64,000 bases of DNA from Methanomassiliicoccales archaeon (GTDB lineage: Archaea; Thermoplasmatota; Thermoplasmata; Methanomassiliicoccales; UBA472): positions 135,878 through 199,877 of the forward strand of contig DAONGL010000001.1 in assembly GCA_035404085.1 (NCBI GenBank), in the 5' to 3' direction. The number at the start of each line of letters is the position of its first letter. Within the stretch, counting starts at the first letter, position 1. The position numbers and the translations under genes are program-made. The notes beneath the pieces are model-generated. The model did no database searches and was not told the origin of the DNA. It saw only the letters and a list, made by a program, of their open reading frames with translations. This document shows positions 1 to 64,000 of the stretch, in pieces.

Positions 1-597
1 TTGGGCGGAGGTGGTAGGGAGGCCAGTCGTTCCTTTGCCATAATGAGCGATGACAAGGTGGACAACCTGTTGAGCGTGGCCGGCGGAAAGCTCACCACCT
101 ATAGGCTGATGGCCGAGAAGGTCTCCGATCGGGTGTGCGAAATTCTGGGGAACGGCGCCAATTGCCGTACGCACCTGGAGAAGCTCGGGCCCGCCCCGGA
201 TCCGAAGGGAGGTTCGATCTCTTCGGCCAGGCTAAGGCGCAAGTACGGACGGGCGGCCACTTCGATAGATACCGCCGACACTCGGGTGCTGTGCTCCTGC
301 GAACAGGTCATGCGTTCCGAAGTGACGATGGTCCTGAGCAAGGGGGACGCTCTGACACTGGCCGACGTGATGCGCAGGACCCGGGCGGGAATGGGTTACT
401 GCCAGGGGTTCGACTGCTCACTTTCCGTACTGGAGGTCATGATAGAACGGAACCAGGTAGATCCTGTCCCCTCCTTGAAGGAATTCCTTGAGGAAAGGGA
501 ACGTGGCCTGACGCAAGCGACCGGCGACCAGCTGCGACAGGAGATTCTGCGCCGACACGTCCTCAGAGGCGTCTACGGGCTGGAGGGGAAGGAATGA
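1..597 (+). CDS. glpA: Anaerobic glycerol-3-phosphate dehydrogenase subunit A-like flavoprotein, C-terminal part (5' end outside window)
   Basis: ORF is open from base 1. 'VAGGKLTTYRLMAEKV' is a FAD-dehydrogenase C-terminal signature, followed by the BFD-like Cys pattern 'CSCEQV...GYCQGFDC'. The stop overlaps the next start (ATGA, 594-597). Confidence 0.7.
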   Translation: MGGGGREASRSFAIMSDDKVDNLLSVAGGKLTTYRLMAEKVSDRVCEILGNGANCRTHLEKLGPAPDPKGGSISSARLRRKYGRAATSIDTADTRVLCSCEQVMRSEVTMVLSKGDALTLADVMRRTRAGMGYCQGFDCSLSVLEVMIERNQVDPVPSLKEFLEERERGLTQATGDQLRQEILRRHVLRGVYGLEGKE

Positions 598-1643
598 ACC
601 GCGTTCTCGTGGTGGGCAAAGGGGCGGCCGGAACGTTCTCCTCCTGGCTCTTGGCGAACAAGGGTTGGGAGGTCATCCTGGTGGGCCGGGGGACCCCGAG
701 CACCGCCATGTCCACTGGCTGCCTGAGGTCCCAACCGAACGTTTGCCGTTCGGAGATCATGGAGTTTCTGAACAACGAAATGATGCCCTGGACCTACGGA
801 TCTAGGGAAGGCATGAGCAAGATAGGAACGTCATACCGATGCTGGATGTCCCCGCCCCATTCCACCTGGAAGGAAGGTGAGGCGCCAAAGAGCGTCGCGG
901 TGGTCGGTCTGGAGGGACATCCATCTCTGCAGGCGCGCGTAGCCTCGGCCACGCTGAACGCCCGGGGCATCAGGGCGGAGTCGCTCATATTGCCGAGCTC
1001 GGTCCCCTCGGATGTTCCCCTGGCCGCCTCTTTATTCAGTGACGAATCCTGGGAGACGTTGGCCGACGAATTGCAAAGACAATCGGCCGAAGCGATACTG
1101 CTCCCGGCCATGGTCGCTCTGGAAGACTATCACCAGCTGGACATACTGGAGCTTCGCAGTGGAAGGAGAGTGTTGGAGGCGATCACTCCCCTGAGCGCGC
1201 CAGGTCAGAGGCTGGGGGATATCATGCGTTCGAAGGCCGCAGGGTCAGGGGTAACCATCTGGGACGGTAGGAAAGTAACCGCTCTCGATGTACGGGACGG
1301 CGAGGTGCGCGGAGCGACGGTCGCCGGAGGTCAAGAGGTCCGCGATATCTTGATCGATGCGGTCATTATCGCCACCGGGGGCCCCCTGGTCGATGGGCTG
1401 GCTCTCAAGGAACGGAATATCAGCGATCCCTTTGGTATGTTCCAGGTCGTTCGATCCAACGACGGGCTCAGAGGCGGTTACGATAGCTCGAACGGCATGC
1501 TGATCGCCAGCGATGGTCACCCAATGAACAACGTCGCCGGCGCCGGGGACTGCCTTTCTTCGGAACGCAGGGAATACGGCTCCGGGTTGACCGAGGCCCT
1601 GGAGGGCGCGTATCTTGCCGTCCAGGCACTGGAGGGATCATGA
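594..1643 (+). CDS. glpB: GlpB-like FAD-binding subunit of anaerobic glycerol-3-phosphate dehydrogenase
   Basis: N-terminal dinucleotide-binding fold 'VLVVGKGAAGTFSSWLLANKGWEV' and C-terminal 'AGAGDC'. It has 4-nt start/stop overlaps with both neighbours, indicating operon coupling. Confidence 0.55.
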   Translation: MNRVLVVGKGAAGTFSSWLLANKGWEVILVGRGTPSTAMSTGCLRSQPNVCRSEIMEFLNNEMMPWTYGSREGMSKIGTSYRCWMSPPHSTWKEGEAPKSVAVVGLEGHPSLQARVASATLNARGIRAESLILPSSVPSDVPLAASLFSDESWETLADELQRQSAEAILLPAMVALEDYHQLDILELRSGRRVLEAITPLSAPGQRLGDIMRSKAAGSGVTIWDGRKVTALDVRDGEVRGATVAGGQEVRDILIDAVIIATGGPLVDGLALKERNISDPFGMFQVVRSNDGLRGGYDSSNGMLIASDGHPMNNVAGAGDCLSSERREYGSGLTEALEGAYLAVQALEGS

Positions 1644-2623
1644 ACGAAGGCCGGTGCGTCAAGTGCGGCAGCTGCCTGCGGGTATGCCCGGTTCTCAACG
1701 ATCTCTCAGGTTCGCCATTCCCAGGACCACGAACCGTGGGAGTGGACGCCCCCCGGTTCTTGGAGAGAGAAAGCGTCGGCCACAACGCTCTGCGCTGCAC
1801 CATGTGCCATGCCTGCGAGTGGGCCTGCCCCTCCGGGATCACCCTCACCCGCTCCATGTTAAAGCTCAGGTCGGGGATGTCCGGTGAACGTTTGCCCGGT
1901 CATCGCCGGATGCTCGAGAACATATCCTCGTTCGGGCGATCGGTCAATACGGAGTTCAGTGGCTGGATAGAGAAAGGGAATCGTACCCTGTACTTCCCAG
2001 GATGCATCGGTCTCGGTCGTTCCGCGGACCTCACGAGAACGGTGTCTTCCCTCCTAACTTCGCTAGGGATAGAGCACGATATCTCGAGCCAGGTCCTGTG
2101 CTGCGGTTCTCCACTTCTGAAGATCGGGGCCACAGAGGTGGCCGAGGACCTCCGCCGCCGGAACACAGAGGCGCTCTCGCGGTACGACCGAGTGATCACC
2201 TCCTGCCCCGGCTGCACGTATCAGCTCCGGGAGTTCTACGGGATCGAGGCCGAGCATGTAATAGAGGTCCTGAAGGGCTTGGACCTGCGTTCCAAGCTGG
2301 AAGGCCGCTGGGCGCTACAGATTCCTTGTCACCTGAGGCGGGGCCTCAGTCCCTGGGCCGCCGAGGACCTGATAATTATTCTGGAGAATGCCGGTGTGGA
2401 CATCGTCAGGATGCCCCAGGAGGACAGCTGCTGCGGCGGCGGGGGAGGCATGCTATCCGGCTTTCCGGAAACGTCCGGCTCCATCGCCCGCCACAAGGTC
2501 GATATGTACCGCCGGGCCGAGGTGGACGGCGTGATAACTGCCTGCCCCTTCTGCTCCCTGAACCTGGGAAGGGAAGGCCTCAAGGTCCTGGACATCACCG
2601 AGGCTATTACGCTGAACAAATAG
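1640..2623 (+). CDS. glpC: GlpC-like iron-sulfur subunit (two [4Fe-4S] ferredoxin motifs plus two CCG domains)
   Basis: Cluster motifs 'CVKCGSCLRVCP' and 'CTMCHACEWACP'. 'CCGSPL' and 'CCGGGGG' are CCG-domain motifs as in GlpC/HdrD/LutA-type proteins. Confidence 0.7.
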   Translation: MNEGRCVKCGSCLRVCPVLNDLSGSPFPGPRTVGVDAPRFLERESVGHNALRCTMCHACEWACPSGITLTRSMLKLRSGMSGERLPGHRRMLENISSFGRSVNTEFSGWIEKGNRTLYFPGCIGLGRSADLTRTVSSLLTSLGIEHDISSQVLCCGSPLLKIGATEVAEDLRRRNTEALSRYDRVITSCPGCTYQLREFYGIEAEHVIEVLKGLDLRSKLEGRWALQIPCHLRRGLSPWAAEDLIIILENAGVDIVRMPQEDSCCGGGGGMLSGFPETSGSIARHKVDMYRRAEVDGVITACPFCSLNLGREGLKVLDITEAITLNK

Positions 2624-2641
2624 GGAACCATCAAATACACC

Positions 2642-2866
2642 ATGCACGATAGAACGCGCCAGATGAACAAGGCGCTCTGTTTTTCCTGTCTGCATCGCGA
2701 GAACCGCCCCGAGCTGGGGTTGAGCGATCAGCTGGTGTACTGCCGAAAGAAGGAGATGGTGGTCCGGCCCAAGATGGAATGCACGCTGTATTCCAAGGCC
2801 ACCGCCCGTGCCGTTCAGGAGCTGAATCGCGCTCTGTACGGGGTCATGGAAGAAGCCGAGGATTGA
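2642..2866 (+). CDS. Small Cys-containing hypothetical protein (74 aa)
   Basis: ATG lies 18 nt after the glpC stop. Third codon positions are G/C-biased like neighbouring genes. 'CFSC...YC...EC' is a possible zinc site. I recognise no family. Confidence 0.35.
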   Translation: MHDRTRQMNKALCFSCLHRENRPELGLSDQLVYCRKKEMVVRPKMECTLYSKATARAVQELNRALYGVMEEAED

Positions 2867-3547
2867 TCACTTCCACTCCAGTACTGGAGCTGGCGCTTCC
2901 TCGCCTCCCGGGGTTATCTCGAACGGTATCCACCGGCCGGGTACCGACATGCCGCGCATGTGCCGCACCCTCAACACGCGATTGAGATCGTTATCGAAGC
3001 GCAGTTCGATGACCCCATCCGCCAACGCCACCAGGTGATTGAGGGCCTTCTCCTCGTGCACCCCGTCGAACACGGACACGATGGCCGTCCCGAACTCGCT
3101 CCGTATGCGGGAGGTGCTGATCTGGAAGAACTTGAGCACCACGCTGGCCTGGTTGTACAGGAATAGCGTGGAAAGGGTATGCATGAATACCCTCAGAGGA
3201 CGCTTCTCCTCAGCGAATATGTTGGCCACGTTGAACATTATTCCTTCCAGGTCATGAATGCGGCGCACCTTGGTACGGTCCCCGGCCTCGCGATCGTCCC
3301 CGTTACCGAGCAGGCTGGAGTGATAATCGATCACGTATAGCCCTTTTCCCAGGAGGTCCAACGAGATGCCGAAGCGCTCCATGGATGTAAACAGGTCCCT
3401 AGGCAGCAGGTCCATGGTCACGAAGACCACCGGTTCGCCCTGGTCCAGGTATTCCTTGACCATGCTCATCTGGAACTCCAACAACCCTACGCCCGGTGTT
3501 CCCAAAATGAGCACCGAGCACATCTGCGGAAAATTGGTCCTGAACAT
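2867..3547 (-). CDS. Single-domain KaiC/RecA-superfamily protein with degenerate Walker A
   Basis: KaiC-like layout with 'VLILGTPGVGLLEF' where GxxGxGKT is expected (Lys/Thr replaced by Leu/Leu). 'VFMHTLSTL' sits in the Walker B position. It lies 10 nt downstream of the 501-aa KaiC/GvpD-like gene. Confidence 0.65.
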   Translation of the reverse strand: MFRTNFPQMCSVLILGTPGVGLLEFQMSMVKEYLDQGEPVVFVTMDLLPRDLFTSMERFGISLDLLGKGLYVIDYHSSLLGNGDDREAGDRTKVRRIHDLEGIMFNVANIFAEEKRPLRVFMHTLSTLFLYNQASVVLKFFQISTSRIRSEFGTAIVSVFDGVHEEKALNHLVALADGVIELRFDNDLNRVLRVRHMRGMSVPGRWIPFEITPGGEEAPAPVLEWK

Positions 3548-3557
3548 TCAAAGCACC

Positions 3558-5063
3558 TCACACCAGCGGGGTCAGGGACACGCACCCTCCCTGGGGTCTT
3601 TCCTCTACCGTCAATGCGAAGCACTCGGTGAACGGTTTACTGCCGTAGAGCACCACCGTCCCGCCTATCCTCTCCACCTTCAAGTGCACCGTGGCCAGAT
3701 CGGCCAGCCTTGCCGTGGATCGGGATGTCGGGGAGGTCAGTCCCACGAACGACCCTCCATTGCGCTTGACCGCGGCGAGATGATCGATCAGTCCCTCCAT
3801 GACCTCTCCGCCGTAAATCGATTCCAGGGAATCGAACCCCATCAGCGAGAGGAACGGTTGTGAGCTGCCATTCAGAGCGTAAACGATGTTCTTCCACTTC
3901 AGGTCGTCCGATACCCTGGTCCCTTCGACGGCCATGACGTAACGTCCGCTTCCCTGGTCCATCTGGGAGGCCGGTTCCACGACCCGAACCGTCTTCTCCA
4001 TCTCTCCGTCCGTCAAAACGTTCTGCAGCATCCCCCTGGCTCCCGCCCCGCTCTCCTTTCGCAAAGGCACCCACAGCACCCCGCGCCCGGCCTTGGCAAA
4101 GCTGGAGACCAACGACCTCTCCAATATCCCACTGACCAACGGGGGAAGCCCGCCGCCCAGCTCGATGAGCGTCACCGCTCCCGGGAAGAGGCCCCCAGTC
4201 ATTTCGTCCAGATCGGTTATCCCGAACGAGAGATGGCCCGCAGGGTCCTCCGGTCTGGCGAACTCATTGCTCATCCCGCTGCCCCGGTCCCACTTGGCTC
4301 CGAAGCAGCGGAACTTGCCGCCCTTCAAACTGAAAAGATAGAGGGGCTGCTGAACCTCCACCCCTCGCAGCTTCATAAGGTCCATCTCTCGCACCAATCG
4401 CCGCTCGTGCTCCATCCGCGTGCACTCCACGACCCCGTCTCCCAGGTAATCGAGCATGTGGTCGTTGTTCTCCAGGACGAAGAGCAGGTTCGCCCCCTGG
4501 CCTTCCACCAGGTCGCGTTGCAGGGCGATCATCAGTTCCCGGCACTGTAGTTCGTATCGGTCTGCCAGAGCGTCGATGCTGTCGATGATGACCAGCACCC
4601 GTTCCCCGGCCTTCTCCACCAGGTCATACAGGTTCTCCAGGTCGGGCATGGTCCGGCCGATGGAGACGGTCATCTCCTTCCGGGACACCAACAGATCGCC
4701 GGAGCCCACGCCCTTCAATCGTCCGAAGCCGGAACGGCGACGGGTACTGGTCTCCTCCCTGGTTATCAAACGGTCGGCAAGCCAGGGAAACTGCCTTAGC
4801 AGGGACGAATCGGATACCCTGGTCGAAAGATAGTGTGCCCTCTGCCGGTCCTTGAACTCCTCCGCCACCTGCAGAACGAAGGTGGTCTTCCCGGTCCCGG
4901 CGTTCCCCCGCACGATGAGGGAATGCCCTCCCGGGTTCTCGAGGAATCTCGTGATCTCATTGGGCAACGCGGAATTGGAGGGGTCGGGCATCTGCTGAAC
5001 CTTGTCCGCTTGACCCCTCTCGATTTTTAAACAACTTTCCTCCCCATTATCATTTATCGCCAA
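3558..5063 (-). CDS. Two-domain KaiC/GvpD-like RecA-superfamily ATPase
   Basis: Domain 1 has an intact P-loop, 'SLIVRGNAGTGKTTFVLQ', and Walker B 'VLVIIDSIDAL'. Domain 2, 'GITDLDEMTGGLFPGAVTLIELGGGLPPLV', has the KaiC/RadA-like entry motif but no GKT. Confidence 0.7.
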   Translation of the reverse strand: MAINDNGEESCLKIERGQADKVQQMPDPSNSALPNEITRFLENPGGHSLIVRGNAGTGKTTFVLQVAEEFKDRQRAHYLSTRVSDSSLLRQFPWLADRLITREETSTRRRSGFGRLKGVGSGDLLVSRKEMTVSIGRTMPDLENLYDLVEKAGERVLVIIDSIDALADRYELQCRELMIALQRDLVEGQGANLLFVLENNDHMLDYLGDGVVECTRMEHERRLVREMDLMKLRGVEVQQPLYLFSLKGGKFRCFGAKWDRGSGMSNEFARPEDPAGHLSFGITDLDEMTGGLFPGAVTLIELGGGLPPLVSGILERSLVSSFAKAGRGVLWVPLRKESGAGARGMLQNVLTDGEMEKTVRVVEPASQMDQGSGRYVMAVEGTRVSDDLKWKNIVYALNGSSQPFLSLMGFDSLESIYGGEVMEGLIDHLAAVKRNGGSFVGLTSPTSRSTARLADLATVHLKVERIGGTVVLYGSKPFTECFALTVEERPQGGCVSLTPLV

Positions 5064-5126
5064 TCAGATGGTGCGAAAAAGATTAATAAACGGCCACAGG
5101 GATGGCTATGCCCTGAGGATCCTTTG

Positions 5127-6317
5127 ATGAAAGCTGTCATTCTGGCCGCCGGGGAGGGGACCAGGCTCCGTCCGTTCACCGTATCCAGGCCCAAGGTCAT
5201 GATTCCCATCGGCAACCGACCTATCCTGGAATATGTCGTTCGAGCCTTGGCGGCGAACGGCATAACCGAGATCATCCTGGTCGTGGGCTACATGAAGGAG
5301 CGCATAATGTCCTTCTTCGGGAACGGCTCACGCTTCGGGGTCAAGATATCCTATTCCATCCAAGAGAAACAGCTGGGTACCGCCCACGCCACTCTGGCGG
5401 TCCGAAGCCAGATCAAGGACGACTTCATATTGGTGGCCGGGGACAACATCATCGACGCCCAGGTCATCGCCGACCTCCTGAACCACAAGGGTGGCCTGGC
5501 CATGCTGGTGACCGATTCCGAGATCCCCTCCAAGTATGGGGTCGTCCAGATCGAGTCCGGTCAGGTGGTGGACATCATCGAGAAGCCCGACAAGAAGGTG
5601 GGCAACATCATCAACACCGGCATCTACCGATTACCGCCCACCATATTCGATCACCTGGAGAAGGGGATCATGGCCGGAAAGTCCGGGATCACTCACGTTC
5701 TGCACAGCTGCATGCCTCGTCTGAAGGTGGACGCGGTCCGTTCCACCGGTCGTTGGATGGACGCCGTCTACCCATGGGACCTCATCCGTTTGAACGAGTA
5801 TGCCTTCAGCCTATCGGGTCAGGAGACATCGGGTACCATCGAGTCCGGGGTTACCATGCGCGGGCCGGTGTACGTGGGGGCCGGCACCAGGATCCGAGCT
5901 GGCTGCTACATCGAGGGACCGGTGTCCATCGGCGAGGGTTGCGAGATAGGTCCGTACGTGACGATATTTCCGACCACCAGCATAGGCAACGGGGTGCACA
6001 TCGCTCCTTACACCTACATCAACAATTCCATGATCATGAACAACGTCTCCATAGGTTCCCATGCCCACATATCCCGGGCGGTGATCGACGACGGATGCCG
6101 GATAATGACCGGCTTCTCCGCGCCATCTGGCCTGGCCCAGGTCAGGGTGGAGGACGATTTCTTCAAGGTGGAGAAGGCCGGCAGCATGGTCGGGGAGTTC
6201 ACTCAGATAGGTCCTCAGGTGGTGCTGTCCGCCGGAACCATCATCGGGGCCAACTCACGAGTTGGCGACGGCGCCAAGGTCAGCGGAACGTTGGAGAACA
6301 GGAGCCTCGTGGTCTGA
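5127..6317 (+). CDS. Bifunctional sugar-1-phosphate nucleotidylyltransferase / acetyltransferase (archaeal GlmU-like)
   Basis: 'MKAVILAAGEGTRLRPFTVSRPKVMIP' is the nucleotidyltransferase signature. The C-terminal third is hexapeptide (left-handed beta-helix) repeats. The stop overlaps the glmS start (TGATG). Confidence 0.8.
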   Translation: MKAVILAAGEGTRLRPFTVSRPKVMIPIGNRPILEYVVRALAANGITEIILVVGYMKERIMSFFGNGSRFGVKISYSIQEKQLGTAHATLAVRSQIKDDFILVAGDNIIDAQVIADLLNHKGGLAMLVTDSEIPSKYGVVQIESGQVVDIIEKPDKKVGNIINTGIYRLPPTIFDHLEKGIMAGKSGITHVLHSCMPRLKVDAVRSTGRWMDAVYPWDLIRLNEYAFSLSGQETSGTIESGVTMRGPVYVGAGTRIRAGCYIEGPVSIGEGCEIGPYVTIFPTTSIGNGVHIAPYTYINNSMIMNNVSIGSHAHISRAVIDDGCRIMTGFSAPSGLAQVRVEDDFFKVEKAGSMVGEFTQIGPQVVLSAGTIIGANSRVGDGAKVSGTLENRSLVV

Positions 6318-8113
6318 TGTGCGGCATTGTCGGATACTCGGGTCACCGCCGGGCCTCGGAAGTGTTGATGGAGGGTCTGAAACGATTGGAGTACCGGGGG
6401 TACGATTCCGCCGGGGTCGCCATAGTTGAGGATGGGCGCCTGGTGCTATTGAAGAAGCAGGGGGAGCTGGAGGTCCTGCAGAAGGCCCTTCCCAAGTTCG
6501 AAGGTCGCACGGGGATAGGCCATACCAGATGGGCCACCTGCGGTCGGCCGTCCGATAGGAACGCTCACCCTTTCGTGTCCTGCGATGGAAAGCTGGCCAT
6601 CGTTCACAACGGGATCATCGAGAACTACACCGCTCTGCGGGAACGGCTCGAATCGGAAGGCCACCACTTCACCTCCGAGACGGACACCGAGGTGGTCGTC
6701 CATCTCATGGAGACCCATTACACCGGCGATCTGCGCCAGGCACTTGCGGACACCACCCGGGAGATTCAGGGGACATATGCCATCGCGGCGGTCCTGGAGG
6801 GCAGCCTAGAGGTCGCCGCCGCCCGTAAGGAGAACCCTCTGGTGGTCGGACTGGGGGTCAAGGAGAACTTCCTGGCCTCTGATGTCACGGCGCTACTCAG
6901 TTACACCAACCAGGTACTGTACATCAGGGACGGGGAGACGGTCTCTCTAACTCCTAAGGGGGTAACGGTCTTCGATCAGGACGGAGCGATAGTGAAAAGG
7001 GAGACCTCCGTGGTGACCTGGTCCGCCGAGGACGCTCAGAAGGGCGGCTTCGAGCACTTCATGCTCAAGGAGATATTCGAAGGGCCGAACGCCATTCACA
7101 ACACTCTGCTGGGGGCATTGGACCTCATCGAGAATGGGGATGTGATACCCAGGATGGACTTTAGTTCCGTGAAGCTAGTGGCCTGCGGCTCCTCGTTCCA
7201 CGCCGCCATGGTCGGCAAGTACGCCATGGAGGAGTTCGCCGGGATACCCACCACGCTGGAGCTGGCGTCCGAATACCGTTATTCACCAGGGACCAGGGAG
7301 GCACCTTTGGTCATACTCATCACGCAGAGCGGGGAGACCGCGGACACGCTGGCCGCGGCAAGGGAGGCCAGGCGCCGGGGGTGCCGCACTTTGGCGGTCA
7401 CGAACGTGGTCGGTTCCACCATAACCAGGGAGGTCGACGAGGTCCTCTACACCAAGGCCGGCCCGGAGATCGGCGTGGCCGCGACCAAGACGTTCCTCAC
7501 CCAGCTTCTGGCCATGTACATGTTAGCCATACGAATAGGCTACGCCAATGGCACGTTGAGCCACGACGCCATGCGTAGCGCATTATCCTCCTTGCGCCAA
7601 TCATCCAACATGGTGCAGTCGGTGCTGAACCACATGCACGAGATCGAGGAAGCGAGCAAGATGATCGACGAATCCGAGCACTGCTTCTTCATCGGACGCA
7701 ACATCAACTACCCGACGATGTTGGAGGGCGCCCTGAAACTGAAGGAGATATCGTACATCCATGCCGAGGGATTCGCCGCCGGTGAGCTGAAGCATGGCCC
7801 ACTGGCGCTATTGGATTCTAAGACCCCCGTGATAGCCGTAGCCATCAAAGGCGACCACACCTACGAGAAGATGTTGGCGAACATATCGGAGGTGGCCGCG
7901 CGGGACAGTCCGGTGCTCGGTGTGGGTCTGGAGGGCGATACCGACCTGTCCAGGTTATGCGAGCGCATGATATACGTCCCGCCGGTAAAACCGGTCTTCT
8001 CTCCCATACCGGTGACGGTCGCGCTCCAGGCGCTGTCGTACTACGTGGCCAAACGTCGCGGCTGCTCCATAGACAAGCCCAAGAACCTAGCCAAGAGCGT
8101 CACCGTGGAGTGA
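6317..8113 (+). CDS. glmS: Glutamine--fructose-6-phosphate aminotransferase
   Basis: Starts 'MCGIVGY' (Ntn Cys2), has SIS-domain 'LITQSGETADTL', and ends '...KSVTVE'. The track ORF 5753-8113 carries a spurious N-terminal extension. Confidence 0.95.
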   Translation: MCGIVGYSGHRRASEVLMEGLKRLEYRGYDSAGVAIVEDGRLVLLKKQGELEVLQKALPKFEGRTGIGHTRWATCGRPSDRNAHPFVSCDGKLAIVHNGIIENYTALRERLESEGHHFTSETDTEVVVHLMETHYTGDLRQALADTTREIQGTYAIAAVLEGSLEVAAARKENPLVVGLGVKENFLASDVTALLSYTNQVLYIRDGETVSLTPKGVTVFDQDGAIVKRETSVVTWSAEDAQKGGFEHFMLKEIFEGPNAIHNTLLGALDLIENGDVIPRMDFSSVKLVACGSSFHAAMVGKYAMEEFAGIPTTLELASEYRYSPGTREAPLVILITQSGETADTLAAAREARRRGCRTLAVTNVVGSTITREVDEVLYTKAGPEIGVAATKTFLTQLLAMYMLAIRIGYANGTLSHDAMRSALSSLRQSSNMVQSVLNHMHEIEEASKMIDESEHCFFIGRNINYPTMLEGALKLKEISYIHAEGFAAGELKHGPLALLDSKTPVIAVAIKGDHTYEKMLANISEVAARDSPVLGVGLEGDTDLSRLCERMIYVPPVKPVFSPIPVTVALQALSYYVAKRRGCSIDKPKNLAKSVTVE

Positions 8114-9103
8114 TCACACCAGCTTCTCTGGGCAGGACTCTCGGCGGGAGCAGCTGGCGCACTTGCCCGGTCGGTTGTGGTTGCGGTGCACCTCTCCGCT
8201 GCGCATCAGCTTGCGCATCTCATCCACCTTTTCTAAAAGGATCTTCTCCAGCTCGGCGTCGAACTCGATCTCATGTTCCTCGCTCCCATATAGCAGAAGA
8301 CCGTACGGAGGGCGCTTGCCCGACGATTCCGCGATGAGCAGGCAATAGGTCGCCACCTGCAATATATGCGAGAACAACGGTCCTTTCGGGGTTCGTCCGG
8401 TCTTGAGGTCTCCCGGGATCAATTGACCGTCGATCTCCAGCACGAAGTCCGGTCGGCCGCTGAGCCCGTACCTCTCCGAGAGATACAACTGCGAATCGTC
8501 CGTTCCAACGTACTTGATCTCCCCCTCCAGGCCTTCGGCGTTCATACGCTCCCCGACCTTCTGGGAGGCGGAGAGCGACAAGTAAAGGGCGAGCGAGGCG
8601 GCAATCAGCCAGACCAGCGCCAAGGCCTCCAGTATCATGGAGACCATGGGGTCGGCCTGGATGAGGTTGCCGATGTTCATAGCCACCACCATGAGGACCA
8701 GTCCAACCATCGCCACTATCTGCAATCTTCGAACTTGGATGATGGCCCTCCCTCGCAGGGCTGAAAGATAGAGCATGGCGATCACCGCCAGGAACCAGAT
8801 GATGCTCAGCAGGGGCAATATCCATCCAATGTTCACACTGCCGGCGGCCCGCATCAAGGAGATGCCGGTGACGGCCAGCACGGTCGCCACCAGCGAGAAG
8901 AGGAAGACCATCCTTTCCCAGTCCCAGGCCTTCTGTTCTATGTTCCGGATTCGGCGATATTCATCGGCCTTGTCACGGTGTGCGGCATCCCCCCTCTCCT
9001 GCTCGGGGGTGCTGGACTGGGACTTCCGTCCCAACCACCAGCTGAGCGGGCAGTACCCATACCGCTCTAAATCGCTGGCGGAGATGACCTCGGTCCGGTC
9101 CAT
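8114..9103 (-). CDS. Cas4/DUF83-like PD-(D/E)XK nuclease with four inserted transmembrane segments
   Basis: N-terminus 'ISASDLERYGYCPLSWWL'. Core motifs 'GRPDF', 'PGDLKTG' and 'QVATY'. C-terminus 'CASCSRRESC' (C-x2-C-x5-C). Four hydrophobic 20-25-aa segments occupy aa ~65-177. Confidence 0.65.
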   Translation of the reverse strand: MDRTEVISASDLERYGYCPLSWWLGRKSQSSTPEQERGDAAHRDKADEYRRIRNIEQKAWDWERMVFLFSLVATVLAVTGISLMRAAGSVNIGWILPLLSIIWFLAVIAMLYLSALRGRAIIQVRRLQIVAMVGLVLMVVAMNIGNLIQADPMVSMILEALALVWLIAASLALYLSLSASQKVGERMNAEGLEGEIKYVGTDDSQLYLSERYGLSGRPDFVLEIDGQLIPGDLKTGRTPKGPLFSHILQVATYCLLIAESSGKRPPYGLLLYGSEEHEIEFDAELEKILLEKVDEMRKLMRSGEVHRNHNRPGKCASCSRRESCPEKLV

Positions 9104-9124
9104 GGACTAAAATAATGATGATAG

Positions 9125-9133
9125 ATATTTAAG
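9125..9133 (-). promoter_or_regulatory. TATA-like box upstream of the Cas4-like gene (TTAAATAT on minus strand)
   Basis: Located in the AT-rich 45-nt gap between the two nuclease genes, centred ~26 nt upstream of the ATG at 9103. This is consistent with a leaderless transcript. Confidence 0.35.
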
Positions 9134-9148
9134 GTGTTCAGCTTCCGT

Positions 9149-9910
9149 TCACTCTAGGTAACGGCAGTTCAGCCCGGTCAGGGAAGCGTCCGTTATATAG
9201 ATGCCGTCCTCCATGGTTATCTCGTCCACGAAACCGAACCAGTAGACGACCAGGCCTTGACCGAACAGCTCCACGTAAGGCGAGAGCTGCTTCTTGGTGT
9301 TCTTGTTGACCTCCACGAAATCGCCGAAGGAGGCCTTGGACTCTATCCAGTTGATCTTCCAACCGTTGACCATGATGGGTTTGTCCAGCAAGGCGTCAGG
9401 GGTCTTGGTGAAACTTCCGCGCAGATCGTTCTCCGTGCGGTAGGTTATGCCCTGGCTGTCCAGCCAGTCCTGAAGGTTCTTCTCGCCCCATTTCCCGCGC
9501 AATTTCTGCTTCAGGTCCCCCTCGGGAGAGTTGATGATGTCAGCGGCGGTTATCTCCTCGATCTGGCGGCGCAGCTCCTTGTCCGTTATGGCCTCCGGGT
9601 TGCGTACCAAGGCCCAGTACTGCTTGTTGGACCGTCCAGACTCATTGAAAAGGACCAGGCCGGTGAGCACGGGAGGAAATTCGTAGCGGCGCGCTATCTC
9701 CAACAAGGTCTCCCCGCTTCGCCAGGACCTGAGCAACCTTGGCGCGTCCCGCTTCACCTTATAATGCCTCTTCATGGACTCCCTCTGGGTCCTCTGGGAG
9801 TATATTACGGTCAGAAGCTCGCGGTCCAGGTTCAGTTCCTTGGAGAGAACATCGATATCAGAGGGTTCCTTCAATCGGTCGTACAGGTATTTGAAATCCT
9901 CATTCTTCAT
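9149..9910 (-). CDS. TPD-motif / CDIN1 (C15orf41)-like PD-(D/E)XK nuclease family protein
   Basis: 'SFTKTPDALLDKPIMVNGWKINWIESKASFG' matches the TPD...(D/E)xK family signature as I remember it. Start is taken at MKNEDF (9910); the track ORF extends to 9985. Confidence 0.6.
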   Translation of the reverse strand: MKNEDFKYLYDRLKEPSDIDVLSKELNLDRELLTVIYSQRTQRESMKRHYKVKRDAPRLLRSWRSGETLLEIARRYEFPPVLTGLVLFNESGRSNKQYWALVRNPEAITDKELRRQIEEITAADIINSPEGDLKQKLRGKWGEKNLQDWLDSQGITYRTENDLRGSFTKTPDALLDKPIMVNGWKINWIESKASFGDFVEVNKNTKKQLSPYVELFGQGLVVYWFGFVDEITMEDGIYITDASLTGLNCRYLE

Positions 9911-10026
9911 CCATTTCAACCTTGACGCCTTTCGTAGTCGAAGTATGATATATAATTCTTGTGAGTTGGCACGGACCAAAGGCACAGGACCATTGGCGGT
10001 CAGATAGATTGAAATTTCCGAATGCC

Positions 10027-10680
10027 ATGTATGAAATCCAGTGGGATGGATCCCTTTGGAGGATTAAGATGGACCTGAACAATTTCCTGGCATCCGAGAA
10101 CGGCCCGCCCTGGCTTCCAGCCAGTGTCGCCGAGGCCCGCAAGCTGGTCTACATCGGACAGCTCTTCGCCCTGATATTCGCATTGATAGCCCTGGTGATA
10201 GGCGTGCTGAACATCATATCCGGCACATTATACACAGGGGCTTACTCCTTGGTAGCCGCCGCCCTGGGCATGGTGCTCCTGTTCATGCTGAAGAAACAGG
10301 TCTTCGCCAACCTCGATCAGGGAAGGTTCAAGCAGGCCAGCAACTCCCTTCTCATCTGGACGGTCGTGGGCTTCTTCGTCTGGGTCATTCCCGGTCTCAT
10401 ATTGCTCATCGGGTTCCTGAAGCTACAGGGCGTCTTCCAGCTGCAGTACCAGGACTACCAGGCCCAGCAGTATCAGGTGGCGCAGGAGCCTCAGGCCCAG
10501 CAGGCACCGCCCGCGCAGCCGGCTCCGGCTCAGCCCGCCCCCGTCGCTCCTGAGCAGCCCGCTCCCGCTCCGGCGGAGCACAAGGAAAAGAAGGTTGAGA
10601 TGGCCAAGTGCCGCAAGTGCGGTGTCAACTATCCGGCCTTCATGCACAACTGCCCGAACTGCAACGAGCCCCGGCACTAG
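10027..10680 (+). CDS. Membrane protein with Q/P/A-rich linker and C-terminal zinc ribbon
   Basis: Three to four hydrophobic helices, then a 'QAQQAPPAQPAPAQPAPVAPEQPAPAPA' linker, then 'CRKCGVNYPAFMHNCPNCN'. Start is taken at the first ATG (MYEIQW); the track ORF starts at GTG 9961. Confidence 0.55.
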   Translation: MYEIQWDGSLWRIKMDLNNFLASENGPPWLPASVAEARKLVYIGQLFALIFALIALVIGVLNIISGTLYTGAYSLVAAALGMVLLFMLKKQVFANLDQGRFKQASNSLLIWTVVGFFVWVIPGLILLIGFLKLQGVFQLQYQDYQAQQYQVAQEPQAQQAPPAQPAPAQPAPVAPEQPAPAPAEHKEKKVEMAKCRKCGVNYPAFMHNCPNCNEPRH

Positions 10681-10904
10681 GCCTGGAAAACAACTTCCCC
10701 TTTCTTTTCTATCTTTACTATCCGGTGGTAGGGTATCTGCCCTTCCCCTACCGTGAAGAAAGACCTGTCCAGGTCGGTGATGCTCTCGCCCTTTACTGAT
10801 GCCAGGTCGTCCGGTCCGCCGCGGTGGATGTAAGTGATTACGACATCGTGCAGACCGCCGTCTCCCCATCGCAACTTGCTGAGGACCTGCCGGGGATAGG
10901 TCAT
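10677..10904 (-). CDS. UPF0248/DUF504-like small protein
   Basis: 75 aa containing '...IPYHRIVKIEKKGEVVF', which resembles the archaeal DUF504 family. The 3' ends overlap convergently by 4 nt with the previous gene. Confidence 0.55.
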   Translation of the reverse strand: MTYPRQVLSKLRWGDGGLHDVVITYIHRGGPDDLASVKGESITDLDRSFFTVGEGQIPYHRIVKIEKKGEVVFQA

Positions 10905-10964
10905 GATCGTTCATCGGAAGGAACGGTCAAAAGGTTTTTGCATTCCCAAGGCTGAATCGGTTCC

Positions 10965-12590
10965 ATGAGCCGGAAGTCGGTCGAAGGTCAGTTGGTGGAC
11001 GTGGTGAACGGAAAGATCGTCCCCAGCCGGGTGATCATGGAGGACGGCAAGTTCTCGGAGATCGTCGCTCTTCCCGACGCACCCAAGAGATACTTGCTGC
11101 CCGGTCTTATCGATTCCCACATCCATATCGAATCATCCCAGTTGTGTCCTTCGCGCTTCGCCGAGGCGGCGGTGCCGCACGGCACGACGGCCGTGGTATC
11201 CGATCCGCATGAGATAGCCAACGTACTGGGGATGAATGGCATCGAACTCCTGTTGGAGGACGCGGCGAACGTGCCGTTGCGAACATACCTTACCGCCCCC
11301 TCCTGCGTTCCTGCCACCCAGTACGAGAGGTCCGGGGCGACCATAGGGGTGGCGGAGATCGAGGCCATGCTCAAGGACCCTCGTTTCGTCGGTCTCGGCG
11401 AGGTCATGGACGTGCAAGGGGTGCTGAAGTACGACCCGCTCATCATCGCCAAGATCAAGGCGGCCAAATCCTTCTGGAAAGGGATCGACGGGCACTGCCC
11501 CGGTCTGGTCGGAAAAGACCTGGTGAAGTACATCAACGCCGGGATGCGCACGGACCACGAGAGCCTTACCGCCGACGAGGCGGAAGAGAAGTACTTCCTG
11601 GGGATGTGGATACAGGTGCGGGAGGGCAGCGCCTCCCGGGACCTTCTCTCCCTAATGCCCTTCGCCAAGACGCACGAGTGCATGCTGGTCTCCGACGATC
11701 TCAGGGCCAGGGACCTGGTGAACGGTCATCTGGACGTTCTGCTGAGAAAGGCGGTCGCCCTAGGCATGCCGCCCATGCACGCCATCCGGGCGGTGACGGC
11801 CTGGCCGGCATGGCATTACAACCTGCCCGGGGGAAGCGTGGCCGTCGGCCGGACGGCCGATCTGGTGGTCGTGGACGACCTGCGCAATTTCAACGTCCTG
11901 CAGGTATACATCGCCGGGAGGCTGGTGGCCGAGGACGGCGTCCCGCTATTCCTAGCCGAGCCAAGGACCAACGGTCTTGGTATTATGCCCAGGGACCTGG
12001 TCGGCGAGGACATGTTGCTGCCGGCGGAAGGGCAGAAGGTGTCCGTCAGGGTGATCGAGGCCTTCCCGGACCGCATCGAGAGCGGTTCTCTGGTCACCGA
12101 GCTGCCGGTAAGGGGCGGGCAGGTCAGAGCGCTTCCGGAGCAGGACGTGCTCCATATGGCTCTGGTCAACCGCTACGTGGAGGAGAGGCCGGTACTGGGA
12201 TTCGTAAAAGGTTTCGGTCTGAGGCGGGGGGCCATGGCTACGAGCGTCGCACACGATTCCCATCACATCCTGGCCGTGGGCGCGTCGATCGATGATATGG
12301 CGAGGGCGATCAACGCCGTCTCCCGCTCCGGGGGCTTCGCGGTATGCGATGGAAGCGACATATCCACGTTGCCATTGGATCTGGCCGGCCTTATGAGCAC
12401 CTCCCCCGCCCGGGTCGTGGCTCAGAAGGAAAGCGAGCTGGTAGATATGCTGGCGGGAATGGGTTGCCGCATGCCGGCTCCGTTCATGACCCTCTCGTTC
12501 CAATCGCTTCTCGTGGTTCCCGAACTGAAGATGAGCGACCGCGGGCTCTTCGACACCCGGCGGATGGTCGTGGTTCCGCCCTTACTTTAG
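10965..12590 (+). CDS. ade: Adenine deaminase
   Basis: 'LLPGLIDSHIHIESSQL...GTTAVVSDPHEIANV' is the amidohydrolase metal-binding signature typical of adenine deaminase. Length is 541 aa. Confidence 0.85.
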   Translation: MSRKSVEGQLVDVVNGKIVPSRVIMEDGKFSEIVALPDAPKRYLLPGLIDSHIHIESSQLCPSRFAEAAVPHGTTAVVSDPHEIANVLGMNGIELLLEDAANVPLRTYLTAPSCVPATQYERSGATIGVAEIEAMLKDPRFVGLGEVMDVQGVLKYDPLIIAKIKAAKSFWKGIDGHCPGLVGKDLVKYINAGMRTDHESLTADEAEEKYFLGMWIQVREGSASRDLLSLMPFAKTHECMLVSDDLRARDLVNGHLDVLLRKAVALGMPPMHAIRAVTAWPAWHYNLPGGSVAVGRTADLVVVDDLRNFNVLQVYIAGRLVAEDGVPLFLAEPRTNGLGIMPRDLVGEDMLLPAEGQKVSVRVIEAFPDRIESGSLVTELPVRGGQVRALPEQDVLHMALVNRYVEERPVLGFVKGFGLRRGAMATSVAHDSHHILAVGASIDDMARAINAVSRSGGFAVCDGSDISTLPLDLAGLMSTSPARVVAQKESELVDMLAGMGCRMPAPFMTLSFQSLLVVPELKMSDRGLFDTRRMVVVPPLL

Positions 12591-12645
12591 GAGGCAAACA
12601 TTATTTTCCCGCATTACGGTCGTGGTGCCCAACGGGGTGGACCGG

Positions 12646-13332
12646 ATGGATAAGGTGGAGAGCTTCAAGTGCCGTATTCTGACCTGGGACGAGATCGCGC
12701 GGTGGACAGAGGCCGTGGCCAACGACATAGCTGACAATGGTTTCCGCCCGACCGTGGTCATCGGCCTCACCCGCGGCGGCTGGGTTCCTGCCCGGGTGAT
12801 ATGCGATCATCTGCAAGTTAAGCGCCTCTACGCGGTGAAGACCGAACATTGGGGGGTGACCGCCAACACGGACGGGAAAGCGCTTCTGACGCAGGAGCTC
12901 AACGCCAGCATAGTGGGCGAGTCCGTTCTGATCGTGGACGACATCACGGACACCGGGGAGAGCTTGATGCTGGCCGAGAAGCACCTAAAGGCCATGGGGC
13001 CGAAAGAGGTGCGCACCGCGACCTTATTGCACATCACCCATTCCAAGAAGCAACCGGACTTTTTCGAGGTCGAGGTCCCGAAGGAGGACTGGACCTGGTT
13101 CATATTCCCCTGGAACCTGCACGAGGACCTGCGCACGATCCTACCAAAGACGCTCTACCAGCCTCAGACCGTCCTGGGCATCCAGAAGGGCTTCAAGGAG
13201 CAGTTCCAGATAGATGTGCCCGAGGACCTCATTCGCCGCACGCTGAAACATCTGACAGTATCCGGCAAGGTCAAGAAGAAAGGGGCCAAATGGCAGAGGA
13301 CCGACGGTGACGAGGCTCTGCCGCGAAAGTGA
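12646..13332 (+). CDS. Purine phosphoribosyltransferase (type I PRTase) with C-terminal extension
   Basis: 'VLIVDDITDTGESL' is the PRPP-binding motif. An ~80-aa basic C-terminal tail follows. ATG at 12646 is preferred over the track GTG at 12622. Confidence 0.7.
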   Translation: MDKVESFKCRILTWDEIARWTEAVANDIADNGFRPTVVIGLTRGGWVPARVICDHLQVKRLYAVKTEHWGVTANTDGKALLTQELNASIVGESVLIVDDITDTGESLMLAEKHLKAMGPKEVRTATLLHITHSKKQPDFFEVEVPKEDWTWFIFPWNLHEDLRTILPKTLYQPQTVLGIQKGFKEQFQIDVPEDLIRRTLKHLTVSGKVKKKGAKWQRTDGDEALPRK

Positions 13333-13635
13333 TCAGATCTCTATGTACACATCATCCCCTTCCAGGGAGACGATGTAGACCCGCAGGTCCTTGGCTCCGG
13401 AATGAGTGACCTTCTTTCCGTCGTGGACATCGAACGTCGCGCCATGCGCCGGGCAGACCACCGCTCCATCGCGAACCGTTCCGTAGGCAAGATCGAACCC
13501 GGCGTGCGAGCACTTACCGTCCATTCCGAACAATTGCCCCTGGTAACGCCCGACCACGAACTTCCGTCCGTCGACCATCACCGATCTGAGCCGTCCCTCT
13601 TTGATGTCCGCGTCCTTGCCGACCAGAACCTTCAT
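13333..13635 (-). CDS. Rieske [2Fe-2S] domain protein
   Basis: 'CSHAGFDL' ... 'CPAHGATF' are the CxH / CxxH Rieske ligands. Length is 100 aa. Confidence 0.8.
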   Translation of the reverse strand: MKVLVGKDADIKEGRLRSVMVDGRKFVVGRYQGQLFGMDGKCSHAGFDLAYGTVRDGAVVCPAHGATFDVHDGKKVTHSGAKDLRVYIVSLEGDDVYIEI

Positions 13636-13725
13636 GTCAGCCGAATCCCAGCATCAGGCATATAATGACTGCCAAGGAAATCGCACAATTAATGAGCGAC
13701 CAGTGCGATATCCGTTACGAGCTGC

Positions 13726-14280
13726 ATGTTGGAGAAATTGAAGGAGAGCCTGGAACGGAGCGATATCGTCCGCTTCGGGGAGTACCAGTATTTCGTGCAC
13801 CCCATCACTGACGGCATTCCGGCCATGGACCCCCAGGTGCTGGACGAGGTGCTTGACCGCATATACGACCTCCTGGACCTGAACGTCGATTATCTGGTGG
13901 GGGCGGAGGCCATGGCCATACCGCTCATCGTGCCGTTATCGTTGATGACCGGCATTCCCTACAACGTGGTCAGGAAGAGAAGGTATGGTCTGCCGGGCGA
14001 GGTGAGCGTTCGCCAGACCACAGGTTATTCGGAGAAGGAGCTTTACATCAACGGATTGAAGAAAGGGGACCGGGTAATAGTGCTGGATGACGTGGTCAGC
14101 ACAGGCGGGACGCTCCGGGCGATCGTCAAGGCGCTCAAGACGATGGGTGTCGACGTCAGGGACATCATCGTGGTGGTCAAGAAGACGGACAAGCTGGAAG
14201 AACTGGAAAAGGACATCGGCCAGAAGGTCCGCACCCTGGTGAGCGTGGAAGTTAAGGACGGCAAGGTCCACGTCATTTGA
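13726..14280 (+). CDS. hpt: Hypoxanthine/guanine phosphoribosyltransferase (archaeal type)
   Basis: 'GEYQYFVHPITDGIP' N-terminal region and 'VIVLDDVVSTGGTLRAIVKAL' PRPP motif. Length is 184 aa. Confidence 0.75.
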   Translation: MLEKLKESLERSDIVRFGEYQYFVHPITDGIPAMDPQVLDEVLDRIYDLLDLNVDYLVGAEAMAIPLIVPLSLMTGIPYNVVRKRRYGLPGEVSVRQTTGYSEKELYINGLKKGDRVIVLDDVVSTGGTLRAIVKALKTMGVDVRDIIVVVKKTDKLEELEKDIGQKVRTLVSVEVKDGKVHVI

Positions 14281-15061
14281 CCAGGCGCTTCTTCATCAGA
14301 TATACCGACCCGAGGAAGCACACCGCCGTTAGGACGATGATGTAAGCGGCTCCGATCGCAACTTCCGTCGTAAGCATGTTGTACGAGAGGTCCCTGGTCA
14401 TGTTGGATATGTGCGTCAGCGGTAACGTCATCGCCAGCTGCTGGCCCCATTCCGGCAGCACGCTCAAAGGAAAGAACGTCCCGCTGAAAAGGAACATCGG
14501 CGTGATGAACAGGAAGAACGGGTAGTTGAAGGAGTCCATGTTCGGCACCAGGGCGGTGAAAAGCATCGCTAACGAAGCGAACATCAGTCCTCCGACGAAG
14601 GCGATCAACGGTATCAACAGCAATCCCGGCAGTTCTGCGTAACCCAGTACCGCTATGACGCCCAGGACTATGGTGGCGTTCACGAAGCTCTTGGTCGCCC
14701 CCCAGAGTATCTCCCCGGTGATGATGTCCTCCAGTGATAACGGTGTCGCGAGTATGGCGTCGAACGTCTTCTGATAGTACATTCGAACGAAGGAGGAGTA
14801 GGTGCATTCAAAGAACGCGCCGTACATGATGCTGATAGCAACGAGACCGGGAGCCAGGAACTTTATGTATTCCACGCTCTCCCCGCCGTACACTATGTCG
14901 GCTTGAATGAGCGCTCCGAAGCCCAGGCCCATGGCCACCAGGTATAGTATCGGCTCCAGGAACGGCGGGAGGAAGTTGGTCTTCCAGGTGGTCAGGAACA
15001 CATCACGATTGCGTTTCCAGAGGGCGAGGGAGCGCCAGGAGATGTTGGATATGAGGCTCAT
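14273..15061 (-). CDS. ABC-2 type transporter permease
   Basis: Six hydrophobic helices. Start 'MSLISNISWRSLALWKRN' overlaps the ATPase stop (ATGA). The track ORF extension to 15367 overlaps the ATPase gene. Confidence 0.8.
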   Translation of the reverse strand: MSLISNISWRSLALWKRNRDVFLTTWKTNFLPPFLEPILYLVAMGLGFGALIQADIVYGGESVEYIKFLAPGLVAISIMYGAFFECTYSSFVRMYYQKTFDAILATPLSLEDIITGEILWGATKSFVNATIVLGVIAVLGYAELPGLLLIPLIAFVGGLMFASLAMLFTALVPNMDSFNYPFFLFITPMFLFSGTFFPLSVLPEWGQQLAMTLPLTHISNMTRDLSYNMLTTEVAIGAAYIIVLTAVCFLGSVYLMKKRLVK

Positions 15062-15990
15062 TCCACCAGCGCCCTCCCGGTGGAGCGGAGGAACACATCC
15101 TCCAGCGTGGCGTTCCTGATGAGGTAGTAGCTCATGGCGAAGCGTTCCTTGATCTCGGCTGCCGTCTTCTGCCCTTCCTTGGTGAATATCAGCAGGCGGT
15201 CGATGGTGCGTTCGTACTGCCATCCCTGGCCTTTCACGTACGCTTCCATTTCGTCCGTAGGGACATCTATCTCCATCACGTCCGTTCCGATGACGGAATC
15301 GATGAGGTCCCGCGGTTTTCCTTCCAGGATTATCTTGCCATGGTCCATGATGACCAGGCGGTCGCACAACCGCTCCGCCTCATCCATGTAATGAGTGGTA
15401 AGGATGACCGTGACCTTCTTGCGCTTCAGCTCGCGCACCTTCTCCCAGATGAGGTGGCGGGCCTGAGGGTCCAGTCCCGTCGTCGGCTCGTCCAGTATTA
15501 GCAGCCGAGGGTCGTTCATCATGGCCCGGGCGATGATCAGGCGGCGCTTCATTCCCCCGGAGATCTCCTGGATGCGCTCGTCCCGCTTCTCGCTCAGCTG
15601 CATGAACTCCAATAGCCGGTCAGCGCGTTCCTCGAGCACATCCTTTGGCAGACCAAAATAGCGTCCGTAGACGGTCAGGTTCCGACGCACCGTGAAATCG
15701 GGGTCCAGGTTGTTCTCCTGCGGGGCTACGCCGATGACGGCCTTGACGTCCCTGGAACGGTCGTTCACGTCCATCCCCAGCACCTCCAGCTTCCCGGAGG
15801 TTATAGGGCTGGCGCAATGCATCATGCGCATCGTAGTGCTCTTTCCAGCTCCGTTAGGCCCGAGGAACCCGAAGCACTCGCCCTCCTCGATCTGAAAATC
15901 GATGGCGTCCACTGCTCTCAGTTCGTCGAACACCTTGGTGAGCTTCTCCGCGCGCACGGCTGGCATGAACGGCCCGCTATCGATTTGCAT
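15058..15990 (-). CDS. ABC transporter ATP-binding protein (DrrA/ABC-2 exporter type)
   Basis: Walker A 'GPNGAGKSTT', signature 'ISGGMKRRL', Walker B 'LLILDEPTTGLD'. Confidence 0.9.
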   Translation of the reverse strand: MQIDSGPFMPAVRAEKLTKVFDELRAVDAIDFQIEEGECFGFLGPNGAGKSTTMRMMHCASPITSGKLEVLGMDVNDRSRDVKAVIGVAPQENNLDPDFTVRRNLTVYGRYFGLPKDVLEERADRLLEFMQLSEKRDERIQEISGGMKRRLIIARAMMNDPRLLILDEPTTGLDPQARHLIWEKVRELKRKKVTVILTTHYMDEAERLCDRLVIMDHGKIILEGKPRDLIDSVIGTDVMEIDVPTDEMEAYVKGQGWQYERTIDRLLIFTKEGQKTAAEIKERFAMSYYLIRNATLEDVFLRSTGRALVE

Positions 15991-16062
15991 GTATTAAGCA
16001 GGAATGCCGGTTAGCCTGACTGCAGTCACTGGGCTATTGACCAGTGGTACGGCTGGTCCAGC

Positions 16063-17595
16063 GTGTTCGGCGCGGACCTTCTTCTATTGCTCTATTTCAC
16101 CCTGTTCGGGATGGGTCTGGGGGCGTTGTCCGGACTCGCTCCGGGAATACACGTGAACACCTTGGCCGTGCTGCTGATAATGAGCGTTCCAGCGCTTTCG
16201 CCTTTCCTGGAGGATATATGCGGTTCGGTCGGCTGCTCGCTCCCGCCGGCCCTGTTGCTGTCATGTACCATATTTTCCGCGGCGATATGCCATTCCTTCC
16301 TGGATTACATACCGTCGCTGATCATGGGCGTACCAGATGAAACGGAATGCATGTCCGTCCTGCCGTCCCATAAACTCCTCCTCGAAGGGAAGGGAATGAA
16401 CGCCTTGCAGGCGGCGGCCCAGGGCAGCCTGGTCGGCGCCATGGCCGGAATGATAGTCCTATTGCCGTTGCCGTTCGTTCACCTTCAGGCCACGAGCGTC
16501 CTCAATGCCGTAACTCCGGCCATTCCTTGGTTGCTACTTGCCGTTCCGTTCCTCCTGTTCTGGGCGGAGAGCGGAAAAGCGGATCCCAAGGCGGAGCTGG
16601 ACATGAGGGGCGGGGGTTCCACGCCGGCCGAGATGATATCGCTCAAACGGCACATACCGGTGCACGGGGACTCGGCCAGGGTCATCGGTTCCGTCAATCG
16701 TCATCATGGAAGATGGTACGTCCGGACGCCATTGCAGACCTTCCGCATACGCGGGCGATGGATGGAGGCCGGGGACCAAACGCTGATCGGGAAATGGATA
16801 GTCCGCAAGGACCGCCTTCCGATATCGGGCTGGTCCGTTCTGCTTTTCCTTTGCTCAGGGATCCTCGGCGTCATGGCCATGGACGGGCTGGTCCCCGGCG
16901 AGGACATCTGGAAAGGAATGGAGGGCAACATGCTGATGCCCCTCTTCACCGGTCTCTTCGGGCTCCCTTTGCTGATCGGTTCGTCTCGCGGACGCATGCC
17001 CGAGCAGGATGGAGAGGCGGACGTATCGCCATCCGTGACCGGGGCTCTGAAAGGCTCGTTCATGGGCGGTCTGGTCGGCTGGCTTCCAGGAGTGACGGCC
17101 ACGGCCGGAGCGGTGCTTTCGACCATGCTTCCTCGTTCCCGCGGAGGCCCAGAGGAGTTCATATCGACCGTGTCGGCCGTTGGAACGGGAGCGGCGGTGC
17201 TCGGGTTGGGAACATTATTGCTCATCGGCAAGGGGAGGAGCGGAACGTTGCTAGCGATGCAGGAGGCCATGCCCTCTCTGTCCGTAACGGAAATGCCTTC
17301 CCTGCTGTTGTGCATACTGTTCACATCACTGGTATCATACGTTCTGACCATGCGCCTCGGCCGTAAACTTCTGGTGAAGGCCCAAGGGCGGGACCTAACG
17401 AAATTGAACCAGGGGGCGCTCATCGGAATGATCGTCCTTTCTTTCGTACTGGCCGGCCCCGGCGGTCTGCTTCTATTGACGCTGTCGACGATTCTCGGCA
17501 TGGTACCCGGGAAGATCGGCATCAGCCGAGTGCACCTGACCGGCTGCCTGCTGCTACCAATACTCCTCTACTACTTCGCCCCGTTCCTGCGATAG
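16063..17595 (+). CDS. Polytopic membrane protein, TctA/DUF112-like, with soluble insert
   Basis: 'GALSGLAPGIHVNTLAVLL' and a repeated second half 'GGLVGWLPGVTATAGAVL' resemble DUF112 repeats. A hydrophilic ~90-aa insert lies at aa 169-257. GTG start. Confidence 0.5.
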   Translation: MFGADLLLLLYFTLFGMGLGALSGLAPGIHVNTLAVLLIMSVPALSPFLEDICGSVGCSLPPALLLSCTIFSAAICHSFLDYIPSLIMGVPDETECMSVLPSHKLLLEGKGMNALQAAAQGSLVGAMAGMIVLLPLPFVHLQATSVLNAVTPAIPWLLLAVPFLLFWAESGKADPKAELDMRGGGSTPAEMISLKRHIPVHGDSARVIGSVNRHHGRWYVRTPLQTFRIRGRWMEAGDQTLIGKWIVRKDRLPISGWSVLLFLCSGILGVMAMDGLVPGEDIWKGMEGNMLMPLFTGLFGLPLLIGSSRGRMPEQDGEADVSPSVTGALKGSFMGGLVGWLPGVTATAGAVLSTMLPRSRGGPEEFISTVSAVGTGAAVLGLGTLLLIGKGRSGTLLAMQEAMPSLSVTEMPSLLLCILFTSLVSYVLTMRLGRKLLVKAQGRDLTKLNQGALIGMIVLSFVLAGPGGLLLLTLSTILGMVPGKIGISRVHLTGCLLLPILLYYFAPFLR

Positions 17596-19727
17596 AAATC
17601 TCGTAGACGGTCCTGGCCCAGCTCGAACGGCGACAGCAGCTCGCCCGCCGTGCGGAACAGAAGCTCCTCGTACCGCCCGATGTCGTACTCCTCGTCCCCT
17701 TCCAGGAACTGGGCCACCTTGACCTCCTTGCCCTTGATCATGATGAACTCCACGGCCTCGCCGGGCGGCGTGCGGAAGCCCTGGTCCTCCAGCTGGGCGA
17801 GCGCCCGGAACTGGTCGTTCTTCTGCCGGTAGTCGTTCAGCTCCCTGGTTATTCGTTTGGATAGCACCAGCTTCTCCAGCGGCACCTCCATGTTCCTCAG
17901 GTTCCGTATGAACGAATCCAGGACGTCCAACGCTTCCGGTATGCGATGACGGAAGCCCTCAGCGTCCTCGCCAAGCACCAATCGATCTAGCATGCCCTGC
18001 TGCAGCTCCCTGGCTAGCGTACAGGTGTCCCTTCTGCGCAGAGCTATGCCGCGAACCTTCAGCTCCCCGTCCTGAAAAGCTCCATAGTAACGGTTCAAGG
18101 CGCCCGCCCCGTTGGTCAGGTTCGGCAGGAACACGATCCACTTGTACTCCCCGTCCCAGACCAGCGGTATGCCCATGCGCTGCCCTATCTCCCGGCAGTA
18201 GGCCTCGATGTCTCCGTTCCCGGAAAGCCACAAGGAGTCCACGATGCCATGCAGCACGCGGAAGCCGCGGTTCTCGGCCACCTCCGCCGATTTGAGCAGT
18301 ATCTCCCGGCCATGAGCGGTGATCGATTCGTGGCACTCGATCCGTCCGAAGCGGGCGTTTCGATAGCCAGTATAGCCGAAGCAGGTCACCAGCACCCACT
18401 TGAGCACCTTGGCCTGCTGATCATAGATGGCGCTCCGTCGCCCGCCCTCCTTCTTCAGGCGCTTGAGCGATATTCGTCGGCGCACGATCGGCTCCAGGAC
18501 GCGACCTAGCAATCCCTTGCGCTTGGAGCAGGTCCAGTAACCTAGTCCTGGCACGGGTTCCCCGCTGTCCTGGCAGCAATCGCAGTTGAGCGTCTCCGGA
18601 GATATGTTGTGGCGGACCATGATGCTCGGGTAGAGCGAGGTGAAGTCCACCTCCTGGATGTGTTCATGAAGCCCCACCTTCGGTTCGTATATGAGTCCTC
18701 CGCGATCGCAGGCCACCAGCTCAGCGGCGGTCTTGAAATCCTCCGGCAGGTTCTTCTTCCACATCACCAGCGAGCCCATCTTGCTGGCCTCGTTCACCTG
18801 CATGGCGCTGATGGCGCTTCCCGGGGACATGCGGGCCATGTCCTGCGGTGATATGCGCGACAGGCGACTAAGGTCGATCAGTCCGGCCATCTTCCCCTCT
18901 TGAAAGATGAACGATGATCCTTTGTCCAGATGAATTCGCCCGCGCAGCTTGTAAGCCGGCGGTTTGTAAAGAATGCGTCCATAAGTGAAGTAGCTCTTCG
19001 CCTTCCCGCGGCGCTTTCCTCCTTCCCGTCCGAGCTCCAGCTCCATCTCGTTGCGCTCGGCGCACTTCTCCAGGAACGGAAGATGAAAGCTATCGCCTCC
19101 GTCAGTTACCAGCACGTCCGGGTCTTTTTCGCGCAAAGCCTGCTGCAATAGTTCCAGAATGTCCGCTTCCTTGCCCTCCATGACGATATCGTCGAGAGTG
19201 GCCCGCTTCAGGTGGTCCTCCATGGTCGGCATTCCCCGGCGGACGGAGGTTTCCAACGTAAGCTCGCAGGTGCGCAGCTCCGGCATCGGATAGTCCAATC
19301 GGAACGGGGTGTCCAGGTTCTTCCAGCGATCCACGTCCATAAGTCCCATCGGGAACACCTTGCGGTGCAGGAAGTAGCGGGTGTCCATTCGCGTATCGAC
19401 GTTGAAGAGCGTGTGGTCGCGGTGGCATCCCCACTTGTCTATCGTCTTCGCCAAGGGCATCAGGTTGCGGTATCCGCGTGGGGAAACCTTCAGCACGTCC
19501 TCCAAAGGTCCGGTCAGCCAGGTGCGGTGCTTCTCCCAGCGATGCTCCACGCCCGCCTCCTTAAGACCGAGCAGCAGGTCCTGTCTACGCTCCGAGGATG
19601 GTTTCACGTAAAAGCACGGGCGATACTCTCTGTCGGTTATTCGCTCCATTCCCGTGGACGTCTTGATCCAGGTCACCATCTCGTTGTTGACCTCGTCCGC
19701 GTAGCAGTCCAGGATCCATCCGCGCAT
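17571..19727 (-). CDS. Family B DNA polymerase, PolB2-like (divergent catalytic and exonuclease motifs)
   Basis: Motif A 'EVDFTSLYPSIM' is intact. Motif B reads 'KWVLVTCFGYTGY' and motif C region reads 'VLHGIVDSLW'. Exo I/II regions read 'CELTLETS' / 'GGDSFHLPFL'. Start at MRGWILD lies 4 nt after the upstream gene's stop. Confidence 0.8.
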   Translation of the reverse strand: MRGWILDCYADEVNNEMVTWIKTSTGMERITDREYRPCFYVKPSSERRQDLLLGLKEAGVEHRWEKHRTWLTGPLEDVLKVSPRGYRNLMPLAKTIDKWGCHRDHTLFNVDTRMDTRYFLHRKVFPMGLMDVDRWKNLDTPFRLDYPMPELRTCELTLETSVRRGMPTMEDHLKRATLDDIVMEGKEADILELLQQALREKDPDVLVTDGGDSFHLPFLEKCAERNEMELELGREGGKRRGKAKSYFTYGRILYKPPAYKLRGRIHLDKGSSFIFQEGKMAGLIDLSRLSRISPQDMARMSPGSAISAMQVNEASKMGSLVMWKKNLPEDFKTAAELVACDRGGLIYEPKVGLHEHIQEVDFTSLYPSIMVRHNISPETLNCDCCQDSGEPVPGLGYWTCSKRKGLLGRVLEPIVRRRISLKRLKKEGGRRSAIYDQQAKVLKWVLVTCFGYTGYRNARFGRIECHESITAHGREILLKSAEVAENRGFRVLHGIVDSLWLSGNGDIEAYCREIGQRMGIPLVWDGEYKWIVFLPNLTNGAGALNRYYGAFQDGELKVRGIALRRRDTCTLARELQQGMLDRLVLGEDAEGFRHRIPEALDVLDSFIRNLRNMEVPLEKLVLSKRITRELNDYRQKNDQFRALAQLEDQGFRTPPGEAVEFIMIKGKEVKVAQFLEGDEEYDIGRYEELLFRTAGELLSPFELGQDRLRDFYRRNGAK

Positions 19728-19731
19728 TCGA

Positions 19732-19971
19732 TCAGGCCTTCTTGCGCAGACGTTCCAGCTCCTTCTCCTGCTCCAGGAGTATGGATAGCAGCGCTCCTTC
19801 CAAAGGATCGAGGAAGGCGGCAATGGAACAAGCGGAGGCGTGCAGCCGGACCTTATCGGAAAGGCGGTCGAACGCCGCGCGGTCCTCCTGCGAAAGGGCG
19901 CGCCGGAAATCGCTCCAGCTCTGGAAGAGGGTTTCCGAGGCCATGCGGTACGTTGGAACGGTCCTTCCCAT
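19732..19971 (-). CDS. Small helical hypothetical protein (79 aa)
   Basis: Its ATG overlaps the stop of the upstream RadB-like gene (TGATG), and its stop lies 4 nt before the PolB start. Codon bias is coding-like. I recognise no family. Confidence 0.5.
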   Translation of the reverse strand: MGRTVPTYRMASETLFQSWSDFRRALSQEDRAAFDRLSDKVRLHASACSIAAFLDPLEGALLSILLEQEKELERLRKKA

Positions 19972-20708
19972 CAGAACCGCCTCCGGTACTCGTCCAAGGT
20001 GGTCTGGTTCGGCGGTACCGGCCGGTACATGATCTCCTTCTCTTCCCTAGGTAATGATATGCGTACGTAGCCGGAGCGGTGCTCCACGCTGACCACCCTG
20101 TCGACCTTCTCATAGAAGAGGGAGCGCAGCCCCTTGCGGTACATCAGCTTCGCTAAACCGTAATTGGTCACCACGCTCACCGTGCGGTGCTTTTCGGTAA
20201 GGGAGCGCAGCTTGCCCATGCCCCTCTCCATTAGCTTAAGTGACTCCTCCCAGTCCATGTCCGCGTCCTGGAAAAGGTCCGGGTAGCAGGACACCACGAC
20301 CATGCCGCCCTTGTTACGTACCAGCTCGTCCTCCAGAGACTCCTCGACCAAGGTGGACATCTGGTAGGCGGTGAAGGCCCGGGACACGTTGATGCTGTTC
20401 AGCACCTCCTCCGGGCGCAGCCGGAAGCGTTTGCACACGTACGTGAGATCATACGGATTGACGGAGTTCCCGCCGTCCACCCAGACCACGTCGCGATGCC
20501 ATTCGCGGACGAAGTTCACGCTCAGCATGTTGACCAAGTTGAACAATAATTTGTCAGAACTGTCGATGGTGGTGACCGTTCCCGGTTCCAATCCGCCGAG
20601 CAGTTCGTCCACCGGAGGTATGGCGGTGGTGGCCAGCATTCCATCTGTCACGGAATGCAGGTCGTGGACCAGTGGTTCGGTCACCATCTCGGGCATGGAA
20701 CGGTACAT
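19971..20708 (-). CDS. RadB/RadA-paralog-like protein with degenerate Walker A and B
   Basis: 'VDELLGGLEPGTVTTIDSSDKLLFNL' has the RadA/RadB entry motif but no GxxGxGKT. 'VVWVDGGNSVNPYDL' and 'INVSRAFTAYQ' are Rad-like. 'MVVVSCYPDLF' sits in the Walker B position. Confidence 0.65.
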   Translation of the reverse strand: MYRSMPEMVTEPLVHDLHSVTDGMLATTAIPPVDELLGGLEPGTVTTIDSSDKLLFNLVNMLSVNFVREWHRDVVWVDGGNSVNPYDLTYVCKRFRLRPEEVLNSINVSRAFTAYQMSTLVEESLEDELVRNKGGMVVVSCYPDLFQDADMDWEESLKLMERGMGKLRSLTEKHRTVSVVTNYGLAKLMYRKGLRSLFYEKVDRVVSVEHRSGYVRISLPREEKEIMYRPVPPNQTTLDEYRRRF

Positions 20709-20738
20709 CTGCTAACCGCACCAACTTCGCCTTGAGGG

Positions 20739-20745
20739 TATAAAG
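20739..20745. promoter_or_regulatory. Shared TATA-like element between the divergent RadB-like/PolB2 operon and the beta-CASP nuclease gene
   Basis: 'GTATAAAGG' reads as TATA-like on both strands. It lies ~34 nt from the minus-strand ATG (20708) and ~55 nt from the plus-strand ATG (20800). Confidence 0.3.
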
Positions 20746-20799
20746 GACTGATAGGGGGAGGTGGGTGAAAATGGGAAATAACATAATTTTCAAGGGAGC

Positions 20800-21888
20800 A
20801 TGCATGAAAAGGCGATGGCACATTCGAAGACCACTTCGTTACGAGTAAATAGCCGAGGCGGCATTCTACGGCCGATGGATAGGGATGGGCCTTCCGTTCA
20901 ATTAGGCAATGGCATCGAGGTCGCCTGCGGCGACACCAGGTTCTTCCTCGATCCGCGCAGGGTGTCCACAGAGGGCATATGCTGCATCTCCCACGCCCAC
21001 TCCGACCACATGCCATCAAGCTTTGCCAATGGTCCGATACACTGCTCTGACATCACCCTGCGCTGCATGCGCGGGCGAGTGAAGAGCAAGAAGTCAAAAA
21101 CTTTCCTGGAAGGCGTTGAATTGGGGAACGATCCACTGGTCAAGGCCAGCGGGGCCGGGCATATACTCGGTTCCAACATGTTCCTGCTGGACGCCGGCCA
21201 GAAGGTCCTGTACACCGGGGACTTCTGCCCGCAGGACCGCCTGGACATCGAGGGCGCCAGGCCACAGAAGTGCGACGTGCTCATCGTCGAGGCCACTTAC
21301 GGAAATCCTCGCTACAGGTTCCCGGACCGCCGGGAGATGATCAAGGTCATACACGACTGGGTGGGTGACATGATAAATCAGGGGTACTCGGCCGTGCTGC
21401 ACGCATATCCGCTAGGCAAGTCCCAGGAGCTCATCACCATGCTCAAGGATTTCCAGCCCCGCCTGCACGGTTCGGTGCTCGACACCACCCGACTGCTCGA
21501 ATCGGACGACCTCAAGTTCGATTACGTTCCCTTCGATCCCATGGATAGCGAGCCGCAGCTGGTCATAAGCCCAGGGGCATGGGGCGAGAACGGTCTGAGC
21601 ATGTTGAAGAAGAAGCGTTCCGCAGACGTTTCCGGCTGGTGCCTGGACAACGGAGGCCGGTCCATGGGCAAGATGAGCTGGGGCATGGACCAAGGTTTCG
21701 CTTACTCCGATCACGCCGATTTCTACGAGATAATCGATTTCGTTGAGAAATGCTCTCCCTCTCTCGTATACACGAACCACGGCTCCGAGGACATGTTAGC
21801 GCAGGAGATCCAGAAGAGGCTTGGCATAACCGCCATCCCATTGAAGAAAGAGAAGAAAGGTCAGACCAATCTGGGATGCTATTGCTGA
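20800..21888 (+). CDS. beta-CASP family metallo-beta-lactamase-fold nuclease (short SNM1 / ligase-associated-exonuclease-like form)
   Basis: 'ISHAHSDHMPS' (HxHxDH), 'AGHILGS', 'YTGDF', 'VEATYG', and 'YSDHADFYEIIDFVEKCSPSLVYTNHGS'. The true start could be MDRDG at 20875. Confidence 0.7.
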   Translation: MHEKAMAHSKTTSLRVNSRGGILRPMDRDGPSVQLGNGIEVACGDTRFFLDPRRVSTEGICCISHAHSDHMPSSFANGPIHCSDITLRCMRGRVKSKKSKTFLEGVELGNDPLVKASGAGHILGSNMFLLDAGQKVLYTGDFCPQDRLDIEGARPQKCDVLIVEATYGNPRYRFPDRREMIKVIHDWVGDMINQGYSAVLHAYPLGKSQELITMLKDFQPRLHGSVLDTTRLLESDDLKFDYVPFDPMDSEPQLVISPGAWGENGLSMLKKKRSADVSGWCLDNGGRSMGKMSWGMDQGFAYSDHADFYEIIDFVEKCSPSLVYTNHGSEDMLAQEIQKRLGITAIPLKKEKKGQTNLGCYC

Positions 21889-22835
21889 GCGCCCCACATT
21901 CTCGGGTAGGTCCCTTCGGGCATGAACACCCGGACGGTCTTGACGGCCTTACCCTTGTAAGCTTTGTACATGTCCCGGGCGGACATGTTTGCCGTCCCTA
22001 ATCCCAACGCCTCGCCCTTCACGGTGAACATGGCCACCGGAGATCCTTTCTCCACGTTCTCGTCCAAGGATACCACACCGGGGGCGTTGAGGTCCGCGCC
22101 GTGCGCTATAGCGTCCACGGCATGATCTTTGACGATGACCTTAGGTAAAGGCTCCAAGAGCGCCTCCATGGGCCTTATCATGGTCCGCAACCACTTCTCG
22201 TCGCCGTTCTTCCAATCCACCACGGCGTCCTTGAGGTCCTGCATCGTTACGGCATCAAGCTCGGTCATCGCGCCGGAGCGCGTGCGTCTCAACGCCCTCA
22301 TGTTAGCCCCCACGCCCAATGCGTCGCCGATGTCCACGCATAGCGTCCGGATGTACGTCCCGGCGTCGCAGTCTACCTTGAACAGCACGTCCCGGCCGGA
22401 TATCTCCAGGATATCGATGGAATGGACCTTGCGTATGCGCATGGCGACCTTGACCGCCGAGCGCACCGGGGGCGTTTGATAAATGGAACCGACGAACGTC
22501 TCGATGACCGAACGTACTTTCTCCTCGGCCACTGGCCGATGCAGGTACAGGTGGCAGACGTACTGCTTGTTGGAACGGAGGACCAGGTCGGTCATTCGTA
22601 TCGCTTTACCCAACGCTATCGGCAGGACGCCGCTGACGTTCGGATCTAGCGTACCGCCGTGCCCGATCTTCTCTACGCCCAGGATGTCCCGTACCCACGC
22701 CGTGACCTGATGAGAGGTCGGTCCTTGGACCTTATCTAAAACTATGACACCGCCGTCCAGCAGCTCCTGGATGGAGCGGTCCTCGGGGCGTTTTCCCCTT
22801 TCCACCACTCTGGGATCTTTGTCCCGGACCAGCAT
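21879..22835 (-). CDS. cbf5: tRNA/rRNA pseudouridine synthase Cbf5 (H/ACA RNP catalytic subunit)
   Basis: 'GHGGTLDPNVSGVLPIALG' is the TruB catalytic motif. A C-terminal PUA-like region is present. Confidence 0.92.
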   Translation of the reverse strand: MLVRDKDPRVVERGKRPEDRSIQELLDGGVIVLDKVQGPTSHQVTAWVRDILGVEKIGHGGTLDPNVSGVLPIALGKAIRMTDLVLRSNKQYVCHLYLHRPVAEEKVRSVIETFVGSIYQTPPVRSAVKVAMRIRKVHSIDILEISGRDVLFKVDCDAGTYIRTLCVDIGDALGVGANMRALRRTRSGAMTELDAVTMQDLKDAVVDWKNGDEKWLRTMIRPMEALLEPLPKVIVKDHAVDAIAHGADLNAPGVVSLDENVEKGSPVAMFTVKGEALGLGTANMSARDMYKAYKGKAVKTVRVFMPEGTYPRMWGAQQ

Positions 22836-22836
22836 C

Positions 22837-23367
22837 TCAAACGCTCCTTATCCGGGAGACGATCGACTCGACCACCTGCTCTGGCGTCAGCGAACCGGTG
22901 TCGATGACCATGTCGTAGATGGAGCGGTCGGTCACGTCGATGTCATAGAACTTGCGGTACCTTAGCACTTCGCTCGCCTCGCGGGAACACATCTCGTCCA
23001 TGGCCGCCCTCATGTCCACGCCCTCCCGTCCGGATACGCGCTCCACGCGCACTTCCAGAGGGGCGTCCAAAAATATGCAGAAGGCGGGAATGAAATTGCG
23101 GCGGAGCATCTGTCCGGCCAGGCGACCTTCGAGAATGACGTTGTCCTCGCTCTTAGCGACGTCCAGCAATCGTTGGTCGATCAGCCTGTCGTACTTGGGG
23201 TCCTGCTCGGCCAGATCTCCGAACTCTTCCAGTGACATGCCAAGCTCTTTGGCCATCTCCCTGAACACAAGTCCGGAGATGACCGTGCGGTAGCCAAGCA
23301 TGTCGCCTAGCATGCGGCACACCGTGGTCTTACCGCTGCCGATCATTCCGCTTATGGTGATCCTCAT
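22837..23367 (-). CDS. cmk: Cytidylate kinase (archaeal type)
   Basis: 'MRITISGMIGSGKTTV' P-loop, 176 aa, in the conserved position next to cbf5. Confidence 0.85.
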   Translation of the reverse strand: MRITISGMIGSGKTTVCRMLGDMLGYRTVISGLVFREMAKELGMSLEEFGDLAEQDPKYDRLIDQRLLDVAKSEDNVILEGRLAGQMLRRNFIPAFCIFLDAPLEVRVERVSGREGVDMRAAMDEMCSREASEVLRYRKFYDIDVTDRSIYDMVIDTGSLTPEQVVESIVSRIRSV

Positions 23368-24017
23368 TGCCCTTCAGCCTTCAATACGTTCAACCGCTTC
23401 TTGAAGGTGTAATACCTCAGACCCCTAGAAAGCAATTGCCCGAACGGGACGCTGATCAGGGAGTACAGCAACACCCAGGCCGGAAGCACGTATGACTTGT
23501 TCAGGTCGGCGAAGTTGGACCAGGGCACGGTTATGACCGCGCTGTCCAAATTGCCGACGAACACCGCCAACCAAGCGAATATCGGTATGACGATGAGCAT
23601 GGTCACCGGCATCAGCTTCATCTGGGAGGTGGTCTGCTTCATGGACTCCTCCATCATCTTGGGCTGCAGTTCCATCATCTTCTTCAGCTTGTAGGTGTTG
23701 TTCTCCTTGCGTGCGGCGGACATCTCCTTGTTGAAGGCGCTCATTATCTTCTGGCTTCGGGTCTGCTTCACGTAGTCGGTGAAGAAGTGCCTCACCACGA
23801 TGCTCAGGGTGGTCATGAACGCGCCGGTTATGAAGAGAGATACGACCGGGATGGAGCCGTCGAAGCCCCAGAGGGGCTCCAGGCCGTATCCGACGATCTT
23901 ACCTAGTGCGGTCCTAAGGTCTCTATCGAACATCACGAAGATGGCCATGATGAAGACGAAGATCAGCAGCATCCTGCTGGTCGTCGACTTGCGGTCCGTA
24001 GCCGGGAGTTCAGCCAT
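23364..24017 (-). CDS. DUF106 / EMC3-TMCO1-like membrane protein (archaeal YidC/Oxa1-superfamily candidate)
   Basis: Three hydrophobic helices plus a Met/Lys-rich amphipathic region, 'KKMMELQPKMMEESMKQTTSQMKLMP'. It sits in the conserved slot between secY and cmk. Confidence 0.7.
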   Translation of the reverse strand: MAELPATDRKSTTSRMLLIFVFIMAIFVMFDRDLRTALGKIVGYGLEPLWGFDGSIPVVSLFITGAFMTTLSIVVRHFFTDYVKQTRSQKIMSAFNKEMSAARKENNTYKLKKMMELQPKMMEESMKQTTSQMKLMPVTMLIVIPIFAWLAVFVGNLDSAVITVPWSNFADLNKSYVLPAWVLLYSLISVPFGQLLSRGLRYYTFKKRLNVLKAEGQ

Positions 24018-24023
24018 CCTTCA

Positions 24024-25610
24024 TCACTCCCCGCCGAAGAATCCCCTCATCACAGGGTGCATCTCCATCATCTGCTCGCGTCCCATCGCTTCGTAGAACT
24101 GGATCATGATGCCCACGGACAGCAGCACACCGGTCCCGCTGGCGTTACCAACGGTACCTATGAGGTCCGCTCCCGCGGCCAGTCCGCCCACCAGCGCACC
24201 GGATATGACGGTCACGATGGGGATGTACCTCTCCAGGACGCGCTTGAGCACCCGGGGGTCGCGACGGAAACCAGGGATCTGAAGTCCGGAGGACTCGATC
24301 TGCCTGGCCACCGCTTCCGGTCCCATGTTGGTGGTCATTATCCAGAACTTGGCGAACAGGACAGAACCGCCGACCATAATGCCCACGTAGACCAATACGT
24401 GCGCAATGACCTGCCAGGTGCTATGCCCGTAAACCATGTTGCCGTACGATCCGGGGTTCAGGATCGGTAAGAGCCAATCCCCCACTCCGTTAGGGGTGGA
24501 TAGGTACCAGGCCAGACCTGACGTGGGGTGCGTCGCCCCAGCTGGATAGACGCCCAATAACGGGTTGCCGCCCAGCAATGGTATCCCGTTCAGCGCGTCG
24601 TTCGTATAGAACAACATGGTGAACATGCTTATGTTGGCCAGCAGCGCGGCCATCAGGATGACCGGGATGTTGGAGGCGTAGACCAGTTTGATCGGATATC
24701 TTCCGCGTGCTCCCCTCGCTGTTCCATGCGCCAACGGGAGCTCTATGCGTGACGATTCGACGTAGGCCACGAACAGGAATATGATTATGGTACCGACCAG
24801 CGCAATGAGCGGATTGGGATTGGCTATCAACATCTGTTCGTACCCTCCGCCCACCAGTTCCGACGCCGATTGATGCGTCAGGATGTAGATGGTCTTCGGT
24901 ATGCTGCCTATCGGCAGGTTGCTGTTGCTCAGTGGCTGATCCGTTTGCAATCCTTCGGTGTTCAAAGTTCCAGTGAACAGCGCTTCCGCCACTCCGGCGG
25001 CGATGAACAATGAGATACCGCTACCAATGCCCCATTTGGACACCACTTCGTCCATCAGGAACACCAGGTACGAGCCGACGCAAAGTTGAATGATGATGAT
25101 CAACCTGGCGATGTTCTCTCCCCGCAGGATCCCGGAGTCGCCGAACGTTCCTTCCATGCCGCCGACGAAGGCGCTGGAAGGAACGAGGTAACCGAAAACC
25201 TGGGGAATTGACTCCACCAGTATCATCACAAGAACCAGGAACTTCTGGCTGCTTTGATAGACCGCCTTGTCTTCCTTGTTCGTAAGGTCCAATTTGATGA
25301 TCTTGGCCCCCACGAACAACTGCATGATGATGGAGGCGGTGACTATCGGGCCGATGCCCAGATGCATGAGCGAACCCTGAGCACCGGCCAGAATGGCCCG
25401 GTACTGGGCGAAGAGGTCTATGGTCTTATCTCCGTCCAGACCGTACAGGAAGATGTTGGTCATGATAAAGTAAAAAACCAGTATCACTACGACCCACAGC
25501 ATCTTGGTCCGGAAATGGACGTGCCCCTCGGGTTTGGAGACCGCCGGGAGGCGGTCTGTAATAGGTTTCAGCTTGTACAGCTTGCTCTTCTGGTCATCGG
25601 CCATTGGCAT
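24024..25610 (-). CDS. secY: Protein translocase subunit SecY
   Basis: Polytopic, with 'LMHLGIGPIVTASIIMQLF', immediately downstream of L15. Start could be 25610 or 25604 (MPMADDQ); the track ORF extends to 25658. Confidence 0.95.
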   Translation of the reverse strand: MPMADDQKSKLYKLKPITDRLPAVSKPEGHVHFRTKMLWVVVILVFYFIMTNIFLYGLDGDKTIDLFAQYRAILAGAQGSLMHLGIGPIVTASIIMQLFVGAKIIKLDLTNKEDKAVYQSSQKFLVLVMILVESIPQVFGYLVPSSAFVGGMEGTFGDSGILRGENIARLIIIIQLCVGSYLVFLMDEVVSKWGIGSGISLFIAAGVAEALFTGTLNTEGLQTDQPLSNSNLPIGSIPKTIYILTHQSASELVGGGYEQMLIANPNPLIALVGTIIIFLFVAYVESSRIELPLAHGTARGARGRYPIKLVYASNIPVILMAALLANISMFTMLFYTNDALNGIPLLGGNPLLGVYPAGATHPTSGLAWYLSTPNGVGDWLLPILNPGSYGNMVYGHSTWQVIAHVLVYVGIMVGGSVLFAKFWIMTTNMGPEAVARQIESSGLQIPGFRRDPRVLKRVLERYIPIVTVISGALVGGLAAGADLIGTVGNASGTGVLLSVGIMIQFYEAMGREQMMEMHPVMRGFFGGE

Positions 25611-25620
25611 CACGTAGTAC

Positions 25621-26049
25621 TTACTCTGGCACCACGATATGCCCACCTGATTCTTCAACCTTAGCCTTGGCCAAGACGGTCGTCTCGGCGACTAAGACCT
25701 TGAAAGGTGTGCTCACTTGGCCGTTCCCCAGTAGCTTGTCGATGCCCAGGGCGGTGAGGTCGAGGGTCATCACACCATCTTTCTCCACCGCGGTCCCTTG
25801 AGCCTTCATGACATCCAGTATCTGCTCCAGATCTCCCACGTTCATGGTGATCTTGGCGGATACCATCTTCTGAGGCCGCTTGAACCCGTGCCGGCCAAAG
25901 TGGTCGGGCATGTATTTCAGCATGTACTGGACCTTGTGCTTGTGCAAGCCGGCGTTGCCCTTGCCGCCGCGCTTTCCGGCCCCACGTCCGGCCTTCTTGC
26001 CGCGGCCGTGGGTCCTGGAGCCTCTGAACTTGTCGGTTCTGCTAACCAT
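25621..26049 (-). CDS. rpl15: 50S ribosomal protein uL15
   Basis: 'FRGSRTHGRGKKAGRGAGKRGGKGNAG', in the conserved operon position. Confidence 0.93.
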   Translation of the reverse strand: MVSRTDKFRGSRTHGRGKKAGRGAGKRGGKGNAGLHKHKVQYMLKYMPDHFGRHGFKRPQKMVSAKITMNVGDLEQILDVMKAQGTAVEKDGVMTLDLTALGIDKLLGNGQVSTPFKVLVAETTVLAKAKVEESGGHIVVPE

Positions 26050-26060
26050 TCATATCACCT

Positions 26061-26525
26061 TCAGATCATCCTGGAGATGAGATCGTTTATCTCCTCTCCC
26101 CGATAGCCCAGGGCGCCCCCGGCCCCGAAACCGCGCTTTACGCCCTCGTACCCCTTCTTGGGGGGGCTCAGGCGGAAGATCGGCTTCACGTCCTTCATGT
26201 CCGAGTACTTGGTCTCGCCATTGGATATTCCCTTGGCGAGGGCCATGATCGAACCGAAGGGGGTGCTGTCCTTGACCACTTCATCATCGATGGGCTTGTC
26301 GCCCATCAACCGGCCGCGGAACTTGATCATGCGGGCCAGGGTCTCATCCGAAACCTCGCCCCAGGTGATATAGTCCTTGGCCTTCATCAGCATGCCCTTT
26401 ATCTCATCCGTCTCCGCGAGGATCACGCAGTGGTTCGCCCTGGTGAGGCGAAGCATGCGCATGGTATCCTCAACGTCATGGCGGACACCGGAGTGGCCGC
26501 GTACACGTATAGCTGCGTATGCCAT
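26061..26525 (-). CDS. rpl30: 50S ribosomal protein uL30
   Basis: Starts 'MAYAAIRVRGHSGVRHDVEDTMRMLRL'. The track ORF extension to 26876 overlaps the S5 gene. Confidence 0.92.
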   Translation of the reverse strand: MAYAAIRVRGHSGVRHDVEDTMRMLRLTRANHCVILAETDEIKGMLMKAKDYITWGEVSDETLARMIKFRGRLMGDKPIDDEVVKDSTPFGSIMALAKGISNGETKYSDMKDVKPIFRLSPPKKGYEGVKRGFGAGGALGYRGEEINDLISRMI

Positions 26526-26527
26526 TT

Positions 26528-27205
26528 TCACTCCTCCTGTCCGGGAGCGGATTGCTCTTCCACATGCAGCTGCACCGGCCCGCTCACTATGTGCTGCCTC
26601 TTCTCCTGCTCCTCGGAAACGCGCATCTCGATGCTGTTCCTCAGGGCGTAGTAAGTTGCGTACGCATAGTTGACGGTGGTCTTGGTGTTCCCCCGGGCGA
26701 ATCCCCAGGAGTCCTTGACCCCCGCGAGCGTCAGTATGCTCTTGGCCACATCGCCCACCGCCAGGGATATACCCCTGGGGGCGGGTTTCAGGTAGACCTC
26801 CACCGAGCCGGACTTGCCGACCACGGTGAACGGCAGCGAGTGCGGCGTACCGCATCCGCATTCCCAAGAGCCGCATCCGCGCTTGATCTCGATGATGTTC
26901 AACTTGGCGTTGTCGATGGCCTTGCGGATGGAGGGACCAACCTCCTTCCCCTTGGCCCGGCCGATGCCGATGAACCCGTCCCCATTGCCGACCACGCAGG
27001 TGATCCGGAACTTGACCCTCCTGCCGGAGTCGGTCATCCTCTGGACCATGCTCACGTCGATGACCTCGTCCTTCAGGTCGGGGAGCAGTATGTCCACGAT
27101 CTCCGCCTCGCGCAGGGGGAGCTTGGTGGCCAGGGCCTGGCTCATGGTGGTTATCTCACCGTTGAGCACCATCTTTCCCAGTCTGGTCTTCGGTACCCAA
27201 TCCAT
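26528..27205 (-). CDS. rps5: 30S ribosomal protein uS5
   Basis: 'WVPKTRLGKMV...RMTDSGRRVKFRITCVVGNGDGFIGIGRAK'. Confidence 0.95.
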   Translation of the reverse strand: MDWVPKTRLGKMVLNGEITTMSQALATKLPLREAEIVDILLPDLKDEVIDVSMVQRMTDSGRRVKFRITCVVGNGDGFIGIGRAKGKEVGPSIRKAIDNAKLNIIEIKRGCGSWECGCGTPHSLPFTVVGKSGSVEVYLKPAPRGISLAVGDVAKSILTLAGVKDSWGFARGNTKTTVNYAYATYYALRNSIEMRVSEEQEKRQHIVSGPVQLHVEEQSAPGQEE

Positions 27206-27206
27206 C

Positions 27207-27707
27207 TCAGTTCGCCTCCATGCGGGTCTTGATGTCCTTGATCATTTTTTCCACGTCGTCGCCGATGTTCTTTCCGGCAAGGCGCTCCTTGCTGGGCAGA
27301 ACCTCTTTGCCGTGGGGTATCTTCATTCCGGCGTCCACCATGCCCTTCAGGGCGGCGAACACCGTGGCACCCTTGGCGGGCACCTTGAGTCCGATGTCTA
27401 GCACGGCCTCGCTTATTCCCTTGGCCATGGCCTTCTTCCCGGCCAGGTACCCGGTCAGGTACGCGGCGGGAACGTTCCCGGTGGCCTTGTTCCATCCCAT
27501 CTCCAGCAGCTCGCGGGAGTGGGCGGTCGCCAGGACCTGGTCCCCCTGGGGATCGAAGTCCACGATCTGTATGCTGACATGGCGTAGGGAGACGCGTACG
27601 ACGGCACGCGGAACCCTGGCCCTCAGCAGCCTCTGCCTCTGTCTGTAGTCAGTGCGTCCCTCGCGCCGGCGGCGGAAGGCCACTCTATATCTCGGTCCTT
27701 GCGCCAT
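27207..27707 (-). CDS. rpl18: 50S ribosomal protein uL18
   Basis: 'GPRYRVAFRRRREGRTDYRQRQRLL'. Confidence 0.95.
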   Translation of the reverse strand: MAQGPRYRVAFRRRREGRTDYRQRQRLLRARVPRAVVRVSLRHVSIQIVDFDPQGDQVLATAHSRELLEMGWNKATGNVPAAYLTGYLAGKKAMAKGISEAVLDIGLKVPAKGATVFAALKGMVDAGMKIPHGKEVLPSKERLAGKNIGDDVEKMIKDIKTRMEAN

Positions 27708-28162
27708 CAGTTATCCCCCTTGAGGTAGCCTTCGGTCTTCAGGTGCATGAGCAGGTTGTTCCTGCTCCTGAACATGCCGCCCTTGGCCTTCATGTAGAAT
27801 TCGCGGTAAACGCTCCTGGTGATCGTGCCCTCGTCACGCAACTGTCGCAGCGTGGCGCGCAGGGGCCTGATCGTCTGGATCCAGGCCTCCTTCTTCGGCC
27901 TTCTGGCCCTGGAGGTACCTTTCCTGCTGCCCTGTCCACGCCGGCGTCCCTTGGCCTTCTGGGCCAGCCGGTGGCGGGCCCGTCCTCGGGAGATGCCCTG
28001 TTTGGGCAAGGCGCGGATGGTCCCGGACAGGATGGCTGTCCTTATGTCCGCCCGGGTTATGGCGTCTGCGACATCCTCTATGCGGTTAGGGTCTATCCAG
28101 ACCCGGTTCTCACCGCATTTCAAGACTTCGGCCGCCATGCGCTTCTGGTTCTTGAGATCCAT
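27707..28162 (-). CDS. rpl19e: 50S ribosomal protein eL19
   Basis: 'MDLKNQKRMAAEVLKCGENRVWIDP'. A GTG at 28171 overlapping the L32e stop is an alternative start. Confidence 0.93.
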   Translation of the reverse strand: MDLKNQKRMAAEVLKCGENRVWIDPNRIEDVADAITRADIRTAILSGTIRALPKQGISRGRARHRLAQKAKGRRRGQGSRKGTSRARRPKKEAWIQTIRPLRATLRQLRDEGTITRSVYREFYMKAKGGMFRSRNNLLMHLKTEGYLKGDN

Positions 28163-28167
28163 CTGTT

Positions 28168-28818
28168 TCACGTCCTGTTCAATACGCGGATGCTTAGCTC
28201 ATCCGCCTTCTCGATTATTGCCATTCTCTTCTTCCCGCCTACGGTGCCGCCTATGCGTATCGCTTGCACCTTGGGGTCTACGGCCTCCACTTGGCCAGGG
28301 TTGTACACCATGACCTCCTGGAATCCGGAGGGGTGGTAGTCGCGCACCATCTTCGGGCCGCGGAAACCGATCGAGACGACCGGCGGGCGGTAAGACAGGT
28401 GTCTTCGCATCTTGGAGTGGATGCCCCTGGGCTTCCTCCACATCTCCCCGAGCCTCTGGTACCGGAACCACTCCTGCCTCTTGAATGCGGGGCGGGCGTC
28501 GTTCTTGGCGCTCCTGAACTCCAGGGCGGCCTTGATCTCGTCGTTGAGGACCGGTTTGACCTTGACTACGGTCTTCTCCTCCTCATCTACGATCTCCGTT
28601 TCGGCCTCGGTTTCGCTGAGAAGCTCCAGCCAGTGGTCGGCGATCTTGTTGCCGACACCGTCCAGATCGTCCACGATGACCTTCTTACGGTCCTTGTCCT
28701 TCAGCGCCTCCAGGAGCTCGTCCAGCTCCTTTATGCCCAGATCGGCCAGCTGAGCGGTGTATTCCTCCCGGTAGTAGGGGAGGTCCTGTATCTTGTTGAT
28801 CTCCTTCTTGGCCGCCAT
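28168..28818 (-). CDS. rpl32e: 50S ribosomal protein eL32 with ~95-aa N-terminal extension
   Basis: The C-terminal part, 'RPAFKRQEWFRYQRLGEMWRKPRGIHSKMRR', is L32e. The N-terminal acidic extension includes 'LADLGIKELDELLE...LDGVGNKIADHW'. Confidence 0.9.
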   Translation of the reverse strand: MAAKKEINKIQDLPYYREEYTAQLADLGIKELDELLEALKDKDRKKVIVDDLDGVGNKIADHWLELLSETEAETEIVDEEEKTVVKVKPVLNDEIKAALEFRSAKNDARPAFKRQEWFRYQRLGEMWRKPRGIHSKMRRHLSYRPPVVSIGFRGPKMVRDYHPSGFQEVMVYNPGQVEAVDPKVQAIRIGGTVGGKKRMAIIEKADELSIRVLNRT

Positions 28819-29366
28819 TACTTCGGCCTCCTTGCCTTCTCTACAATGTAGATACCATCCTGGAAGACCCGGGGATCGAATCCTCTGATCTTGGTGGCGC
28901 GTTCGATGTTGGCGGCGGTCTGCGAGACCTTCTCCAGGTCGGAGCCGGTGACGAAGACCTCGGCGCCCTTGATGCTGACCTTCGCTCCGGCCAGTATAGG
29001 CGCGGAGCGCGGAGCCTTCTCTCCCAGGAAGTTCTCGATGATGAACCGGTCGCCCTTCACCGCGATCTTCATGGGGAAGTGAGAGTAGACCATCTTCATG
29101 GCGTACTCGAACCCGTGGTTAGCACCCTCTACCATGTTCTTCAGGTGAGAGGCGTAGGTCCCGACCAAGGCCTTCTCCTTGGTGCGGGGATACTCGCACT
29201 CCACGTGGAAATGGTCTCCCTTGAAGGTGACGGTCACCTTAGGGTGGCTGAAGTCCCTGGTTACTGTGCCCTTCGGTCCCTTTACGGTGACCTCGGCCCC
29301 CTTCATGGTGACCTTTACTTCCTTAGGCACGTGCACCTTGTCGTCCAAATGTCCGGTTACAGTCAT
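28818..29366 (-). CDS. rpl6: 50S ribosomal protein uL6
   Basis: 'VKVTMKGAEVTVKGPKGTVTRDF', in the conserved operon position. Confidence 0.95.
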   Translation of the reverse strand: MTVTGHLDDKVHVPKEVKVTMKGAEVTVKGPKGTVTRDFSHPKVTVTFKGDHFHVECEYPRTKEKALVGTYASHLKNMVEGANHGFEYAMKMVYSHFPMKIAVKGDRFIIENFLGEKAPRSAPILAGAKVSIKGAEVFVTGSDLEKVSQTAANIERATKIRGFDPRVFQDGIYIVEKARRPK

Positions 29367-29375
29367 TTAAATCCC

Positions 29376-29774
29376 TCAGTACACGAACGCGAGCAGCTTC
29401 CCGCCCACGCCCTTCTCCTTGGCTTCCATGTGGGTTATCACGCCGTCGGTGGTGGTCAGTATCAACACGCCGAAGTCCTGGGCCGGTAGGTACCGGGCCT
29501 CGAACTGCTCCATGTTTACCTTCTTAACCGAGTAGCGCGGCTTGATCACGCCGCAGTTGTTGATCCTGCCTTCCAGCATGACCTTGAACACTCCGGCCTT
29601 TCCGTCCTCTATGAACTCGAACTGGTTGATGTAGCCGTTGTCCTGCATCACCTTGAGGACCCGGCCGATCAGTTTCGAGGAGGGCCTTATCACGCACTCG
29701 CTCTTGCCCACGGCCGCGGCGTTCTTGATGGTGGACATCGCATCATTCAATGGATCGCTCTGCATTTTTTTCAC
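29376..29774 (-). CDS. rps8: 30S ribosomal protein uS8
   Basis: '[18 protein letters not shown]' and C-terminal 'GGKLLAFVY'. GTG start; an ATG alternative is at 29765. Confidence 0.93.
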
Positions 29775-29775
29775 C

Positions 29776-29922
29776 TCATGAGTACTTCTTGAACCCTATC
29801 TGCGGTGCGATCTCCCTGAAGCATTGCCGGCAGAGGTGCATACCATACCGGCGGACTATGCCCCGCTTGCGGCCGCACCTGGTGCAGCCTACGCTTCTTC
29901 CGAACTTCTTCTTGGGCTTCAA
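29776..29922 (-). CDS. rps14: 30S ribosomal protein uS14 (zinc type, 48 aa)
   Basis: Hand translation of the minus strand gives '[47 protein letters not shown]'. The only in-frame start is a TTG overlapping the L5 stop. It is below the ORF-track size cutoff. Confidence 0.88.
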
Positions 29923-30434
29923 TCGATCACCTCAACGTTGAACTTCTGTTTGATGAACTCCATGGCCTCAGGCCTGGTCATGCGGTGGGTGTGGGGTATG
30001 GAGCGGCGCATCACGCGGCGCCTGGCCACACGCTTCCCGGGCCTCTGGATGGACACGCTGATGTCCATGCCGAAGATCCCGATCTCAGGGTCGTACTTCA
30101 TCCCGGAGAAGTCGGTATAGTCCGGCACTCCGAAGGACAGGTTGCCTTCGCGGTCAAAGGAGTAGGAGGCGATGCGGTTCTCACGGATGGTGAACGCCCT
30201 CTTCAGGAAATCATCGGCCTTCGCTCCCCTAAGGGTGACGACGCATCCGATGGGCTGTCCCTCGCGGATGCCCCAGTCGCGGTTGGTCACCTTGGATACG
30301 GTCTGCTTGGACTTCTGTCCCGTGACCATCTCGATGACCTTCTGTGCCTTGATCAGGCGGTCACCGGACTCGCCAACTCCCATGTTGACGACTACCTTCT
30401 CGATGCGCGGCAGGCGCATGATGTTCTCGCTCAT
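29919..30434 (-). CDS. rpl5: 50S ribosomal protein uL5
   Basis: '[22 protein letters not shown]'. Confidence 0.95.
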
Positions 30435-31141
30435 ACCGCTCTCACCTCGGGTAGTACGACCTCAGGGGTCTTGTTGCCGATCACGAACACGTTGTCCTTC
30501 ACGGTCAGCTTGCCGTTCTTGAAGCGGACCAGGTTGGGGGCGGTGGAGCGCTCCTCGATCTGCTCGTCCACCACGTTGATCTGTCCGGCGTTGGCGCCGC
30601 TGACGATCATGGCCACGTTGCCCTGGACCAGCTTGAAGGCCTCTATGACCTTCTGGGTCGGCAGCTCGATCTTCAGTACGTCGCCGGTCTTGTAGATGTC
30701 CGATTCGACCAACATGTTGCGCCCGTCGTGCAGGTTCAACTGTAGGCGGCCGCCGGAAACGTAGGTCTTGTTCTCGATGCGGCACAGCTTCCACTTGGCG
30801 CGGTCCTCGGTTATCTCCACTAGTATGAACTTGCCGCGGTCGTCCAACAGCATGCGGTAGTGCTTGCCGTTGGCGGGGATGCTGACGACGTCCATCAGAC
30901 CCACCGGGAACTTCTCCTCGGTTATGACCTTGCCGTCCACCAGTACCTTCTTCGAGGAAAGTACTTTCTTGGCCTCGGCGGCGGTGTCCACTACCTTCAG
31001 CATGTCCCTCAGGACCACGCTCAAAGGCATGCATCCGTCCAGCGAGTGCGGACCGGGGTTGGGGCTGGTCACCCATACATGGCTCTTCCTGGTCACCGGC
31101 CAGCTCTTCGGTGCATTAAGTCTCTTCAGATCTTGGGTCAC
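30431..31141 (-). CDS. rps4e: 30S ribosomal protein eS4
   Basis: 'LKRLNAPKSWPVTRKSHVWVTSPNPGPH'. Confidence 0.95.
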   Translation of the reverse strand: MTQDLKRLNAPKSWPVTRKSHVWVTSPNPGPHSLDGCMPLSVVLRDMLKVVDTAAEAKKVLSSKKVLVDGKVITEEKFPVGLMDVVSIPANGKHYRMLLDDRGKFILVEITEDRAKWKLCRIENKTYVSGGRLQLNLHDGRNMLVESDIYKTGDVLKIELPTQKVIEAFKLVQGNVAMIVSGANAGQINVVDEQIEERSTAPNLVRFKNGKLTVKDNVFVIGNKTPEVVLPEVRAV

Positions 31142-31509
31142 TGGGAACCCTCCTCATATTGCAGCTTCTGCTTACGGTAGTTGTCCTTCAGGTCCAACTT
31201 GGTAACGACCACGTTGGACGCGTGCACCGGCCGCTCGGTCATGGTGCCGTCGGCCTTGGCTATGGTGACGCCCTCCACGATCAGCTTGCCGTTGTGGGTA
31301 TCGACGCTGGTCACCTTGCCCTCGGAGCCGAGTATGTCCTCGTCCCCGCGGACCACCCTTACAGTGTCTCCCTTGACCACGCGTACGGTGCGGCGGCCCA
31401 GCTTCTTGATCAGCTCTTCGCTGAGGTGGGAGCCGACGCTCTTGTTGCGCACATGGTTGGGGGCGTTAAACAGCGCCTTCCTCTGCTTTCTTGCGTGCTT
31501 GCTCGTCAT
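31138..31509 (-). CDS. rpl24: 50S ribosomal protein uL24
   Basis: 'RKALFNAPNHVRNKSVGSHLS...VVKGDTVRVVRGD' (KOW motif). Confidence 0.95.
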   Translation of the reverse strand: MTSKHARKQRKALFNAPNHVRNKSVGSHLSEELIKKLGRRTVRVVKGDTVRVVRGDEDILGSEGKVTSVDTHNGKLIVEGVTIAKADGTMTERPVHASNVVVTKLDLKDNYRKQKLQYEEGSQ

Positions 31510-31519
31510 TTCCTACACC

Positions 31520-31918
31520 TCACACTATGGTCGATGCGGTGGCGGCTACGCGCGGCCAGCGCTCGGCGGCCTCTCTGGCCACCGGTCCCTTTATGTCGCT
31601 TCCCTTGGTCTCGCCCTCTTCGGTGGTTATGACCGCGGCGTTGTCCTCAAAGTGCACCATGGTGCCGTCCGCGCGGCGGAACGGCCTCCTCTGGCGAACG
31701 ATGATGGCGTAGACGACCTGTCTCCTCATTTCCGGAGTTCCCTTCTTTACGGAGGCGACGACTATATCGCCAACCGCGGCGGCCGGGCAGCGCCCGTGCA
31801 CACCGTGGTAGTTGGGGACGGCGATGACGCTGATGACCTTGGCGCCGGTGTTGTCCACTACGTCCAGGTGCGATCCGGTTATGATGCCCCTGGTCTGGTT
31901 ACCTGCCAATCCCTTCAT
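31520..31918 (-). CDS. rpl14: 50S ribosomal protein uL14
   Basis: '[20 protein letters not shown]'. Confidence 0.95.
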
Positions 31919-31922
31919 GTCC

Positions 31923-32249
31923 TCACCTCTTCTCCACGACGACGAAGGACACCGTCTTGCTCAAGGGGCGGCATTCCATGATGCGCACCTTGTCCCCGGC
32001 CGCTATCTCCAGGCAGGGGGGGTTGTGGGCGGTGTAGCGCCTCGTCCTCTTTTCGAATCGTTCGTACTTCTTGTCATATTTCAAGTAGTTCCTCTCGACC
32101 ACGGCGCTTCCGTTCATCTTGACGGATACTATGACGCCGTCAATGATCTGCCCCCGAACTGGGAGCTGCCCGTGGAATGGACAGTGCTTGTCCTCGCAGG
32201 TGGCCGAGGGGGCCTTGACATCAATGCCAATGTCTCTGACTTCGCTCAT
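31923..32249 (-). CDS. rps17: 30S ribosomal protein uS17
   Basis: '[28 protein letters not shown]'. Confidence 0.95.
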
Positions 32250-32253
32250 TAGA

Positions 32254-32514
32254 TCACCTAATTCTCTTGATCCTATCCTCTGGTCGATGCTGGATCTCGG
32301 ATCCTAGGACCCTGATCCTCTCGCCCTGGTATGTGAACACGAACTCATGGCCGGACTTGGGTATCCACCTCTCCCTGCCCTGGCAGGATATGGCAAACAT
32401 GTTCTTGGTCTCGTCCACCACCTTCCCGTGCAACAGGTGCCCGGGGCAGCTGGATTCCACCACCTCGATGTCCAGTCCTATGAATTCTTGTCTCATGAAA
32501 TCCCTCTGGTCCAT
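32254..32514 (-). CDS. rnp1: RNase P protein component 1 (Rpp29/Pop4)
   Basis: 'EFIGLDIEVVESSCPGHLLHGKVVDETKNMF', in the conserved slot between L29/SUI1 and S17. Start MDQRDF; the track ORF extension overlaps SUI1. Confidence 0.85.
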   Translation of the reverse strand: MDQRDFMRQEFIGLDIEVVESSCPGHLLHGKVVDETKNMFAISCQGRERWIPKSGHEFVFTYQGERIRVLGSEIQHRPEDRIKRIR

Positions 32515-32519
32515 GGCTC

Positions 32520-32819
32520 CTACCGAACCTCGGTCTTGAAGCCCATCTCTTCCAGGGTCTGAGCCACTTTCTTCTTGTGGTCGCCCTGGAGCTCGATCTT
32601 GCCTTCTTTGGCGGTGCCGCCGGCGGCGCACTTGTTCTTCAACTTGCGCGCCAGATCATCGATGTCTATGTCGGTGGAATCGATCCCATCGACCACGGTG
32701 ACGATCTTTCCGTAGCGCCGGCTGTCGGTGTAGATCCTAACGGACTGCTGTTCTCTGGCGATCTCCTCGCACATGCACAGCTCTTTAGGGAGCCCACATA
32801 CCGAGCAAATGTCGGCCAT
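32520..32819 (-). CDS. Translation initiation factor aIF1 (SUI1)
   Basis: N-terminal zinc knuckle 'CSVCGLPKELCMC', then 'VRIYTDSRRYGKIVTVVDGI' and 'KLKNKCAAGGTAKEGKIELQGDH'. Confidence 0.9.
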   Translation of the reverse strand: MADICSVCGLPKELCMCEEIAREQQSVRIYTDSRRYGKIVTVVDGIDSTDIDIDDLARKLKNKCAAGGTAKEGKIELQGDHKKKVAQTLEEMGFKTEVR

Positions 32820-33019
32820 TATTGTTCTTCCTCCTTCTGGACGGTTAGGATCCTGGCGATGTTGCTCCTTAAAGCCCTGATCTTCCCCGGGTTGTTGGGT
32901 GCCCCGCCCATGGCGGCGGCCCCCTTCTCGTGCATGAGCTCGTCCTGCAGCTCGCGGAGCTTGGCAGCGCGCTCATCCACGCTCATCTCTCGTATTTCAG
33001 AGGTCCTTAGTAATGCCAT
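32819..33019 (-). CDS. rpl29: 50S ribosomal protein uL29
   Basis: 'LRTSEIREMSVDERAAKLRELQDELM'. Confidence 0.93.
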   Translation of the reverse strand: MALLRTSEIREMSVDERAAKLRELQDELMHEKGAAAMGGAPNNPGKIRALRSNIARILTVQKEEEQ

Positions 33020-33745
33020 TTATTCGGTCACCTCCTTCTTGTCGCCCTCGGCCGGTGCTTCGTCCTCGGCCGGGTGCTCAGCGATGACCGACGCCTCCTC
33101 CAGTTTCTTCAGAAGGTCGACGAGGTCGGGGTTGGCCTGCATGGCCATCTCCATGGGCATGACGTCGATCTCGGCCGGGAGGTGTGCTCCGGGCTGCATG
33201 ATCTCGACCTGTACCCCGATTACCCCGGGCTTCAGCTTGGCCACGGCGAAACCGGTACCGATGAACAGGTTCCTGGTCTCACCGCAGTACTTGATCGATC
33301 CCTCTTTGAACTTCTCGGTGCGGTGCCTCTCTCCGGTCAGCTTGCCGGAGATGATTATAAGGCAACCGCGGGCGCCGGACTCCATTATGCGGCGGACGGT
33401 CGAGTGACCGGCCCGCCTGAAGTGCCAGCCGCGCTCCAGGGCGAAGGCCAACTTCTCCGCCATGATCTGGGCGTTTAGGTTGGGGTTCTCCACTTCCTGG
33501 ACCTCGATCTGGGGGTTGTCGTAGTGGAACTTGTCCTCGATGTCCTTGGTCAGGGTCTTGATGGCCGCTCCGCGGCGGCCGATGACTATGCCCGGGCGCT
33601 CGACGACCAGGGACACCCTGGTTCCCATGGGGGTCCTCTGAACTTCCACGCCTCCAAAGCCAGCGCGGTCTACGGTCCTCATCAGATGCTCCTTGAGGAG
33701 CACCCTCCTGATGTTCTCCTGTGTGAACTTCCTCTCGCTGGCCAT
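33020..33745 (-). CDS. rps3: 30S ribosomal protein uS3
   Basis: KH-domain region 'GFGGVEVQRTPMGTRVSLVVERPGIVIGRRG'. Confidence 0.95.
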   Translation of the reverse strand: MASERKFTQENIRRVLLKEHLMRTVDRAGFGGVEVQRTPMGTRVSLVVERPGIVIGRRGAAIKTLTKDIEDKFHYDNPQIEVQEVENPNLNAQIMAEKLAFALERGWHFRRAGHSTVRRIMESGARGCLIIISGKLTGERHRTEKFKEGSIKYCGETRNLFIGTGFAVAKLKPGVIGVQVEIMQPGAHLPAEIDVMPMEMAMQANPDLVDLLKKLEEASVIAEHPAEDEAPAEGDKKEVTE

Positions 33746-34192
33746 CTACTGAACCTCCTCTAATATGACCTCGATGTTGACCGTCTGTTGGTTCCAGGCG
33801 GTGCTGCGGCCATGCGCCCTCGGCATGTAGCCGGGGATGGTCCGTCCAAGGTGGGCGGAGACTATGCGCACGCGCATGTTGTCGGCATCCAGGCCCTTGT
33901 ACTCCGCGTTGCTCTTGGCGCTCTGCAGCACCCTGATGATGGCGGCTGCGGCCTTCTTCGGGAATCTTCCCGGTCCCACACCGGTCTTGTGCGCCACGCC
34001 GAAGTTGTGGCGGCGGATCGGCACCGGGCGGCGCAGTTCCACTACCTCTTCCAGCATTTGGATGGCGACATCGACCTTCTTGCCCCTTATCATGCGGCAG
34101 ATCTCTCTCGAGAACTTGGGTGAGATGGGCAGTTCCTTTGCGATAGCCTTGGACGTGGTGTCCGGATCGGCTTCTGATGTGTATCCTACCAT
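33746..34192 (-). CDS. rpl22: 50S ribosomal protein uL22
   Basis: 'AKELPISPKFSREICRMIRGKKVDVAIQMLE'. Confidence 0.95.
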   Translation of the reverse strand: MVGYTSEADPDTTSKAIAKELPISPKFSREICRMIRGKKVDVAIQMLEEVVELRRPVPIRRHNFGVAHKTGVGPGRFPKKAAAAIIRVLQSAKSNAEYKGLDADNMRVRIVSAHLGRTIPGYMPRAHGRSTAWNQQTVNIEVILEEVQ

Positions 34193-34203
34193 TTTTTTTC
34201 ACC

Positions 34204-34665
34204 TCACTTCAGCGGCATGAACTTGGAGCCCCTGGTCGCACCGACGCCCGGACCGGAGTGCTTTACAGATCCCCTGGTCATGGCGAACTCGCCCAAGAAG
34301 TGCCCGATCATCTCGGGCTTTATCTCCACTTCTTTGAATTCCTTACCGTTATATACGGCCACGCGGCGTCCTACGAAGGACGGCACGATGGGTATGTCAC
34401 GGCGGTGCGTTCGCACCACTTCCTGCTCTCCATCCACGATCTTATCGTAGGTGGTCTTCTGCTCCTCGTTGAGTCCGCGGCGGAACGACCTTCTAACCCT
34501 AGACGGCAGGAGGTCGACCATTTCCTCGAAGGGCATCTCCAGGAGCTGCTCCATGGTGAATCCGCGGTAGGTGAACTCCTTCTTCCTACGGGCGGTCATC
34601 ATGCCCTTCTTCTTCCGCTGCTTCCTCCTCGAGGCCTTGGTACCAGTTAGCTTATCTTCAGCCAT
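34204..34665 (-). CDS. rps19: 30S ribosomal protein uS19
   Basis: 'VAVYNGKEFKEVEIKPEMIGHFLGEFAMTRG'. Confidence 0.95.
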   Translation of the reverse strand: MAEDKLTGTKASRRKQRKKKGMMTARRKKEFTYRGFTMEQLLEMPFEEMVDLLPSRVRRSFRRGLNEEQKTTYDKIVDGEQEVVRTHRRDIPIVPSFVGRRVAVYNGKEFKEVEIKPEMIGHFLGEFAMTRGSVKHSGPGVGATRGSKFMPLK

Positions 34666-34671
34666 CTAGAA

Positions 34672-35370
34672 TCACTTCCTCTTCTTTTGGGGGGAAAGTC
34701 TTCCTACCTTCCTTCCCGGCGGAGCGTTCCTCGAAACCGTGCTGGGCTTACCAACGTGCGGGTGACCTCCACCGCCGTGCGGGTGGTCGACGGCGTTCAT
34801 CGCCACTCCCTTCACCTTGAAGTAGGCCTTGCTCTTGCTGCGGTAGGCGTGGAACTTCTTTCCTGCCTTGGCGAAGGGCTTCTCGGAAGCCCCGCCGCCC
34901 GCTACGATCCCCACGCCGGCGCGGCAGCGGGGGTCGAAGTTCTTGAATGCCCCGGAGGGCAGTTGCACCAGGACGGTGTCGCCCTTGGTGACCACGGTGG
35001 CGTAGTTACCGGCGGTCCTTACGAACTTGCCGCCATCGCCAGGCCTGGCCTCCAGGTTGTAGATCAGGGTACCCTCGGGGATGTTGGCCAGGGGCATGAT
35101 GCTCCCGGGCGTCAGGCTCAGGGGGCCGTCCACTCTGATCTCTTGTCCGACCATCAGCCCTTCGACGGCGATGATCTTTTCCTTCTTACCGTCCTCGAAC
35201 TGGACCTCGGCCACCGGGCTGTTCCGGCCAGGGGCGTGTATTATGTCCGTTACCTTTCCGGTCTTGAGCTCGACGTACGGGTGCTTGATCTCTCCCACGT
35301 GCCTGTGGCTCGGGGAAGTATAGGTCATGGTCCCACGACCTCTTCTCTGTTGTCTCAGTTGTCTGCCCAT
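34672..35370 (-). CDS. rpl2: 50S ribosomal protein uL2
   Basis: 'GVAMNAVDHPHGGGGHPHVGKPSTVSR'. Confidence 0.96.
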   Translation of the reverse strand: MGRQLRQQRRGRGTMTYTSPSHRHVGEIKHPYVELKTGKVTDIIHAPGRNSPVAEVQFEDGKKEKIIAVEGLMVGQEIRVDGPLSLTPGSIMPLANIPEGTLIYNLEARPGDGGKFVRTAGNYATVVTKGDTVLVQLPSGAFKNFDPRCRAGVGIVAGGGASEKPFAKAGKKFHAYRSKSKAYFKVKGVAMNAVDHPHGGGGHPHVGKPSTVSRNAPPGRKVGRLSPQKKRK

Positions 35371-35381
35371 GTTCCCCCTCC

Positions 35382-35660
35382 TCAGAACACTCCGATCCTC
35401 ATGCCGATGTCCTCGGCAGAGTATCCTTCAGCCAATTTGAATATGGCGTGCTTGCCGTCCTTGGATATCTTGGTCCAGACCTTGTCCACCTTGACCTCGA
35501 AGTGCGTCTCGAAGGCGCTCTTGATCTCCGCCTTGCTGGCGAAGCGGTCCACGATGAACTCGATCTTGTTGCCATCCTTGAAATCCTGGGTAGGCGTGCC
35601 GGTCATGTAGTTCATGGTCTTTTCAGTCACGTACGGGTAAAGCAATACCTTCCTGGCCAT
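35382..35660 (-). CDS. rpl23: 50S ribosomal protein uL23
   Basis: 'MARKVLLYPYVTEKTMNYM'. Start is chosen just after the L4 stop. Confidence 0.92.
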   Translation of the reverse strand: MARKVLLYPYVTEKTMNYMTGTPTQDFKDGNKIEFIVDRFASKAEIKSAFETHFEVKVDKVWTKISKDGKHAIFKLAEGYSAEDIGMRIGVF

Positions 35661-35662
35661 GC

Positions 35663-36427
35663 TCACCACTCTCCTATCTTCTTTATGGCGGCCTCAGTGA
35701 ACACCGTCAGCCGGCCGGGCAGTCCGCCGGGGGCTAGGGTTCCAGGGTTCAGCATATCCGCGAAGGCCACCTCGACGCCAGCTAGGTTCCTGGCACCCTT
35801 GATCACCGCGGCGTCTTTGGTCGAGACCACGATGAGCAGGCTGCGGGGCATCCGGTAGGGTCTGCCACGCATCTTGCCGCGTCCCGGCCTGATCCTTATG
35901 CCGTCCTTGGCCCGGATCACATCGTCGGACACACCGATGCTCTTCAGGACGTCCAAAACCTCGGAGGTGCTCTTCACGTCCTCCATGCGGTCCTCTATGA
36001 CCACTGGAAGGGTCAGCCCCTCGTTGAAGCGGTGGCCCCTGGCCCTGACCTTCTCCTCGTCAGCCGTTGCGGCCAGCGCGGAGAACTTGGCAAGGGTCTT
36101 CTCCTTCTGGTTGACCTTCATGGTCCAGACCTTCTCGACCCGGGGCGGGTGGGCGCGGCGACCTCCAACGTTGTTGGGGGACTCGGCACCCTTGGACCCC
36201 GAGGACAGTCTCTGAACGCGGGCCACACCTCGGCCCTTGCCCCAGGTGGACACCGAGTGCCTTATTCCGGCGCCCGGCTTCGGTCCGTAGGGTTGCCTCT
36301 TGTTGGACTCCTCGGCGACCACGGCCCGGTGGATGACGTCTGGCCTGAACTCGGTGGAGAACACCTCGGGCAGAGCCTCGGTCCTCAGGACCTCGCCGTT
36401 CATTGAATATACGTTTACTTTGGACAT
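35663..36427 (-). CDS. rpl4: 50S ribosomal protein uL4
   Basis: 'GAGIRHSVSTWGKGRGVARVQRL...GGRRAHPP'. Confidence 0.95.
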   Translation of the reverse strand: MSKVNVYSMNGEVLRTEALPEVFSTEFRPDVIHRAVVAEESNKRQPYGPKPGAGIRHSVSTWGKGRGVARVQRLSSGSKGAESPNNVGGRRAHPPRVEKVWTMKVNQKEKTLAKFSALAATADEEKVRARGHRFNEGLTLPVVIEDRMEDVKSTSEVLDVLKSIGVSDDVIRAKDGIRIRPGRGKMRGRPYRMPRSLLIVVSTKDAAVIKGARNLAGVEVAFADMLNPGTLAPGGLPGRLTVFTEAAIKKIGEW

Positions 36428-36430
36428 TGC

Positions 36431-37432
36431 TTACGCCCCCTGCTTGGACTCGGTGGAAATGTACACCATCTCCGGCGCTTCCTTCAGGTCTGGCTTTTGC
36501 CTTCTGACCGGGTCCCTCATCCGAATCAGCCTCTTGGTGGGGCCGGGTACGGATCCGTGGACCAGAACGAAGGGGTTCCTAACTTCTCCGTAGTGCAGGA
36601 AACCGCCCTTGGGGTTGATCTCCTGACCGCTCTCTCCTACCTTCAGTATGAGCTTGTTGACCTCGGTCCTCTGGTGGTAACCCATCTGACCGGACTGGGG
36701 CACGGTCGTGCGCACGTAGCCAGGCCGCTTAGGGCCCAGGTTACCGATGGCGCGGCGGTGCTTGGAGTTCTTGTGGGACATGAGCTTCAGGCCCCAGCGC
36801 TTGGTGGCGCCCTGGAAACCCTTTCCCTTGGTTATGGCAACGACATCGATCATCGCGCCAGTGTTGGCGAAGTCGGTGATGGCGATGTCCTTTCCCAAAA
36901 GTCCCTTGGCGAAATCGACCCTGGCATCCATGGTGCCGCCGCCTATGCGCAGCTCCATGAGCTCCGGGCGCTTCTTCGGCACTCCGGTGACCAGCTTCGG
37001 CTGGGTGAAGGCGAGCACCCTAACATCTTCGGTGTCCACTCCATTCAGCTTCTCCCAGACCGCATCGGCGTCGACCTTCTTGGGGATAGGCAGCAGCCTG
37101 GAGAGAGTCTCATCCAGCTGGGTCGCCCAGATCTCCCCTGCGGTCTTGAGCCCGTAGCGGGTGTTCTCGTAGATGCGTACCGCGGCCACCTTCATGGGAG
37201 GAACCTCCAGAACGGTGACGGGCACCCTGATCTCCTGACCGGAGGTGGTGCTGGTCTTGCGGCGGTCCACGATGAACGCGTGGGTCATTCCTGCCTTGTA
37301 ACCGGCAAATCCCTGGACCTTCGGGCCTTCGCTGATATCGGGCCACGAATCCAGCCTTGGGGTCTGGGTGATGGCCCTCTTCCTAGGACCGAATCCCTTT
37401 GACCCCCTTCTCGGACGTCTTATGTTCGACAT
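36431..37432 (-). CDS. rpl3: 50S ribosomal protein uL3
   Basis: 'MSNIRRPRRGSKGFGPRKRA...FAGYKAGMTH'. An SD-like 'GAGGGAG' lies 5 nt upstream of the ATG. The track ORF extends to 37465. Confidence 0.95.
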   Translation of the reverse strand: MSNIRRPRRGSKGFGPRKRAITQTPRLDSWPDISEGPKVQGFAGYKAGMTHAFIVDRRKTSTTSGQEIRVPVTVLEVPPMKVAAVRIYENTRYGLKTAGEIWATQLDETLSRLLPIPKKVDADAVWEKLNGVDTEDVRVLAFTQPKLVTGVPKKRPELMELRIGGGTMDARVDFAKGLLGKDIAITDFANTGAMIDVVAITKGKGFQGATKRWGLKLMSHKNSKHRRAIGNLGPKRPGYVRTTVPQSGQMGYHQRTEVNKLILKVGESGQEINPKGGFLHYGEVRNPFVLVHGSVPGPTKRLIRMRDPVRRQKPDLKEAPEMVYISTESKQGA

Positions 37433-37640
37433 GCTTCTCCCTCTATTTTTCCTGAGAGAGCACACTCTCTTTCGCTAACGCCTGTTCTCAAGAGTGTTGA
37501 GGCTAGCACCTTCGACCGTGACACCGTCATCACCCTCCAGAATGTGCTTTTGGGGGCGACTTAGGGATGCTTTCGCATTGCCCAAGGGGTCTGGTCGAAC
37601 GTCCTCAGTGCGTTGAGCAGAAGTCCGATACTATCATTCT
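37433..37640 (-). promoter_or_regulatory. Putative long structured 5' leader of the L3 ribosomal-protein operon
   Basis: About 200 nt with no credible ORF lies between TATA-like boxes and the L3 ATG. It contains a GNRA hairpin (RNA GGGCAAUGC-GAAA-GCAUCCC, 37564-37583) and the mutually exclusive stems AGAGAG-UGUG-CUCUCU (37455-37470) versus ACACUCU/AGAGUGU (37461-37498). Confidence 0.35.
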
Positions 37641-37672
37641 TATTTAAACCAATCGGTCCACCGTATATAAAG
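37641..37672 (-). promoter_or_regulatory. Two tandem TATA-like boxes (TTTATATA and TTTAAATA on the minus strand)
   Basis: The reverse complements of 37664-37671 and 37641-37648 match the archaeal TTTAWATA consensus. They lie just downstream of the preceding gene's stop and upstream of the L3 operon. Confidence 0.4.
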
Positions 37673-37704
37673 AGTCATGGGGAAAAGGGGTTTGCTGGAT
37701 GCGC

Positions 37705-38025
37705 TCAGAGCTTGCCTTCCTTGGCCTTCTTCTGCAAGCGGTTGCGGCGCTCCTTGGATGAGAAGCCGGTGGCCTTCTCAAGGAACTCGTTCCACTTCTT
37801 GATGGTGTCCGCGGCGAGGTCCGGGGAAGCGTTCTTGTCGCTGGTGGCGCTGATGTCCATGGAGGTCTTGCTGACGATGCGCACCTCGATCCTGGTCATG
37901 GCACCATAGGAGGAGATCAGAACGTCCCCCTCCACCTTGACCGACCCAAAGGAGGCTTCCATGATCTTCTTCAGTCCGTCCCCTTCCAATTTCCCGTAGT
38001 TACCCTTCTTGATATCGTAATCCAT
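37705..38025 (-). CDS. Small conserved-looking hypothetical protein (106 aa) with basic C-terminal tail
   Basis: Clean ORF with coding-like codon bias, a predicted mixed alpha/beta body and a 'SSKERRNRLQKKAKEGKL' tail. I do not confidently recognise the family. Confidence 0.55.
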   Translation of the reverse strand: MDYDIKKGNYGKLEGDGLKKIMEASFGSVKVEGDVLISSYGAMTRIEVRIVSKTSMDISATSDKNASPDLAADTIKKWNEFLEKATGFSSKERRNRLQKKAKEGKL

Positions 38026-38035
38026 GTGAATCCCT

Positions 38036-39022
38036 CTAAAGTCTCAGATCATCATCCAGGTATCGGTGCACATCGACCGAGGTGCGCATCGCGTCCTCCG
38101 TGCGGAGGAGGGACGCCCACTCCCGGCGGCACTGACAATCGTGTTTATCCAATAATGAAGCGTCCTGCTCGAAGTTGAACTTTTCCAATACGTCCAGCAA
38201 GCGTCGGTCGCATTCGGGGCAGTTGTGCACGCCGCGCGGCGTCCCTGGTCCGCTGGGGGAGGAGAACAGCCTTACGCCCGATATCTCCGACCTCAGTTTC
38301 AGGACCTCGAACAGGGACCAGATCCACGGCGGCCGGTAATCGCCGCGCTTCCACAGTCCTTCCACCGCGGTCTCCTTCTGAACGTTGAGCGGATTGACCG
38401 AAATGCTCTCGGAACGAGCGGCGGCAAAGTGAACGGACGCCTTGGTATCCTCGATGGCCGCCCTCTCTGTCAGGTACGGGGGCTTGAGCAACAGGTATGT
38501 CCGCACCGGAAGTCCCCGGTCGTTGAGAGCGTCGGCCGCTCTAACGTAATCCTTCACCCCGAACCCCTTGCGCACGGAACACCGCAACACCGTATCATTG
38601 GCGCTTTCCAGTCCCAAGGCCACCGCGGAATGGTCCGGCAAATCCTTGAGCACCTCGGGGGTCACGAACTCCGGGCGGCTCTCGAAGAGCACCCTGCGCG
38701 CCCCATCGAACGCGTTCAGTATGCGGTCCCGAACCACCAGAGGTATCTCGTTGGGGTCCAGGAAGCTCCCGGAAGTATACAGCTTGACCATCCCCTCGCC
38801 CTCGTACCTTTCGAGGATGGCGCTTAGCTGGGCGGAGATCTCCTCAGGTCCGATGCCCTCCAGGCTTTCAACGTTATATCCGCACATGGAGCACCCGCCC
38901 GTGCGTGACCAGTGGCAGCCGCGGGTGCGGAAGATGGCCACCAGTGCCTTCTCCTTCCTCCCGTCGACCACATCCTCCTCTTTCCAGACCGTGACCGGTC
39001 TGTTCAGGTCCATGCTCTTCAT
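38036..39022 (-). CDS. Radical-SAM-like enzyme (archaeal TIGR01210/RaSEA-like type)
   Basis: 'RTRGCHWSRTGGCSMCGY' is a C-x7-C-x2-C cluster motif. A TIM-barrel-like body follows ('LYTSGSFLD', 'FESRPEF', 'LGLESAND'). Family assignment is from memory of archaeosine-associated radical SAM proteins. Confidence 0.55.
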   Translation of the reverse strand: MKSMDLNRPVTVWKEEDVVDGRKEKALVAIFRTRGCHWSRTGGCSMCGYNVESLEGIGPEEISAQLSAILERYEGEGMVKLYTSGSFLDPNEIPLVVRDRILNAFDGARRVLFESRPEFVTPEVLKDLPDHSAVALGLESANDTVLRCSVRKGFGVKDYVRAADALNDRGLPVRTYLLLKPPYLTERAAIEDTKASVHFAAARSESISVNPLNVQKETAVEGLWKRGDYRPPWIWSLFEVLKLRSEISGVRLFSSPSGPGTPRGVHNCPECDRRLLDVLEKFNFEQDASLLDKHDCQCRREWASLLRTEDAMRTSVDVHRYLDDDLRL

Positions 39023-39133
39023 GATTGCTCCATGCGAATGAAGGTCAAATCGCCCCTAACTATTTGAGCGCTCCGACGGACGATACCAACATTTTATATC
39101 CTCACTTCAGGATTTGCGGCCTGGAGAAGCATC

Positions 39134-40486
39134 ATGGCCAGGAAGATAGTGGTTATCGGGGGAGGGGCGGCCGGCATGACCGCGGCCTCCACCGCCAGGG
39201 AGAACGGGGCTGGGGACATCACCCTCATCACCGAGGACGAACACGTGGCGTACTCGCCCTGTGCCATACCGTTCGTCGTGGAAGGCACGATAAAGGACTT
39301 CCCGAGCATTGTGATGCACACTCCCGAGTACTATCGGCGAGAGAGGGGCATCGAGGTTCTGGTAAAGACCACCGTGGACCGCGTGGACGCCGAGGCCAAG
39401 AAGGTGATCACCAAGGACGGCCGCTCCTTCGATTACGATTCTCTGGTGATAGCCACCGGCGGAACGGTGTTCGTGCCGTCCATCGAGGGACGCGAGCTGC
39501 ACGGCGTTTTCCCGGTCAGATGGATATCGGACGGGCAGGCTATAGTGGACTGGCTTCCGAGCACCACGCAGGTCGTCGTCGCCGGAGCCGGGGTTATCGG
39601 GTTGGAGATGGCCGTAGCCCTGCGGGAAAGAGGCAAGGATGTTTCGGTAATAGAGATGTTCGACCAGGTGGTCCCCCGCATCATGGACAAGGACATGGCG
39701 CAGCTGGTCCAAGCGCACTGCGAGGCGCAGGGCATCAAGTTCGTTCTCGGTTCGCCATGCTCGTGCATCGAGGGCGATGAGAAGGTCACCGGGGTCACCG
39801 CCGGCAAGACGCACATCCCCTGTCAGATGGTCATCATGGCCACCGGTGTGCGAGCGAACCTGCGCATACCCGAGCAGTTGGGGTTGGAGATCGGTCCCCT
39901 GGGCGCGGTGAGGGTAAGTCCAAGCCTGCAGCCCTACCGCAAGGGGCGCCTGGTGCCAGATATCTATCTGGCGGGTGACGTGGTCATGTGTCAGAGCGCG
40001 GTTCTAGCTGGACCGACCATGAGCCAGCTGGGTTCCACCGCCGTCCGTCAGGGGCGGGTGGCCGGAATTCGGGCCACCGGCGGCAATGCCACCTTCCCGG
40101 GGACCGCCAGTCCATATGTCAGTGTCATCGGGGGCTTGCAGGTCGGCGGAACCGGGATGTCCCGTTCGCTGGCCGAGTACTACGGGGTGAGGGTGGTAGA
40201 GTCCATGGCGAAAGGCTCGTCCCGGGCCCGGTACTATCCGGGCGGGAAGGACATGACCGTCAAGCTACTGGCGGACGCCGAGAGCGGACGTCTCATCGGC
40301 GGCCAGATCGTGGGCGGGGAGGATGTCACCGGACGGGTGAACTGGATCACCGCCGCCATACTGGAAGGTGTGACGGTCGCCTCGTTCGTGGAGAGGATGG
40401 AGAACGCCTACTGCCCCCCCACCTCCATGGTCAGCGACACGGTGAACGTGGCTGCGGAGAAGCTGGCCAGGACGCTTCGCGGCTGA
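39134..40486 (+). CDS. FAD-dependent pyridine nucleotide-disulfide oxidoreductase (NADH oxidase / CoA-disulfide reductase type)
   Basis: 'KIVVIGGGAAGMTAAS' FAD fold, single redox Cys in 'AYSPCAIPFVVEG', and a second dinucleotide fold 'VVVAGAGVIGLEMA'. Confidence 0.85.
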   Translation: MARKIVVIGGGAAGMTAASTARENGAGDITLITEDEHVAYSPCAIPFVVEGTIKDFPSIVMHTPEYYRRERGIEVLVKTTVDRVDAEAKKVITKDGRSFDYDSLVIATGGTVFVPSIEGRELHGVFPVRWISDGQAIVDWLPSTTQVVVAGAGVIGLEMAVALRERGKDVSVIEMFDQVVPRIMDKDMAQLVQAHCEAQGIKFVLGSPCSCIEGDEKVTGVTAGKTHIPCQMVIMATGVRANLRIPEQLGLEIGPLGAVRVSPSLQPYRKGRLVPDIYLAGDVVMCQSAVLAGPTMSQLGSTAVRQGRVAGIRATGGNATFPGTASPYVSVIGGLQVGGTGMSRSLAEYYGVRVVESMAKGSSRARYYPGGKDMTVKLLADAESGRLIGGQIVGGEDVTGRVNWITAAILEGVTVASFVERMENAYCPPTSMVSDTVNVAAEKLARTLRG

Positions 40487-40532
40487 AGGCCAATCTGTTT
40501 AATATTCCGTTCCACATTCGACACCGGTTAAC

Positions 40533-41591
40533 ATGGACGTCGAGGAGCGGTACGCATTAGTGGCCCGGAACACCGAGGAGATCATCACCCCGGAGGACCT
40601 GATGGAGGTCCTGCGGAACAAGGACTCCCCCACTGGTTATATCGGCTTCGAGCCCTCCGGGCTGGTCCACATAGGTTGGATGGTCACCGCTCAGAAGGTA
40701 AAGGACTTCGTGGACGCCGGATTCACCTTCATTGTCTTCCTGGCCGACTGGCACGCCTATATCAACGACAAGCTGGGCGGGAACATCGACAACATTCGGA
40801 TATGCGCCGAGTACATGAAGGACTGCTTCGAGGCGCTAGGTCTGCCGAGGGAGAAGGTGGAGTACCGTCTGGCCTCGGAGATAATGGACGATATCGATTA
40901 TTGGGAGACGGTCATGAAGGTAGGAAAGGCCTCATCCCTGCAGAGGGTGAAGCGAGCCATGACCATCATGGGCCGCAACGAGGACGAGGCCGAGGTGGAC
41001 TCCAGCAAGACCATGTATCCCTTGATGCAGGCGGCCGACCTGATATTCATGGACGTGGATGTGGCCTACGCCGGTCTCGACCAACGAAGGGCGCACATGC
41101 TGGCCAGAGAGGCCGCGGAGAAGATGGGGGTCAAGAAGGCGGTGGCCGTGCACACTCCTTTACTCCCCGGTCTCAAGGGCGGCAACCGCATGGACCCCGT
41201 GAGCTCGAAAATGTCCAAGAGCGATCCCGAGGGCAGCCTGCTCATTCACGATTCCATCGAGGATATCAAGCGCAAGATGGGCAAGGCCTTCTGCCCCCCG
41301 GAGGCGGAGGGCAACCCGGTACTGGCGATATGCAAGTACGTCATATTCCAGAGGACCTCCGTCATGCGCTTCGAGCGGCCGGAGAAGTTCGGTGGCGATC
41401 TGGAGTTCAAGAGCTATGATGAGCTGGAGCTCACTTACTTGGCTGGGAAGCTGCACCCCATGGACCTGAAGAACGGGACCGCCGCCGCTCTCGCCGATAT
41501 ATTGGCGCCGACCAGGGAGTACTTCGTGAGGAAGCCGGAGAACCTGGAACGGATAAGGCAGGTTCTGTCAGAGGTAAAGAAGCTGCGCTGA
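40533..41591 (+). CDS. tyrS: Tyrosine--tRNA ligase (archaeal type)
   Basis: 'GYIGFEPSGLVHIGW' (HIGH region), 'KMSKSDPEGS' (KMSKS), and 'RPEKFGGDLEFKSYDELE...LHPMDLKN', collinear with archaeal TyrRS as I remember it. Confidence 0.92.
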   Translation: MDVEERYALVARNTEEIITPEDLMEVLRNKDSPTGYIGFEPSGLVHIGWMVTAQKVKDFVDAGFTFIVFLADWHAYINDKLGGNIDNIRICAEYMKDCFEALGLPREKVEYRLASEIMDDIDYWETVMKVGKASSLQRVKRAMTIMGRNEDEAEVDSSKTMYPLMQAADLIFMDVDVAYAGLDQRRAHMLAREAAEKMGVKKAVAVHTPLLPGLKGGNRMDPVSSKMSKSDPEGSLLIHDSIEDIKRKMGKAFCPPEAEGNPVLAICKYVIFQRTSVMRFERPEKFGGDLEFKSYDELELTYLAGKLHPMDLKNGTAAALADILAPTREYFVRKPENLERIRQVLSEVKKLR

Positions 41592-41593
41592 CC

Positions 41594-42571
41594 TCATTTC
41601 AGCTTTCGCAGGAAGGCCATCGACTTCTGCAGGCATATGTTCAGTATGGCCTCCGCGTCGCCGATGCCGACCAGGCCGGCCGCTCCGCCGTGGCCGCCAC
41701 CATCATTGTCCGTTTCGTTCCCGACGTCACCGAGAAGCTGTCCAAGATGCAGGCCCTTGCGCACCAGGTCCTGCCGGGCCCGGGCGCTCAAACGGAACTC
41801 CTGGTCCCGCTGCGAGGCTACGAACGCGATGTCCGCGCCGAGCGAGAGCATCGATTTGCACACCGACGATTCGAAGGAGCTGCCTTGGGATATCGCGACT
41901 ATGTAACCGCCGACCCGTTCGAAGCGCATGCGCTGTCCTCCCTTCATCTGGGCCACCCTCTCCGATATGTCGGTCGGCGAGTCGGTCAGGGAAAGCACGT
42001 CCTCCATGTTGACCCCGGCCGCCTCTATCAGACGGGCGAAGGTCCGCAAGGAATCTGGATTTGCGAAGCGAAAGTGCCCGGTGTCGGTCAGGATCCCGGC
42101 GCACAGCCCCAGGGTCATCTCCTTGCTGAGCGGTCTCCCGGCCCGATCTATAATGTCAAGAACGACCTCCGCGCAGCTGCGTTTGCTCTCATCGCACAGA
42201 TACGTTCCGCGTTCCGCCCACTTGTTCGTCGGGCAGTGGTGGTCTATGATGATCATCTCGCCCTGCATTTGGCTGTAACTTCCCAGCTGCTCAGGGGAGG
42301 AGGTGTCCACCACCACTATCAGAGGGTAGCTGCGTTCCGGCCGGGTGAGAAGTTCCATGCCCAGGCGGGCCGAGACGTTCTTGGAGGTGCGGTCCAGCCC
42401 CTCCACGGGAAGTATGTCCGCCGGCGGAAAGGCCTTGGCCAATGCGTAAGCGCTGCCTAGGGCGTCCGGGTCAGCATTGCCGTGAACCAGGATGATCTTG
42501 TCCGAGGAGGACAGCCTGGATATGATGTCGTCGAGCATCCAAGGACGCCAATGTTTCCTGGCTATATGCAA
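41594..42571 (-). CDS. DHH/DHHA1 family phosphoesterase (NrnA-like)
   Basis: 'ILVHGNADPDALGSAYAL', 'IVVVDTSS', 'MIIIDHHCP', and 'GGGHGGAAG' (DHHA1). Confidence 0.8.
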   Translation of the reverse strand: MHIARKHWRPWMLDDIISRLSSSDKIILVHGNADPDALGSAYALAKAFPPADILPVEGLDRTSKNVSARLGMELLTRPERSYPLIVVVDTSSPEQLGSYSQMQGEMIIIDHHCPTNKWAERGTYLCDESKRSCAEVVLDIIDRAGRPLSKEMTLGLCAGILTDTGHFRFANPDSLRTFARLIEAAGVNMEDVLSLTDSPTDISERVAQMKGGQRMRFERVGGYIVAISQGSSFESSVCKSMLSLGADIAFVASQRDQEFRLSARARQDLVRKGLHLGQLLGDVGNETDNDGGGHGGAAGLVGIGDAEAILNICLQKSMAFLRKLK

Positions 42572-42609
42572 TTTATCTTAGAGAAAGGGAAGTGGTTTGA
42601 TGATCGGGA

Positions 42610-42987
42610 TCAGTTATCGTCCTCGTCCATCTTGAGCGGGGCGCCCTGCTGCTGAGCGCCGAGCGCACGGTTCAACTGCTCCTGAACGCTCTGGAACTTC
42701 TCCTTGAGCATCTTCTCCTGGCGGTCCAGGCTCTTGACGCGGATCTCGGTGGTCTCCTTGTCGTCCTCTATCTCCTTCAGTAGGGCGGGGGTGTCTGCCA
42801 CCTTGATCATCAGGGAGCCGACGCTCTTGAACACCGTCGTCTCCGCCGGGACCTTCTTCAGCTCCTCCAAGGTCATCTCCATCTCTTTCAGCATGGCGTC
42901 CATCCTAATCTTCTGGTTCATGACCGTCTGAAGCTGCTGCTGGAGCTGCTGGAACTGGGCGATCTGATTTTGAAGTTTTGGGCTCAT
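42610..42987 (-). CDS. pfdB: Prefoldin beta subunit
   Basis: 'MSPKLQNQIAQFQQLQQQLQTVMNQK' coiled coil. Start is chosen 1 nt after the pcc1 stop; the track ORF extends to 43017. Confidence 0.88.
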   Translation of the reverse strand: MSPKLQNQIAQFQQLQQQLQTVMNQKIRMDAMLKEMEMTLEELKKVPAETTVFKSVGSLMIKVADTPALLKEIEDDKETTEIRVKSLDRQEKMLKEKFQSVQEQLNRALGAQQQGAPLKMDEDDN

Positions 42988-42988
42988 C

Positions 42989-43231
42989 TCATCCATCGTT
43001 TTCACCGACCGTTTCACTCATCTTCTCTGCTATGCTCATCCATCGGATGTAGGAATTTAAAGCTGCCCTGAGGGCCGACAGGTCGTCGGCGTCCAAGGTC
43101 AGGGTCATGGACCCTTCGGACGCGGAGACTGCGGCCCTGGTGCGTGGTATCTCTCTTCCGGCCTCCGGGCTGATCGCCCTCGCCACGTTAGAGGCGAAGG
43201 GAGAGCTCACCGCCAGGGTGGCCCGGAACAT
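42989..43231 (-). CDS. pcc1: KEOPS complex subunit Pcc1
   Basis: 80 aa, 'MFRATLAVSSPF...LSALRAALNSYIRWMSIAEKM', in the conserved slot between rpoP and pfdB. The track ORF extension overlaps rpoP and L37ae. Confidence 0.75.
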   Translation of the reverse strand: MFRATLAVSSPFASNVARAISPEAGREIPRTRAAVSASEGSMTLTLDADDLSALRAALNSYIRWMSIAEKMSETVGENDG

Positions 43232-43233
43232 AT

Positions 43234-43380
43234 CTACCGGCCCTTTATGACCTTCTTGACGTTGGGCCGCTCCTTGTAGAACAGCTTGGAGCCGCAGCTC
43301 TCGCACTGTATACCGACCTGATTGAGGTTGGAGCGGGTGGTCTTTTCGCACTGGGCGCACTTGTAGTTCAATTGATTCAC
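43234..43380 (-). CDS. rpoP: DNA-directed RNA polymerase subunit P (Rpo12)
   Basis: Zinc ribbon 'YKCAQCEKTTRSNLNQVGIQCESCGSKLFYKERP'. There is no in-frame ATG. Candidate starts are GTG 43380 (GTGA overlap with the L37ae stop) or TTG 43371. Confidence 0.8.
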   Translation of the reverse strand: MNQLNYKCAQCEKTTRSNLNQVGIQCESCGSKLFYKERPNVKKVIKGR

Positions 43381-43643
43381 TCCTTGGCGTGGGCGGCCAG
43401 TATCTCCTTGGACACGGCCTCTCTGGTCCTGGGGGAGTAACAAGCGGCGGCGAACTTGGCCTCGCAATGCCTGCAGGCCCAGATCCCGGACGCGACTCTC
43501 TTGACACTAACGTGGTGGCAGCTGGGGCACTCGAACCTGGACCGCTGGGTCTTCTCGATGTCCCTGGTCAGCTTCCTGACGACCACACCGTACCTGGCTC
43601 CATATCTTCCGGAGCTTCCTGCCTTTACTGTTCTCTTTGCCAT
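43377..43643 (-). CDS. rpl37ae: 50S ribosomal protein eL43 (L37Ae)
   Basis: 'MAKRTVKAGSSGRYGARYG...CPSCHHVSVKRVASGIWACRHC'. Confidence 0.93.
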   Translation of the reverse strand: MAKRTVKAGSSGRYGARYGVVVRKLTRDIEKTQRSRFECPSCHHVSVKRVASGIWACRHCEAKFAAACYSPRTREAVSKEILAAHAKE

Positions 43644-43648
43644 TGGAA

Positions 43649-44422
43649 TCACCCGATAAGCTTTCTAATCTCAATGCCCAATCTGCGGGAGGTCTCGATC
43701 GCCGTCTTGACCTGTTCCAACGTTAGCGCCCCGGTCAGCCCTTTCTGCATGGCCCGGAGGTCTCCATTGTCATCAGTGGTAACGGTCAGCCTAGCTGTTG
43801 CGACCTTTTCTTCGTCGAGAGTCGGGTCAACTAATAAAGAGTTTTCTATCTGCATCGAGGTGATAGAGATCGGCGTGCAGGTGGTAGGCATCGGGTAGTC
43901 CTCGCCTAGGCCATTGGCCTTGGCCGGAACGATGGCGCTCTTGATGGCGGCGACCGCACCCAGGCTGCAGGCGTCGAACAGGTTACCGTCGAAGTCCAGG
44001 ACGTAGATGTCCACGAAGTTTATCCAGACCTTCTTGCCCGGTTCGATGCACAACTTCTCGAGGTCTATCATCTGGCTTTCCCGGATGCCACGGTCGACGA
44101 CCCTGGACAGCTCGATGGACTCCGGGTCCGGAGGTCCAGACTCGAAGCTGGGGGAGGCCATCGGAATGAGCTCGGCGTTGGTGGACAGAACTCCCTTGTT
44201 AGGGGTGTCCGAGAACGGCTCCCCCACGGTCATCTTGACACCGACTATTACCTCGGTGTTGCCTATCTTGACCCGGGAGGACCCCTCGGCGGTCTCCACG
44301 ACGTTGGTCTGTATTGATATCTCGCGGACCTGGTCCCAGGCCCTTCCGTCAACGCGCTTTCCGTCGGCGATAAGCTTGTGGATGTGGTCCCTCTTGATCT
44401 CGGAAACTATGGATCTTGCCAT
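43649..44422 (-). CDS. rrp42: Exosome complex component Rrp42
   Basis: RNase PH-like, 'DGRAWDQVREISIQTNVVETAEGSSRVKIGNTEV', in the conserved order after rrp41. Confidence 0.9.
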   Translation of the reverse strand: MARSIVSEIKRDHIHKLIADGKRVDGRAWDQVREISIQTNVVETAEGSSRVKIGNTEVIVGVKMTVGEPFSDTPNKGVLSTNAELIPMASPSFESGPPDPESIELSRVVDRGIRESQMIDLEKLCIEPGKKVWINFVDIYVLDFDGNLFDACSLGAVAAIKSAIVPAKANGLGEDYPMPTTCTPISITSMQIENSLLVDPTLDEEKVATARLTVTTDDNGDLRAMQKGLTGALTLEQVKTAIETSRRLGIEIRKLIG

Positions 44423-44424
44423 CT

Positions 44425-45204
44425 TCAGGCCTCCTCGATTACGTCCTCAGCAGGTTCCTTGGGCTCTTCCTCGGCCTCTCCGTTGACGATAGCGTAGCGG
44501 CGGCGCAAGGCGTCCTTCTGCAGAGCGTATATCTCATGGCAGGCCTTGACGCCCATCTCCAGGGCCTGGTCGAACTCCGCCTGGGTCAGGTGCCCGTCCA
44601 TCTGCATCAGCAATACCTCGCCGGTGCGGGGGATCATGGCTATCGGCAGATCGGCCTGACCGTAGTTGTCCTCCTCCTTGTTCAGGTCCAGGACCACCTG
44701 GTCGTTGACCTTTCCGACGGCGACGGCGGGGACCAGGTCCTTCATCGGTATCCCGGCATCGGCCAGGGCCACCGCGGCCGCGACCAGCCCGGCGCATCTG
44801 GTGCCGGCATTGGCCTGCAGTACCTCTATGTACACATCAATGGAAGTGCGGGGGTAGTTCTCGGTGAACACCACGTACTCCATGGCCTCGGATATCAGCT
44901 TGGATATCTCCACCGAGCGGCGGTCCGGTCCGGGCCTCTTGCGGTCCGAGACGGAGAAGGATATCATGTTGTACTTGCACTGGACAATGGCCTTGGCCGG
45001 GTTCTGCATGTGTCGGGGGTGGCACTCCCTTGGTCCGTAGACGGCTGCCAACACCTTGTTCTTCCCTATCTCCACATACGCAGAGCCATCGGCGCTCTTG
45101 AGCACTCCGGCCTCGATCTTCATCGGCCGGAGCTCATCTACCTTCCGGCCGTCTATCCTTATACCATTTTCATCGATGAGCTTCATATCAGAATTTCCAC
45201 CCAT
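44425..45204 (-). CDS. rrp41: Exosome complex exonuclease Rrp41
   Basis: '[43 protein letters not shown]' RNase PH domain. Confidence 0.92.
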
Positions 45205-45214
45205 TTAAAACACC

Positions 45215-45898
45215 TCACTCTTCCTTGCGATATACCGATTCCAGGAATTCCTTTACCCGCTCGGTCAGTTTCAGGGTCTGCGCTCCCTCGTCTATCATCT
45301 TTATGGCCTGCATGGCGTGCACCATGTCCTCCATGTTACCGTCCATCCATATCCTGCCGTTCTGTCCGATGAAGATGCGGCAGTTGGTGTAGGTCTTGAT
45401 CATCTGGATCATGGAGCCGTTCTTTCCGATCACACGGGGCACCTTGCTGTGGGAGATCTCCACGATCTGTCCTCCCTGCAGCTTGCGGAGCCCCTGCTCC
45501 TTCATGGTGACCTGCACCCTCTTGGTCTCGTCCACCGACAGGACCTTGGCCAGCAAAGTGTCGCCGACCGACAGGTAACGGGCGGTGTCACCGAACTCGA
45601 CGCGCCACGGAACCTCGTTCACGTGCAGGGGCGCCGGGTAGGGCGAGAATATGTCCACCAGCCAGTTGGAAGGTCCGATATCGATGACCTTACCGATGAT
45701 CATGTCCCCGGGGGCCGGTATGTACCTGCCGCCCAGCGGGATGACGTTCACAAAGTTCGACTTGACGCTCTTGATGCCCAGCATCGCAGCGAAGATCTTG
45801 CCATCACTGACAAAGGTCCCCTCGCCAGGCTTCATGGTCCCGTCGTCCAGAAGGTCTCCGGGAAGCACCAGTTCTCTGGTCATGCTCTCATTGTTCAT
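45215..45898 (-). CDS. rrp4: Exosome complex RNA-binding protein Rrp4
   Basis: S1 domain 'PGDMIIGKVIDIGPSNWLVDI' plus KH domain 'KVPRVIGKNGSMIQMIK'. Confidence 0.92.
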   Translation of the reverse strand: MNNESMTRELVLPGDLLDDGTMKPGEGTFVSDGKIFAAMLGIKSVKSNFVNVIPLGGRYIPAPGDMIIGKVIDIGPSNWLVDIFSPYPAPLHVNEVPWRVEFGDTARYLSVGDTLLAKVLSVDETKRVQVTMKEQGLRKLQGGQIVEISHSKVPRVIGKNGSMIQMIKTYTNCRIFIGQNGRIWMDGNMEDMVHAMQAIKMIDEGAQTLKLTERVKEFLESVYRKEE

Positions 45899-45923
45899 TT
45901 TATCACTCTTGGAATGTTATAGG

Positions 45924-46622
45924 TCATTTCTTCAGCTGCTTGGTCTCTACTTCGCCATGGGTCTTGGCGTTCAGGCGGTGGAACAGGTCGTCGCGAAGAC
46001 CGGCGGGTATCTCCACCACGCCGATCCAATCACCGTTCTTCTGCCATTCTTCATTGGTTATCTTGCCCATCTCCTTCATGTCATCGTAGCAGCGGCCATA
46101 TTCGTCGGCCTTCAGCTTGACGGCTATGCGCACCGTGTCAAAGCGTATCGGTATCAATGGACGCAGCTTGTCCATTACCTGCTGCACCTGTACGTCCACC
46201 GGCTTGAAGGCATCGATGTGGACCTTGGCCTCTTCCATGGCCATCTCTATTCGCGCCGGGGTGTGTGGGCCGCCGGTCTGCGGGTTTATGGCGTTGCGGG
46301 CGATGGTGGCTATTATGCGAAGCCGCTTGCTCTCCAGCATCTCCTTGCGTTGCTGGGCGGTGAGCTGCACCTCGCCCTTGATAATGATCACCTTGGCGAT
46401 CTCCGCCGCGTCCAGGGTGCCGAAGACCTCCTTCAGCTTGTCCTCGGAAGCCCTGGTGCCTTTATGGGCGTTCTTGAAGATCTCGTCGATGACCATATAG
46501 TCTATCAGCTCGACCTCCTTTCCCTCCTTGAGGTGGTTGACGACCTTGGGGTCGATCAGAACCTCAAAGGTCTCGCCGTGGGATTCCAGGCGGGCCACGA
46601 TCGCCTCATCCAGGTCGACCAT
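45924..46622 (-). CDS. sdo1: Ribosome maturation protein SDO1 (SBDS family)
   Basis: 'ARLESHGETFEVLIDPKVVNHLKEG...DEIFKNAHKG'. Confidence 0.9.
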   Translation of the reverse strand: MVDLDEAIVARLESHGETFEVLIDPKVVNHLKEGKEVELIDYMVIDEIFKNAHKGTRASEDKLKEVFGTLDAAEIAKVIIIKGEVQLTAQQRKEMLESKRLRIIATIARNAINPQTGGPHTPARIEMAMEEAKVHIDAFKPVDVQVQQVMDKLRPLIPIRFDTVRIAVKLKADEYGRCYDDMKEMGKITNEEWQKNGDWIGVVEIPAGLRDDLFHRLNAKTHGEVETKQLKK

Positions 46623-46634
46623 CTAAAACCCCGA

Positions 46635-47357
46635 TTACTCCTGGTTGACCTTGGCGATGAAGGTTTCCACCTCAGAATCGTCGAGGCGGCGGAAGTTCTC
46701 CCCATGGCGGACCACTCCGATCTCCACGGCCTTGGGGTTGAGCTTCTCTTCCTCGGTGGCCTTCTTGAGGGCCTTGAGACCCAGGGTGACCGCGTCCTCC
46801 ATGGACATGCCTTCCTGGTAGTCCTCCTCGAAGACCTCCATCACGACGTTCCTACCGGCACCTATGCTTCCCGCCTTGTAGGAAACGAGAGCGCCGCTGG
46901 GGTCGGTTTCGAACAGGTGCTCGCCCTGGTCGTCCACCCCGGCCACGAGCAACGCGGTGCCGAAAGGCCTCACGCCGCCGTACTGGGTGTAGTTCTGCTT
47001 GTAGTCGCAGATTCTCTTCACTAGGTCCTCCACCCCGGCCCTCTCATCATAGGTTATCTTGTTTATCTGGGCCAGGACCCTGGCCTGGTCCACAAGGATG
47101 CGCGCGTCGGCGACCAGGCCGGATGTGGCGCAGCCTATGTGATGATCGATCTGGAATATCTTCTCAATGGATTTGGGCTCCATCAATCGGCTAGCTATCC
47201 TCTTGTCGACGATGAGCACCACTCCGTCCTTGAACTTCAGGCCGACGGTGGTCGTGCCCCGCTTTACCGCCTCACGAGCGTACTCTACTTGAAAGAGCCG
47301 GCCATCAGGAGAAAAAACCGTTATGGCCCTGTCATATGCCATCTGTCCTGGTTGCAT
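46635..47357 (-). CDS. psmA: Proteasome subunit alpha
   Basis: '[27 protein letters not shown]'. Confidence 0.95.
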
Positions 47358-47452
47358 TAAATCACTCCAATTATCCTCGATTCATGCCACCTAAGTTATG
47401 AGGACGTATATATCTCTTGGGGATTATACGAAAAACCAGAAGGCCGGTCCAG

Positions 47453-47761
47453 TCATCCTCTGGTCTCGGTCTCCGCAAAGTACTTTTGACGCAAGGTCAA
47501 CAAGGTTCCGGAAGTGCTCAAGGTCTCGATCATGCCTTGGGGGTCCGAACGTTCGGCCAGTAACGAAACGACCTTTTCCTTGTCGAGCGGAGAGCAGCGT
47601 AATATGCCCATCCGGCCATCGAACTGAATGACCTTGGGCACCTTGATCCCCTTGGGGGACAGGGTGGCGTTGAGCTTGGCTAGAAGCTGTTCATCTGAAA
47701 GTTTGCCATCCACTCGGAACGCTATGTAGCGTCGCCGGCCCCTTTTCTCCTTGACCACCAT
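47453..47761 (-). CDS. rnp2: RNase P protein component 2 (Pop5)
   Basis: 'KRGRRRYIAFRVDG', ~100 aa, in the conserved position upstream of psmA in the exosome superoperon. Confidence 0.8.
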   Translation of the reverse strand: MVVKEKRGRRRYIAFRVDGKLSDEQLLAKLNATLSPKGIKVPKVIQFDGRMGILRCSPLDKEKVVSLLAERSDPQGMIETLSTSGTLLTLRQKYFAETETRG

Positions 47762-47770
47762 CCGGCGCCC

Positions 47771-48838
47771 TCATCTGCTCTTGAAGGACTCGACGATGCT
47801 GTTGAACTTGACTCCAGTGAGCACCACCAAGACCCTCATCTCGTTCTTTATGTCACCGTGAACGGCACAGCCCCAGATTATGCGGGCGCGCGGGTCTATC
47901 CTCTCGCTCACCAGCAGGGCGGCCTTCTCCGCCTCGGTGACCGTCAGGTCCTCGCCGCCTATGACGCGAACCAAGGCGCCCTTGGCCTGTTTCAGGTCCA
48001 CGTCGCCGAGCATCGGGGAGGACAGGGCGTCCTCTATGCACATCTCGGCCCTCTGCCCGTACTCGCTCGATTCTCCTAGCCCGATCAAGGCCATGCCGCC
48101 GTTCCTCATTATGGTCAGCAGGTCGTTGAAGTCGATGTTGATCAGTCCAGGCTTGGTGAGAGCATCGGTGATCCCCTTTATGCTCTGCATGAGCACCTCA
48201 TCGGTCACCCGGAACGCCGCCTCAAGAGGTAGCTTGGGGACCAGTTCCAGCAACCGGTCGTTCTGCAGTACGATGGTCGTGTCGCACTTCTCCTTGAGGT
48301 GTTCCAGTCCCTTGATGGCGTTGGCCATGCGCACCGCGCCCTCGGCCTTGAACGGAAGGGTGACCACTCCGATGGTCAAAGCTCCAGCCCTCTTGGCCAG
48401 ATCGGCCACGACCGGTGCGGAACCAGTGCCGGTGCCGCCGCCCATCCCCGCCACCACGAATACGATGTTCTGTCCGTCTACATATTTCCAGAGGTCGTTC
48501 TCCGATTCCTCGGCGGCCTTCTGACCCACCTCCGGTAGCGACCCGGAACCCAATCCCTTGGTCATGCTCCGGCCCATCAGGATCTTGTGGTGGGCCTGGA
48601 TGGACAGCAGGTGCCTGGCGTCGGTGTTACAGGCCACCAATTTTACCCCATCCACGCCTGCCTGGTACATTCGTCGGACGGTATTCGAGCCGCCTCCTCC
48701 GCATCCGATGATGGCGATCTTGATCTTCAGCGACTCGACCAATGCCCGCAGCTCATCATCGTCAGCGCTGGAAGATATCATCGGCTGCTCGGCCTCTTTT
48801 TGGAACATATCATCGAACAAAGGGGAAATGGCACCCAC
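47771..48838 (-). CDS. ftsZ: Cell division GTPase FtsZ
   Basis: 'IAIIGCGGGGSNTV' and the tubulin signature 'GMGGGTGTGSAPVVA'. Confidence 0.95.
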   Translation of the reverse strand: MGAISPLFDDMFQKEAEQPMISSSADDDELRALVESLKIKIAIIGCGGGGSNTVRRMYQAGVDGVKLVACNTDARHLLSIQAHHKILMGRSMTKGLGSGSLPEVGQKAAEESENDLWKYVDGQNIVFVVAGMGGGTGTGSAPVVADLAKRAGALTIGVVTLPFKAEGAVRMANAIKGLEHLKEKCDTTIVLQNDRLLELVPKLPLEAAFRVTDEVLMQSIKGITDALTKPGLINIDFNDLLTIMRNGGMALIGLGESSEYGQRAEMCIEDALSSPMLGDVDLKQAKGALVRVIGGEDLTVTEAEKAALLVSERIDPRARIIWGCAVHGDIKNEMRVLVVLTGVKFNSIVESFKSR

Positions 48839-48904
48839 CTGCCTTATGAATATTCTATAAAGTATAAAAAGGCAAGGAAGACCAGCGTGAGCCGCTCAGA
48901 TCCT

Positions 48905-49648
48905 TTACACGGTCTCGAAAACGGTCCCGCAGCTTGAGCATCGATCGTCCTCGGGGGTCAGGCGTACCCCGCACTCCGGGCAGATCTCACCTAGGAACGT
49001 GCCGCATTCGCACTTACCTCGATTGGCATCGAACTCCCGTCCGCAGAACGGGCAGATCACCAGGCGAATGTCCTCGAACCGCTCATGACAGTACGGGCAC
49101 TCGTTCTCCCCTTCTCGGATCTGCGTTCCGCACACCGGGCAATAGAACATGCCATCCTCGTCCGAGATTATCGCCCCGCACTCACAGGTTCCCGAGTCCT
49201 TGTAGACCATCCTCTCGCACATCGGGCACTTGATGCACTCCATCTCCGGGTAGATGGCGATCTGCTCGACCTGCTCCGGCGTGTAGGTGCGTTGGCAGTA
49301 GGGGCAGAACTCGGTCCTTTTCAAGCAGGTTATATGAAAGATCTTGCCGCAATCGCATTTTACGTGCGGAAGGCCGTGCTTAAGCTTGCCCATGCATATC
49401 TGGCAGATCAGTCCTTCTCCTCTCACTGGACGGATCTTGACCCGGGGCTCCGGCGGGCTCAACGGATCGATCCTGTCCTCGTGAAAGGTCCAGCCCTTGC
49501 CTCCGTTCCGGCCTCGGCTTGTTATCATGTAGTATATAGGGGTCAGGCTCGACAACCCCAGCGAACCGAGGAACAGGGTGAGCAGCACCTTGGAGCGGAC
49601 CACCTTTCCTAATAAATCAGTTGCCCCCTGATTATTGAAATCCGTCAT
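48905..49648 (-). CDS. Membrane-anchored multi-zinc-ribbon protein with C4HC3 (RING-variant/PHD-like) module
   Basis: One N-terminal hydrophobic helix, 'VLLTLFLGSLGLSSLTPIYYMI'. Then 'CQIC-x12-CDC-x4-H-x2-C-x6-CPYC', followed by about five more CxxC...CxxC ribbons. Confidence 0.65.
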   Translation of the reverse strand: MTDFNNQGATDLLGKVVRSKVLLTLFLGSLGLSSLTPIYYMITSRGRNGGKGWTFHEDRIDPLSPPEPRVKIRPVRGEGLICQICMGKLKHGLPHVKCDCGKIFHITCLKRTEFCPYCQRTYTPEQVEQIAIYPEMECIKCPMCERMVYKDSGTCECGAIISDEDGMFYCPVCGTQIREGENECPYCHERFEDIRLVICPFCGREFDANRGKCECGTFLGEICPECGVRLTPEDDRCSSCGTVFETV

Positions 49649-49997
49649 GGACGATGGTCAAACGGATTACGGTCAAAACCCGTTTCCCATACATGCATGC
49701 TATTTCTTCCGAATAGTGAAACGATAAAAGCGAAAAGCTCTTAAACGGTAAGCAATCACGAGAACACCATGTCCTGCCTCTCGACAGAACACATAATGTT
49801 GAAATATGGACATTTTAATCCCGAAGGCACTGCTCTGTTATCAGGGATGAGATCCCTGACGTTCCAGGCTCCAGGGATAGACATTCGTGGAGGTACCCAT
49901 TCGCCTCAAGGGGGCAGGTATGCGAAGGGTAGGGGACCACGGTCCTATATTCTGGTTCGGAGTGGGGCCCTAATAGGAGGGAGAGGCAACTGAGCGG

Positions 49998-50004
49998 TTT
50001 AAAG
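49998..50004 (+). promoter_or_regulatory. TATA-like box upstream of hdrA
   Basis: 'GGTTTAAAGT'. It lies only ~16 nt before the track's TTG start at 50020, which suggests transcription starts inside that extension and that translation begins at GTG 50086 or TTG 50092, behind GGAGG (50080-50084). Confidence 0.35.
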
Positions 50005-50019
50005 TCAATATTCGGCGGA

Positions 50020-53000
50020 TTGTTCGACAAGGGATCTAAAAAGGAACAAACGGCCGAAGGATCGAAAGATGATACAAAAGGAGGAGTGAATTTGGAATCA
50101 AAAAGCGGTTCTGTTTTGGTGGTAGGGGGCGGCATCGGCGGTGTCCAGACCTCTTTGGACCTGGCTGAGTCAGGGTTCAAGGTCTACATGGTCGAGAACA
50201 AGGCCAGCATCGGCGGTGTCATGTCCCAGTTGGACAAGACCTTCCCGACCAACGATTGTTCGATGTGCATCCTGTCGCCTAAGTTAGTAGAGGCAGCGAG
50301 GCACCCCATGATCAGCATGATGACCTTGACCGAGGTCATGGGCGTTGAGGGAGAGGCCGGTAACTTCACGGTTACTTTGAAGAAGAAGCCCCGGTACGTC
50401 CGGGAGGACAGATGCGTCGGCTGCGGCCTTTGCGCGGAGAAGTGTCCGTCAAAGGTGCCCGCCGAGTACGAGCTGGGCCTGATGAACAGGAAGGCGATCT
50501 ACGTCGCTTACGCCCAGGCCGTGCCGATGAAGTACGCCATCGACGCTGACAAGTGCCTTTATCTCCAGAAGGGCAAGTGCGGGAACTGCAAGAAGGTCTG
50601 TCCCGCTGACGCCATCGACTACGAGATGAAGGAAGAGATCCAAAAGATCCACGTGGGTGCAGTGGTTCTGGCGCCTGGTTACGAGCTATTCGACGCCCGC
50701 CTGAAGAAGGAGTACGGCTACAAGGAGTTCAAGAACGTCCTGAACAGCCTGGAGTTCGAGCGGGTACTGAGCGCCACCGGTCCCTACCAGGGACACGTGG
50801 TCAGGCCGTCCGACCACCAGACCCCCAAGAAGGTCGCTTTCATCCAGTGCGTCGGTTCCAGGGACGAGAAGGTAGGAAACCCCTTCTGCTCGTCCGTCTG
50901 CTGCATGTACGCCCTGAAGCAGGCCATAATCGCCGGGGAGCATTCCACCGGTCTGAAGTCCACCATATTCTTCATGGACGTCAGGGCCTTTGGAAAGGAG
51001 TTCGAGGACTACGCCAAGAGGGCCGAGAACGAGTACGGCATCAAGATGCACCGCGGGACCCGCGTTGCCTCCGTCGATGAGACCGAGGGTAACAACCTGC
51101 TCCTGCGCTACAGCGACGGAGCAAACGTCCTGGCCGAGGAGTTCGACCTGGTCGTTCTGTCCGCCGGCTTCCAGCCTCCGGCACAGGCCAAGGCCCTGGC
51201 CGACCGCCTGGGATTCAAGCTGAACGAGTTCGGCTTCTGCGAGACCGGGGTCTACAGCCCGCTGGAGACCACCAAGAAGGGAATCTACGTCACCGGCGCC
51301 TTCAGCGCCCCCAAGGACATCCCGACCACCGTCGCTGAGGCCAGCGGCGCCGCCGCCAAGGCCGGTGCCCACGTCTTCAACAACCGCATCAGCATCGATA
51401 CCGTGGTCAAGGAGACCCCAGAGACCGATGTTGCTGGACAGGAACCCCGCATAGGGGTGTTCGTCTGCGACTGCGGCATTAACATCCGCGGGACCGTAGA
51501 CTGCCCGTCCGTCGTGGAGTATGTGAAGGCCCTGCCGAACGTGGTGTACGCCGTGGAGAACAAGTACACCTGCTCCGCCGATACTCAGGAAGCGATCAAG
51601 AAGACCATCAAGGAACACAACCTGAACCGCGTGGTAGTTGCTTCTTGCACTCCCAGGACCCACGAGGCCCTGTTCCAGAGCACCATCAAGGAGGCCGGCC
51701 TGAACCCGTTCCTCTTCGAGATGGCCAACATCCGTGACCAGTGCTCCTGGATACACATGCACGAGCCGGAGAAGGCCACCGAGAAGGCCAAGGACCTGAC
51801 CCGCATGGCGGTAGCCAAGTCCCGGTTCCTCGAGCCGTTGACCAAGTCCAAGCTGGGCGTCAACCACTCCGCCGTCGTGGTCGGCGGTGGACTGGCCGGA
51901 ATGACCGCTGCTCTGGACATAGCCGCCCAGGGATTCAAGGTCGACATCCTGGAGGTAACCGGTGCCATGGGTGGAAACTTGGCCAACCTGTACACCGACG
52001 AGGGAGGCATCTCCCCGAGGAAGTACATCAAGGACCTGGAAGCCAAGGTTCGCGCCAACCACAAGATCAGCGTGCACCTCAACACCACCGTGATGGACGT
52101 CGCCGGCTTCGTCGGCAACTTCAAGGTGAAGGTCACTGGCGATAAGGAGATCGAGACCGGAGCGATAGTCGTCGCCACCGGCGCCAAGGCCTATGTCCCG
52201 ACCGAGTACAACTACGGCAAGGACAAGAAGGTGGTAACCCAGAACGACCTGGAGAAGGCCCTCGTGGAAGGCAGCTTCCATGGCAAGAACGTGGTCATGG
52301 TCCAGTGCGTCGGTTCCAGGAACACCGAGGCGCCCTACTGTAGCCGCGTCTGCTGCTCGAAGGCGGTCAAGAACGCCATCGAGATCAAGAAAAAGGACCC
52401 CAAGGCCCAGGTCTACATCCTGCACAAGGACATCAGGACCTATGGGTTCAGGGAGACCATGTACAAGGAGGCTGGGGAGCTCGGAGTGAAGTTCATCCGC
52501 TACCCGGAGGACAAGATGCCCGAGATGACCTCGGACGGCAAGATCGTGGTCGAGGACACCGTCCTTGGCGCCCCGGTCCAACTGTCCCCCGACTGCCTCG
52601 TTCTGAGCGTAGGAATACGCCCGAACGATGACAACGAGGAGCTGGCCAAGATGTGCAAGGTGCCCCTGAGCAAGGATAAATACTTCCTTGAGGCGCACAT
52701 GAAGCTGAGGCCGGTCGACTTCGCCACCAGCGGCATATACCTGGCTGGACTGGCCCACTGGCCGAAGTTCATCGATGAGACCATCGGACAGGCTTCCGGA
52801 GCGGCCTCCAGGGCACTGACCATAATATCGAAGCAGTACCTCGAGACCCAGGGCATCATCGCCGCGGTTAACGAGATGGTGTGCAACGGTTGCGGCGTGT
52901 GCGAGCCAGTGTGCGAGTACAAGGCCATAACCATCGTGGGCGACCCCAACACTCCCGAGAGGCGCAAGGCCGTCATCAACGAAGGCCTGTGCATGGGATG

Positions 53001-53109
53001 CGGAACCTGCGTGGCCGCCTGCCCGTCCGGAGCCCTGGAGCAGAAGGGCTTCAAGAACAACCAGATCCTGGCGCAGATCGACGCCGCTCTGGTCGGAGGT
53101 GGAAAGTAA
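50020..53109 (+). CDS. hdrA: Heterodisulfide reductase subunit A-like flavoprotein, enlarged two-module form (1029 aa by track; true start possibly 50086/50092)
   Basis: Two FAD folds, 'VLVVGGGIGGVQTSLDLAESG' and 'AVVVGGGLAGMTAALDIAAQG'. HdrA hallmarks are 'FPTNDCSMCIL', 'IQCVGSRD...CSSVCC', 'VQCVGSRN...CSRVCC', and 'IGVFVCDCGINI...NIRDQCSWIH'. Four 4-Cys ferredoxin motifs (CxxCxxCxxxCP-type) are present. Confidence 0.85.
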   Translation: MFDKGSKKEQTAEGSKDDTKGGVNLESKSGSVLVVGGGIGGVQTSLDLAESGFKVYMVENKASIGGVMSQLDKTFPTNDCSMCILSPKLVEAARHPMISMMTLTEVMGVEGEAGNFTVTLKKKPRYVREDRCVGCGLCAEKCPSKVPAEYELGLMNRKAIYVAYAQAVPMKYAIDADKCLYLQKGKCGNCKKVCPADAIDYEMKEEIQKIHVGAVVLAPGYELFDARLKKEYGYKEFKNVLNSLEFERVLSATGPYQGHVVRPSDHQTPKKVAFIQCVGSRDEKVGNPFCSSVCCMYALKQAIIAGEHSTGLKSTIFFMDVRAFGKEFEDYAKRAENEYGIKMHRGTRVASVDETEGNNLLLRYSDGANVLAEEFDLVVLSAGFQPPAQAKALADRLGFKLNEFGFCETGVYSPLETTKKGIYVTGAFSAPKDIPTTVAEASGAAAKAGAHVFNNRISIDTVVKETPETDVAGQEPRIGVFVCDCGINIRGTVDCPSVVEYVKALPNVVYAVENKYTCSADTQEAIKKTIKEHNLNRVVVASCTPRTHEALFQSTIKEAGLNPFLFEMANIRDQCSWIHMHEPEKATEKAKDLTRMAVAKSRFLEPLTKSKLGVNHSAVVVGGGLAGMTAALDIAAQGFKVDILEVTGAMGGNLANLYTDEGGISPRKYIKDLEAKVRANHKISVHLNTTVMDVAGFVGNFKVKVTGDKEIETGAIVVATGAKAYVPTEYNYGKDKKVVTQNDLEKALVEGSFHGKNVVMVQCVGSRNTEAPYCSRVCCSKAVKNAIEIKKKDPKAQVYILHKDIRTYGFRETMYKEAGELGVKFIRYPEDKMPEMTSDGKIVVEDTVLGAPVQLSPDCLVLSVGIRPNDDNEELAKMCKVPLSKDKYFLEAHMKLRPVDFATSGIYLAGLAHWPKFIDETIGQASGAASRALTIISKQYLETQGIIAAVNEMVCNGCGVCEPVCEYKAITIVGDPNTPERRKAVINEGLCMGCGTCVAACPSGALEQKGFKNNQILAQIDAALVGGGK

Positions 53110-53561
53110 TGTCCAACGAAGCACAAGCCCACAGCGCTCCGGCGGAAGCCGGGGCCTGGGAACCCAACCTGTTGGTGTTCTGCTGCAACTGGTGCTCCTA
53201 CGCCGGGGCCGACCTGGCCGGAGTTTCCCGTCTTCAGATGCCGACCAACTTCCGTGTGATAAGGACCATGTGCTCCGCCAGGGTGGACCCCGAGTTCGTC
53301 CTGAGAGCCTTCGCCAAGGGAGCCGACGGCGTGCTTATCCTGGGCTGCCACCCCGCTGACTGTCACTACATCGGTGGGAACTATCGCACCAGGAGAAGGA
53401 TCGCCCTGCTCCGCGTGCTGTTGGAGCAGTATGGATTCAACCCTGACCGCTTGAAGCTGGAGTGGGTCTCCGCATCTGAGGGGATGAAGTTCCAGCAGAC
53501 CATCAAGGAGTTCAACCAGAGGATCAACGAACTGGGCACGAACCCCTTAAACGAGGAGTAA
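53109..53561 (+). CDS. mvhD: F420-non-reducing hydrogenase subunit D (MvhD)
   Basis: 'LLVFCCNWCSYAGADLAG...IRTMCSARVDPEFVLRAF..GADGVLILGCHPADCHY'. The ATG overlaps the hdrA stop (TAATG). Confidence 0.9.
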   Translation: MSNEAQAHSAPAEAGAWEPNLLVFCCNWCSYAGADLAGVSRLQMPTNFRVIRTMCSARVDPEFVLRAFAKGADGVLILGCHPADCHYIGGNYRTRRRIALLRVLLEQYGFNPDRLKLEWVSASEGMKFQQTIKEFNQRINELGTNPLNEE

Positions 53562-53586
53562 ATCTGACCCCCAAGGAGGAACAAAT

Positions 53587-54606
53587 ATGGCAAAGATAAG
53601 GATCGCACAATATTGGGCCGCCGGATGCGGAGGCTGCGACGTCGCCCTATTGGACATTGACGAGAAGATCTTGGGTGTCGCCGAGATCGCTGACATCGTG
53701 TTCTGGCCCATCGCCGTCGATTTCAAGGTGAAGGACGTCGAGGCCATGCCCGACGGATACATCACCGCCACTCTGATCAACGGAGCGGTCAGGAACAGCG
53801 AGAACGAGCACATGGCCAAGCTGCTCAGGCAGAAGTCGGCCCTGATAGTCTCCTTCGGTTCCTGCGCCTGCTTCGGTGGAGTACCCGGACTGGCCAACGT
53901 GACCAACAAGAAGGACATCCTGGAATACGTGTACTGGAAGACCCCCAGCTCCGACAACAAGGAGCACGTTCTACCAACACCTCACTGGCACGCCCCGGAG
54001 GGTGAGCTGGAGATCCCGGTCCTATATGACACGGTCATGACCCTGGACCAGGTAATAGACGTCGACTACTTCATGCCCGGCTGCCCGCCGACCACGAACT
54101 TGATCAATGAGTTCCTGGGAATGGTGGAGAAGCACGTCAAGGAAGGCGCCCCGCTGCCCCCCAAGGGCTCCGTGATCGCTTCCCAGAAGGCCCTCTGCGA
54201 TGAATGCAACAGGACCAGGACCGTCAAGAAGGTCGACAAGATACACATGCCTTACGAGATCGACATCGATCCCGAGAAGTGCATGCTGGAGCAGGGAGTC
54301 ATCTGCCTCGGACCGTCTACCAGGGCGGGATGTGGCGCCAAGTGCCTGGAGGGCAATCAGCCCTGCCGCGGATGCATGGGACCGACCGCCGAGGTCTTGG
54401 ACCAGGGCGGGAGCATGCTGAGCGCGCTGGCCTCGATATTCGCCGTAGGCAACGACGAGGGACTGCTGAACGAGGACGACATTCTGGAGATGATGGCCCA
54501 GGTCAAGGACCCGCTCGGAACGTTCTACGCGTTCACCATGCCTGCATCGATCATCAAACGTAAGGTTAAGGAAAAGACAGCTACCACTGCTTCCAAGGAG
54601 GTCTGA
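53587..54606 (+). CDS. mvhG: F420-non-reducing [NiFe] hydrogenase small subunit (MvhG)
   Basis: 'IAQYWAAGCGGCDVALLD' proximal-cluster motif, 'FGSCACFGG', 'GCPP', and C-terminal Cys clusters. An SD 'GGAGG' lies upstream. Confidence 0.9.
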   Translation: MAKIRIAQYWAAGCGGCDVALLDIDEKILGVAEIADIVFWPIAVDFKVKDVEAMPDGYITATLINGAVRNSENEHMAKLLRQKSALIVSFGSCACFGGVPGLANVTNKKDILEYVYWKTPSSDNKEHVLPTPHWHAPEGELEIPVLYDTVMTLDQVIDVDYFMPGCPPTTNLINEFLGMVEKHVKEGAPLPPKGSVIASQKALCDECNRTRTVKKVDKIHMPYEIDIDPEKCMLEQGVICLGPSTRAGCGAKCLEGNQPCRGCMGPTAEVLDQGGSMLSALASIFAVGNDEGLLNEDDILEMMAQVKDPLGTFYAFTMPASIIKRKVKEKTATTASKEV

Positions 54607-54611
54607 ATCTA

Positions 54612-56144
54612 ATGTGCCCTATACTGATGGGTCAGGGAACTGACAAGGTTGAGAAGACCACCGAGAAGCGGATCACCATTGACCCCCTCACCCGGTTGGA
54701 AGGCCACGGTAAGATCGAGATCTTCCTGGACGACGACGGGAATGTGGCAAATGCCTACTGGCAGGTGCCCGAGCTCAGGGGATTCGAGAAGTTCTGCATC
54801 GGTCGGTCCGTAGACGAACTGAACAAGCTGACCTCCAGACTTTGCGGTGTGTGCCCCGGCGCCCACCACATCTGTTCGACCAAGGCGTTGGACCACGTGT
54901 TCGGCGTCGAACCCCCGGAGACCGCCAAGAAGCTGCGTGAGCTGTTCTACATGGCTCACTACGTCCACAGCCACATCGCTCACTTCTACGCCCTGGCCGC
55001 CGCGGACTTCGTCCTCGGCCCCGGTGCCCCGAAGGCCGAGAGGAACATCCTCGGCGTGGTTGGAGCTGTAGGATTGGAGATCGGCGGAGAGGTCATCAAG
55101 AACCGCTCCTACGCTCAGAAGATCCAGGAGATGCTCGGCGGAAAGGCTACCCACCCGGTCATAGGTATCCCGGGCGGTGTCGCCAAGAGCATCAACGAGG
55201 ACGAGAGGGCCAAGATCGAGGCCATGGCCAAGTCCTGCGTCGAGTTCGGAAAGTTCACCAACCAGCTGTTCGCTGACGTGGTACTGAAGAACCAGGACTA
55301 CCTGAACCTGATCGTCAACAAGGACGTCTACTACCACGAGACCTACTACCTCGGTACCGTGGACAAGAACGGCAAGAACAACTTCTACGACGGTGACCAG
55401 GTCATGATCTCCCCCACTGGGGAAGAGGTCGCCAGGTACCGCGAGGGCGGCAGGGATTACCTGAAGTACATCGCCGAGCACACTCTGCCCTGGTCGTACG
55501 AGAAGTTCTGTTACTTCAAGCCGGTCGGCTGGAAGGGACTGGTGGACGGGAAGGACAGCGGGATCTACCGCGCCACCCCGCTCTCCAGGCTCAACGTCAC
55601 CAAGGGTTTCACCACCCCGCTGGCGCAGGCCGAGTTCGAGAAGTACCACGGGACCTTCCGCGATCTAGGCGTCAAGGGACCAGTGCACTTCACCATGGCC
55701 ACCCACTGGGCCCGCGTGATCGAGATGCTCTACGCCGCCGAGAGGCTGCTGGAGCTGTCCCAGGACCCCGAGATCACCGGCAAGCACGTACGCAACCCGG
55801 TGAAGGAGGCTGGCGAGGGAGTCGGTATACTGGAGGCCCCGCGCGGCACCCTGGTGCACCACTACGTCGCGGACAAGAACGGCATAACCACCGACGTGAA
55901 CCTGGTCGTGGGAACCACCAACAACAACGGCCCCATGAACCTCAGCGTCCGCAAGGCCGCCACCGCTCTGATCAAGAACTGGAACGTGTCCGACGGTCTG
56001 CTGAACGCCGTGGAGATGGCCTATCGCGCCTACGACCCGTGCAACAGCTGCGCCACGCACACCTTGCCTGGTCAGATGCCGATGGACGCCGTTATCAGGC
56101 GCGCCGACGGTTCGGTCTACAAGACCGTGTCCCGCAACTACTAA
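54612..56144 (+). CDS. mvhA: F420-non-reducing [NiFe] hydrogenase large subunit (MvhA)
   Basis: 'RLEGHGKIEIF', N-terminal Ni-Fe ligands 'RLCGVCPGAHH', and C-terminal 'DPCNSCATH' followed by a cleavable tail. Confidence 0.93.
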   Translation: MCPILMGQGTDKVEKTTEKRITIDPLTRLEGHGKIEIFLDDDGNVANAYWQVPELRGFEKFCIGRSVDELNKLTSRLCGVCPGAHHICSTKALDHVFGVEPPETAKKLRELFYMAHYVHSHIAHFYALAAADFVLGPGAPKAERNILGVVGAVGLEIGGEVIKNRSYAQKIQEMLGGKATHPVIGIPGGVAKSINEDERAKIEAMAKSCVEFGKFTNQLFADVVLKNQDYLNLIVNKDVYYHETYYLGTVDKNGKNNFYDGDQVMISPTGEEVARYREGGRDYLKYIAEHTLPWSYEKFCYFKPVGWKGLVDGKDSGIYRATPLSRLNVTKGFTTPLAQAEFEKYHGTFRDLGVKGPVHFTMATHWARVIEMLYAAERLLELSQDPEITGKHVRNPVKEAGEGVGILEAPRGTLVHHYVADKNGITTDVNLVVGTTNNNGPMNLSVRKAATALIKNWNVSDGLLNAVEMAYRAYDPCNSCATHTLPGQMPMDAVIRRADGSVYKTVSRNY

Positions 56145-56160
56145 ACCCCTTATCCCTAAC

Positions 56161-56182
56161 CTTTTCCTTTTTTCATTTTTTC
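56161..56182 (+). terminator. Oligo-T tract downstream of mvhA (archaeal-type terminator candidate)
   Basis: 'CTTTTCCTTTTTTCATTTTTTC' begins 17 nt after the mvhA stop. Confidence 0.45.
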
Positions 56183-56208
56183 AAGGATCGGCCGAAGGTC
56201 TTTTGAGA

Positions 56209-56985
56209 TCAATCTTCCAGACGGAAATATCCTCTTCTCTTAACTCTCAGCGAGGACACCGTTCCCAGCAGAAGCCCGTCCATGAGGTAGACCTGTCCGT
56301 TGTCCAGGTCCAGGAGCTCGTTGGATAGCAAAGGCCCGAGCATTCTGGGTCGTTCGAAGTTAACCGGGCCGCCACCCAGGGACCGGTTGAAGGCCGGTAA
56401 CATAATGGCCTCGTCGGGAACCCTGACATATCTATCGCCGGTCGCCTGGAAACGGCACCGTACCCAGCATCTTTCCACCTGATTATGATGTAAACCGTCC
56501 TCGAATATGACCGCCGGGTGATTGTGTCCCATGACCAGAAGCCGGGCGGACATGACCTCCTCCGAGGGCCAGGCATGACCGTGAACGAAACCCACGTCGT
56601 CCAGCACGAAACCTCCCTGATCGTGGACGGTGACCCGCGAAGGTAACATTCGTTCTATGTCCGTATCGTGATTGCCCTTCACCAGGTCTATCCGGGGATA
56701 GTGGTTCAGAAGGCCATTGAAGAAACGCGGCACCTCGATATGCTCCTGCTTGGTGGAACCGGGGACCTGATGCTTAACGTCGCCGATGATCACTAGGCGG
56801 TCCACTCCTTGGGCCAGGTCCTTAAGCTCCTTCTCCATGCGATGCGTTTGACTGGGAACTATCACGCCCCTGAAACGCATATCCGCCTCGAGCCCTATGT
56901 GCAGGTCGCCCACGCAGAGCACCCGCTCCTCACCGAGCAGCTCCAGCACCGGGCGGTCCGGTATCGGCGAGGCTTCAAAGGGCAT
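56209..56985 (-). CDS. Calcineurin-like metallophosphoesterase (ICC/PdeM-like, COG1407 type)
   Basis: 'LCVGDLHIGLE', 'LVIIGDVKH', 'VKGNHD', and 'GFVHGHAWP...VMGHNHP'. Confidence 0.75.
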   Translation of the reverse strand: MPFEASPIPDRPVLELLGEERVLCVGDLHIGLEADMRFRGVIVPSQTHRMEKELKDLAQGVDRLVIIGDVKHQVPGSTKQEHIEVPRFFNGLLNHYPRIDLVKGNHDTDIERMLPSRVTVHDQGGFVLDDVGFVHGHAWPSEEVMSARLLVMGHNHPAVIFEDGLHHNQVERCWVRCRFQATGDRYVRVPDEAIMLPAFNRSLGGGPVNFERPRMLGPLLSNELLDLDNGQVYLMDGLLLGTVSSLRVKRRGYFRLED

Positions 56986-57660
56986 TCAAGTACCTCGGAG
57001 CAGCCTTAAGGCTAGCATCTCCGGGAGGCGATTCTCACGCACGCTATCCATGACCTTTCGTTGATCATAGGCCACCCGGATGTTGGTGAACGACCATTCC
57101 GAGGAGTCGAGTATGGCGTACGAGGCCCGGGGATCTCCGTCCCGAGGCTGTCCGACCGACCCTGGATTTATCACGTGGCCGGTCGGGAACTGGAATTGGT
57201 ACGGTACATGGGTGTGCCCTAGCACCAGCAGCTTGGCCCCAGCTACCGATAGCAGTTCGTCGCTCACATGCTCCTCGAATATGTATTCGGACATGTGGCG
57301 CGGAGAGCCATGATGCACAGCCACCATCACCTCCTCCACCGGTCGGTGTATGGAGTTGGGTAGATCTCGTATGTGATCGAAGGTGGACGAGGAGATATGC
57401 TCTCTGGTCCACTCGATGGCCGCCGCGGCGATGCTGTTCATTCCTTTGGTGCCGACCAGCACCGCCCGGTCGTGATTGCCGGCTATGCAATTTACGCCCT
57501 TCCTCCGTAGGAGATCGACCACCTCGTCCGGGTAGGTGTAATATCCCAGGATGTCTCCGGCGCAGTACACCTGCGCCACGTTGCGGGCGGACATGTCCCT
57601 GAACACCGCCTCCAGGGCGGGAAGGTTGGAATGTATGTCGGAAATGAAAGCGATCTTCAT
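56986..57660 (-). CDS. Metallophosphoesterase (YfcE/MJ0936-like)
   Basis: 'MKIAFISDIHSN', 'YCAGDILGY', 'IAGNHD', and 'LVLGHTHVP'. It abuts the downstream gene with zero gap. Confidence 0.8.
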   Translation of the reverse strand: MKIAFISDIHSNLPALEAVFRDMSARNVAQVYCAGDILGYYTYPDEVVDLLRRKGVNCIAGNHDRAVLVGTKGMNSIAAAAIEWTREHISSSTFDHIRDLPNSIHRPVEEVMVAVHHGSPRHMSEYIFEEHVSDELLSVAGAKLLVLGHTHVPYQFQFPTGHVINPGSVGQPRDGDPRASYAILDSSEWSFTNIRVAYDQRKVMDSVRENRLPEMLALRLLRGT

Positions 57661-57672
57661 CTTATCACCTCT

Positions 57673-59151
57673 TCATATTCTGGAAAGACCGCGACGGAGG
57701 ACCTGCGGTATTCTCTCCAACAGGTCGGTGGCCACCAGCCCGTAGCTGTTCTTCTCGAATGCCAGATCTCCGGCCGAGCCGTTTATGAACGCCGATATGC
57801 GCGAGGCATTGAAGGGGTTGACGTTCTTGGACAGAAGCCCAGCGGTCAATCCGGAAAGCACGTCCCCGGTTCCGCCCACGCTCATTCCCGGGTTGCCGGT
57901 CCGGTTCAACTTGATCCTCTGGCCGTCAGTGATCACGTCGATCCGTCCCTTCAGCAGCACCGTCCAACCGGTCTCGAGCGCCAAGGTCTTGGCGCCATCA
58001 ATCCTGGAATCCAGGTCGGAGGCCACCGGATGCCCTAGCAGCAGCTCTAGCTCGCGATGATGGGGAGTGAGCACGCCGGCCTTGCCCTTCAGCAGCCCAA
58101 GGTGTCCGCTCATCGCCTTCAGGGCGTCGGCGTCCAGGACCATGGGTTTGGTGCACGAGGGAACGAACGAGCGCACAGCCTCCAAGGTCGCCGGATCATC
58201 CCCCAGCCCCGGTCCCAGCAGAACCGCATCCACTCCATCGGCCAGTTTTTTTAACTGAGGTCCGTGCCGCGGATCGAGGCGGGCCCCATGCAAGCGTTCA
58301 ACGATCAGATTGGGAGAATAGGAAGCCACTACATCGCCTACACTATCCGGACATGCTACGAACACCAGATCGGTGCCTATGCGATATGCTGACATCCCGG
58401 CCAAGGCTGGCGCTCCCGTATAAGGTCCGCCTCCGATGACCAACAGCCTTCCGTTCTGTCCTTTGTGAGAGTCCAGAGAAGGTATCGGGTAATGCACCAG
58501 GTCCCCCGGTCCCACGAACCTCTCGGCATCTGCCGGGATCCCTACTTCGGCGACCACGATCTCTCCGCAATGTCCCTCCGACATGCCGGTCTTACGGTCG
58601 TGGAACGTCACGGTGAGGGTCGGTCGGACCGCCAAGGCGCTACCCATTCCGGAGGGAACGTCTGCGGAGACGACCGGCCTTCCCGAGGCGTTGATGGCCT
58701 TCACCAGATCGGCATAAGGTCCCTTCGGCGTTCCTTTGGAGCCCACTCCCAACAAGGCGTCCACGATCAGGTCGTAACCGGAGAGGTCCTCTCCGGCGAA
58801 CACCTTGTGGAGCTCCTCCACCTTCTCGAAGTTGATACGTGACTCGGGCGTGCTTATCTCTGATGGCGGCAAGGCCAGGAACACTCTGACCCGGTTGCTC
58901 TTGGTGAGCGCGCGGGCGGCTACCAGACCATCCCCGCCATTGTTCCCCTTCCCGCAGATGATGGCGATGCGCAATCCGCTTCCGAAGCGAGAGGTGATCT
59001 CCTGGGCCAAGGCCCAACCCGCGTTCTCCATCAGAACCTCCGTGGGAACCCCTAGGAACTCCGAATTGATGTCCAGGACCCGGACCTCCTCCCGCTCTAT
59101 CATAAGGAAGTAAATGCTCGAGGGAGTGAATAATCCTTTCCTGGCAATCAA
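57673..59151 (-). CDS. nnr: Bifunctional NAD(P)H-hydrate repair enzyme Nnr (epimerase / ADP-dependent dehydratase)
   Basis: YjeF-N 'ICGKGNNGGDGLVAAR' and the C-terminal kinase-like motif 'GGTGDVLSGLTAGLL'. An alternative start is MIEREE at 59103. Confidence 0.88.
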   Translation of the reverse strand: MIARKGLFTPSSIYFLMIEREEVRVLDINSEFLGVPTEVLMENAGWALAQEITSRFGSGLRIAIICGKGNNGGDGLVAARALTKSNRVRVFLALPPSEISTPESRINFEKVEELHKVFAGEDLSGYDLIVDALLGVGSKGTPKGPYADLVKAINASGRPVVSADVPSGMGSALAVRPTLTVTFHDRKTGMSEGHCGEIVVAEVGIPADAERFVGPGDLVHYPIPSLDSHKGQNGRLLVIGGGPYTGAPALAGMSAYRIGTDLVFVACPDSVGDVVASYSPNLIVERLHGARLDPRHGPQLKKLADGVDAVLLGPGLGDDPATLEAVRSFVPSCTKPMVLDADALKAMSGHLGLLKGKAGVLTPHHRELELLLGHPVASDLDSRIDGAKTLALETGWTVLLKGRIDVITDGQRIKLNRTGNPGMSVGGTGDVLSGLTAGLLSKNVNPFNASRISAFINGSAGDLAFEKNSYGLVATDLLERIPQVLRRGLSRI

Positions 59152-59198
59152 TAACCAATTAATACCAGGATTCCATTTTAACGCTGGTAGATATTCAA

Positions 59199-59489
59199 AT
59201 GTCTGAGATCAAACGCCTAGTGCTCGACGTGCTCAAACCCCATCATCCGTCAATAATCGATCTGGCCAACAGGCTCAGCGTAGTGGAAGGCGTCTCCGGC
59301 GTCAACTGCACCCTGGACGAGGTGGACCAGGAGACCGAAAGCATCAAGATAACCATAGAGGGCGTGGCCATCAACTACGAGGACGTTGAAGAGGTCATCA
59401 TCGACTCCGGTGCGGTAATCCACTCCGTGGACAGCGTTTCCGCAGGCAAGAAGCTGGTGGAAGAGGTCGAGACGCCTCAGGACCGCTGA
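59199..59489 (+). CDS. DUF211 family protein
   Basis: 'IKRLVLDVLKPHHPSIIDLANRLSVVEGVSGVN...ESIKITIEG', 96 aa. Confidence 0.7.
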   Translation: MSEIKRLVLDVLKPHHPSIIDLANRLSVVEGVSGVNCTLDEVDQETESIKITIEGVAINYEDVEEVIIDSGAVIHSVDSVSAGKKLVEEVETPQDR

Positions 59490-59770
59490 GACCTTATCAG
59501 CAGTTCTCCCACTTTTTTTACCAGCGCGGACTTGGAAATGGTCTTTTCGACCAAAATCCGTCCATCACTGGAGAACCAGTTGGCGGGATATTTCTTTTCC
59601 CGCTCGACCTTGTGCTGCAGACCCAGCTGCCGGAGGGCAGCCGATAAAAGGTCTACGGTGGGGTCGTTAATGGCCAAGCCTTTCTTGACCTTGCGGCCCT
59701 GGGACCGGGGCCTCGACCGGTCGAAATATTCCGGCCAGAGCACCCATGCGGTGTCTTCGTCCAGGGCCAT
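59477..59770 (-). CDS. srp19: Signal recognition particle protein SRP19
   Basis: 'WVLWPEYFDRSRPRSQGRKV' signature. The 3' end overlaps convergently by 13 nt with the DUF211 gene. Confidence 0.88.
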   Translation of the reverse strand: MALDEDTAWVLWPEYFDRSRPRSQGRKVKKGLAINDPTVDLLSAALRQLGLQHKVEREKKYPANWFSSDGRILVEKTISKSALVKKVGELLIRSQRS

Positions 59771-59786
59771 GAAAAACCCGTCGGTC

Positions 59787-60170
59787 TTATTCCTTCACCA
59801 GGATGGCGTTGATGGAGCCGTCCTGTCCTGGCCGGGAAGTTACCTTGGCCGGGCCCAGTTCGGTCTGGATGACCGCACCCTTGGTGACTATGTTACGCTG
59901 AACGTAGTTGGGGTTGGATAGGCTTGTGTTGACCTTGATGATCTTGACCTTCTGGGTCTTGTTGTTGGTCGGGTCGACCACATTGGCGAACTGAGCCTTC
60001 AAAAGGCGCACCTTGACGTTCGCCCCGCGCACCCTGGACACCTGGCGCTTCTCGCTGCCTACGAAGGTAAAGACAGGCTCCTTACCGATCTCGAACCTGC
60101 GCTTACTCCTAGACAGTGTCAAACGCCCGCCGGAGGGCTTCCTCTTAGACCTACCTTGCCATAATGCCAT
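59787..60170 (-). CDS. rps8e: 30S ribosomal protein eS8
   Basis: 'MALWQGRSKRKPSGGRL...'. Confidence 0.93.
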   Translation of the reverse strand: MALWQGRSKRKPSGGRLTLSRSKRRFEIGKEPVFTFVGSEKRQVSRVRGANVKVRLLKAQFANVVDPTNNKTQKVKIIKVNTSLSNPNYVQRNIVTKGAVIQTELGPAKVTSRPGQDGSINAILVKE

Positions 60171-60199
60171 AGCAATCCTGAGCCACCTAATTGGACATG

Positions 60200-60208
60200 T
60201 ATATAAAA
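60200..60208 (-). promoter_or_regulatory. TATA box upstream of rps8e (TTTTATATA on minus strand)
   Basis: The reverse complement of 'tatataaaa' is centred ~34 nt upstream of the ATG at 60170. This implies a very short leader. Confidence 0.4.
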
Positions 60209-60223
60209 ACCTTGGCTTGTGGT

Positions 60224-60862
60224 CTAGAGGTCCAGTAAGGTCAGCCTGACCTCATCCTCCAGTTCCATCATCCCGGCGTAGTGGTCCTTGGCCGCCCCGG
60301 GGTTCATGTACCAGATCCCGTCCTTGCGTTCCACGCCCCGGTCCTCGTGTATGTGTCCCGACAGTACCACCGATGGCTTACATCGGTCTATCGCCCCGGC
60401 GATCGCGGTGGAGCCTACATGCAGGCCGGAGAACGTGGTGTCGAACGTTCCGTACGCCGGGTTGTGAAGCACCAGGACCATTCCCTCCTCCATTATCGGC
60501 TCCAGGAGCCGGGAGATCTCCTCCTCGGGCATCTCGAACGGAGTGCGGAATATGCTGGGGTTCGAACCGCCAAGGCCGCCCCAGGTTCGACCATCGATCG
60601 TCATCTTGACGCCGTGCAGGGATGTTCCGGCCCTCTTGATGAAAGCCTCGGTGCCCAACGGGTCACAGTTTCCTGGAACGGCATAGCACTTGGTTTCCAG
60701 CTCGGTGATGAGGTCCTCGGCGAACTGGGGCGGGCCGAAGTGGGTGAGGTCCCCGAGCAGCACCACTGCGTCCAGGGAATGCTCCTTCATGAGCTCTCTG
60801 GCCGCCGCCGGGACCCATTCCCGGCGGTGTACGTCGGTTAGCACCAGGTATCTACCGCCCAT
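60224..60862 (-). CDS. Metallophosphoesterase family protein
   Basis: 'YLVLTDVH', 'VVLLGDLTHFG', 'VPGNCD', 'LVLHNPAYG', and 'LSGHIHE'. Confidence 0.8.
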   Translation of the reverse strand: MGGRYLVLTDVHRREWVPAAARELMKEHSLDAVVLLGDLTHFGPPQFAEDLITELETKCYAVPGNCDPLGTEAFIKRAGTSLHGVKMTIDGRTWGGLGGSNPSIFRTPFEMPEEEISRLLEPIMEEGMVLVLHNPAYGTFDTTFSGLHVGSTAIAGAIDRCKPSVVLSGHIHEDRGVERKDGIWYMNPGAAKDHYAGMMELEDEVRLTLLDL

Positions 60863-60897
60863 GGGTCGCCATATCTGAACCAGGGTTAAACATTTTC

Positions 60898-61809
60898 CTA
60901 GGCGAACCCAAAGCCCAGGTCCTGATACACCAGAATATAGGCAGTCGCGTAACCAATGATCGCAAATCCGTTGAGGAAGGGGAGCCCGGCCTGAGGGCGG
61001 CCTTTGGAGATAAAGAACATCAGGGACAGGAATCCCAAGAGCACCGCAGCCAGGGTCAGCACGCCCACGGTCATAGCCGGGAATGGCCAGTTCGTGGAGC
61101 TTACCGGTGAGAGATTGGCCGCGGCGGAGACGATCAGCACCGAAGGGATGATGGCATCCCCCAACCCCATCATCATCAGCTCTCTATCAGCGTCCTTGCT
61201 ACGGTCGTGCAGGTCCAGTTTCTTGCTTTGCCCGCCGTCCTTGCCGGGAACGATGAGCACTATCGGCAGTCCGAGGTTGCCCACTCCCTCGGCCAAGGTG
61301 AGCATGTGCTTGGTGACGTATACCGACAAAGCGTCATAGACGGCCAGCGTCACCAAGAGAATGAGCGATGGCAGAATGCCTAGCGAGAGGCCGAGGACCA
61401 GTGCCGCGCCTACGCCCAGCACCAGGCCGGCCCCGTTCACCACATACCAGCGGGGGAACTTCAATAAAAGGAGCATCAGGGACCCGGCCAGGATCGCCCC
61501 GAAAGCCAGGGAAGGTATCTCGGCGGACCCGGCCAGCATCGCGAACAACGACCCAATGGAGAAAAGCCCCAATCCCATAGAAATGAAAAGGATGGCCCTC
61601 AAAAGGCCTAACTTGGACCGCTTGATCAAAAGAAGAAGCACCCCGGTCATGGCCAGGACGAGAACGATGTACATTATCGGATTGGTCGGATCGTTCTGGT
61701 CCGAGAAGGCCCGGTATCCCGACGGAACTCCCGGTATCAGCAGAAGCGCCAAGGCGGGAACGGCCAGGAACATGCCCGTCATCACGAGGTATTGCCTGGC
61801 GCTGCGCAT
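60898..61809 (-). CDS. Presenilin / signal-peptide-peptidase family intramembrane aspartyl protease (PSH)
   Basis: Polytopic, with catalytic 'LAVYDALSVY' (YD) and 'MMGLGDAIIPS' (GxGD) motifs in adjacent helices. Confidence 0.82.
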   Translation of the reverse strand: MRSARQYLVMTGMFLAVPALALLLIPGVPSGYRAFSDQNDPTNPIMYIVLVLAMTGVLLLLIKRSKLGLLRAILFISMGLGLFSIGSLFAMLAGSAEIPSLAFGAILAGSLMLLLLKFPRWYVVNGAGLVLGVGAALVLGLSLGILPSLILLVTLAVYDALSVYVTKHMLTLAEGVGNLGLPIVLIVPGKDGGQSKKLDLHDRSKDADRELMMMGLGDAIIPSVLIVSAAANLSPVSSTNWPFPAMTVGVLTLAAVLLGFLSLMFFISKGRPQAGLPFLNGFAIIGYATAYILVYQDLGFGFA

Positions 61810-61869
61810 GCCAAGCCATGCGGTTCCGCTAATAAAACGATTAGGTTAGGGCGATCCCGGGCCGGGCGC

Positions 61870-62493
61870 TCAAGCGGACTCTATGGACACGTTTCCGTAG
61901 GCGACCTTTCCAGTGATCTTGGCCACTTTGACCTTTACCCTGGATCCCTTGACGGTTCCGGGGACATAGATGATGTAGTCGAACATCCGGGCGACCCCGT
62001 CACCCTTCTTTCCGACGTCCTCGATCATCATCTCGTAGATTCCGCCCTCGCGCAATCCTTCCTCGTTGGGCTTCTGGACCTTGCGGACGTTGACCGGCCG
62101 GTGCGCACCGCACGCCTCGCACTCCAGGATGAGTATGCGGTCCTCCTTGTTGATGTGGGTGTCCGGTCTGCCGCATTCCGAGCACAGTACGAAGGTATCG
62201 ACATAGTTCTGGATCTTGTCGGCTATCTGGGTCGGGGTCAGGCGGGTTTTAAATACGACCCGGCGTCCCTCCATGGTGCCTGGAGTACCGAGCTCGCGCA
62301 GCATGTACTGCAGGATCTGCTCTGGCTCCCGGCGCAAGGTGTCCACCACGTCCCCGAAGTTGCGGAACACGGTGGTCTTCCCTTCCTGGAACACATCGGG
62401 CTCGGGGACCACGAAACGCTCGTGCTTCTCTATGGTCTCCGGTAACTGCGTCTTGGCCCGGTCCAGAAGGGAAAGGTAATCGTCATTAGCCAT
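61870..62493 (-). CDS. Translation initiation factor aIF2 beta subunit fused to a C-terminal TRAM domain
   Basis: aIF2-beta core 'VFRNFGDVVDTLRREPEQILQYMLRELGT' plus zinc ribbon 'CSECGRPDTHINKEDRILILECEACGA'. A ~65-aa TRAM-like barrel follows, 'IEDVGKKGDGVARMFDYIIYVPGTVKGSRVKVKVAKI'. Confidence 0.85.
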   Translation of the reverse strand: MANDDYLSLLDRAKTQLPETIEKHERFVVPEPDVFQEGKTTVFRNFGDVVDTLRREPEQILQYMLRELGTPGTMEGRRVVFKTRLTPTQIADKIQNYVDTFVLCSECGRPDTHINKEDRILILECEACGAHRPVNVRKVQKPNEEGLREGGIYEMMIEDVGKKGDGVARMFDYIIYVPGTVKGSRVKVKVAKITGKVAYGNVSIESA

Positions 62494-62531
62494 GTCTATC
62501 GGCCCATCAAGTCCACCATGCCATATAAAGC

Positions 62532-64000
62532 TTATTGGGTCCCGCCGTATTTGCGGGCCACCGCCGCCCTGACCAATCCATAGTGCAGGGGCGACGGTTT
62601 CCTGGGCCGGGACTTGAACTCTGGGTGGAACTGTGAGGCTATGTAGTAATCGTAACCGGTCATCTCCCCGATCTCCATCTTGACGCCGTCAGCGGAACGT
62701 CCGGTGAACTTCCAGCCCCCCTTCTCCAGCTCCTCGATGTGCTTGGGGTTCACTTCGAACCGATGGCGGTGCCTTTCCATGATCAGAGCCTTGCCATAGA
62801 GCTCGAAGGCCTTCGAACCTTCCTCGACCATCACCGGTTGGGCGCCTAGCCTCATCGTCGCTCCCATCTTCTTGACGTTCTTCTGCTCCGGTAAAAGGTC
62901 CACCACCGGGAACGGGGTGTCCGGATCGAACTCTGTGCTGTTGGCCCCTTCCATCCCTAGAACGTTCCTAGCGAACTCGATGGTGGCTATCTGGAATCCC
63001 AGACAAACGCCTAGGAAAGGTATCCGGTTCTCCCGGGCGAACTTGGCGGTGGCGATCTTTCCCTCGATGCCCCGAGTACCGAATCCTCCCGGGATCAGTA
63101 TGCCGTCCGCTCCCAACAGCTCCTCGGTTATGCCGTACTGCTGGACCACCTCAGAATCGACGAAAACGACCTGGACCTTGGTCCCCGCTTCCGCCCCGGC
63201 GTGATGGAAAGATTCCAGATGGGATATGTAGGAATCTGCCAGGTTGGTATACTTGCCGACACAAGCTATTCTTACGGTTCTCTCTTGATCGTTTATGCGG
63301 TTGGCGAAGGCCTTCCACTCCTCAAGCTCCTGGGTCTTCGCCGTCAGGCCGAACCTCTGCATGACGTAGTCGGTTAGGTTCTGCTCCTCCAGCGCCATTG
63401 GCACGTCGTATATGGAACGGGCGTCGGCAGCGGTGACCACGGCCTCGATGGGAACGTCGCAGAACAGGGATATCTTGTGCCTTATGGACTCTTCCAAAGG
63501 CTCCTTGCACCTTGCAACGATTATGTCCGGCTGTATGCCGATGGCCCTCAGTTCCTTGACCGAGTGCTGGGTGGGTTTGGTCTTCTGCTCACCCACGGTA
63601 CCCATTACCGGCACCAGGGTGGTATGTACGAACAGACAGTTCCGTCCCTTGCCCAGGTCCTGGTTCATCTGGCGAACCGCCTCCAGGAATGGCATGGACT
63701 CGATGTCTCCCACGGTACCGCCGAGCTCGACTATGCACACTTCGGCTCCGGTCGCCTCGGCGACGTTCACGATGTGCGCCTTGATCTCATTGGTTATGTG
63801 CGGAATGATCTGCACGGTCTTTCCGAGGTACTCTCCGGTACGCTCCTTCTCTATCACCGATTTGTAGACCTTGCCGGTGGTGATGTTATGGGCGCTGGTG
63901 AGACTTATGTCCAGGAACCTCTCATAGTTGCCTAGATCCAGGTCCACCTCTCCGCCGTCATCTAGGACATAAACCTCGCCGTGCTCGAAGGGGTTCATGG
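62532..64000 (-). CDS. pyrG: CTP synthase, C-terminal ~490 aa (5' end outside window)
   Basis: '[12 protein letters not shown]', '[15 protein letters not shown]', and glutaminase '[11 protein letters not shown]'. The ORF runs off the right edge. Confidence 0.95.

Follow-up and report, generated by a model that had tools for sequence, protein, structure and literature searches.

Predicted membrane integration of a vertically inherited solo-Cas4 nuclease in Thermoplasmatota

The stretch of archaeal DNA analyzed here (64 kb; the window) encodes a protein that begins and ends like a Cas4-family nuclease and is strongly hydrophobic in between, which raises the question of whether such a polypeptide can form an intact enzyme and, if so, on which side of the membrane and on what DNA it would act. 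Translation of the ORF at 8114-9103 on the minus strand returned the 329-residue protein of the original prediction, with the quoted motifs at their residues: Cys18 (in YGYCPLSWW), GRPD219F, D232-L-K234, Q249-x3-Y253, and C315-x2-C318-x5-C324. An identical protein (P0001) occurs on Methanomassiliicoccales contigs. A gene-fusion artefact or frameshift was discarded as the origin of the ORF because the unbroken reading frame is kept in hundreds of assemblies. The features of the locus are as follows.

8114..9103, minus strand: complete gene for the predicted membrane-integrated Cas4-family nuclease, 329 aa (ORF list and translation; stop codon 8114-8116)
8912..9103, minus strand: N-terminal nuclease half, aa 1-64, with Cys18 at nt 9050-9052 and His42 at nt 8978-8980
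8756..8911, minus strand: predicted transmembrane (TM) hairpin unit 1, aa 65-116, TM1 and TM2 with a short outer loop (hydropathy, model helices, hairpin homology)
8726..8755, minus strand: loop 2, aa 117-126, RGRAIIQVRR, arginine-rich (4 K+R), cytoplasmic in the predicted topology
8573..8725, minus strand: predicted TM hairpin unit 2, aa 127-177, TM3 and TM4 with a DP outer loop (hydropathy, model, hairpin HMM)
8117..8572, minus strand: C-terminal nuclease half, aa 178-329 (Cas_Cas4 and TIGR00372 alignments, motif conservation)
8447-8449, minus strand: D219 of the C-terminal half
8402-8410, minus strand: D232-x-K234 of the C-terminal half
8345-8359, minus strand: Q249-x3-Y253 of the C-terminal half
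aa 306-309, minus strand: family-specific HRNH motif of the C-terminal half, preceding the Cys triad
8132-8161, minus strand: C315-x2-C318-x5-C324 of the C-terminal half
9104..9148, minus strand: 45-nt spacer from the TPD gene to the nuclease gene (read from the sequence)
9149..9910, minus strand: upstream, co-oriented gene for a predicted PD-(D/E)XK nuclease of the TPD/C15orf41 (CDIN1) family (mechanical ORF to 9985)

Three profiles scored the 329-residue protein above their cut-offs, far outside chance expectation: Pfam PDDEXK_1 (PF12705; E 8e-16, 59.2 bits, cut-off 22), Pfam Cas_Cas4 (PF01930, DUF83; E 5.7e-8, 33.4 bits, cut-off 22.7), and NCBIfam TIGR00372 cas4 (E 1.1e-21, 77.5 bits, cut-off 65), the latter two with alignments spanning aa 209-325. 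When the insert was removed in silico, PDDEXK_1 aligned over its full length (positions 2-247 of 247). A profile search of the PDB matched the Cas4 chains 8d3l (3e-8), 4ic1, and 4r5q, with the N-terminal half aligning to residues 11-58 of type I-C Cas4 (8d3l). The AlphaFold2 model (pLDDT 80.5, pTM 0.76) reached a pLDDT of 92 over residues 11-20 and 89-98 over aa 181-300, and its Foldseek comparison with the PDB returned Cas4, MGME1, Dna2, ACE1, and AdnAB at probability 1.00, the best Cas4 matches being 8d3q_J (1.2e-5), 8d3l, 4ic1, and 7mi5. The assignment of both flanks of the insert to a Cas4/PD-(D/E)XK domain is thus borne out by profiles, by the sequence search against solved structures, and by fold. 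C18, C315, C318, and C324 are invariant in two family alignments (A1 and A2), while H42 is invariant in A1, kept by 90% or more of the A2 rows, and found in 302 of 304 family members. Across the same 304-row set, for which C18 and D219 were selection criteria, D/E232 is retained in 302 members, K234 in 304, Q249 in 295, and Y253 in 303, and R307 and H309 of the HRNH motif are each present in every member (304/304). Scores above curated cut-offs, the RecB-type motifs (His, Asp, (D/E)xK, QxxxY), the 1+3 cysteines, and a RecB-like fold together confirm a Cas4-family nuclease with intact core and cysteine set. The enzyme is probably active; Cys18, the predicted first cluster ligand, would combine with C315, C318, and C324 in a [4Fe-4S] “staple”, and His42 is the predicted metal-ligand equivalent.

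The four helices proposed to separate the nuclease halves correspond to four Kyte-Doolittle peaks (19-residue windows, 1.97-2.56) at aa 65-83, 95-113, 127-145, and 157-175 (nt 8573-8911), of 2.33 and 2.56 in hairpin 1 and 2.26 and 2.23 in hairpin 2. The 113-residue insert follows the His42 helix and precedes the first core strand, His42 itself being ∼23 residues upstream of TM1. Helices were modeled at 33-82 and 90-116 (hairpin 1) and at 120-145 and 152-189 (hairpin 2), the last running from TM4 into the nuclease core; the TM region of the model is of low confidence (pLDDT 55-64). The two hairpins are homologous to one another (hhalign probability 98.3%, E 1.2e-14), and a hairpin HMM scores 59.1 bits on hairpin 2, so that the insert consists of two tandem copies of a 2-TM unit. 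Proteins of the family carry one (29 proteins), two (209), or four (52) copies detected by this HMM, and never three, corresponding to 2, 4, or 8 TM helices; the TM count is even in 299 of 303 complete members. Averaged over 218 proteins, the number of K+R residues was 4.1 for loop 2 and 3.3-3.6 for the flanking segments, as compared to 0.7 for loop 1 and 0.5 for loop 3. An even helix number had been expected to place both nuclease halves on one side of the membrane; the TM counts and the positive-inside rule agree with this, and the charge bias points to the cytoplasmic side. No credible family was detected for the insert when the full protein was searched with Pfam and NCBIfam; matches to HgcAB-like, DUF2663, and EPS_sugtrans models fell far under the cut-offs and were taken as hydrophobic noise. 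One Trp is nearly invariant in the insert across a diverse 4-TM set, with little sequence conservation otherwise. A channel or transporter was dropped as the leading idea for the insert, a pore being unlikely because of this poor conservation.

A natural counterpart is present in bacteria. Chloroflexota and relatives encode two adjacent genes, the first for the N-terminal half plus a TM segment and the second for a TM segment plus the C-terminal half, annotated only as “Dna2/Cas4 domain-containing protein”. The bacterial C-terminal half is homologous to that of the archaeal nuclease (hhalign probability 100%, E 9e-48), the N-terminal half aligns with its archaeal counterpart so that the Cys and His coincide, and both halves are predicted to be membrane-anchored on the same side. 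The bacterial version differs in consisting of two polypeptides with one TM helix each, where the archaeal enzyme is a single hairpin-bearing chain, and in its neighbors, the archaeal gene being flanked by TPD and glmS and the bacterial pair lying in the order ssb - translin - cas4N - cas4C - nadK - recN in one related set of loci with short flanks. The split pair counts as independent support for reassembly of the halves at the membrane.

Homologs of the archaeal nuclease are found in Thermoplasmatota (505 matches in species genomes), and the architecture split by TM helices is conserved in hundreds of them. The gene is single-copy and syntenic, with protein identity ranging from 100% down to roughly 40% across Thermoplasmatota loci, and related archaeal loci always place it in housekeeping neighborhoods (glmS/glmU, ribosomal proteins, tRNA modification enzymes, H+-PPase). 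The original prediction had stated that cas1, cas2, and CRISPR arrays were lacking nearby. For cas1 and arrays this holds: Tandem Repeats Finder detected no CRISPR array in the window, and no Cas family was identified among the genes within 10 kb or among 40 larger ORFs lying between 20 and 64 kb, in a scan covering ORFs of at least 110 aa, a length below which cas2 would fall. Annotations of about 95 related archaeal loci likewise contain no cas genes or arrays. Origin in a mobile element was discarded, as none of 97 pattern matches among IMG/VR viral contigs encodes a relative. With no cas gene or array detected alongside in the window or the related-locus annotations, the nuclease belongs with the chromosomal solo-Cas4 enzymes, is inherited vertically in Thermoplasmatota, and is not a CRISPR adaptation enzyme, and the pipeline name “CRISPR-associated Cas4” for the family is misleading.

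The protein shares with described solo-Cas4 enzymes (for example that of M. mazei; Hudaiberdiev et al. 2017) the Cas4/DUF83 fold, catalytic motifs, 1+3 cysteines, chromosomal location without cas neighbors, and vertical descent along archaeal lineages. It departs from them in its 113-residue, 4-TM insert: the usual form is a soluble single domain of ∼170-220 aa, as compared to 329 aa with four predicted TM helices inside the domain, and the described enzymes are soluble, those of M. mazei forming high oligomers (PMC12501428). CRISPR Cas4 proteins (SSO0001, 4IC1; Pcal_0546, 4R5Q; type I-C, 8D3L; the Cas4-Cas1 fusion 7MI4) match it most closely in both sequence and fold and have the His, D, (D/E)xK, and QxxxY motifs and C...CxxCx5C in common with it. 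In contrast, the present nuclease lacks a cas1/cas2/array context, bears the family-specific HRNH before the Cys triad, and separates the His from the first Asp by 177 residues, versus 37 in SSO0001 by the residue numbers of PMC13621843. MGME1, Dna2, and AddB-AdnAB share the RecB-like fold (Foldseek E 1e-4 to 2e-3), with the iron staple also in Dna2 and AddB, and process 5' ends or ssDNA in repair and replication; unlike the archaeal protein, they are soluble or helicase-fused, and none has a membrane insert. By analogy, DNA-processing domains are tethered to the cytoplasmic membrane in FtsK/SpoIIIE, which has an N-terminal 4-TM anchor, and in the competence nucleases EndA and NucA, which act outside the cytoplasm. 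These proteins show no homology to the nuclease, and their anchors are terminal rather than inside the catalytic fold. The original prediction knew of no characterized membrane-embedded Cas4-like nuclease, and a full-text literature search, with most subscription journals outside its scope, found no published description of one; targeted reading of PMC5704561, PMC12501428, PMC13621843, and PMC4158269 likewise yielded none, and the word “transmembrane” is absent from the Cas4 phylogenomics paper. The prediction would have been refuted had this been a common annotated family with a known role. The family is indeed common and named by pipelines; this objection does not apply, because no role is known for it.

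The gene immediately upstream is a candidate partner. Its product matches Pfam TPD (E 1.2e-43), has 253 aa in the gene call of the public contig, and bears the NCBI name “C15orf41 family protein”; phmmer against PDB sequences gave no match for it. The nuclease gene follows the TPD gene in most Methanomassiliicoccales loci, and the two adjoin in 71 of 84 archaeal Thermoplasmatota loci (L001-L084), where glmS is equally conserved. TPD is not adjacent in the 2-TM and 8-TM lineages, nor in about a dozen 4-TM loci. Because TPD and glmS are conserved together as one synteny block, the adjacency may reflect inherited order and not coupling, and the TPD protein is a possible, not a proven, partner. 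Its human relative CDIN1 has displayed no nuclease activity in vitro (PMC7261414). In the spacer between the two genes, an AT-rich TTAAATAT box is read at nt 9125-9132, 21 nt ahead of the nuclease ATG, and may serve the nuclease gene as an archaeal TATA box of its own, the mRNA then being leaderless. Such a promoter would count against explanations built on partnership.

The explanation that we narrowly favor is that this solo-Cas4 is anchored in the membrane, faces the cytoplasm, and processes DNA there. The polypeptide would leave the soluble fold after the His42 helix, cross the membrane four times, and return to supply the beta-sheet core, the cytoplasmic halves reassembling into one Cas4 domain that the continuous helices 33-82 and 152-189 may hold rigidly on the inner face. 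Anchoring could keep a dangerous nuclease apart from the bulk nucleoid, and in Methanomassiliicoccales the enzyme may act together with the upstream CDIN1-like nuclease. As to substrate, we tentatively suggest, at rather less than even confidence, DNA ends or single strands arriving at the cell periphery, which the enzyme would cut or resect in a metal-dependent manner during repair or chromosome maintenance. The original suggestion that it acts on incoming or extruded DNA is speculative. A repair or maintenance role is more likely than defense: hints of repair come from the TPD/CDIN1-like neighbor in archaea and the ssb/recN cluster in bacteria, from the finding that solo-Cas4 genes evolve vertically, as ordinary cellular genes do (PMC5704561), and from slowed growth upon overexpression of M. 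mazei solo-Cas4, as reported in PMC12501428.

Defense at the point of entry, in which the nuclease would degrade linear foreign DNA (injected viral, conjugated, or vesicle-borne) at the cytoplasmic face in the manner of a stand-alone RecBCD/AddAB-type or ACE1-type enzyme, is unlikely, even with the active site close to the membrane in the predicted model. Hudaiberdiev et al. suggest “defense or repair” for solo-Cas4; other solo-Cas4 enzymes are defensive, ACE1 is among the fold matches, and a cyanobacterial Argonaute-Cas4 has been published. The gene itself sits among housekeeping genes and outside defense islands, its single-copy, syntenic, vertical inheritance is unusual for defense genes, and no component for self/non-self discrimination accompanies it. 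PADLOC likewise assigned no defense-specific model: the nuclease matched only Cas4, DruK-like, and Cas1-fusion nuclease models, all via the shared domain, and nothing was returned for the TPD protein or for the divergent membrane-protein gene at 9961-10680.

DNA uptake or scavenging, with the nuclease as the cytoplasmic end of an import pathway that trims or degrades the incoming strand and is fed by an extracellular nuclease, is quite improbable. The idea draws on four loci of one lineage (L058, L065, L078, and L082), in which the nuclease start overlaps the 3' end of a gene for a secreted protein of 865-909 aa containing domains of the lamin-tail (LTD), PLD-nuclease-like (PLDc_2), and PKD types. 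Extracellular nucleases commonly carry LTD domains. The secreted neighbor is confined to that lineage, however, and its four loci share wider synteny; the PLD domain might act on lipids instead, no linked channel, pilus, or ComEC-like gene occurs in the loci, and the near-unconserved insert makes a poor pore.

There is very little likelihood that the protein is a true adaptation Cas4 acting in trans with cas1-cas2 elsewhere in the genome, as the pipeline name implies: it exceeds the TIGR00372 “equivalog” cut-off and its nearest solved relatives are adaptation Cas4s, but the window and the related archaeal loci are devoid of detected cas genes and arrays, CRISPR-associated cas4 is published to move with the adaptation module (PMC5704561), and a rigid membrane tether would poorly suit the geometry of a Cas4-Cas1-Cas2 complex. 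A non-catalytic Cas4 domain, tethering DNA at the membrane or acting as an Fe-S sensor of redox state or iron, is equally hard to credit: some Cas4 proteins do not need the cluster for catalysis (PMC12501428), hinting at regulation, and CDIN1 offers a precedent for inactivity in vitro, yet catalytic residues are kept in 97-100% of the 304 members, which is unexpected for a pure tether.

Returning to the favored membrane-anchored processing enzyme, work on Cas4 proteins has so far dealt with soluble factors of CRISPR adaptation, and the widespread solo forms still pose the question of their role. The family described here is a large solo-Cas4 clade defined by a nuclease built into the membrane; it is phylum-wide and already named by pipelines. 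A TM hairpin module inside a catalytic fold, in a series of one, two, and four copies and with a natural split version, is an unusual course of protein architecture evolution, and the two-subunit form provides a ready-made split-enzyme system. A systematic mis-annotation is corrected as well, many entries being named “CRISPR-associated Cas4” with no CRISPR context in any locus examined, and the CDIN1-like neighbor opens a way to approach a human disease gene from the prokaryotic side. Because we infer the function, the value of these observations lies in making such questions testable. A broader conjecture, which we consider a long shot, is that membrane-integrated Cas4 is an ancient, so far unrecognized prokaryotic DNA-maintenance device, fused in Thermoplasmatota (with 1, 2, or 4 hairpins) and split in bacteria into two single-pass subunits, that couples DNA end processing to the envelope and in archaea might, with an ancestor of CDIN1/C15orf41, clear or resolve membrane-trapped DNA such as chromosomal bridges at division. 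If true, a role at DNA bridges would parallel the chromatin bridges of human CDIN1 deficiency, and the CDIN1 family would gain its first biochemical context.

Elsewhere in the window, one of two ATPase-like genes 3-5 kb downstream gave weak matches to PADLOC candidate models (E 2.7e-5 and above).

Translation of a minus-strand ORF in the window reproduced exactly the 329-aa product for which a Cas4/DUF83-type nuclease split by four transmembrane (TM) helices had been proposed, with every motif at the residue claimed.

Window 8114-9103, minus strand: membrane Cas4 gene (ORF translation, 329 aa)

The predicted Cas4/PD-(D/E)XK identity of the regions flanking the insert was upheld by three profiles, namely Pfam PDDEXK_1 (E 8e-16), Pfam Cas_Cas4 (E 5.7e-8) and NCBIfam TIGR00372 'cas4' (77.5 bits; curated cut-off 65). 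Upon deletion of the insert in silico, the PDDEXK_1 alignment became full-length (positions 2-247 of 247), and a profile built from 26 diverse members of the family retrieved the solved Cas4 chains 8D3L, 4IC1, 4R5Q and 7MI4. On these profile matches, the Cas4 assignment is statistically firm. Catalytic residues are kept in 295-304 of 304 family members; the cysteines and D219, invariant in that set by construction as part of its selection filter, are also invariant in two unfiltered family alignments (A1 and A2). A non-catalytic tether would be a less likely role for such a protein. Its His42-to-Asp219 span is 177 residues, as compared to 37 for the equivalent in SSO0001 by the residue numbers in PMC13621843. 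A family-specific motif, HRNHxRxGKC, lies N-terminal of the Cys triad (window 8132-8188, aa 306-324), with R307 and H309 invariant among the 304 members. The aligned region of type I-C Cas4 lacks this motif, which may contact the cluster or DNA.

Kyte-Doolittle analysis gave four peaks (1.97-2.56) at aa 65-83, 95-113, 127-145 and 157-175, in agreement with the four hydrophobic segments of the original prediction. Hairpin 1 (TM1-TM2) is homologous to hairpin 2 (TM3-TM4), with an initial 'ER', a Trp and a Tyr matched in register (hhalign probability 98.3%, E 1.2e-14, 58 columns), a score possibly inflated by TM composition with a register judged convincing. When 1.84 billion cluster representatives were searched exhaustively, 73 clusters had E <1e-30, and in relatives the same insertion site holds 2, 4 or 8 TM helices. 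Among 303 complete members, 26 have two, 218 four and 55 eight; the remaining four counts are odd and look like threshold misses. Copies matched by a hairpin HMM numbered one in 29 proteins, two in 209 and four in 52, with three in none. Building the insert from whole hairpins always keeps the TM number even, exactly the condition under which the chain comes back to the side of the membrane that it left. Except for one Trp, the TM segments show weak sequence conservation, which suggests that the insert is an anchor rather than a pore.

An even helix count, originally proposed to keep both nuclease halves on one side, is present in 299 of 303 complete members, and charge distribution indicates which side. 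Lys and Arg are concentrated in loop 2 (mean K+R 4.1 over the 218 four-TM proteins) and in the 15-residue flanks (3.3-3.6) and are scarce in loop 1 (0.7) and loop 3 (0.5); the positive-inside rule therefore predicts a cytoplasmic position for loop 2 and for the two nuclease halves. This topology matches the cytoplasmic location that an Fe-S enzyme would need. An AlphaFold2 model from an alignment of 26 diverse members (pLDDT 80.5, pTM 0.76) is confident in the nuclease core (89-98, aa 181-300) and weak in the TM region (55-64); its closest PDB folds are Cas4, MGME1, Dna2, ACE1 and AdnAB. One modeled helix (33-82) passes His42 and runs directly into TM1, while TM4 belongs to a single helix (152-189) that re-enters the nuclease core. 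From these continuous helices, the nuclease would sit directly beneath the membrane on two rigid stalks.

Below E ~1e-27, the representative search returned many 170-180-aa proteins (the named one from a Chloroflexota MAG) in which a single N-terminal TM helix precedes the C-terminal half of Cas4 alone. A small ORF directly upstream (~80-120 aa), annotated in some assemblies and missed in others, encodes the missing N-half (IRASEIGxFxYCxRAWWY ... G..FH) and one C-terminal TM helix; the ~175-aa gene starts a few nucleotides downstream.

L096:3744-3992 and 4001-4528: bacterial split pair, N-half and C-half genes
L094:3625-3990 and 4001-4516: bacterial split pair, N-half and C-half genes
L098-L177: split pairs in metagenome loci (motif scan, tblastn)

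The N-half ORF was detected by motif scan in 48 of the 68 metagenome loci with enough upstream sequence, and by tblastn in 63 of 80. The bacterial C-half, which retains R-x-H (R154, H156), aligned with the archaeal family at 100% probability (hhalign, E 9e-48), and the N-half aligned in register on Cys and His (82%, E 1e-5). By sequence, the pair corresponds to the 2-TM hairpin form severed in its outer loop, extending the membrane-Cas4 class to bacteria and independently supporting reassembly of the two halves at the membrane. A recurrent gene order, ssb - translin-like - cas4N - cas4C - nadK - 176-aa protein - recN, was observed in L096 and L098-L177; within the 2.5-kb flanks of 80 loci, tblastn found NadK in 62, RecN in 39, translin-like in 33 and SSB in 23. 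This cluster could be functional or mere lineage synteny.

The window is core chromosome of a Methanomassiliicoccales archaeon, carrying a ribosomal protein/SecY operon, FtsZ, HdrA/Mvh-like genes, glmS/glmU and PolB. Across a set of one genome per species, 505 stretches encoding relatives were detected, the best 80 being from Methanomassiliicoccales, otherwise-named Thermoplasmata/Thermoplasmatota or 'Methanobacteriota archaeon'; Candidatus Poseidoniia (Marine Group II) hold the 2-TM form, and the 8-TM form is present in Thermoplasmata. One 8-TM member (L089:6001-7725) adjoins an H+-pyrophosphatase gene, with a UQ_con (ubiquitin-conjugating E2) gene a few kb off; E2 genes are unusual in archaea other than Asgard and Caldarchaeales. 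As originally noted for cas1 and arrays, the 64-kb window contains no CRISPR array, and no cas genes were found among its ORFs of at least 110 aa or in the ~95 related archaeal loci examined; CRISPR adaptation in trans is a less likely role. The family's database names include 'Dna2/Cas4 domain-containing protein', 'PD-(D/E)XK nuclease family protein' and 'CRISPR-associated protein Cas4', the last of which is misleading. No transmembrane Cas4 was described in the literature covered, an incomplete set including key Cas4 papers, consistent with the earlier statement that no characterized example was known.

The anatomy of an intact, cytoplasm-facing, membrane-integrated Cas4-family nuclease, a vertically inherited solo-Cas4, is well supported. 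We favor a role in repair or chromosome maintenance, in which the enzyme would process DNA ends or single strands at the cell periphery, given the surrounding housekeeping genes, the neighbors encoding a nuclease, SSB and RecN, the evolution of solo-cas4 genes like ordinary cellular genes (PMC5704561) and the growth defect reported upon overexpression of M. mazei solo-Cas4 (PMC12501428). Membrane anchoring would spatially restrain a hazardous nuclease. The main rival is entry-point defense; no viral copy was found in IMG/VR viral contigs, and in PADLOC the protein matched generic Cas4 models and no defense-specific one. DNA uptake is less likely.

Membrane Cas4 directly follows, on the same strand, a gene for a C15orf41 (CDIN1)-family predicted nuclease (TPD) and converges on glmS in 71 of the 84 archaeal loci L001-L084.

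Window 9149-9985, minus strand: TPD, archaeal homologue of human CDIN1/C15orf41 (Pfam TPD E 1.2e-43)

The TPD start is 9910 by gene call versus 9985 (GTG) by mechanical ORF, and the named proteins among its best 120 database relatives are from Methanomassiliicoccales or 'Euryarchaeota' MAGs. Since glmS is conserved equally, the arrangement is a synteny block, and TPD adjacency is only moderate evidence of functional coupling; in the 2-TM and 8-TM lineages, and also in about a dozen 4-TM loci, the neighboring gene is not TPD. The 45-nt TPD-to-cas4 spacer in the window contains a TTAAATAT box 21 nt 5' of the ATG, a possible promoter of the nuclease gene itself. The glmS (plus strand) and membrane Cas4 genes converge with 0 intergenic bases, their stop codons forming the palindrome TGATCA (window 8111-8116), which leaves no space for a terminator; zero-gap ends also occur in the related loci L001 and L003. 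One Thermoplasmata lineage has a gene, encoding a secreted 865-909-aa protein, whose end overlaps the start of membrane Cas4.

L058:3414-6020, L065:3269-5998, L078:38-2635 and L082:620-3217: secreted LTD, PLD-like and PKD protein, upstream of membrane Cas4

The L058 and L078 copies, both scanned, contain two lamin-tail (LTD) domains, PLD-like (PLDc_2) domains and one PKD domain, and those of L065 and L082 appear equivalent by position and N-terminal sequence; the product may be an extracellular nuclease or phospholipase.

Elsewhere in the window, several long plus-strand ORFs (29985-35610, 236-307 aa) face the ribosomal-protein operon of the minus strand (L3, L4 ... S8, L6); they gave no Pfam match and are probably spurious antisense ORFs of GC-rich DNA. 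A further gene pair lies downstream of glmU.

Window 2867-5063, minus strand: KaiC/GvpD-like P-loop ATPase gene pair (PF06745, PF07088)

The pair is conserved at the equivalent position in loci L001 and L003, with the marker gene at ~50% identity.

Follow-up and report, generated by a model that had tools for sequence, protein, structure and literature searches.

The long (type II) HdrA of a Methanomassiliicoccales archaeon: two flavin cores and a single copy of each accessory element in one chain

The stretch of Methanomassiliicoccales DNA analysed here (64,000 nucleotides, referred to as the window) encodes the normal long (type II) HdrA of this lineage, a protein whose architecture is already published and widespread. 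Its organization is probably explained by a fused pseudo-dimer with one bifurcating circuit, in which the second flavin module would act as scaffold or relay. Borrel 2014 reported that HdrA of Methanomassiliicoccales is longer than the HdrAs of other methanogens, has two predicted FAD-binding sites, and is encoded apart from hdrBC in a position adjoining mvhDGA (PMC4153887). The window gene is the only hdrA annotated in the lineage (PMC4153887); it shares family, lineage and mvhDGA neighbourhood with the Borrel HdrA and differs from it in nothing substantive, except that three 4Fe-4S centres were counted from motifs there while seven sites are suggested here. Fused HdrAs were proposed by Chadwick 2022 to be their own heterodimer partners (PMC9012536) and were named type II HdrA in a 2025 survey (PMC12054007), according to which none has been characterised biochemically. 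The initial annotation had allowed that long HdrAs might already be annotated in related genomes, and this caveat proved correct: what the window encodes is the usual HdrA of its lineage and has been documented as such (PMC4153887). For fused HdrAs the pseudo-heterodimer idea, too, was published before (PMC9012536, PMC12054007). A literature search retrieved no solved Methanomassiliicoccales Hdr structure.

The open reading frame was confirmed from 50020 to 53109 on the + strand, position 50020 being merely the first possible start codon. A product of 1005 aa initiated at the TTG codon at 50092 is most likely because this codon is preceded by a GGAGG sequence (50080-50084), gene callers give the identical 1005-aa product on seven contigs from several NCBI, ENA and Logan sample sources, and the homologue consensus places the N-termini at the same point. 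A start at 50020 is rejected on the same three observations. The single long frame initially annotated is thus retained, but not its length of 1029 aa. Note that ORF numbering, used below where stated, is the 1005-aa numbering plus 24.

50092..53109, + strand: hdrA, long (type II) form, TTG start, TAA stop, most likely 1005 aa (ORF search and start evidence)

A frameshift or misassembly joining two genes has a practically negligible probability. Genuine split versions of the gene exist in other lineages (see below), but nothing was found in support of an artefact here, and it is excluded by the recurrence of the same product on the seven contigs, by at least 116 protein clusters of the same ~1000-aa form with 60-99% identity, and by colinear single-ORF homologues in dozens of complete or draft genomes. 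The frameshift check proposed with the initial annotation accordingly returns one gene, not two.

The chain is ordered as a flavin core carrying an insert, an N-terminal-type domain, a core without insert, and a C-terminal ferredoxin. This is the order described initially, now supported by phmmer and by alignment to 5ODC, and the motifs quoted at that time were all found at about the proposed residues. The features are the following:

50092..51381, + strand: module 1, HdrA thioredoxin-reductase-type flavin core (aligns to 5ODC HdrA 146-567)
50257..50268, + strand: Cys56-Ser-Met-Cys59 (ORF residues 80-83), equivalent of 5ODC Cys194/Cys197 (invariant in 117 close homologues)
50386..50637, + strand: inserted 2x[4Fe-4S] ferredoxin domain of module 1 (aligns to 5ODC 237-315)
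50848..50904, + strand: four-Cys motif of module 1, HA4-type cluster, C253, C266, C270 and C271 (alignment and conservation)
51367..51438, + strand: poorly conserved inter-module linker (homologue consensus mostly 'x')
51439..51825, + strand: internal HdrA N-terminal-type domain heading module 2 (70% identical to 5ODC HdrA 2-130)
51865..52839, + strand: module 2, second HdrA flavin core (42% identical to the 5ODC core, 31% to module 1)
52867..53049, + strand: C-terminal 2x[4Fe-4S] ferredoxin domain (50% identical to 5ODC 568-648; Pfam Fer4/Fer4_7)

In the domain-by-domain comparison with solved HdrA (phmmer against PDB chains), the whole protein matches chain 5odc_A with an E-value of 2e-216 and three stretches align to it: ORF residues 32-389 to HdrA 146-500 (flavin core and inserted ferredoxin), 474-628 to 2-156 (N-terminal domain) and 844-1022 to 473-648 (core end and C-terminal ferredoxin). 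A further match, to the HdrA-like flavoprotein 6tjr_A (1e-34), covers ORF residues 619-935. All five structural elements of canonical HdrA (5ODC and its relatives 8RVU, 7BKB and 9SW6) are recognisable; the N-terminal domain is 70% identical, the cores 42-45% and the two ferredoxin domains 50% each. The canonical protein is a ~650-aa chain that forms a homodimer with two symmetric circuits, whereas the window HdrA is a single ~1005-aa chain with two unequal cores and each accessory element present once. Neither the canonical order nor the curated family score is attained, NCBIfam scores remaining below cut-off (739 against 1400, 684 against 1300 and, for HdrA2, 1005 against 1100 bits). Of the NCBIfam models, Methanosarcina HdrA2 scores best against the entire protein as well as against either half, the HdrA/HdrA2 models scoring 505 and 512 bits for the two halves. 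HdrA2 has one flavin core and a fused MvhD, while the window protein has two cores and MvhD is encoded by a separate, translationally coupled gene.

Sequence and predicted fold both identify each half as an HdrA-type flavin core. With 42% identity to the 5ODC core and HdrA/HdrA2 as its best models, module 2 is not the unrelated flavoprotein that had been considered as a possibility. A circular permutation of one HdrA is rejected because the chain has two complete flavin cores, and GxGxxG and a four-Cys motif are found in both. Alignment to 5ODC and to 117 close homologues revealed that the accessory elements are strictly complementary between the halves and 100% conserved in these homologues, and the original statement that neither half is a complete HdrA is borne out. 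The N-terminal domain, the Cys pair, the inserted ferredoxin and the C-terminal ferredoxin occur in one copy each, while GxGxxG and the CxGSR...CxxxCC four-Cys motif occur twice, both copies being invariant in the homologue sets (the 117 close homologues and 86 distant fused homologues from Archaea and Bacteria). The invariant Cys point to seven cluster sites: the inserted and the C-terminal ferredoxin would each hold two, and each flavin core and the N-terminal domain one. AlphaFold2 models the full chain as one confidently packed body (pTM 0.85).

Neither an N-terminal domain nor a C-terminal ferredoxin is present in module 1, a composition resembling class A6. The halves may descend from distinct type I classes, A6-like for the N-half and A12-like for the C-half; they share 31% identity with each other and 42-45% with canonical HdrA. 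Its flavin core is 45% identical to that of 5ODC HdrA when the inserted ferredoxin is excluded, and its modelled fold matches the core-only HdrA chain 8rwn_A (Foldseek, target-normalised TM 0.93). It carries the full canonical Cys194/Cys197 and E356/K409 set, the Cys pair being found in this module only. Position 59 is Cys in 48 of the 86 distant fused homologues, Sec in 37 and an alignment gap in one; the in-frame stop at the codon for this position is TGA in 39/39 interrupted loci. The eight Cys of the inserted ferredoxin are all present and invariant in both homologue sets, its second motif being C-x7-C-x2-C-x3-C. The flavin-tuning Lys276 lies directly after the four-Cys motif. The cluster Cys and the E356/K409 equivalents, E223 and K276, are 100% conserved in the close and distant sets, the latter two in 86/86 distant fused homologues.

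Module 2 is headed by the N-terminal-type domain, whose four Cys are invariant in close and distant homologues. Its core has neither a Cys194/Cys197-type pair nor an inserted ferredoxin. It retains GxGxxG, the beta-2 Glu, the GG motif and the four-Cys motif (C739, C750, C754, C755); GxGxxG, the beta-2 Glu and the four cluster Cys are found in 86/86 distant fused homologues. The E356 and K409 equivalents are conserved in 79% and 88% of the close homologues, respectively, and in 53/86 and 64/86 of the distant ones, the window protein carrying both (E721 and K760).

A relative is encoded in 599 candidate stretches of the one-genome-per-species data. Colinear homologues occur in both Archaea and Bacteria, those of ANME-2 and Methanoperedens among them. 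At 10 loci each module has a gene of its own, the two lying side by side in the order seen here and delimited by genuine stop and start codons; each pair consists of one module-1 gene (A6-like) and one module-2-like gene, and the separate versions end and restart at the linker. Read-through by Sec or Pyl insertion is excluded for these loci by stops of all three kinds (TGA, TAG, TAA), after which SD-like sequences and ATG restarts are found. It follows that the modules can exist as separate polypeptides, which must then associate.

Downstream of hdrA, mvhD, mvhG and mvhA follow on the same strand, an arrangement found on all seven contigs:

53109..53561, + strand: mvhD, FlpD family, 150 aa (its ATG overlaps the hdrA TAA by one base)
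53587..54606, + strand: mvhG-type [NiFe]-hydrogenase small subunit (Pfam Oxidored_q6)
54612..56144, + strand: mvhA-type [NiFe]-hydrogenase large subunit (Pfam NiFeSe_Hases)

The separate MvhD matches the C-terminal MvhD part of the HdrA2 model (187 bits), and mvhD lies directly 3′ of the long hdrA in nearly all lineages sampled. This genomic evidence points to a partnership of the long HdrA with MvhD and a [NiFe] hydrogenase, partners that it would share with canonical HdrA. Upstream of hdrA there are housekeeping genes. No hdrBC was found among the ORFs of the window scanned with Pfam, a scan that covered the larger ORFs and left out several smaller ones. The association with HdrB and HdrC is taken from the literature, in which their genes are reported elsewhere in Methanomassiliicoccales genomes (PMC4153887). 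ARAGORN and Rfam detected no RNA features in the whole window, and a scan for sigma-70 promoters and terminators, the sigma-70 model being uninformative for an archaeon, performed no better than on shuffled sequences.

QmoA and QmoB are two different HdrA-like flavoproteins that presumably pair. The initial annotation had offered a QmoA/QmoB-like fusion as an alternative, which would make the protein a module working outside heterodisulfide reduction. The pair is conceptually similar to module 1 plus module 2, but the likeness is one of analogy: Qmo proteins are separate subunits with a qmoC/apr context and another physiological partner, while the neighbours here are mvhD, mvhG and mvhA rather than qmoC, aprAB or sat. 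The MvhD-like domain fused to QmoB has its counterpart here in a separate gene, the halves are best matched by HdrA/HdrA2 models, and the host is from a methanogen lineage with no other annotated hdrA (PMC4153887). On context and family scores a Qmo-type identity is rejected, and such a function is extremely unlikely.

Canonical HdrA works in trans in the solved Mvh/Elp/Fdh-Hdr complexes (PMC12350162, PMC13580544). The gene would descend from a head-to-tail fusion of two old HdrA paralogues and be transcribed together with mvhD, mvhG and mvhA, and the two flavin cores most likely pack together in one chain like the two protomers of the canonical homodimer. Exactly one trans circuit would be kept and the reciprocal one deleted. 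Module 2 may form the arm that docks MvhD because it supplies the N-terminal domain and the C-terminal ferredoxin, while module 1 would contribute the Cys pair, the bifurcating FAD, HA4 and the inserted ferredoxin. From its motifs the module 2 core appears still to bind FAD and a [4Fe-4S] cluster, probably as scaffold or relay and not as a second bifurcation site. The covalently fused, asymmetric pseudo-dimer suggested initially is supported by the complementary elements, the HdrA-type nature of both halves and the adjacent split genes. The sequences themselves demonstrate which domains are present, how they complement each other, how well they are conserved, their operon setting and their taxonomic range; how the modules pack within the chain, that only one circuit is active and what the module 2 flavin does are what we infer from these data.

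The 2025 survey states that both cores of type II HdrA keep E356/K409 and suggests two flavin-based bifurcation or confurcation reactions in one chain (PMC12054007). Module 2 of the window protein may indeed hold a working second flavin, to judge from its complete FAD-binding motifs, its invariant four-Cys motif and the presence of E721 and K760. However, it has neither inserted ferredoxin nor Cys pair, and module 1 has no N- and C-terminal domains to serve its flavin in trans; because these elements are missing, the flavin of module 2 has no evident input or low-potential output. Moreover, the E356/K409 equivalents are variable in module 2, unlike the report of their retention in both cores, and invariant in module 1, which favours a single bifurcating circuit. 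We therefore regard activity of both cores as unlikely, and lean slightly towards bifurcation by the module 1 flavin only; module 2 would then serve as a conserved scaffold or relay, still binding FAD and a cluster but no longer constrained at its tuning residues. This conservation contrast, drawn from alignments, is one modest new point.

The missing elements of a module 2 circuit could also be supplied by a second chain, in a dimer of pseudo-dimers. Canonical HdrA is an obligate dimer (PMC9012536), and two long paralogues are found in tandem in some genomes (L006, L012, L016, L018, L027, L063). This arrangement is nevertheless quite improbable: the strict one-of-each complement is what intramolecular pairing predicts, the split loci hold one gene for each module, and the predicted whole-chain model is compact.

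If the single-circuit reading is true, long HdrAs are natural one-circuit HdrA dimers with one Mvh arm per chain, contradicting the two-site suggestion of PMC12054007 and providing a simpler asymmetric system in which to dissect how the trans mechanism works and what the Cys/Sec pair does. It matters little for this window, which holds the expected hdrA in its expected place beside mvhDGA. Two-core HdrAs, whether fused or split, have a very wide distribution among anaerobic Archaea and Bacteria; they keep one copy per trans-path element and are therefore a good natural test of bifurcation requirements, to which the E356/K409 contrast and the switching between Cys and Sec at the Cys197 position add small but usable pointers.

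Two thioredoxin-reductase-type cores per chain are likewise found in type II HdrA, ANME HdrA3/HdrA4 and Moorella thermoacetica HdrA (PMC9012536, PMC12054007), and the complementary N-terminal-domain/Cys197 features shared by fused HdrAs were read in these sources as making the protein its own heterodimeric partner. The genomic context differs, being mvhDGA here and a cluster of FdhB and molybdopterin-protein genes in the cases that PMC12054007 emphasises. The wording of PMC9012536 assigns the N-terminal domain to the N-terminal half, without Cys197, whereas the half with the Cys pair comes first here and in the ANME loci examined.

The long HdrA of the window is encoded by a single open reading frame (ORF) that contains all the motifs quoted in the initial annotation:

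50020-53109, plus strand, hdrA ORF from its earliest in-frame start codon
50092-53109, plus strand, hdrA from TTG, 1005 amino acids
49649-50091, 440-nt non-coding stretch ahead of hdrA

The ORF was correctly delimited, but its product is most likely shorter than the 1029 amino acids proposed, position 50020 being only the earliest in-frame start codon. The TTG at 50092 has a GGAGG seven bases 5′ of it, homologue N-termini (consensus MxxKxGAVMVVGGG) agree with the 1005-aa product that starts there, and gene callers give exactly this product on public contigs. Residues are numbered accordingly (ORF numbering is +24). No Rfam family was found in the segment 49649-50091.

A phmmer search of all PDB chains aligned the protein with canonical HdrA (5odc_A, E = 2e-216) in three pieces that fix its layout.

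Pieces of the window HdrA aligned to 5odc_A by phmmer
ORF residues 32-389, HdrA 146-500, core with inserted ferredoxin
ORF residues 474-628, HdrA 2-156, N-terminal domain and beginning of the flavin core
ORF residues 844-1022, HdrA 473-648, core end and C-terminal ferredoxin

ORF residues 619-935 also align to 6tjr_A, the HdrA-like flavoprotein of Hyphomicrobium (1e-34), and Pfam finds two Pyr_redox_2/NAD_binding_8 and three Fer4 regions. Both halves were aligned with a 5ODC sequence reconstructed from these phmmer alignments. Module 1 corresponds to HdrA 146-567 and carries the Cys pair (D-C-S-x-C; Cys194/Cys197), the ferredoxin insert and the cluster motif of four Cys, while module 2 consists of HdrA 1-145, a core devoid of Cys pair and insert, and the C-terminal ferredoxin. 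The redistribution of HdrA sub-domains noticed initially is thus borne out. The cores of modules 1 and 2 are 45% and 42% identical to 5ODC and 31% to each other; the N-terminal domain reaches 70% identity to 5ODC. The source of 5ODC is Methanothermococcus thermolithotrophicus according to its PDB label and M. wolfeii according to PMC9012536.

The exact 1005-aa sequence is on record for 7 contigs that come from several sample sources in NCBI, ENA and Logan. hdrA is therefore one gene and an assembly artefact joining two genes is rejected. In each displayed locus of the identical protein it is followed by the FlpD/MvhD gene and those of the hydrogenase small and large subunits; in the window the mvhD ATG shares one base with the hdrA stop codon (TAATG). 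The opposite strand upstream carries housekeeping genes (zinc-ribbon protein, FtsZ, proteasome alpha, SBDS, exosome subunits). The ORFs of the window that were scanned with Pfam include neither hdrB nor hdrC.

All putative cluster ligands are invariant in 117 close homologues.

Putative cluster ligands
Module 1, Cys pair: C56, C59
Module 1, inserted ferredoxin: eight Cys
Module 1, core cluster: C253, C266, C270, C271
N-terminal domain: C459, C461, C494, C519, C551
Module 2, core cluster: C739, C750, C754, C755
C-terminal ferredoxin: eight Cys

These invariant sets imply that each chain has seven putative cluster sites, along with two sites for FAD. The second motif of the inserted ferredoxin (C-x7-C-x2-C-x3-C, CLYLQKGKCGNCKKVC; window 50554-50604, Q155-Q171, ORF residues 179-195) differs from the C-x2-C-x2-C-x3-C of 5ODC HdrA by a five-residue insertion after its first Cys; its four Cys are invariant in the close homologues and in a wider set of 86 fused homologues from Archaea and Bacteria.

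According to PMC12054007 the bifurcating flavin is tuned by K409 and its positioning partner E356 (canonical numbering), whose equivalents are unequally conserved in the two cores.

Conservation of tuning residues
117 close homologues, module 1: E356 equivalent 100%, K409 equivalent 100%
117 close homologues, module 2: E356 equivalent 79%, K409 equivalent 88%
86 fused homologues, module 1: E356 equivalent 86/86, K409 equivalent 86/86
86 fused homologues, module 2: E356 equivalent 53/86, K409 equivalent 64/86

In the wider set the D546 equivalent is found in module 1 of 85/86 sequences and is not conserved in module 2. The main rival reading, the less likely one of two active bifurcating flavins per chain (PMC12054007), draws on the retention of every FAD and cluster motif by module 2: both cores share GxGxxG, the beta-2 Glu and the GG motif, the module 2 GxGxxG, Glu and four Cys are found in 86/86 fused homologues, and module 2 of the window protein has both E721 and K760. 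Set against it are the variability of the tuning residues in module 2 among homologues and the electron path described in cryo-EM work on Elp-Hdr and Mvh-Hdr-Fmd (PMC12350162; PMC13580544). The mechanism given there acts in trans: the arm carries the [2Fe-2S] cluster of MvhD close to the partner HdrA′, near its conserved Cys pair and bifurcating FAD′; of the two electrons, the high-potential one exits via HA4′ to HdrBC and the low-potential one passes from the arm shuttle cluster HA3 to HA5′/HA6′ in the partner's inserted ferredoxin. Module 2, with its N-terminal domain and C-terminal ferredoxin, would be the arm that docks MvhD, and module 1 would supply the Cys pair, FAD′, HA4′ and HA5′/HA6′. 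The reciprocal circuit would be exactly the part missing from the protein, which would explain why the losses are complementary and fits the finding that the E356 and K409 equivalents are invariant in module 1 only. This mapping and the conservation pattern together lead us to favour, with some reserve, one bifurcating circuit per chain, the module 2 flavin core serving as scaffold or relay.

The complementary domain distribution also supports the earlier proposal of a fused asymmetric pseudo-dimer in which neither half is complete. The two modules would probably pack against each other within one chain as the protomers of an HdrA dimer do. An AlphaFold2 model was made of the whole protein (64-sequence alignment; mean pLDDT 83, pTM 0.85; low-confidence loops 44-56, 550-555 and 872-879).

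Foldseek matches of the model (TM normalised by target length)
5odh_A, full HdrA chain: TM 0.75 over 653 columns, identity 40%
8rwn_A, core-only HdrA chain: TM 0.93, identity 44%
6tjr_A, HdrA-like flavoprotein: TM 0.85, identity 28%

The length is typical of the family: 116 of the best 120 protein clusters (60-99% identity) have 980-1070 aa, the remainder being partial, and the named ones are Methanomassiliicoccales 'CoB-CoM heterodisulfide reductase iron-sulfur subunit A family protein'. At least 599 candidate stretches of a one-genome-per-species scan encode a relative. Among the 80 loci kept, whose tblastn matches cover most of the query, most are colinear with query ~5-1000 in one reading frame (46-56% identity, phmmer), and mvhD almost always lies directly 3′. 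Relatives are found in archaea (Thermoplasmata, Bathyarchaeia, Archaeoglobi, Methanoperedens, ANME-2, Methanimicrococcus, Asgard archaea, Nitrososphaeria) and in bacteria including Desulfobacterales, Syntrophobacterales, Dehalococcoidia, Geobacter, Planctomycetota and Desulforudis. Tandem full-length paralogues occur in L006 (4661-7795 and 8569-11580; uncultured Methanomassiliicoccus sp.), L012, L016, L018, L027 and L063. MvhD matches follow each copy in L006, L012, L018 and L027 (just one in L016 and L063), and some genomes therefore hold two complete type II HdrA/MvhD sets.

Ten loci have the architecture as two adjacent genes, a module-1-like one of 431-458 aa and, directly after it, a module-2-like one of 555-772 aa (sizes stop-to-stop): L007 1994-5158, L036 1054-4233, L032 2210-5218, L044 2203-5218, L012, L008, L025, L039, L051 and L068. 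Most have MvhD matches near the pair. The genes are separated by genuine TGA, TAG or TAA stops with ATG restarts, and each half has the feature set of its counterpart in the fusion; the halves can therefore, judging by these sequences, be separate polypeptides that would have to associate. One stop-codon change interconverts split and fused forms. The split pair often lies beside a fused copy within one locus. In 39 homologous loci, mostly of Desulfobacterota, the long hdrA is broken exactly at the Cys59 codon (Cys197 of 5ODC), always by TGA (L014, L015, L019, L023, L025, L028, L030, L034, L037 and about 30 more; for example L057, position 6160-6162), and the mvhD of 22 loci has a TGA where window MvhD has its Cys80 codon. 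Both look like selenocysteine, a known usage of HdrA and MvhD, which singles out the Cys197 position of module 1 as central to function.

The architecture is already known. Borrel et al. 2014 described an HdrA that exceeds those of other methanogens in length and has two predicted FAD-binding sites, with hdrA adjoining mvhDGA and separate from hdrBC (PMC4153887); Chadwick et al. 2022 reported tandem and fused HdrAs with complementary loss of the N-terminal domain and Cys197, and proposed that a fused chain serves as its own heterodimer partner (PMC9012536); a survey of archaeal gene fusion and fission includes duplicated-HdrA fusions (PMC11237513); and a 2025 survey defined 'type II HdrA' on 176 sequences, a type it describes as being without any biochemistry (PMC12054007). 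The window protein is almost certainly the standard type II HdrA of its lineage, a possibility that the initial annotation had named as contrary to novelty. The fused ANME HdrA3/4 are worded in PMC9012536 as having an N-terminal half with the N-terminal domain and no Cys197, whereas in the window protein and its Methanoperedens/ANME-2 homologues (L026, L036, L042), which may be other genes than HdrA3/4, the half with the Cys pair leads and the N-terminal domain lies inside the chain. This reversed module order, the unequal E356/K409-type conservation between the cores and the breadth of split/fused and Cys/Sec variation are the only points that pass slightly beyond the cited papers.

Other genes of the window include further redox proteins:

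1-594, plus strand, GlpA C-terminal part
594-1640, plus strand, weak GlpB-like flavoprotein
1640-2620, plus strand, 327-aa protein with ferredoxin dicluster and two CCG domains
3558-5060, minus strand, GvpD/KaiC-type P-loop ATPase
8114-9100, minus strand, PD-(D/E)XK (Cas4-like) nuclease
39134-40483, plus strand, 450-aa pyridine-nucleotide-disulfide oxidoreductase

No cas genes were found near the nuclease among the ORFs scanned. The 450-aa protein, another flavin disulfide reductase ~10 kb upstream of hdrA, scores best as CoA-disulfide reductase, with 301 bits where the cut-off is 579. The three genes at 1-2620 resemble anaerobic glycerol-3-phosphate dehydrogenase, every score being below the curated cut-off. 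The 327-aa protein, for which TfrB scores best, followed by GlpC and HdrB, is an HdrD-like subunit and the sole CCG-domain protein found in the window.
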